Source of the DNA: a virus
Taxonomy: Duplodnaviria > Caudoviricetes
DNA length: 25,267 bases
Virus record (IMG/VR): IMGVR_UViG_3300020399_000007
Location: 1 to 25,267 of that record
Reading direction: 5' to 3' (one strand)
Position 1 is the stretch's first letter, and each line of letters begins with the position of its first letter. Positions 1 to 25,267 of the stretch are shown here, piece after piece. A program made the position numbers and the translations under genes. The notes under the pieces were generated by a model. It did not search any database, was not told the origin of the DNA, and worked only from the letters and a program-made list of their open reading frames with translations.

Positions 1-50
1 GTAATAGGTCTAGACCCATGCGTTACAGGAAACGAGGCGTAAGGGGGTAG
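1..50 (+). CDS. 3' end of an upstream gene (partial), probably late/structural
   Basis: Frame open from the window edge (NRSRPMRYRKRGVRG) to TAG 48-50, 3 nt before the next ATG. Confidence 0.4.
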   Translation, partial: NRSRPMRYRKRGVRG

Positions 51-53
51 TTA

Positions 54-2945
54 ATGTCCATATTTGGTGAATTTCTATATGGTGCAGCTTCAGTCACATA
101 CACTTCTCCTGTTGGTACAAATGACCAAGCAGGAGTTACACACAATATCGTACTAGATAATATAGGTCTTATGACTGCAGGTGTTCCAACTCGTTCAGAT
201 ATTACCTCTGCAATACCACGTATTTCTATTGGGTCTGAACAGAGACAACATACAGACTTTTCTGAGCGAGATACGTTTGGTCAAAAAAGCTACCATCATG
301 GGTTTGGTGAAAGTGAGTTTTCTGATAGAGCAAAGTTCTATAAATCAGAAGGTCTTTGGACACTTCAACCAAACCAGTTAACTCTTGGACCTTATATAAA
401 TCAAGAAAGTACATCTGATATATTTTCTAATAACTCAGATGGCAGTAGTGCATTTCCTGATTCAGACGGATTTATTGTTGCACATGCAGAATTCCAAGGT
501 ATCTCTTATTTACTACAAGTAGGTGATGATGGTGATGATAACAAGCTATGGTACTGGAGTGAGGCTCAAGATAAGTGGCTTAAATCGGCTGCAACAGCTG
601 GTATGAGTACAAATGACGCACATCTTCCATCAGACTTACAAGAGTTTGGTGCAACTACAAACAAAAACTTGTACATTGCACAGGGTGAATCTGTCAACAT
701 GAGAAGATTTAATTCAGATTTAGCTACACATGCAGATAACGGGGTCCCCGCTAAGTTCCTTGCATCCTTTAACGGTAAGCTATGGAGATCAGATAACGTA
801 AATGAAGTATATTACTCAGCAGATCCTCATTCTGATGGTAGTGCTACATGGACAGCTCCAAATGGAATGAATGATGGGACTATTGGTGATTCTATTTATC
901 CTATTAATGGAATGGTAGTTCATAAAAGTGCGCTTTGGATTGGAAAATATGATGGCATATACCGAATCTTCAACTCAGCACAAGACACAGCCACTGAAGT
1001 ATGGCAAGTTGAAAAAGTTATAGACTTAACTCATAACATCAGTGAATTTAATGGGATCGCTATGACAAGTTTTGGTGGAGATCTTTACTTTAGTCAAGAT
1101 AGAACCCTTGGTAAATGGGATGGGTCAACTATTACATACATGGGTCCTGATAAAGGAGCTAACCCAGACCGTAATGCATACCAACAAATGTCTGTATTCG
1201 ATTCAGGTCTACCTACAGACATAAATACAGAGCCAAGATCATTTGCATCTGGTGTTGTTGGTGTTGTAAGGTCTCTTGCTAATGACGGAGAGAATCTTAT
1301 TGCTGCAGTAGATACTGGTGGAGATATAACTGGTGGTTCTGGACAAGAATCACGAGTTATGCTATGGAACGGGTCTGGTTGGCATCCTATTTACTCTACA
1401 AATGAATGGGAGTCTACTACACATGAAGCAGGAGATTACCGTACACGGTTTGTTGCATTTATAGGACGAAAAGGGAACTCTGGATATGAAAATTACCCTA
1501 ATATTATTATAGGTAATGAAGCAGTTACTAATGCTACTGAAGATGGTGTAGAAAAGAATGATCGTATTCTACGAATGTACCTATCCCGATGGGGTTCTAA
1601 TCTTATTGATGATATAAACCCTAGCACAGGAGTAAACAATATTGCATATAGGGATTCTGGATACTTGATAACTTCATGGTTTGATGGTGGATTACCTGAT
1701 GTTGAAAAAACTTTCTTTGATGTTATGGTAGCTGCTCAAGATGTTGGCTTGGGTACGGCTAATAATAATATAAAAATTGAATATCAAGTTGATGATATAG
1801 GAACAGACGATACTGGTTGGATTGAGTTACATCAGTCTACTACTGTTGGTGCTTCAGATAATGATTTAATTACAGTATCTCCAATACAAAGTGTTACTTT
1901 CCCGGATAATGGAAACCTTGACAGATCTATCTACGCAAAAAAGATTAGGTTAAAGTTTACGCTAACTCGTGCAACAACTGGAAGTGATGCTGCAAGAAAA
2001 ACTCCTATATTAAAGTCATGGGGTTACCACTTTGTTGTTCGTCCTGACTCTCGATACGGTTGGAATCTTACTATTAAATGTTATGATAACCTTATAGACT
2101 TACAACGTAGACAGGTAAGCAGACCTGCTGCTGAGCTTCGACAATACTTATATTCACTTCGTGATCAGAAGATACCTATTATACTTCATGATGGTACTGA
2201 GCTACACCAGATTAAAAACAAAGTGACTAATCCATCTATGGAGAGCCTAGTTGGAATTGAAGGATCTGCTCCTAGTGGGTACACTAGTGGTGGTGGGTTC
2301 GCTGATGCAGATGCAATATCCACAACTTCAGCTTATAGAGCGCATGGATTTAGATCCTTAAAGCTAGAACCAGATTCAGCAACAGGAGATGCAATTTGTA
2401 ATATAGGAACATTTGATCTTCTCAAGTATGACAATGTGTTTGCAGGTGCAAACATATGGGTACCAGATGGTGCGGATAGTGTGTACTTACAAGTAGTAAA
2501 GACTTCAGATAGCTCAATATTTGCAGAGGTAGAGTTCAATTCAATGACTGCTTCTGGTGAGTTTGGAGATATATACCTAGCTAACCATACTAGATGGGTA
2601 AGGAAAACGTTGTTTGCTGAGACTGTTCCTGCGGCAGCTAACTATACCTTTAGAATTATACGTAAGTCAGCAGATGCAGATAGTGCTACAGCCTTCTATG
2701 TTGATACAGTAGAGTTCTCTAACAATGGACCTAACAACTTGAAACAAACAAACTATGACTATGTTGATGGAGATCAGCTACGCTGTAAATGGTTAGGTAC
2801 ACCTCATAACTCTGAGAGTGTACGACAATCTGGGTATCAGGTATACATTACAGGTATGTCTGAATCATTACGATATCCAGAGGTTAAAGAGAGTACTACA
2901 AGCTTTGATAGTGAGGTATCTATAGCACTAAGAGAGGTATCATAG
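54..2945 (+). CDS. Large virion structural / minor tail protein (beta-propeller-like N-terminal half, inserted carbohydrate-binding-like module)
   Basis: 963 aa, G/S/T/D/W-rich with repeated propeller-like blades (FNGKLW, HKSALWIG, FGGDLYFS, DGENLIAA). The segment NKVTNPSME...FYVDTVEF...YVDGD...WLGTPHNSES resembles tail-protein carbohydrate-binding modules. Located upstream of the lysis genes. Confidence 0.7.
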   Translation: MSIFGEFLYGAASVTYTSPVGTNDQAGVTHNIVLDNIGLMTAGVPTRSDITSAIPRISIGSEQRQHTDFSERDTFGQKSYHHGFGESEFSDRAKFYKSEGLWTLQPNQLTLGPYINQESTSDIFSNNSDGSSAFPDSDGFIVAHAEFQGISYLLQVGDDGDDNKLWYWSEAQDKWLKSAATAGMSTNDAHLPSDLQEFGATTNKNLYIAQGESVNMRRFNSDLATHADNGVPAKFLASFNGKLWRSDNVNEVYYSADPHSDGSATWTAPNGMNDGTIGDSIYPINGMVVHKSALWIGKYDGIYRIFNSAQDTATEVWQVEKVIDLTHNISEFNGIAMTSFGGDLYFSQDRTLGKWDGSTITYMGPDKGANPDRNAYQQMSVFDSGLPTDINTEPRSFASGVVGVVRSLANDGENLIAAVDTGGDITGGSGQESRVMLWNGSGWHPIYSTNEWESTTHEAGDYRTRFVAFIGRKGNSGYENYPNIIIGNEAVTNATEDGVEKNDRILRMYLSRWGSNLIDDINPSTGVNNIAYRDSGYLITSWFDGGLPDVEKTFFDVMVAAQDVGLGTANNNIKIEYQVDDIGTDDTGWIELHQSTTVGASDNDLITVSPIQSVTFPDNGNLDRSIYAKKIRLKFTLTRATTGSDAARKTPILKSWGYHFVVRPDSRYGWNLTIKCYDNLIDLQRRQVSRPAAELRQYLYSLRDQKIPIILHDGTELHQIKNKVTNPSMESLVGIEGSAPSGYTSGGGFADADAISTTSAYRAHGFRSLKLEPDSATGDAICNIGTFDLLKYDNVFAGANIWVPDGADSVYLQVVKTSDSSIFAEVEFNSMTASGEFGDIYLANHTRWVRKTLFAETVPAAANYTFRIIRKSADADSATAFYVDTVEFSNNGPNNLKQTNYDYVDGDQLRCKWLGTPHNSESVRQSGYQVYITGMSESLRYPEVKESTTSFDSEVSIALREVS

Positions 2946-3472
2946 TGGGTGGTATTAAATCTATAAAAGGTCTTAGAGGTAAGAGACAAGCTTCTCAATT
3001 AGCAAAATTTCCTCGTAAGTATATACGTACAAATACTGAGACAGTCATAAGAGATCGACGTAGAAAAGCAATTGAATTCGGAGTTGATGAACTTGAGATG
3101 AGAGCTGCCCCTAAAGAAGGTACTCTATACAATGCTACGCTTCCTGAAAGAATTATTTATAAGAAGCTACAGGAGATATATAGAGGAACTTCACAGTTTA
3201 TCTTTCAGAGAGAAGAACGTGGAGGGAGGAATCTTATTGGAGGGTTTGTTATAGACTTTTTAATAGTAGATAGATCTCCTTATATAGCATTAGAAATTTT
3301 AGGAAATTACTGGCATCAAGCATATGAAAAAGAATCAGATTTAGAAAGAAGTTTAGCGGTACAAAGAGTCGGATACGCTTATCATGAGATATGGGAAAGA
3401 GACATATACATAAGCGATGAGTACGTTGAAAACTTTTTACTGAATATATTAGGACAAAAGTTACCAAACTAG
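2945..3472 (+). CDS. DUF559/Vsr-like PD-(D/E)XK endonuclease
   Basis: Motifs TLPERII, GGFVIDF, ALEILGNYWH, D.ER, EIWE match the DUF559/Vsr pattern. GTG start overlaps the upstream TAG, with GAGAGG RBS. Confidence 0.75.
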   Translation: MGGIKSIKGLRGKRQASQLAKFPRKYIRTNTETVIRDRRRKAIEFGVDELEMRAAPKEGTLYNATLPERIIYKKLQEIYRGTSQFIFQREERGGRNLIGGFVIDFLIVDRSPYIALEILGNYWHQAYEKESDLERSLAVQRVGYAYHEIWERDIYISDEYVENFLLNILGQKLPN

Positions 3473-3480
3473 GAGGAATT

Positions 3481-4170
3481 ATGTTAAATCAATACGGTAG
3501 TGCTCGCGGTTGGATGCCGGATGTAAACCACATAGGCACAACACAGTACGGGTACGCTGATGTTCCCCCTAACACTATGAAACCAATAGCTGTAGTTAAC
3601 CACATCATGCAAGGCTACGCTAGAACTATGATTGAGTGGGCCGAGACTAATAGTGTACAGAAGTCCGCGCACTTTATTGTAGATAGAGAAGGTAACATCA
3701 CACAGACAGTGAGTATATACTCACCTGCGTGGCATGCTGGTCGTACAGCTAAAGAATCATGGAAGTCTTTTCCCGGAGGTAACCCAAATAAGTATACTGT
3801 GGGTATAGAGCATGAAGGATTCAGTGTAGATCCCGGCTATGGGTATGACTTTATATACGAAGATGAGTGGCCTGAAGCTATGATGCAAGCCTCAGCTAAG
3901 ATACATCAGTGGGTACTGGGGGAACTAGGGCTTGAAGCTAGTGACCAGACGGTTATAGGACACTATGAAACTGATGCTGTTAGTCGTGCTAATGATCCCG
4001 GTCCTGCATGGAGTAGAGATACTCTGCTTAGTCTAATTCTGGGAGAGTCCAGTCATTCAGATACTGATCCAGTAGCTTGTAATTGTGACGAGAGATTAGC
4101 CACCATAGAACAGAGGCTAGACAAATTAGAAACATGGGCACGAAAAGAAGACGATAATTCATTCGACTAG
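3481..4170 (+). CDS. Endolysin, N-acetylmuramoyl-L-alanine amidase (Amidase_2)
   Basis: VVNH, SAHFIV, AWHAG, N..TVGIEHEG, IGHYE and DPGP give the His/His/Asp Zn ligands and catalytic Glu. AGGAGG RBS; short C-terminal coiled coil. Confidence 0.92.
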   Translation: MLNQYGSARGWMPDVNHIGTTQYGYADVPPNTMKPIAVVNHIMQGYARTMIEWAETNSVQKSAHFIVDREGNITQTVSIYSPAWHAGRTAKESWKSFPGGNPNKYTVGIEHEGFSVDPGYGYDFIYEDEWPEAMMQASAKIHQWVLGELGLEASDQTVIGHYETDAVSRANDPGPAWSRDTLLSLILGESSHSDTDPVACNCDERLATIEQRLDKLETWARKEDDNSFD

Positions 4171-4427
4171 TCGTCTTTAATCGAGCCGAGTTCCACCTTA
4201 TTATCTTGGTTAATAAACGATTCATAGTGTGACCCCATCCAATCTACAGGTACCTTGTCATTATCAGATAGTTTTACAAATATATCCATGCAATCTTCAC
4301 TACAAATTGCAGTGGCTTGATCGTCATCATGGCCTTTTGAGATTCTAATAGATGTCTCTTCAGGTAATGTTCCACAAAAAACACAGGGTCCTTCTACTGT
4401 ATCTAGGAATTCAACCTTTAACATCAA
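4167..4427 (-). CDS. Small putative Zn-binding protein
   Basis: CVFC and CSEDC motifs. AAGGAG RBS 4 nt before the ATG at 4424, and a - strand extended -10 just upstream. Confidence 0.65.
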   Translation of the reverse strand: MMLKVEFLDTVEGPCVFCGTLPEETSIRISKGHDDDQATAICSEDCMDIFVKLSDNDKVPVDWMGSHYESFINQDNKVELGSIKDD

Positions 4428-4432
4428 GCTCC

Positions 4433-4461
4433 TTGAAAAAGTTTTTTATATATGGTATAAT
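4433..4461 (+). promoter_or_regulatory. Sigma-70-type promoter, probably leaderless, for the metallophosphoesterase-holin unit
   Basis: TTGAAA (4433-4438), 17 bp, then TATAAT (4456-4461) preceded by TG. The ATG at 4468 lies 7 nt after the -10 and has no SD. Confidence 0.8.
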
Positions 4462-4468
4462 TATAGCA
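4460..4468 (-). promoter_or_regulatory. Overlapping divergent extended -10 promoter for the 4167-4427 gene
   Basis: The - strand reads TGcTATAAT, sharing the palindrome TATAATTATA (4456-4465) with the + promoter. Confidence 0.55.
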
Positions 4469-5256
4469 TGAAACTAGTCACATTGAAAGCTGAAAAAGAT
4501 ATTCAGCTATTTCCCATAGGGGACGTACAATATGGGCCACCTGCATGTGATATCAATGGATTCCAGCGTTGGGTAGACTATGCGATGTCGCATAAAAATC
4601 CGATGTTTATAGGTACTGGGGATTATATTGATTTAGGTAGCCCATCAAACAGGAACAGTATCATCGCTGATATAAAGAAAGGAAATCTATATGACACTAT
4701 CCAGGAAGCCTTGGATACAAAGTCAAGAGAGTTCTTAGAAGTTGTAAAAGATATACTGAAACCGACAAGAGGTAAATGGTTAGGGCTTGTAGAAGGACAC
4801 CACTATTGGGAGTACGCAGATGGTACGACAACAGATAAGGAACTTGCAGAATATCTAGGATGTGAATTCCTAGGCACTTCAGGTATCGTTACCATGAAAC
4901 TACCCAAAAAACAAAAGTGTTCTATATGGCTACATCACGGTAAGGGCGGTGGCTCTGCGATAGGTGGACCACTTACACAATTAGAAAAGATGCTACATTC
5001 TTTTGATGCAGATATATATTTAATCGGGCATCACCATAAAAAAGTAGCAACCAAAGTACAAAAGTTATATGCCGATAATCAAAAGCTATCTCATAAAGAT
5101 GTGATACTTGCGTGTACTGGCAGCTGGCTGAAGGGTTATATGCAAGACTCTGACACATATGTAGAGAAAGGTATGATGACCCCCGCCGCACTAGGCGGAA
5201 TAAAGATAGATATCAAGACGGAGAATTCGTCTATGGATATGCAGATAGTACTGTAG
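4468..5256 (+). CDS. Calcineurin-like metallophosphoesterase
   Basis: Motifs GDVQYG, GDYID, EGHH (for GNH), HHG, GHHH and TGSW. Confidence 0.88.
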   Translation: MKLVTLKAEKDIQLFPIGDVQYGPPACDINGFQRWVDYAMSHKNPMFIGTGDYIDLGSPSNRNSIIADIKKGNLYDTIQEALDTKSREFLEVVKDILKPTRGKWLGLVEGHHYWEYADGTTTDKELAEYLGCEFLGTSGIVTMKLPKKQKCSIWLHHGKGGGSAIGGPLTQLEKMLHSFDADIYLIGHHHKKVATKVQKLYADNQKLSHKDVILACTGSWLKGYMQDSDTYVEKGMMTPAALGGIKIDIKTENSSMDMQIVL

Positions 5257-5265
5257 GAGGTACAA

Positions 5266-5481
5266 ATGTTTAAGGAATCGAATTTGAAGGATTTGGGGGA
5301 ACGCTGTGCGATGACATTTATCCAAGCATTTTTGGGTATTGTCGCAGCGGGACCACTAGTAGGTATGGATGTTGAACCTATGAAAGCAGGGGCAGCAGCT
5401 GGTGTTGCAGCCGTACTGTCAGTCGTAAAGACTTACGTAGCACAGCATTCTGGTGACAAGTCAGGAAGTATAATCTCGTAA
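5266..5481 (+). CDS. Holin, r1t-like
   Basis: KDLGERCAMTFIQAFLG matches the r1t holin pattern (D..ERA..TF.Q). Two hydrophobic segments, AGGAGG RBS, close to the endolysin. Confidence 0.8.
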   Translation: MFKESNLKDLGERCAMTFIQAFLGIVAAGPLVGMDVEPMKAGAAAGVAAVLSVVKTYVAQHSGDKSGSIIS

Positions 5482-5482
5482 C

Positions 5483-5668
5483 ATGAGTGAGATAAACATT
5501 TCATCAGATGAAATGATTCTTGCATATGGAGAAGTATGCTTGCAGCGTCGTTTGGTAGAACATCAACTTGATGTTGCAAACGCAGAGATTAAACGTCTGA
5601 AGCAAGAGCTAGATTTTTATGATGATAAACTATGGAAAGAGTCTGTTACTCCATTGGATACAGACTAA
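5483..5668 (+). CDS. Small coiled-coil hypothetical protein
   Basis: 61 aa with heptad pattern (LVEHQLDVANAEIKRLKQEL). Starts 1 nt after the holin stop with an AGGA RBS; last gene of the + arm. Confidence 0.65.
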   Translation: MSEINISSDEMILAYGEVCLQRRLVEHQLDVANAEIKRLKQELDFYDDKLWKESVTPLDTD

Positions 5669-5675
5669 TCGAGCC

Positions 5676-6275
5676 TTACCATATTAAGTCGTCTATAAGT
5701 TCTCGGAACTTTACTAAGTGCGAAGTAGTGTTTGGTATTTCATCACGGGAACGAGCTAAATAAGCAGGATGATATAGGGGCATTATATATGTCGGATGTG
5801 TGGAGTCCCACCAAGCCCGACGTATGTGCCCCTGTATCTGTCCTATTCCACCTTTGTTTGGAAACTCTATAAACTTATTGGTAGAGAACCTACCGAAAGT
5901 AATAACACCCTTTGGTTTTATAAGTTGTAATTGTTGATCTAACCATGGTGCACATGTGTCAATCTCAGTCTGTTTAGGGTCAGGGTTTCCATCACCTACC
6001 CAACACTTAACCATATTAGTTATGTATGTGTCAGCTCGTGAGTACCCTGCGTTTTGTAGTAGTTGTGTCAGGAGTTGCCCAGAATAACCAATGAAGGGTT
6101 TACCTGTGCGATTCTCTTGATCTCCCGGTGCCTCTCCTATCACAACAATGTCAGCGTTTACTGGACCTTCCCCTGCTACACCAAATGTTCTATTGTTATG
6201 TAGACCACACTGGCGACAGGCTTTAATCCTATTTTCTATATCAGATAATTGGGTGGATGGGTCCTCTACGTTCAT
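5676..6275 (-). CDS. udg: Uracil-DNA glycosylase, family 4 (Fe-S)
   Basis: CRQCGLH, VIGEAPG..E...G.PFIG.SG, YITNMVKC, E...C..WL..Q and YHPAYL are family 4 motifs with four Cys. Confidence 0.92.
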   Translation of the reverse strand: MNVEDPSTQLSDIENRIKACRQCGLHNNRTFGVAGEGPVNADIVVIGEAPGDQENRTGKPFIGYSGQLLTQLLQNAGYSRADTYITNMVKCWVGDGNPDPKQTEIDTCAPWLDQQLQLIKPKGVITFGRFSTNKFIEFPNKGGIGQIQGHIRRAWWDSTHPTYIMPLYHPAYLARSRDEIPNTTSHLVKFRELIDDLIW

Positions 6276-6378
6276 ACAACGCCTTTCTATTCATTCGTGA
6301 TATCCATGCTCCGAAGTGCATGTCCCTTGGTTTACCTGCCAAGAGTTTTTGGTATTCTTTTATACTTATTTCAAACAT
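6241..6378 (-). CDS. 45-aa hypothetical protein not in the ORF track (MFEISIKEYQKLLAGKPRDMHFGAWISRMNRKALYERRGPIHPII)
   Basis: Fills the RNR-UDG gap on the coding strand, with AAGGAGGGG upstream. Confidence 0.5.
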   Translation of the reverse strand: MFEISIKEYQKLLAGKPRDMHFGAWISRMNRKALYERRGPIHPII

Positions 6379-6398
6379 TAGATAAGTGGATCCCCTCC

Positions 6399-8378
6399 TT
6401 ATATTGCACAAGCGTCGCCATCACAGTATAGGTCAGCTTGTTTGTCGCCATCACCAATAACAGATAGTGCTAGTGGTTGTAGGTTTTGTTTCTTAGCGTT
6501 GTATACCTCTTCGGTAATGCCTTCGTAGGGAGCTTGTTGGTATGTACCAGTAGGACTAAGAGGCAGGAACGCTATATCCTTTACCTTATCCTTACTCCAG
6601 TTAATCATATCGGCCAGTTGTTCTGGTCCGTATTCTTCTTTATCAAACTTAACAGTAGCACTTACAGCATTGTCTGCCCAGAATCTAGCTACGTCAGCTA
6701 TCAACTCTAGGTGTTCCATAGGCTCTACGTCTGATTCAGAACGCACACCTACACCTGCATCTACAGGGAACTCAACTACCACAGAGTTAGTAGGGTCAAT
6801 GACAGCAGGTTCTATATGATACCCTGCCGCTTGTAATCTATCTACTAGAGGACTATTGTCAGCTAGTGTGACACGTCTAATATGAAAGCGCCCTTCAACA
6901 TTATAATGTATACCGGGTGTTACACCGGCTACTAGGGACACTGTACCACTAGGCTTTACTGAGGTCCTACGGATGCTGGTGGGTACATTAAACCACTGTG
7001 AGTATATTCTGTCATAGTCACCACTCCAGTGATAGCCATGGTCCATCCAGTCCTTAAGTACTTCTCTACCATGTTCCCCCACAAATTGTGTAATACCTGT
7101 AAGTGATAGGCCAATACGTCGATTATTCCCCATGATTTCTCTAGAGGTTTCATCTTCTATATTGTTTGAGGCGAGGGTAACAGTCTTACCATATAGGTAT
7201 GCAAACTTGATAACTCTTCTGAATTCTTCCTTACTCTTTATGTGAGGTAAGTAGATTTCAACTAGCGTACACATCTCTTTGTGTCCTAAAGGCTGCTCAC
7301 CACATGGATTAAAGCCTAGCGCATGTTCGTCTGTTGTATCTATTATACCATTCATTCGTCCATAGTTGTGTACATTATCTAACCAAGCAAATCCCGGCTC
7401 ACCATTATGCCATGTACGTTCAGCTAATCTGCTAACGTCTGACTCAGGTGTTATGAACACACTGTTGTTAGATGCCCAACCATAATCAATACGCTCAGGG
7501 TACTTGTTGTAATCCTTGAGGTCGATAAAGGTTTCATCATCTTCTTGACCGAAGGCTATCTCAGCAGAGCGTCGGACATTACCTGCTATAACACAGCGTC
7601 CAATCATGTTTGCTATGTCAACAATCTCTTTAGTGCCTAGCTTTCTACCAACACAGTTATCAAGTACGGCTCGGACAGAATGATGTAGCTGCCTAAGAGG
7701 GTCAGGGCCGCTAGCAACCCCACCAAATCCATTGATAGGTTCCCCTTTAGCTCGTATCTTATTGTAATCAAATTCAATTGTAGCCATACGTGCTGATGAT
7801 ATATATGAATTAATTAGTAGTTCAACTGACTTAACCCACCCTTCTCTTGTGTCAGGAATTTCTATAATAGCTATAGTGTTTGCAGGTTTAGTTACGTGTA
7901 CGTTATCTCTACCATCTGTATCAAACCCAACCCCTACCCCTAGCATACTCATATGCATTATCCAAGAGAAGAAGGAACCTTTTTCTTTGTTAAGATACTT
8001 AGAAGAGATGAATGCACAGTTCTGTAGACACTCAGATACTCCTCTGTTCATTACAAAGTCAGTACCCATCATCCATAAGCCACGCCCGGGAGGTGACCAC
8101 TTCATCCTAAACATTAAGTCGAATGCTTCTTGTGCTGAACGCTGTGCTTTATCAGAGTTCCATGACTGAGAGGGCATGTGATCTTGTTGTACTTGATACA
8201 TACCATTGATGACACGCTCACATACGTCGTGCCATTTCTCCATGCCGTTTGTTTTAGGGTTATCAGAACGTGAATACGTCCTAAAGAACACCACTTCACC
8301 TAGTCCACTCCACCCAAAATCAGGTTGTAATTCTTTATATGTGTCTAAAAATGTTTGATTAAGGACAAAGGTATCCAT
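6399..8378 (-). CDS. nrdJ: Class II (adenosylcobalamin-dependent) ribonucleotide reductase, monomeric RTPR type
   Basis: FFRTYSR, PPGRGLW, NCAF, GVGVGF, AGNVRRSAEI, NPCGEQ, CTLVE, TSVKPSGTVS, DNAVSATV and the C-terminal CDGDAC redox pair. AAGGAGG RBS; no small-subunit gene nearby. Confidence 0.95.
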   Translation of the reverse strand: MDTFVLNQTFLDTYKELQPDFGWSGLGEVVFFRTYSRSDNPKTNGMEKWHDVCERVINGMYQVQQDHMPSQSWNSDKAQRSAQEAFDLMFRMKWSPPGRGLWMMGTDFVMNRGVSECLQNCAFISSKYLNKEKGSFFSWIMHMSMLGVGVGFDTDGRDNVHVTKPANTIAIIEIPDTREGWVKSVELLINSYISSARMATIEFDYNKIRAKGEPINGFGGVASGPDPLRQLHHSVRAVLDNCVGRKLGTKEIVDIANMIGRCVIAGNVRRSAEIAFGQEDDETFIDLKDYNKYPERIDYGWASNNSVFITPESDVSRLAERTWHNGEPGFAWLDNVHNYGRMNGIIDTTDEHALGFNPCGEQPLGHKEMCTLVEIYLPHIKSKEEFRRVIKFAYLYGKTVTLASNNIEDETSREIMGNNRRIGLSLTGITQFVGEHGREVLKDWMDHGYHWSGDYDRIYSQWFNVPTSIRRTSVKPSGTVSLVAGVTPGIHYNVEGRFHIRRVTLADNSPLVDRLQAAGYHIEPAVIDPTNSVVVEFPVDAGVGVRSESDVEPMEHLELIADVARFWADNAVSATVKFDKEEYGPEQLADMINWSKDKVKDIAFLPLSPTGTYQQAPYEGITEEVYNAKKQNLQPLALSVIGDGDKQADLYCDGDACAI

Positions 8379-8427
8379 TGCATCCTCCTTGGATGTATAA
8401 AATTTGCTAGAGATTCAGTGGGAAAAT

Positions 8428-8482
8428 ACTGATATACTAATTATATCAGTTAATTGTTTCCATTATGTTTCGGGAATGTTTC
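8428..8482 (-). promoter_or_regulatory. nrdJ promoter/operator: extended -10 inside a palindrome plus three phased direct repeats
   Basis: The - strand TGaTATAAT lies within the inverted repeat ACTGATATA-N5-TATATCAGT (8428-8450). GAAACA occurs at 8455-8460, 8466-8471 and 8477-8482 (11-bp period). Confidence 0.65.
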
Positions 8483-8494
8483 GGTAGTATTAAA

Positions 8495-8839
8495 TTAGTA
8501 GAATTTACGCAATTCTTTTTCATGTACACTTATAAAACTATCTAAGTATAAGTTAGTTACCTCACTTACACATCTTTCTATTACATTTATAGCTTCATTA
8601 CGTCGTGATGATGGGGTTTGTTCAATGATCCAATCATGTATATCAGCCATACGTACATGAAATAGCTCATGTATTATTGTCCTAGTGTACCGTTCTCTGT
8701 CAGTAACTAGACCTGGTTTAATAATGATAGTAGCATCACGGTAGTGGGGTATCCAGGAAGTAGTAGCTTCTACTCTCTTATCTCTTTCTGGTTTGGTAGG
8801 CAGTACCACACTGATTGTCCATTGAGGTTCTAGTCCCAT
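8495..8839 (-). CDS. Putative zinc metallopeptidase-like protein (HExxH); true start probably further upstream
   Basis: TIIHELFHV plus a downstream Glu. The frame stays open upstream of 8839 with protein-like sequence. Confidence 0.7.
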   Translation of the reverse strand: MGLEPQWTISVVLPTKPERDKRVEATTSWIPHYRDATIIIKPGLVTDRERYTRTIIHELFHVRMADIHDWIIEQTPSSRRNEAINVIERCVSEVTNLYLDSFISVHEKELRKFY

Positions 8840-8898
8840 CGCATCTGCGATATAATCTGTAAGGTCTTGAAACTTTTTCCAATCTTCTTTACTGATGT

Positions 8899-9471
8899 CT
8901 AGTTTATCAAGTCCTGTAGATTCAGTTGATTTGGACCCTCTGGAGGATCTCCATAAAACTTGGTTGTCGATATTAAAAATTGTATATCTCCTTCGATATT
9001 AAATACTGGTTCATCTTCTAAGTGTAGTTCGTTAAGCCCACCTCTTTTAAGTAACTCAACCTTTTGTTCAAATAGAGCTTGAAGTTCTACTAGATCATTT
9101 GCCGGTTCCATAGGGTGACAGTTACCTAAGTCTTGGTTAGGGCTAAGTGCAATTATATATTTATAATCATTTTTACTTATGTAATCATGTATCCTAGCAT
9201 ACGTAGCTGATACATGCATCATAAGATGAGGGCTTTCTGCAAGAGTTTTAAGTAGAAATAACATAAAAGGTTCTACCTCTAATGATTCAATAGAGAAGTC
9301 AACCTCTCCTGATTCTACAAATACAATTGAGATCACCCCATCATGAGGTTCGATATCATCTGCTATCTGTATATTAAGTAGGGGTGGATGGTTGTAATTT
9401 TCCTTCGACCCGTCCTTCCACATGAAGGAGGAACTGGGAAGGAAGTCTTCTTTTGTTAGTTTCTTTACCAT
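8899..9471 (-). CDS. Hypothetical protein
   Basis: 190-aa ORF on the coding strand; no recognisable motif and no SD. Confidence 0.65.
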   Translation of the reverse strand: MVKKLTKEDFLPSSSFMWKDGSKENYNHPPLLNIQIADDIEPHDGVISIVFVESGEVDFSIESLEVEPFMLFLLKTLAESPHLMMHVSATYARIHDYISKNDYKYIIALSPNQDLGNCHPMEPANDLVELQALFEQKVELLKRGGLNELHLEDEPVFNIEGDIQFLISTTKFYGDPPEGPNQLNLQDLIN

Positions 9472-9715
9472 TTTTTAGTAAGTAATTATATACATGAGTC
9501 TTAATTACTTCTCCTATCTTATCATCATTAAGTACGTCGTTCTGATCGAGTAAGGCTGTATTCATTGTAGGGCTTTCAAACCCATCAATAAGTAACGACC
9601 TTGGTACTTTGATAAGACTATCTGGTAGGCTGGCTAACGATTCATACATAGAATCTGTTGGGTCTATTACCCATCTTTGTCCTGTTTCGTCTTCTACTAT
9701 TAATTGAGATACCAT
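9374..9715 (-). CDS. Hypothetical protein (overlaps the next ORF by 98 nt)
   Basis: 113-aa ORF overlapping the end of the ERCC4 gene. Confidence 0.55.
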   Translation of the reverse strand: MVSQLIVEDETGQRWVIDPTDSMYESLASLPDSLIKVPRSLLIDGFESPTMNTALLDQNDVLNDDKIGEVIKTHVYNYLLKNGKETNKRRLPSQFLLHVEGRVEGKLQPSTPT

Positions 9716-10401
9716 AATATTTCTTCTGCCGTCTTTTCTCCCACGCCTTTAACTGCCATGAGTGTTCCTTTATCAGAGTTTGCTAGCTTCTTTATACTAC
9801 CAAATTCTGTGAGAAGTTGTTGAGCCATCTTAGGACCTACACCTCTCATACCCATAAGAACTGTCCACTTAGATTGTGATCTAGGGGGAACAGCAAACGG
9901 CTTTGGAGACAAGGCCAAAGTATTATGCTCGCTTCTACTTTCATACTTATACAAACTTAGTAGATGAAAGGGTAGGTACCAATCACTAGGATTGTACTCT
10001 ACCCTAATTGAATGAGACTGTATCGTTCTGAGCTTAGATACAAACGCATCCGGTGAGTGTTGTAGATTAATCTTCTTAGTCTTAATCTTACCACCCTTCA
10101 TCCACTGATAGTAACCATCCACCAACAGTACTACTACGTCAGCATCCGTGTCAAGACAGCCATTCAATTGACGGGCTATCTTACTACCGGGATCTCTCAT
10201 AGTAGGGTTTGTTGAAGAGATGAAGTCTGTAGGAGTTTTTCTTTCTACTAGTATGGTACGGGGTGTACCATCATCCTGAGTTATATCCATGCGATAATCA
10301 CCATAGTCTAGTTTCTCAACTGAGACAGGAATCTTAGAAGCCTTGAAAGCTTCTTGAACAAGTTGTATAGATCCCTGTTCTCGTGAGTCTATGGTTAGCA
10401 T
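9700..10401 (-). CDS. ERCC4 (XPF/Mus81/Hef-type) structure-specific endonuclease with tandem HhH
   Basis: IDSREQ, L.YGDY and VERKT..DF form the ERCC4 active site. HhH motifs MRGVGPKMA and VKGVGEKTA. Confidence 0.9.
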   Translation of the reverse strand: MLTIDSREQGSIQLVQEAFKASKIPVSVEKLDYGDYRMDITQDDGTPRTILVERKTPTDFISSTNPTMRDPGSKIARQLNGCLDTDADVVVLLVDGYYQWMKGGKIKTKKINLQHSPDAFVSKLRTIQSHSIRVEYNPSDWYLPFHLLSLYKYESRSEHNTLALSPKPFAVPPRSQSKWTVLMGMRGVGPKMAQQLLTEFGSIKKLANSDKGTLMAVKGVGEKTAEEILWYLN

Positions 10402-10404
10402 TGA

Positions 10405-11193
10405 CTATGCGGGTAGTATAACTCGCCCTCCATTTTCTTTCTCTGTTTCACAAGCATCGACATAGGTATTCCATAAGCCGTCCTCTATATCGAACTTAGT
10501 CCAGAGGCTTGACTTATTGTTACCGAGGTACGGACGTACCTTATCTTTCATTGTGGCTATCTGGTAACTAACCGGAGCCATCTTAAGATTGAGTGCGAAC
10601 ACAGTATCGAAGCGTTGTGTATTACGTTTCTCACCGCCGGGTTTAAAGCCAGCCTGTTGCCACATAGCTGTGGTTTCTTGTACTGTTATATCTTTATCTT
10701 GACCAACACCTTCTATACTTACAGGGTGTGCCCATGCTGTAGCAGCTACATGAAACGGTGCACGACCAGTAGCTACATCCAAGAAGTCTTTGTTGTGCTT
10801 AGTCTTACACCAACCCCACTTGTCAATACCGGGTGCTGAGGTACCTAGACGTAGTTCTTCCACTCTATTAGAGAGTGTAATACCATTGACCTTCATCTCA
10901 TAGTCAGCCTGTACTAAGTCCCAAGCCTTATCTAGCCCATCAATCATGAGCCAGTCACCTGCCTTAAGTACCTGCTTTGCTTTGTTAAATGAGTCAGCTA
11001 ACTGATCCCAATTCAAACAACCCTCTACCTCTATCTCAAGGTCAGGGAACAAACCATCTAACAGTTTGCCAAGTTTATTTTCTAGGTCAATCATGAAGAC
11101 CTTAGAACCGGGATGCTTTTCTGCTATATCTAACAGAGATGAGGATTTACCAGAGCTGTCTGGACCTACTATTAATATTGTTTCTTTATACAT
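10405..11193 (-). CDS. P-loop ATPase, Sak4/AAA_24-like recombination protein
   Basis: Walker A GPDSSGKS, IDLE and LMIDGL (Walker B). Its position right after a Cas4/RecB-like nuclease is typical of Sak4 modules. Confidence 0.75.
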   Translation of the reverse strand: MYKETILIVGPDSSGKSSSLLDIAEKHPGSKVFMIDLENKLGKLLDGLFPDLEIEVEGCLNWDQLADSFNKAKQVLKAGDWLMIDGLDKAWDLVQADYEMKVNGITLSNRVEELRLGTSAPGIDKWGWCKTKHNKDFLDVATGRAPFHVAATAWAHPVSIEGVGQDKDITVQETTAMWQQAGFKPGGEKRNTQRFDTVFALNLKMAPVSYQIATMKDKVRPYLGNNKSSLWTKFDIEDGLWNTYVDACETEKENGGRVILPA

Positions 11194-11980
11194 AACTCAA
11201 ACTTTCTACATTGACGGACACATTAGGTAATGCATCACAGGGTAATGGGCAGTTAGTACACCACCATCCAGGGGTAGGTGGAGTGATATCAGCCTCTAGA
11301 GAACGGATCACTGGTGGGATCATTTCATTTAATAACCAATCAGTATGCCTCCTATCTCTAGTTGTGCTGCCCCACTCAATACGTGGAGCTTTTGTTTTTA
11401 AGTATATAAACTGTACGAAGTGGACATTTACTTTATCCCATCCGCTTAGTGCAGCATACACAGTAGCTTGTAAGTCTTGTTCAAGCCACTTAGTATTCAT
11501 TGGACTGGTCTTAGTCTTCCAGTCTATTATTGTATTAGGTTCCCCTATGTAATCTATATATCCATGCAGCGTGTACTTAGCATCAATCGGATGCTCAATA
11601 TGTTTCTCAGTTGCAATTGGATTAGTGAGGAAGGGGAACAGCTCATCGTACATGATTGGTACGAGAGAGACAGAATCTTCCATAGACTTTTCTATGAAAT
11701 CATTTTGCCATGTGCAAGTATCTAATATGTTCTTACCGTTCTCGTCGAAACCATTGTTCCATAAGTTTTCCATGTGGTCAACAGCGGTATACGTATCAGG
11801 CCATTCACCTGATTCAATTTGTATGTTGATAATGTCTTCCATGAATTTGTGGACGATAGTTCCACGCACAGTATACTGTGTAGCTTCTCTCTCAAGTATT
11901 AGATTAGATAGCTTCTCACGCTTAAATCTTTCTGGACACTCAGAGAATAATGATAACCCACTATAAGATAATGTTGTCAT
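11186..11980 (-). CDS. Cas4/RecB-like PD-(D/E)XK exonuclease with probable Fe-S cluster
   Basis: LSYSGL...CP, GTIVH, E, GYID, IIDWKT, QATVY and C-terminal CTNCPLPC (1+3 Cys). Confidence 0.88.
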   Translation of the reverse strand: MTTLSYSGLSLFSECPERFKREKLSNLILEREATQYTVRGTIVHKFMEDIINIQIESGEWPDTYTAVDHMENLWNNGFDENGKNILDTCTWQNDFIEKSMEDSVSLVPIMYDELFPFLTNPIATEKHIEHPIDAKYTLHGYIDYIGEPNTIIDWKTKTSPMNTKWLEQDLQATVYAALSGWDKVNVHFVQFIYLKTKAPRIEWGSTTRDRRHTDWLLNEMIPPVIRSLEADITPPTPGWWCTNCPLPCDALPNVSVNVESLSYV

Positions 11981-11989
11981 AAATTTTTA

Positions 11990-12151
11990 ATTGGTAGGCT
12001 CTTTAGAAATTACCAAGAATATGATTGCTCACATAAGGACTTATTCAGCGAGTTCCCCCTTCGCGTCACCTTAAACCTTGTCTCATATGATTGGGTATCA
12101 TGTAAGTATGAGAGTTAGTAATCCTTGATAATCTCTAAAGAGGCTACCAAT
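11990..12151 (-). ncRNA. Candidate structured RNA / 5' leader (~160 nt, long closing stem, multibranch interior)
   Basis: Arms 11990-12020 and 12121-12151 pair over 31 positions, with three G-U wobbles on the - strand and one C-C mismatch. Interior hairpins include AUGUGA-GCAA-UCAUAU (GNRA loop). Confidence 0.65.
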
Positions 12152-12162
12152 CCTATACATAT

Positions 12163-12191
12163 ATTGTAACACATATGCTGTAGATTGGCAA
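12163..12191 (-). promoter_or_regulatory. Sigma-70-type promoter driving the structured RNA and nuclease operon
   Basis: TTGCCA (12191-12186), 17 bp, then TACAAT (12168-12163) preceded by TG. Predicted start is near 12156. Confidence 0.8.
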
Positions 12192-12221
12192 CCCCTTTGT
12201 CAGAGGAGTTTTACTAGTTAC

Positions 12222-12770
12222 CTAGTAAGCTGCAGATACCTGCTGCTTGGATGCAAGAGCTTCATCTTGAACGATAGCTACGCCACGCTCAAGGTCAAAG
12301 TCCTCAACATCACCTACTGTTGCCAGTATATCATACTTGCGCTCAGTTCGTCCACGGAATTCCTCCGTGAAAGAAGCGACCACAACAACCTTACCAACGA
12401 GATCAGAACTGCCGGGGTTCGGTAGTCCAGCGTCTGAACATTGTCGGGTTAGCCGACCAAGGTCAGTCTTAGCATGCATAGATGGAGACTTACCAGACTC
12501 CAGAGCTTCTGCTTGTGCTCGACTAATGTTGATGTATAGGTCACGAGGACCTGCAGACGTTTCAGGATGTATCTGCTTGATTGTCCATTTTAATTCCACT
12601 TTAGGGAATGAACGCTCTTCGCCAGTTTCCTTGTCGTTGTAGGTAATCGTTCGTTTCTGAAACACAGGTTCCCCTGCAATTTCAGCTAACATAACCGTTC
12701 GGTCTGAGACATTGTTTGCGTCAAGAAGATCTTCACCCAACTCCAATACCTCAATTGTTTCTTCTGCCAT
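12222..12770 (-). CDS. Putative single-stranded DNA-binding protein
   Basis: 182-aa acidic, beta-rich protein with a DLVGKVVVV strand, between helicase and exonuclease/Sak4 genes where SSBs usually lie. AAGGA RBS. Function inferred from context. Confidence 0.5.
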   Translation of the reverse strand: MAEETIEVLELGEDLLDANNVSDRTVMLAEIAGEPVFQKRTITYNDKETGEERSFPKVELKWTIKQIHPETSAGPRDLYINISRAQAEALESGKSPSMHAKTDLGRLTRQCSDAGLPNPGSSDLVGKVVVVASFTEEFRGRTERKYDILATVGDVEDFDLERGVAIVQDEALASKQQVSAAY

Positions 12771-12792
12771 TATATATTTTTTCCTTTTTATA

Positions 12793-14370
12793 CTATTCTA
12801 TTTCTAGGTACTTGATGGCTGCTTTGAACCATTGTGGAATGTCATCACTATGTTTTCTAGCTATCTCCTCAAACATTGCGTCGAGTATATAGATAGAGCA
12901 AAAGTCTTTTTCATTCCGCATACCTCTTCCTGAGCCTTGAATGATATCGGAAACTGCTTTCCATGTATACCAGTTAGGGTCTTCAGAGAGCCGTTCACGT
13001 ACTACTTTATCCCCAAGAGATAGGTAAGGTACCTTGGGCATAATGACGTAACGACATTGATCATGTGGAAAATCTTCTCCCTCCAAAATAGATGGAGAGA
13101 TAAGTATACTAGCCTCCTCTGACTCTTTGAATTTCCTTATGACCTCATTCTTATCACTCGCACCATGTGTCATCATAAGCCGTTTATATTTAGAAGTGTT
13201 CTTAATAATCTCAGCTCGCTTATAACTCACAGTGTGAATAATACCTTTGTGTTGCCTAGACATATGTGCCCCTATGATAGTATCAATTTCATCTACCATA
13301 GATGGCATAAGGCTAGGCTCAGATGCAGCAGACATACGGCCTACTGGTCTGTAGTAAACAGGTCTACGTTTAGGTTCGTACACACTGTCAACTTCTATTA
13401 TATCATAATCGGTGATGCCAAGTCTCTCGACATCATCACGATTCATGGTGGCAGTCATTAAGACTACCTTGTCTACATCTCCGAAGAGATACTTTGTATA
13501 GTCTGCTACAAATACAGGCCGTACTTTATATACGGAACCTATCTTGTCAAACACCCAAGGCTTACCTTGTTCAGTATCTAGTCCAGCCCTTTGCATAAGG
13601 GTAAGGTTACGAGCCAGCTTTTGATACTTACTGTACCTAGACATAGCACGTTTATAATCCCTAGTGTTCCCCTTGATTCTATCACCGGCATTTCCACCTG
13701 TGATACCGTATACCCACAACCTAGCACGTTGTAGTTCTTCTTCTACCTCAACCATATTATCTGCAGCCCAGTCAGCCATACCTTCTACGGTAAGGTCACG
13801 AGGTCTACGCCATGACATAGATCCTATATCCCGGTCAGATATCTCAGCAGATACATGCTTCTCTAACTCAAGGTGAGCTAGGTGTGACTCATCACAAAAC
13901 AATATATCTGGTCTCTTAAAGGTTGTGGAGAACTCAGAGGTATACATATACAAAGGGTAGTTAAAGATTGCAAAGTCAGAAACGTATGCACTCTCCCTAT
14001 CTACGAAGTAATCACAAGAAGATTTAACAGCACACTGAAACCCCACTTGACATGGAGCCTGTGTCACTGTTACATCTGCTATAAGACATTCGTAATTGTC
14101 TCTACCTTTTAGTACAGGTGCAAAGGCAAACGAAGATTGTAATTGATCTTGTAACCTAAGTGTAGATACTACAACATGAGTACGTTTTTGCAACGCTCGT
14201 TGTGTTACAACTGATAGTAGAGACTTACCAGTACCTGTAGGTGCGACAAGAATAAGGAATCGTTTGTCAGTATCATACCAGTCCAATATCTTTTGAGCTA
14301 GTTCTTGCTGATTAGGATACCATTGATCCTCATCTAACCCGTATTCTTGTGGGCTTGATGCTACAAATAT
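12793..14370 (-). CDS. DinG/XPD-family SF2 helicase with Fe-S cluster (start extended beyond the track's 14286)
   Basis: APTGTGKS, LQDQL, LKGRDNYEC plus three more Cys, DESH, MTAT, EGEDF, KVPY and QGSGRGMR. A Q-motif-like WYPNQQE lies in frame upstream of 14286. Confidence 0.88.
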   Translation of the reverse strand: MFVASSPQEYGLDEDQWYPNQQELAQKILDWYDTDKRFLILVAPTGTGKSLLSVVTQRALQKRTHVVVSTLRLQDQLQSSFAFAPVLKGRDNYECLIADVTVTQAPCQVGFQCAVKSSCDYFVDRESAYVSDFAIFNYPLYMYTSEFSTTFKRPDILFCDESHLAHLELEKHVSAEISDRDIGSMSWRRPRDLTVEGMADWAADNMVEVEEELQRARLWVYGITGGNAGDRIKGNTRDYKRAMSRYSKYQKLARNLTLMQRAGLDTEQGKPWVFDKIGSVYKVRPVFVADYTKYLFGDVDKVVLMTATMNRDDVERLGITDYDIIEVDSVYEPKRRPVYYRPVGRMSAASEPSLMPSMVDEIDTIIGAHMSRQHKGIIHTVSYKRAEIIKNTSKYKRLMMTHGASDKNEVIRKFKESEEASILISPSILEGEDFPHDQCRYVIMPKVPYLSLGDKVVRERLSEDPNWYTWKAVSDIIQGSGRGMRNEKDFCSIYILDAMFEEIARKHSDDIPQWFKAAIKYLEIE

Positions 14371-14709
14371 TTATTGTTCCTCCTCCAATTCTTCAGGTGT
14401 TACTAATGAGTGAATTAATGTATGCATATCTGCTACACTTATATCAAGAATTTTAGAAAATTGTTCTGTTAATCCATTTAACAAAGTACTAGACATTGGA
14501 AGATATTCTGTTTGACTAAACACATTTAATAGTAATGGATGATTAGAACTAGTCAACCAGACATGTTCAATCTCTCCATTACTATTTTCTTGCATTCTAA
14601 GAAATAACTCAATAGTTATTAATCGTATCATGCCATTCATCATCTCTTTATGAGTCCATGATTTAAATTCTTTATCAGCTATCTCTTCAATTTCTTCTAG
14701 TATACTCAA
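14371..14709 (-). CDS. Hypothetical protein
   Basis: 112-aa ORF overlapping the DUF932 stop, in frame with the helicase. Confidence 0.65.
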   Translation of the reverse strand: MSILEEIEEIADKEFKSWTHKEMMNGMIRLITIELFLRMQENSNGEIEHVWLTSSNHPLLLNVFSQTEYLPMSSTLLNGLTEQFSKILDISVADMHTLIHSLVTPEELEEEQ

Positions 14710-15698
14710 CTACCAACTCCTAATGCGTTTAACGCTGCAAATGTTTTTCTCTTTAGTAAATCTCCACGACCACCTACTAGTGATGATGCAAACCTACGTT
14801 CATCCTGACTTCTAACAGAGGCAGCCTCACGCTTATTGAATGGGATACCATGGTCAGCATAGCCTGAAGCAGCTTGTAAGAACGAGTACGAAGTCTCTCC
14901 GTTACGATCATACTCCTCATCAAGGAATGTAGTAACAAAGTTATTACGTTGATTCTTCTGCCAATTAGTCATGTCTTCCTTTTGTGGGTCACCAAACAAG
15001 TGGTCAAGAATATCTTTCTCTCTTGATTCAGGGAGGTGAGTGACTAGAGCTTTCTCTAACCAATCCTTCATACGTCTGTTTGCTGCAGTAGTAATCAGTA
15101 CTGATTCTCGTGCAATCTCAAGGTTGGTACGCATGTTAGTGTTATGCCGTACCTTAAATGTGGCGTTACTCTTGTTCCAAGATGTGCCTTGTGTTGCAGC
15201 GGTAAGTGTATTATAACATACTACGCGAACATTTGTTGGAAGCAGGTGGATAGCGTACTTGCCATCATGTCCTGTAGAGATAAGGAAGTACTGCCAGTAA
15301 TCTTCATCACCAACCCTCATATCTTCTTCAAGCTTCATAAGCCCTGCAAACTTCTTACCACCATCAAGAACCATCATTGATTCCCAATGTGCAACACCAT
15401 CTTGCAGTAGATTATCTGCCCACTGTATTGCTTCTATGTTTTGAAATGGTTCATACTTGTCAGATGTAATACCGAGAATCTGTTTTGTATCTTCTCGTAC
15501 AACTGCCACATGATTAGGTACTCTTACCTCACGCCATCCATCTTTAATATGAAGTGGAGACTTGGATACTTTATAATCAAAGTTACCTAACTCTAGTGCT
15601 TGTTCTGTGGTGAAGCTCTTAGGAACTGTCACCCCTACTCCATGCCATGCTGGTTTTTCTGCGTATACCGCAGAACCTTCTTCTACTAAGTGAGCCAT
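14706..15698 (-). CDS. DUF932 family phage/plasmid protein
   Basis: MAH...PAWHGVG, Y.PFQN, L.GG, GHDG, TNVRVVC.NTL and RH motifs; AAAGGA RBS. Confidence 0.88.
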   Translation of the reverse strand: MAHLVEEGSAVYAEKPAWHGVGVTVPKSFTTEQALELGNFDYKVSKSPLHIKDGWREVRVPNHVAVVREDTKQILGITSDKYEPFQNIEAIQWADNLLQDGVAHWESMMVLDGGKKFAGLMKLEEDMRVGDEDYWQYFLISTGHDGKYAIHLLPTNVRVVCYNTLTAATQGTSWNKSNATFKVRHNTNMRTNLEIARESVLITTAANRRMKDWLEKALVTHLPESREKDILDHLFGDPQKEDMTNWQKNQRNNFVTTFLDEEYDRNGETSYSFLQAASGYADHGIPFNKREAASVRSQDERRFASSLVGGRGDLLKRKTFAALNALGVGS

Positions 15699-15710
15699 AC
15701 TATTTCCTTT

Positions 15711-18056
15711 CTAGTGAATGTCGCCCCAACTTTTTCCTATCTTATACTCTGCTACCAGAGGTACACGTAGCTTCATTGCTTCTTCAAAAGCTCCTACGAT
15801 ATCAGCTGATATTGCTTTCAGTTCAGATTCATCTCCTTCCAATAAGACTTCATCATGTATTTGTTGCACCAATTTTATACCTGGATTAAACTTATCCGGA
15901 TATATTTTGTCAAGTAATTCTTGTATTGTATTGGTTGCTATCTTTGTAATGTCTCCACTTGCTGTGCCTTGAAACAGTGCATCAAACGCAGACCGTTCAG
16001 CACCTGCTCGTTCAGCAGAGTTATATGATTTGATACCATGTATGTAAGAGCGATGTCCTCCAAGTGATTCAACATACCCTAGCTTACGGGCAGCCTCGAT
16101 AACTTCTGTACGTAACCTTTCAATCTCTGGTATGTTAGCTGCAATCTTGCTAAGAACGTGGGCTGCATAGTCCACTGGTTTATTTAACATGGCTGCTATC
16201 TTTATTGGGGAGGCCCCGTAGATAACGGCGTATACAATATTTTTAGCTGCACTTCTTTGGTCTCCACTAATTTCACTAGTAGGTATTTCAAAGATAATCG
16301 CCGCCATTTCTCTGTGGATATCTCTTGAAGAGTCAGAGAAAGCGTCAATGAGTGCCCTGTTTCCAGAGTAATGTGCGAGAATCCTATATTCAAGTTGTGC
16401 CGCATCAGCTGACATGAGTACTTTTTCGTCTTGAGCTTCAAAAAGTTTACGTATGGCTTTTCCATTGTCTGTCCTTATCGGTATGTTCATTAGGTTAGGT
16501 TGCGTTGATGCAAGCCTCCCTGTTATTACTCTGAATGGATTGAGTCGCGTATGTATCCTGTTGTCAGTACCAATGTACTCAGGGTATGCCTTAAGGTAGG
16601 TACTGATTAACTTTGCTAGCTCTTTATACTCCATGATGTGCCCTACTACCTCATGTGTATTCTCAATCTTCTCAAGCTCAGCCTTAGATGTCGAGTACCC
16701 TGTCTTAGTACGTGCTGTAGTAGGTAGCCCAAGTCTTTTAAACAGTAGCTTACCTAGCTGAGCAGGGCTGTTGACGTTCAATGGTTCCCCATTAAACATT
16801 TGTATCCTACTATTCAGTAATTCGGCACGACCTTCTAACTCATATAGTAATGGTGCTAACTTTTCCATGTTAAGATACATACCATTGTAAGACATACGAA
16901 TGCAGGACACTAAGAAGGGCATCTCTACTTCCATGTACCGGGTATGTTGTTCCTCAGTAAGTCTCTTGCCTAGTACCTGCCCTAGTCTGAACGACTTGAC
17001 GGCATCATCAGCAGCGTAAGGAGCACCACGAGCAATATCAATGTTGTCAAAAGTATCCCCCTTTGTAACAGCACTGAACTCTTCCATGACATCACCAAGC
17101 ACATCAGCTGATAACGCCTTGAGTCCAAGCTTATTCGGTTGAGGTACATGCATTCCTAACATATACGCAAAGCCTTGTACGTCTAACAGATTAGTGGGGA
17201 ACCCTAGCCCATGGTCAGCGGCCATAAGTACATCGAATGCCAGATTTGCACCAACTAAAGTTTTCTTTGCTAACATAGGATGTAGCTGTTCTTTCACAGC
17301 ATCCCAGCTTACGTTAGAATATTCCCCTGAAACATTGTGCGCTACTGGTAGGTAGTACCCATGCTTCCCATCGAAACTGAATGACTCACCAACAATCTTA
17401 TTAGTCTGCCAGTTTAGCCCGTTAGTTTCTGTATCCCACCCTACTATGTCTACTTTATCTAGCATAGCAAGGAACTTGGGTAAGTCTTGTATCACCTCAT
17501 AGTTAGAGAATGACTCACGCCCTACCTTTACGTGGATATTGTCAGCGATAGACTTCAATGTAATGTCTCCTGTCTTAGGATTCTCCGCCCAATCCCATCG
17601 CTTCTTTCTTGTCTGTCCGGCCTTCATCTTAGCTGCCTTACTAGGCTCACTGATACCTTGATTGGCAAAGAATGAAATGTCTCTAGGGTCATACCCTAAG
17701 TCAAGCTTAACTCTATTAGGTCGTACCTCCTCTGGATTTAACCAGTGGTCAGAGGGTCGATAACTTGTGGCACCATAGTAACTCAAAGCCAGCACTTCAG
17801 GATCAGCTGAGAATACTACAGTACCTTCGGGAGCTAACCCTGCACGTTTGATACTGTTCAATACATTAGTAGTGTAGTGGCATCCTTGAAAGAATGTACC
17901 ACGATTGTCTTCAGTATTGAATACTACTATTGTATCAGGATAATGCATCATTTTCAACTTGTAACACAGTCTCAGTGCTATCAGGTTGATCAGCTTGGTG
18001 TCCAACATCGGACTCATCTTGTTTATTAAACTCGGTAGGTCGAATAGTAAAATCAT
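15711..18056 (-). CDS. polA: Family A DNA polymerase with 3'-5' exonuclease and a degenerate 5'-3' exonuclease-like N-terminus
   Basis: Exo motifs WDTET, NLAFD and YAADDA. Polymerase motifs TGRLAS..PNLMNIP, A (DAAQLEYR), B (RSAAKNIVYAVIYG) and C (IHDE). GAGGAGG/GAGG upstream. Confidence 0.95.
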   Translation of the reverse strand: MILLFDLPSLINKMSPMLDTKLINLIALRLCYKLKMMHYPDTIVVFNTEDNRGTFFQGCHYTTNVLNSIKRAGLAPEGTVVFSADPEVLALSYYGATSYRPSDHWLNPEEVRPNRVKLDLGYDPRDISFFANQGISEPSKAAKMKAGQTRKKRWDWAENPKTGDITLKSIADNIHVKVGRESFSNYEVIQDLPKFLAMLDKVDIVGWDTETNGLNWQTNKIVGESFSFDGKHGYYLPVAHNVSGEYSNVSWDAVKEQLHPMLAKKTLVGANLAFDVLMAADHGLGFPTNLLDVQGFAYMLGMHVPQPNKLGLKALSADVLGDVMEEFSAVTKGDTFDNIDIARGAPYAADDAVKSFRLGQVLGKRLTEEQHTRYMEVEMPFLVSCIRMSYNGMYLNMEKLAPLLYELEGRAELLNSRIQMFNGEPLNVNSPAQLGKLLFKRLGLPTTARTKTGYSTSKAELEKIENTHEVVGHIMEYKELAKLISTYLKAYPEYIGTDNRIHTRLNPFRVITGRLASTQPNLMNIPIRTDNGKAIRKLFEAQDEKVLMSADAAQLEYRILAHYSGNRALIDAFSDSSRDIHREMAAIIFEIPTSEISGDQRSAAKNIVYAVIYGASPIKIAAMLNKPVDYAAHVLSKIAANIPEIERLRTEVIEAARKLGYVESLGGHRSYIHGIKSYNSAERAGAERSAFDALFQGTASGDITKIATNTIQELLDKIYPDKFNPGIKLVQQIHDEVLLEGDESELKAISADIVGAFEEAMKLRVPLVAEYKIGKSWGDIH

Positions 18057-18100
18057 CTATGACCTCTACCTCCTCAAAGGGTATGTAACTGTAAAATCTT

Positions 18101-18262
18101 TTAACCATATATCTGTCTCGCTGTCCATACATCTGAACTTTCTGCTGCTGATTCCCAACAAAATTTATGAGCGTCATAGCCATCAGCTGTACACCATGAC
18201 TCTTCACCCTTTTCTATACCTTCTTCACAGAACCAGCACTCACTATCGTAGACTACTGTCAT
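18101..18262 (-). CDS. 53-aa Zn-finger protein not in the ORF track (MTVVYDSECWFCEEGIEKGEESWCTADGYDAHKFCWESAAESSDVWTARQIYG)
   Basis: CxxC...HxxC pattern, GGAG RBS 7 nt before ATG; fills the gap before polA. Confidence 0.75.
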   Translation of the reverse strand: MTVVYDSECWFCEEGIEKGEESWCTADGYDAHKFCWESAAESSDVWTARQIYG

Positions 18263-18458
18263 TTGCAACTCCAATCTCAGGGAAATTCTCCCGTTGTTTC
18301 TGGGAAGCCCTCATCATAACATCTCCGGCAAAGGCTGTCAACACCTTACGCATTTGTTCTTTACTAAATGTTAGTAGGCCACATGTATTACACTGTAGTT
18401 CACCTGGATTATCTTCTCTAAAGGATGTACCATTACACTTCTGACAGCTCATCTTCAA
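18243..18458 (-). CDS. Zn-ribbon protein (likely start at ATG 18452)
   Basis: CQKC...GELQCNTCG, a TFIIB-like Zn-ribbon spacing. Confidence 0.75.
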   Translation of the reverse strand: MKMSCQKCNGTSFREDNPGELQCNTCGLLTFSKEQMRKVLTAFAGDVMMRASQKQRENFPEIGVANDSSLR

Positions 18459-18975
18459 CCTCTTTCATTAATGTAAATGTTTGCTTACCATTTACAAGTA
18501 TCTCGTTAACTTCTTTGTGGTTCATCATGTATTTTATTTGTGTCATGATAGTGGAAGCATTTAACTTACTACGTTTTTGTAATACCTTTATACTAGTATT
18601 CTCCATTACATGCCAATGCTTTAGTAATGTACTTCGTGACTTAAGAAACCGCATGTCTTTTATTTGTTTCTTACTTCTATCTTCTGGTGCTATTACTGTA
18701 CCAACCTCATCATTAAAGAGGTCAGGCATCCAATCATGCTGACACTCATTACACATACCACAGATACGGTAGCGATACAAGCGGTGTGGGTGCATAGTTA
18801 GGTCTACTTTTTTACTACAACCAACACACTCACCTTTTTCTACTGCATCTCTAGGGGTTCTACCAAAGAACTTAAGTGCAGTCTCATCCATAACCTGTAG
18901 CATACTGTCTGTTAGTATTTCTGATACTCGCATATGTCTATTACCTTTACCTTCACCTAGTGGCATCCTTAACAT
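18433..18975 (-). CDS. Zn-finger plus probable winged-helix DNA-binding protein
   Basis: CVGC and CGMCNECQ, then a C-terminal helix-turn-helix/wing pattern (TSIKVLQKRSKLNASTIMTQIKYM...EV...GKQTFTL). Confidence 0.6.
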   Translation of the reverse strand: MLRMPLGEGKGNRHMRVSEILTDSMLQVMDETALKFFGRTPRDAVEKGECVGCSKKVDLTMHPHRLYRYRICGMCNECQHDWMPDLFNDEVGTVIAPEDRSKKQIKDMRFLKSRSTLLKHWHVMENTSIKVLQKRSKLNASTIMTQIKYMMNHKEVNEILVNGKQTFTLMKEVEDELSEV

Positions 18976-19700
18976 CCAACTCCTATTCGTTGTACGGCAG
19001 CATCATAGTAGTCCTTGACTACCTCACTACCTATAAAGTGTCTATTTAATCTCTTAGCAACAGCACCAGTAGTGCCTGTACCCATGAATGGATCATAAAT
19101 GCTATCACCTTCATTGCTAAAGTTCAATAGGATTTTTTCTACTAAAGCTTCAGGCATTTGTGCAGCGTGTTTGTCTACCTTCTCATGTGGTAGTGGCCGA
19201 CCGACATCCCATACATCATCTAACGTACCTCTATCAAACGTACCCTTAAGCCTGAACTGTCTGCTAATAGGGTAGTCTCTCTCGAACACCAGTATAAGTT
19301 CAGACCGGCGATTCAATACTTGTTGTTGCATAGCTGGCTGTCCATACCCCTTATCCCATACAATAATTTCTTTAAGATTGTGGGAGAAGTTTCCAATTAT
19401 ATTAAACCATGCACGTTTACTGCCAGTAACAATGCTAATGTTATAAAAGATTAGGTCAGAGATATTAAGCAGACCTTCAAGCACTGAGCTATGGAAATCT
19501 GTGTACTCATCAATCGGCATGTTATCTGTGAAGCCCTCATACTTATTACTAAACTCATTAGTAATCTGTCGGCTACGATACTTACCATTCATAATACGAA
19601 GATTCATATTGTAAGGGGGTGATGTCACTACCAAATCAACATGGTGTAAATCAGATATGATATCTACACAGCTCTCGTTAAACAATTTACTTCTTACCAT
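18969..19700 (-). CDS. Orphan beta-class DNA amino-methyltransferase (N4-C or N6-A)
   Basis: Catalytic TSPPYN precedes the SAM-binding DPFMGTGTT; HAAQMP. No adjacent restriction enzyme recognised. Confidence 0.93.
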   Translation of the reverse strand: MVRSKLFNESCVDIISDLHHVDLVVTSPPYNMNLRIMNGKYRSRQITNEFSNKYEGFTDNMPIDEYTDFHSSVLEGLLNISDLIFYNISIVTGSKRAWFNIIGNFSHNLKEIIVWDKGYGQPAMQQQVLNRRSELILVFERDYPISRQFRLKGTFDRGTLDDVWDVGRPLPHEKVDKHAAQMPEALVEKILLNFSNEGDSIYDPFMGTGTTGAVAKRLNRHFIGSEVVKDYYDAAVQRIGVGC

Positions 19701-19776
19701 CTAACAATCCTTTTATCACTATGTATAACATAATTGCAAACAAGCCGTAATACATATCATTTAGAAAAGATTGCAT
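19687..19776 (-). CDS. 29-aa putative membrane peptide (MQSFLNDMYYGLFAIMLYIVIKGLLDGKK)
   Basis: Bridges the 19701-19760 gap and overlaps both neighbours. One hydrophobic helix followed by lysines; GGGA upstream. Confidence 0.55.
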   Translation of the reverse strand: MQSFLNDMYYGLFAIMLYIVIKGLLDGKK

Positions 19777-20048
19777 ATCTTATCCCACATCTTACTTAGA
19801 TTTGACCTGGTATTTCTATCATATACACGTATCCAATAGTTACACAGCTCATTAACTGTACCTGCTACCTCATCTTTTTCTAAATTGTTAGCACGTTCAT
19901 ACTTCTCAAGAGATAGTAGAACATCAGTTCGTATATGCTGTAGTACAGCCAGTGCTAGCTCTCTATTGTCAAGGTGTTTTTCTCTATGTACCCAACTCAC
20001 TTCTATATCCTCCTGTAGTATTGCTTGATTCTTGTAGTAACCCATCAA
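19761..20048 (-). CDS. Hypothetical protein
   Basis: 95 aa, AGGAGGA RBS, coupled to the upstream stop. Confidence 0.7.
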   Translation of the reverse strand: MMGYYKNQAILQEDIEVSWVHREKHLDNRELALAVLQHIRTDVLLSLEKYERANNLEKDEVAGTVNELCNYWIRVYDRNTRSNLSKMWDKICNLF

Positions 20049-20323
20049 TCCTCCTGTGCTTGCTCATGATTATGCTCATCAACTGCATCATTGTCATACC
20101 AATTTAATCCTTGGTCTAAGTAAGAGTCATAAGCTTCTGATTCTTTAGGACCTAGTAAACGCCACTGACCATTTGTTAGTAGCTCATCATCATCTACTGT
20201 CTTTGTAATATACTTAGTGATAGCATCACTGATAATATTCTCAGGTAATTTTATAAGAGCTTGGTGCTCACCTGATACAAACTCTACATACATTGGTTGT
20301 TCTTGATTCATTCTGGTAACCAT
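20045..20323 (-). CDS. Hypothetical acidic protein
   Basis: ORF in the tightly packed operon; probable start at the second Met (20311), which overlaps the upstream stop. Confidence 0.7.
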   Translation of the reverse strand: MVTRMNQEQPMYVEFVSGEHQALIKLPENIISDAITKYITKTVDDDELLTNGQWRLLGPKESEAYDSYLDQGLNWYDNDAVDEHNHEQAQED

Positions 20324-20742
20324 CCTGCTACTTGCATACCTTCTTCTTTATAAAACCATGAGAAGTGTAAGTCGGGATACTTATTTACTAACTCCTGATA
20401 GATACCTGAAGGTGGTCCCCATGCTGTATCAAAAGTAAGCTGTACTTCATCGTCAGCTATATACAAATCCTCACTGGATGAAGCAGTCCACTTAGTTCCC
20501 CAGTTTTTTATACACCAGTCATACCCAATGTCGTTGTACCATTTCTGATATGGATGATCTAGTTGTTCTGTTAGAGTAGCATTAGGTTTCAAATCATCTC
20601 TTGATGGTGCACTATCAGGGTAGGGCATAACTTTTTCAAAGTCTATTACCCCACCTGTAATGCACTCATCTACAAATTGCTTTAACTGTTCTTCATTCTT
20701 ATGGCCGTATATACTTACTTCATTCGTGCACCAGTTAGGCAT
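20308..20742 (-). CDS. DUF1281/YubB ferredoxin-like domain protein
   Basis: Signature motifs MPNWCTN, IDF..V.P.P, YDWC..NWGTKW, FDTAWGPP and Y.EEG. Confidence 0.88.
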   Translation of the reverse strand: MPNWCTNEVSIYGHKNEEQLKQFVDECITGGVIDFEKVMPYPDSAPSRDDLKPNATLTEQLDHPYQKWYNDIGYDWCIKNWGTKWTASSSEDLYIADDEVQLTFDTAWGPPSGIYQELVNKYPDLHFSWFYKEEGMQVAGWLPE

Positions 20743-20983
20743 CGCTGTTCTCTCCTAAGTCTTCTTCTAGTATTTCTTTTATGATTGCCATCAATCTTTC
20801 CTCATCAACACGTATGTTTATGGAACAATCTGTATTGTTATAGCCATCTCCTTCACCGCTGACGCTTATCTCATAGTCTATCTCACAGATACTACCGTGA
20901 TCCTCAATGGCTGGTGCTAGGTGTCTGCCTAGTGCCCGTGTAATATCTTCTATTGTTCCCGCAGTTAATGTTATGTTAGACAT
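20735..20983 (-). CDS. Hypothetical acidic protein
   Basis: 82 aa, AGGAG RBS, overlapping neighbours. Confidence 0.7.
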   Translation of the reverse strand: MSNITLTAGTIEDITRALGRHLAPAIEDHGSICEIDYEISVSGEGDGYNNTDCSINIRVDEERLMAIIKEILEEDLGENSDA

Positions 20984-21437
20984 ATATATCTATCTCCTGT
21001 TCTTTCTGTATTTCATCTACCCAATTAAGCATATCTCTGATAGCCCAAAAGGTTTGACCTGGTTCAACATAAATATTTTCCAGTAGTTGTAACTGGTATT
21101 TAATATCCATTACTTTACTTCTTACTAAGTCATCTTGTTGTTCTAAGTAGCACCTATCACATCCATGCTCATAAGCACAGAGTTCAATGTTGCTTGCTAT
21201 CTTTACATACTGTCCGCATATAGTACATACATCACAGAACGTAGACTCTAGTGTGGTACTATGTTCTACATGTATAAAGTAATCCGGATCAATTATTAAA
21301 TTCTTAGTACCACTAGCCCAGTTAAAGCAACCTTCACATAAAAACTGGTAGTCTGAGTAAGCATCAGGGTCACGGCCTTCCTTATGTGGGAAGTACACTC
21401 GACCCTCTGTTCTTTTATATAGTAGTGCCATTACCAT
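20976..21437 (-). CDS. Cys-rich hypothetical protein
   Basis: CEGC, CDVCTIC and C...GCDRC motifs; AGGAG RBS. Confidence 0.7.
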   Translation of the reverse strand: MVMALLYKRTEGRVYFPHKEGRDPDAYSDYQFLCEGCFNWASGTKNLIIDPDYFIHVEHSTTLESTFCDVCTICGQYVKIASNIELCAYEHGCDRCYLEQQDDLVRSKVMDIKYQLQLLENIYVEPGQTFWAIRDMLNWVDEIQKEQEIDIYV

Positions 21438-21766
21438 GTACTCCTAAAGTAATATGTCTGGTCGTGGTATGATACCTGTACAAAGTCGTCAATCAATAAG
21501 TCATATGCCACATCTTTGAAGTTGATTGCTGAATATATAATAGGGTCTAAGTCCATCACAGTACTATCAGTTTCATACATAGCTTGAGCAAACATACCCT
21601 CATCATAGTATGTACCTGCATATACATCTGCGTCTGGAAAACCTTCTTGAAAGTATTCAATGAATGCCCTTATTGCATCAGCAGGTACATCTTCATTACC
21701 CCTCATGAGTATCATGTCAGGTATATTATCTAACGTATGTTGCGTTATCTTAGTTGCTATTGTCAT
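21431..21766 (-). CDS. ardA: ArdA-like antirestriction (DNA mimic) protein, short form
   Basis: Very acidic. YAGTYYDEGMFAQ...IYSAINFKDVAYDL..DDF resembles the ArdA C-terminal pattern (Y.G.Y.S..DFA...YID.E..ARDL...DY). Early-region location. Confidence 0.65.
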   Translation of the reverse strand: MTIATKITQHTLDNIPDMILMRGNEDVPADAIRAFIEYFQEGFPDADVYAGTYYDEGMFAQAMYETDSTVMDLDPIIYSAINFKDVAYDLLIDDFVQVSYHDQTYYFRSTW

Positions 21767-21981
21767 TAGTCCACCCTTTCTCTACTACTAAACGCGAAGT
21801 CATTGCCATTCCAATGCTCATCTTGTCGTAGGTCTTGCCATATATGTATAGCCATACCCTCTATGTTACGGATATTCTCAGCCTCTACATGTTCCCCTGA
21901 ATCCGTCAAGCCATCTTCTACAGCTTGTATCAATTCAATCAGGGTCATGTCACTATGTACTTCCATCTTTAATCTTGGCAT
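21766..21981 (-). CDS. Hypothetical protein
   Basis: 71 aa, GGAG RBS, TAATG coupling to the next gene. Confidence 0.7.
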   Translation of the reverse strand: MPRLKMEVHSDMTLIELIQAVEDGLTDSGEHVEAENIRNIEGMAIHIWQDLRQDEHWNGNDFAFSSRERVD

Positions 21982-22142
21982 AGTTTAATCTCCATCCTTT
22001 GTACTACCTCTAAAGCCTCTTCAATTTCATCTAGTGAGTACCCTAACTCTAATCCAAAAGGATTCTCTCGTGCCTCACTTAGTCTGTCATTGACTACATC
22101 TACAATTATATTTAGTGATGTATTCCATGATGTCTTTGACAT
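21969..22142 (-). CDS. 57-aa hypothetical protein not in the ORF track (MSKTSWNTSLNIIVDVVNDRLSEARENPFGLELGYSLDEIEEALEVVQRMEIKLCQD)
   Basis: GAGGAG RBS 5 nt before the ATG; overlaps the next gene. Confidence 0.75.
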   Translation of the reverse strand: MSKTSWNTSLNIIVDVVNDRLSEARENPFGLELGYSLDEIEEALEVVQRMEIKLCQD

Positions 22143-22154
22143 ACAATCTCCTCT

Positions 22155-22626
22155 CTAGTATCTACCTGTTAGATACAAGTGGATCCAGTAGCAGCATCAG
22201 TGCCCTTAGTGTGCACTACACCAATACAATGGCAAGGAGTTCGCCGTTAGTCATACCTCATACCTCTATCTAATAGGTTCTTACAGGATGTGCTGTTTAT
22301 ACCAGTCCTTAAACCAATGGGGTGTCCATCGGCAGCCCAGCCTATGCTAGATAGAGTTACTCAATCGGTAAGTAACTACTGAATCCACTTGTATGTAATA
22401 GGTAATACTAGGCCAACAGATAAGAAAGGAGTAGGGGATGAATATACCCTTGTTAAATTATCTGCTGACCCAGTACCAACATGGTCGTAAGGTATGATCG
22501 AGAGGGGTCACATACCTTACTAGAGAGACACTTAACACAGCTTTGTAAATAGTTTCTAATTATTTTACATGCTAAGTATCTCTCTAGTAAGGGGGAACTA
22601 TACGGCAGCAAGCTCCCACTGACTAG
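22155..22626. ncRNA. Non-coding chain of five long, mostly overlapping inverted repeats (candidate structured RNA)
   Basis: H1 22155-22411 (~37-bp closing stem), H2 22407-22474 (17 bp), H3 22487-22520 (10 bp), H4 22515-22592 (23 bp), H5 22584-22626 (16 bp). All five imperfect pairs in H2 and H4 are G-U on the - strand. Confidence 0.6.
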
Positions 22627-22644
22627 ACTTTATTTAGATTTCAT

Positions 22645-22920
22645 TTAACGAGCGCCTCGACGGGGAGCTTCAATAGCTTCACCATCATCAGCCCCACCGA
22701 ATTGCTCGGCAGCTAAGACAGCTAGCTTAGCCCACGTTGTAGCTGTAATAGGAGGTGCCATCTTAGTGTAGACATCACCACCATCTTTGTATTGAGTAGA
22801 CTTGCCGAAGCTAATCTGCTTAACACCGTTGTATTCTGATTGCCATGCAACCAGTGTAGTGTTTTCGCCAACACTAATGCGTACCGCATCTTCCGGTACT
22901 TCCACAAAACTTTTAGCCAT
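22645..22920 (-). CDS. PC4/YdbC-like single-stranded nucleic-acid-binding protein
   Basis: RISVG...LVAWQSEYNGVKQISF......DGG...TK....ITATTWAKL follows the PC4 strand/helix pattern. GAAAGG RBS. Confidence 0.6.
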   Translation of the reverse strand: MAKSFVEVPEDAVRISVGENTTLVAWQSEYNGVKQISFGKSTQYKDGGDVYTKMAPPITATTWAKLAVLAAEQFGGADDGEAIEAPRRGAR

Positions 22921-22974
22921 TTCATTACCTTTCTTTTGACTATTATTTTATCTTTGAGTATTCTGCCGAACCCT

Positions 22975-23014
22975 CACCAAAACTGACCGACCGACTGGAC
23001 ACCCCGTAGGGGTG
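22975..23014 (-). repeat. Early intergenic element, copy A
   Basis: + strand: CACCAAAACTGAC-N8-TGGA-CACCCC-GTA-GGGGTG. Confidence 0.75.
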
Positions 23015-23018
23015 GTGC

Positions 23019-23450
23019 CTAGCCCATCAATCTAATTAACTCAGCCATCTCATCTGCATTGCTGAAGTTATTTATATTCTTAAGAAAGTAATCACGAGTA
23101 TCATTTATTACTGCATACTCTACCTTCTCATTATCATCACCTGCTAGAGTAGATTGCCAGTGGTCACTCCACCTTACTACTAATGATGTAGATACCATGC
23201 CGCCACCTACACGATGATGACCTGCCGGGGTTATATGGATACTACCATCCATATCCTTAGCAAATATATTGTGCTTTACTACACTCATCAATGAGTTCTT
23301 AAAGGTACGCCAGTCATTAGTCTGGTCTTTATATAACAGATGATGTTTAACCTGCATAGCAAGTTCCTCTATAGTTTCCTCATAGTAGTCACGCTCAGCG
23401 TCATCATAATCAAACGGTATCCCTCTTCTATTAACTAGTTGACTATCCAT
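23019..23450 (-). CDS. Hypothetical early protein
   Basis: 143 aa, AAGGAG RBS. Confidence 0.75.
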   Translation of the reverse strand: MDSQLVNRRGIPFDYDDAERDYYEETIEELAMQVKHHLLYKDQTNDWRTFKNSLMSVVKHNIFAKDMDGSIHITPAGHHRVGGGMVSTSLVVRWSDHWQSTLAGDDNEKVEYAVINDTRDYFLKNINNFSNADEMAELIRLMG

Positions 23451-23682
23451 CTATATACTCCTTATCTTCTATACTACTACCACATATAACACAGTAGAAG
23501 TATTGTATCTTCTGATACACTGCGTTACCTTGCCCTACAAATCCTAGCTTAGTAACTAACTGTGTCTCATGGCATACCTTATCGGTATCCTTTATGTTAT
23601 GGGTAGCGTGTACTACGTCACCCTGTTGATAGGTATTAACCCATCGCTTAGTTCCTTCTTTACCGTACTCAACAAATGGCAT
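23443..23682 (-). CDS. Hypothetical early protein with a CxxC motif
   Basis: 79 aa, AAGGAG RBS, CVICG. Confidence 0.7.
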   Translation of the reverse strand: MPFVEYGKEGTKRWVNTYQQGDVVHATHNIKDTDKVCHETQLVTKLGFVGQGNAVYQKIQYFYCVICGSSIEDKEYIDG

Positions 23683-23728
23683 GTTTAACTCCTTACATTA
23701 TTGATACCATGTATATACCAAACCGACT

Positions 23729-23772
23729 CACCAATATTGACGATGGGTTTGGATAGACCCCGAAGGGGTCTA
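23729..23772 (-). repeat. Early intergenic element, copy B
   Basis: + strand: CACCAATATTGAC-N8-TGGA-TAGACCCC-GAA-GGGGTCTA. Confidence 0.8.
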
Positions 23773-23780
23773 GTCCCTCA

Positions 23781-23978
23781 CTATTTCTTTACCTTTAAGT
23801 ATTCATCTCGTTCATTATCTAACAAGTAATGATACTCATCGTAAGCCTCATTTGGACTTACATAGGGTAGAATATCTCCATTTACTGTTAGTAATTGATT
23901 GTCTACTAACTGTACTAATTCCCCTTTAAGAGTGTAAAACTCTAGGGTATTAGTATCGTCTACGTTTACTTTAGCCAT
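23781..23978 (-). CDS. Hypothetical early protein
   Basis: 65 aa, GAGGA RBS. Confidence 0.7.
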   Translation of the reverse strand: MAKVNVDDTNTLEFYTLKGELVQLVDNQLLTVNGDILPYVSPNEAYDEYHYLLDNERDEYLKVKK

Positions 23979-24000
23979 TACTGTATATCCTCTCTGGCTG

Positions 24001-24044
24001 CACTAAAGATGACAAAGCGGGTGGATAGACCCCGTAGGGGTCTA
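24001..24044 (-). repeat. Early intergenic element, copy C
   Basis: + strand: CACTAAAGATGAC-N8-TGGA-TAGACCCC-GTA-GGGGTCTA. Confidence 0.8.
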
Positions 24045-24068
24045 GTCTCTGTCATTCTCTAGTATGTC

Positions 24069-25267
24069 TTAGTTATATACTCTCTTACCATCTACCGTTA
24101 CCCACCTAGTAACTGGCATCTCCGGCTCTAAGTCTACATCTAGTGTAGCCTTCAGGGTATCCACTACCTTAAGCTGTGGTCTAGGTAACTCGTTACCCGT
24201 TAGCTTTAAGTAGATGGCACTAAGCGTATCATCTTCGGAATCCTTAAGCTTCTTAAGGACACTACGGATGTAGCGTTTAGTGGTGGCATTACCATGTAAG
24301 CCGTTGTTCTTACCACTAAGTGCATTAGCTACTGCTCGTAAGTGACTAGGAGGTAGGTGTAAACCCTTAGACTTGAACAACTCTATTAAGGTATGAACCT
24401 CAACCGCTGTCTTAGGTCTAGTCTTAATCGCTTCATGGTAGTCAATGTCTACTGCTGCGCTGTACATCTCAGGTTCCTCATCTACGTTAGACTCTATCCA
24501 GTCTAGTACGTCTAGGGGAACTACTGTAAGACGCTGCTTTCTACGCTCAGTACGGTAGTCTGTAATAGCTGTGTCGATACAACTACTGAGGTAGGTGTAA
24601 GGGTTACGGATTGTAGCCCCGTCGTTTACCCTGCTTAGGAACTTAACCACTGCGTTAGTAGCGATATCATCTAAGATATCTACGCCCTGAGTTTGCCGTT
24701 GGTATAAGTCCCAATCCCTGTTAGCTGTACGGTTTACAGTTCTACGGATGGAGAAATCCTTTAAGTCCCTAGCTGTAAAGGTAAGCTGAGTTGGTACACC
24801 CTTTACAGTAACAATACCCTCCCAGATTACGTTCTCCGGTTTAGTGTCTAGGTTAGGTTGCTTCTGCTGAGATGGTAAGTCACTAGGCTTAACAGTTACC
24901 TTTACAGTCTTTACATGATTAGCTTGCCACTCCGTAGTAGCCTTCTCGTAATCACTACGTTGCTTTTGAATTTCATGTAAGAGCATCCACGGCTCTACGC
25001 CGTAGTAGTGACCGTAGCCAGTCTTACGATGTCGCTTACCCTCAGCATGTATCTTAGCGTAGAAGGGTTCATCACATCCATTAACCCATTTAGTGTAGCA
25101 GTAGATAGTACCCTTAGCCTCCGTCGGCAACTCAGCTACGCTATCGTACCAGATGGGCTGCTTCTTAGGGGGCTTAGGTAATCCAGAAGGGCTGTGCCAC
25201 TTATACTTACAGGATTCACCCTTAGTAATTACCTTAGTAGCGTTCCCTCTTACCTCTACTGTACAAC
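24069..25267 (-). CDS. Sigma-70/ECF region-2-containing protein with a long N-terminal extension (5' truncated by the window edge)
   Basis: DDIATNAVVKFL.......IRNPYTYLSSCIDTAITDYRTERRKQR matches the ECF sigma region 2 pattern (ED..Q.....L......F.TWL..IA.N...D..RK). The frame is open from 25130 to the window end, so the track's TTG is not the start. Confidence 0.62.
   Translation of the reverse strand, partial: CTVEVRGNATKVITKGESCKYKWHSPSGLPKPPKKQPIWYDSVAELPTEAKGTIYCYTKWVNGCDEPFYAKIHAEGKRHRKTGYGHYYGVEPWMLLHEIQKQRSDYEKATTEWQANHVKTVKVTVKPSDLPSQQKQPNLDTKPENVIWEGIVTVKGVPTQLTFTARDLKDFSIRRTVNRTANRDWDLYQRQTQGVDILDDIATNAVVKFLSRVNDGATIRNPYTYLSSCIDTAITDYRTERRKQRLTVVPLDVLDWIESNVDEEPEMYSAAVDIDYHEAIKTRPKTAVEVHTLIELFKSKGLHLPPSHLRAVANALSGKNNGLHGNATTKRYIRSVLKKLKDSEDDTLSAIYLKLTGNELPRPQLKVVDTLKATLDVDLEPEMPVTRWVTVDGKRVYN

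Follow-up and report, generated by a model that had tools for sequence, protein, structure and literature searches.

An array of hairpins, 22143..22644 on the minus strand, fills the gap of about 500 bases between a gene for a predicted PC4-fold protein and the next gene of the early operon, and is real, conserved and uncatalogued in Rfam. The window, i.e., the whole stretch of 25,267 nucleotides analysed here, is part (25 kb) of the genome of a marine phage with double-stranded DNA. The array may represent a modular RNA scaffold that is co-transcribed with the early operon and whose loops would pair with the phage's own early ribosome-binding sites, damping their translation; we put the probability of this reading at roughly 0.4.

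Genomic setting and fold of the array

Genes with matches in the window include those for DNA polymerase A, class II ribonucleotide reductase, DUF932, an amidase and an r1t-type holin. A blastn search of the window against cultured phages gave no match. The phages that carry related arrays are marine and podovirus-like, and include two complete genomes of about 60 kb each (G002 and G003). The capsid of G002 is of the SU10 type, and no integrase was seen among 30 G002 proteins scanned. Proteins of this family are present in a metagenome-assembled genome labelled Dehalococcoidia, which is a binning hint only, with SAR202 as the lead for a host, and two genome scans for a host returned no useful prophage. 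A giant ORF in G002 (17832-30428; 4198 aa, and 3758 aa in G003) matches no Pfam or PHROG family.

Three viral and 19 metagenome loci were collected by scans, and L005 was added by DNA pattern. Sixteen of the 19 metagenome loci were extracted; L028-L030 stop within the 91-aa PC4-fold gene and L015 stops 8 nt past it. Removal of five duplicates left 15 distinct arrays including the window, 12 of them complete, and the complete homologous arrays are 416-679 nt long. The element is present in all 15 extracted loci with sequence downstream of the 91-aa gene, and every distinct array sits behind this same gene. Other pattern matches (L004, L031-L034, L036-L038) were judged to be chance. Among 24 distant records chosen by capsid protein, two had a match at E 0.1, one of which is real and cut off (G014). 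None of eight near-complete distant records had an array match, and a similar stem cluster is absent from G012, G013 and G016.

The gene directly upstream of the array (22645..22920, minus strand) encodes the 91-aa protein, for which clustering at 90% gives 16 relatives. Its designation as PC4-like in the first-pass annotation is tentatively retained: the top six structural matches are all PC4/Pur-alpha folds, with Z scores of 4.3-5.5, all below 8, and the match to 5a4n (Z 5.5, rmsd 3.8, 67 aligned) is weak at a model pLDDT of 67. In PC4 structures, a curved beta sheet precedes a single helix. Downstream, the genes predicted earlier as YubB-like (PF18406) and methyltransferase were recovered, whereas ArdA remains a lead only for the 111-aa gene. 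The first early gene (24069-25267, minus strand) has no Pfam match and resembles sigma-70 regions 2/4 (score 0.92), which is a lead. A short C/G hairpin with a tetraloop, followed by TCC and GTCA, recurs on the minus strand at 24041, 23769 and 23013, and is repeated in G002, L013, L015, L017, L018 and L023. It is restricted to early intergenic gaps, where its last copy precedes the PC4-fold gene by about 90 nt, and is possibly a phage early promoter or processing signal.

The minus strand, on which the genes lie, folds at -182.5 kcal/mol (z -9.8), better than any of 100 shuffles, and the plus strand reaches z -5.7. The sense strand folds better than the antisense strand in 15/15 arrays (z -5.9 to -19.7, 12 shuffles each). 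Together with compensatory changes among the relatives, this bears out the earlier suggestion of selection on RNA pairing in the sense direction. All five inverted repeats described earlier are found in the sequence, the fifth, a shorter one at about 22584-22626, being seen in the fold, and neighbouring repeats do have bases in common. The longest repeat pairs 22163-22191 with 22376-22404 over 29 bp, closes 184 nt and is extendable to about 22155/22411. The others pair 22406-22423 with 22458-22475, 22487-22496 with 22511-22520, and 22515-22537 with 22570-22592. As reported, every imperfect pair of the 18-bp stem (three in all) and of the 23-bp stem is a G-U on the minus strand; the 29-bp stem contains one mismatch and, on each strand, one G-U. 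Two points of the earlier description need amendment: the long helix also encloses a multibranch domain with hairpins that had not been listed, and the array gap, called the only large gene-free stretch, is accompanied by a second structured gap at 11989-12152.

This second element (minus strand, z -5.4) consists of a 32-bp stem closing a 100-nt domain. It is present in relatives (G001 30421-30582, G002 58365-58528, G003 near 12283-12460, and L109-L115), where it shows compensatory changes, and has no Rfam match. It lies behind a sigma70-like promoter (about 12194-12166) and ends just before the start of a nuclease gene, and its C-rich and G-rich loops could kiss. The 3' arm of module A of the array (22589-22599) is an 11-nt complement of its G-rich loop (12061 region), a length expected by chance.

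The array had been described as belonging to no recognised family, and Rfam indeed gave no match in the window down to E 1; in ten relatives only generic hairpin models were hit, far below cut-off. Neither covariance models nor ARAGORN gave a match to tRNA/tmRNA, riboswitches, ribozymes or GOLLD, ROOL and OLE RNAs. Cores of the hammerhead, HDV, twister, pistol, T-box and group I classes, compared by eye, did not fit. Loop lengths vary by non-multiples of three, and a coding role was rejected on this basis. Transcription of the array is expected from its position. One metatranscriptome contig of 162 nt covers 22229-22388 within domain Z at a depth of 2; it is no proof of an element transcript, since the same run also has contigs on coding parts.

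Exchangeable modules, loop bias and candidate targets

Hairpins of about 15 types occupy the part ahead of a constant 3' multibranch domain, named domain Z, and they are gained, lost or duplicated as whole units. Module order is fixed across arrays and module content is variable, for example A-B-G-H-Z in the window, A-B-C-D-E-F-H-L-Z in L003 and A-B-I-J-K-H-Z in L025. In the window, all modules lie on the minus strand. Module A (22584..22626) is the short first hairpin, with a core at 22593-22617 and an extension that overlaps bases of module B. Module B (22515..22592) has a 23-25 bp stem and a hypervariable loop with 15 variants; it is doubled in L014 and L026 and absent in L005. Module G (22487..22520) has a 10-bp stem and a CCCCUCUC loop, the predicted main partner of the downstream Shine-Dalgarno (SD) site. 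Module H (22403..22478) combines a conserved, covarying stem of 17-21 bp with 10 loop variants. Two-sided changes occur at 3/17 pairs of stem H, which is 96.8% paired; such covariation counts are inflated by relatedness, as the tool warns, and slid controls drop to 26-48% paired. Module ends reuse one half-palindrome, which is why neighbouring hairpins share bases, and which may be a recombination point for modules. Module L (L003 array about 415-497; L005 about 245-358) allows two crossing helices, i.e., a double pseudoknot; one helix covaries between L003 and L005, and there is no Rfam match.

The loops are biased in composition. CUCC, the complement of the SD core, is the top-ranked unpaired 4-mer and occurs in 6/15 module types, compared with a mean of 1.5 in pooled shuffles (0/2000 reach 6) and of 3.0 in within-loop shuffles (p 0.026). 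In this count P5 was left out, the patterns missed A in L016, H in L021, J in L005 and the insert in L002/L003/L023, and module G was counted as paired, since its partner in the global fold is the downstream SD. GGAG is unpaired in 0/15 types; by distinct contexts in the predicted folds, the unpaired counts are 17 for CUCC and 1 for GGAG. Many loops, namely those of modules A, C, D and most B, have no anti-SD. The flanks of the anti-SD cores score above flank shuffles when 11 arrays are summed (72.3 vs 63.9 +/- 1.6, 0/400); without the P4 hairpin of domain Z (Z-P4), three of the 11 arrays have no excess.

Complements between the loops and early start regions are short, 7-9 nt. The H loop of the window holds UACUCCUUUCUU (about 22422-22433), with 8-nt complements to two of these regions, the ribosome-binding site AAGGAGUA of the 143-aa early gene (23456..23463, minus strand) and the start region of the PC4-fold gene (22928-22935, minus strand). 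The ribosome-binding site AAGGAGUU of the 79-aa early gene (23687..23694, minus strand) is complementary over 8 nt to the Z-P4 loop. These sites are candidate targets. In a post hoc comparison, own early start regions were set against other SD-bearing genes of the same genome by longest loop complement, in four genomes that amount to about two lineages, with script-called gene starts (some errors among non-early genes) and with G001 early starts borrowed from L013, which has the same array. The early excess by pairing length gave p 0.011 (G002), 0.004 (G003), 0.127 (G001) and 0.020 (window). Without the Z-P4 loop the values are 0.029 (G002), 0.010 (G003), 0.080 (G001) and 0.015 (window), and with a best-start control for the other genes 0.016 (G002), 0.004 (G003), 0.19 (G001) and 0.052 (window). 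By duplex energy the excess is significant in one of the four genomes, G003 (p 0.064, 0.001, 0.78, 0.43), which is also the only one significant by Fisher test at an 8-nt cut. Own start regions mostly score no better than those of unrelated phages, with median duplex energies of -15.6 (early), -16.2 (downstream), -14.2 (late) and -14.8 (control). Cognate against non-cognate comparisons are marginal (p 0.047/0.19; 0.015/0.063/0.10; 0.035/0.11/0.10; eight tests). Long antisense matches to own genomes do not clearly exceed reversed-sequence controls (scores 19-20). The coding sequence of an 82-aa early gene (G002 49733-49753, L023 4701-4721) equals the module B stem at 20/21 nt; controls score similarly, and the likeness may be chance.

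The strong CUCC enrichment beside a weak cognate signal would fit loops directed at the host, either as generic anti-SD elements against host mRNAs or as decoys for a host factor, be it a protein or a nuclease, with specificity for CU-rich RNA or the 16S tail, and with an arms race driving the swapping of modules. Hypervariable loops on fixed stems, and a locus in an early region where relatives have ArdA-like genes, are also consistent with this possibility. A mimic of the 16S tail would carry a C before the core, however, and only 3/20 CUCC contexts do; a generic 16S tail likewise gives no early-gene excess (p 0.10, 0.13, 0.74, 0.64). We consider a host-directed role somewhat unlikely.

The two longest loop complements are perfect over 12 nt and fall in start regions of other family members, not at the own locus, whereas the best complement among 380 control start regions is 10 nt. 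On this basis, guide hairpins might be exchanged as a programmable anti-RBS array that retunes silencing of the early genes of the phage itself and of competing relatives, which is quite doubtful. The cross-family matches may reflect mosaic descent or competition. A conserved AAGGAGU site, which often precedes the ArdA antirestriction gene in relatives, is a frequent predicted target among ribosome-binding sites.

Domain Z and the downstream ribosome-binding site

Domain Z (22155..22411, minus strand) is a multibranch domain of 190-260 nt. It comprises a closing helix of 27-29 bp, a short P2 with an internal loop that we take to be kink-turn-like, a variable insert (22261..22359, minus strand; about 20-110 nt among relatives), P4 and P5. 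Z-P4 (22231..22245, minus strand) carries 9 nt, GAACUCCUU, that are invariant in 12/12 complete arrays, and Z-P5 (22195..22226, minus strand) has a GCAC-capped side hairpin and an invariant AGGG bulge. This bulge could pair with the P4 loop as a pseudoknot, which lacks covariation because its bases never vary; the P4 loop may be locked in this way, which counts against targeting by Z-P4. Two-sided changes occur at 13/65 pairs, spread over all six helices, with 93.7% of cells paired and a covariation score reached by 0/500 shuffles. Compensatory changes are seen in both domain Z and stem H.

The SD site of the downstream 57-aa gene (22149..22156, minus strand; gene start 22142) lies just 3' of the Z closing helix. 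In 10/12 complete arrays its main partner in the predicted folds belongs to the array: the G or J loop in seven and a CU-rich stretch after module F in three. This pairing is not independent support, since any nearby anti-SD loop would do likewise. A folding switch between one arm of the 23-bp stem of module B and this ribosome-binding site had been put forward earlier. The sequence does allow this alternative pairing over 10 nt (22151-22160 with 22518-22527, one base from where it had been placed), but its probability is at most 0.001 in the 11 complete arrays with this arm. Among relatives the match weakens from -16 to -5 kcal/mol with no covariation, and the switch was rejected.

A double-stranded stem of about two turns is a substrate for RNase III, and the array stems of 17-29 bp are long enough by this measure. 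The element might act in cis on processing or stability, with RNase III stems splitting the early transcript, one loop holding the downstream SD and the rest neutral. The predicted SD pairing would fit such a role, as would the position of the Z helix, which ends just before the next SD, and of a second long stem at 11989-12152 placed likewise. However, a single stem would suffice, and up to nine modules, the anti-SD loops in at least six types and the invariant unpaired bases of domain Z would be left unexplained; nor do the loop and the downstream SD covary at the variable position among G-bearing arrays. A processing element of this kind is unlikely. It is plausible from the same stem lengths that the array is an RNase III precursor of several small RNAs, as had also been suggested.

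Domain Z could alternatively be a separate folded RNA, such as a ligand sensor, a ribozyme or a protein-binding core with a P4-loop/AGGG pseudoknot, to which the upstream hairpins are accessory. Its invariant unpaired bases, its kink-turn-like loop and the large insert it tolerates are consistent with this, and elsewhere in the genome another closed domain has a C-rich and a G-rich loop that are complementary to each other. The Rfam searches, the invariance of the pseudoknot bases and the array itself, which would be left without explanation, argue against it, and we regard it as improbable. A DNA-level element (an origin, a MITE/REPIN-like chain or a recombination cassette), for which the half-palindrome at module ends could serve module exchange, is extremely unlikely given one locus per genome record at a fixed position, G-U-preserving changes, the better fold on the gene strand and no skew switch at the locus. 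The rival readings are not all mutually exclusive.

Proposed mechanism and relation to known RNAs

In the preferred reading, that of a modular scaffold directed at the phage's own early genes, the array would be transcribed as the 3' tail of the PC4-fold gene. Its CUCC-type loops would pair with the ribosome-binding sites of early genes, the translation of which would be damped as array RNA accumulates. Whether as a stable segment of the early transcript or as a stable product of it, the array RNA would persist and outlast the mRNA, because its stems and their overlapping ends leave only short single-stranded linkers. Host RNase III may cut the stems and free the loops for action in trans. Before cutting, an upstream loop is predicted to sequester the SD of the downstream gene, which the same cut would release. 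Taken together, these steps would amount to an early-to-middle timer. A chaperone role for the PC4-fold protein is speculation.

If the proposed reading is true, an RNA timer made of exchangeable anti-RBS hairpins would be a new design of phage regulation, bearing on early-gene shut-off in uncultured phage groups that lack known repressors, and a scaffold for multiplexed translational silencing. Even without self-targets, the array shows clearly how a non-coding RNA can evolve by whole modules, and domain Z is an uncatalogued covarying RNA domain.

A literature search found no published description of the array RNA. The early mRNA of phage T7 has intercistronic RNase III sites, which are long stems just before a ribosome-binding site. 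The phage array likewise places long stems between early genes and before a ribosome-binding site; the T7 sites are single hairpins without arrays of anti-SD loops. RNAIII is similar in size to the phage array. Like RNAIII, 6C and the RsaE class of Gram-positive bacteria, the array exposes an unpaired C-rich, SD-complementary motif in its predicted folds. In the RsaE class, an unpaired C-rich motif binds mRNAs and blocks initiation (PMC2790875). Unlike these RNAs, the array is phage-borne, exchanges modules, has predicted self-targets and shares no sequence or Rfam similarity with them.

Cuckoo RNAs of Alphaproteobacteria (CcsR1-4/RSs0680 and NfeR1/C14) have adjacent hairpins with anti-SD loops, and each loop carries CCUCCUCCC, on variable stems in sets of two to four similar hairpins (PMC4615179). 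A gene for a small RNA-binding protein gives rise to CcsR RNAs, which are cut out of its 3' UTR (PMC8034643); the phage array similarly follows the PC4-fold gene. The phage array differs from cuckoo RNAs in its varied CUCC contexts, with no loop carrying the CCUCCUCCC nonamer, its five to ten dissimilar, swapped modules on conserved stems, its 190-260 nt multibranch domain, its phage carrier and its lack of an Rfam match.

The c4 RNA of phages P1 and P7 also has loops that pair near the ribosome-binding site of its own mRNA, with phage-specific sequences (PMC12197685). This RNA, of small size and with a single target transcript, functions in prophage immunity in P1/P7, whereas the phage array has many loops, several short predicted targets and no match to Rfam C4; no antirepressor was found among the flanking genes scanned. 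A viral candidate RNA catalogue could include the array; three of its six text supplements contain no match (PMC10690425). The best reading is that the array would work like the cuckoo, RNAIII and c4 RNAs, yet belongs to none of them.
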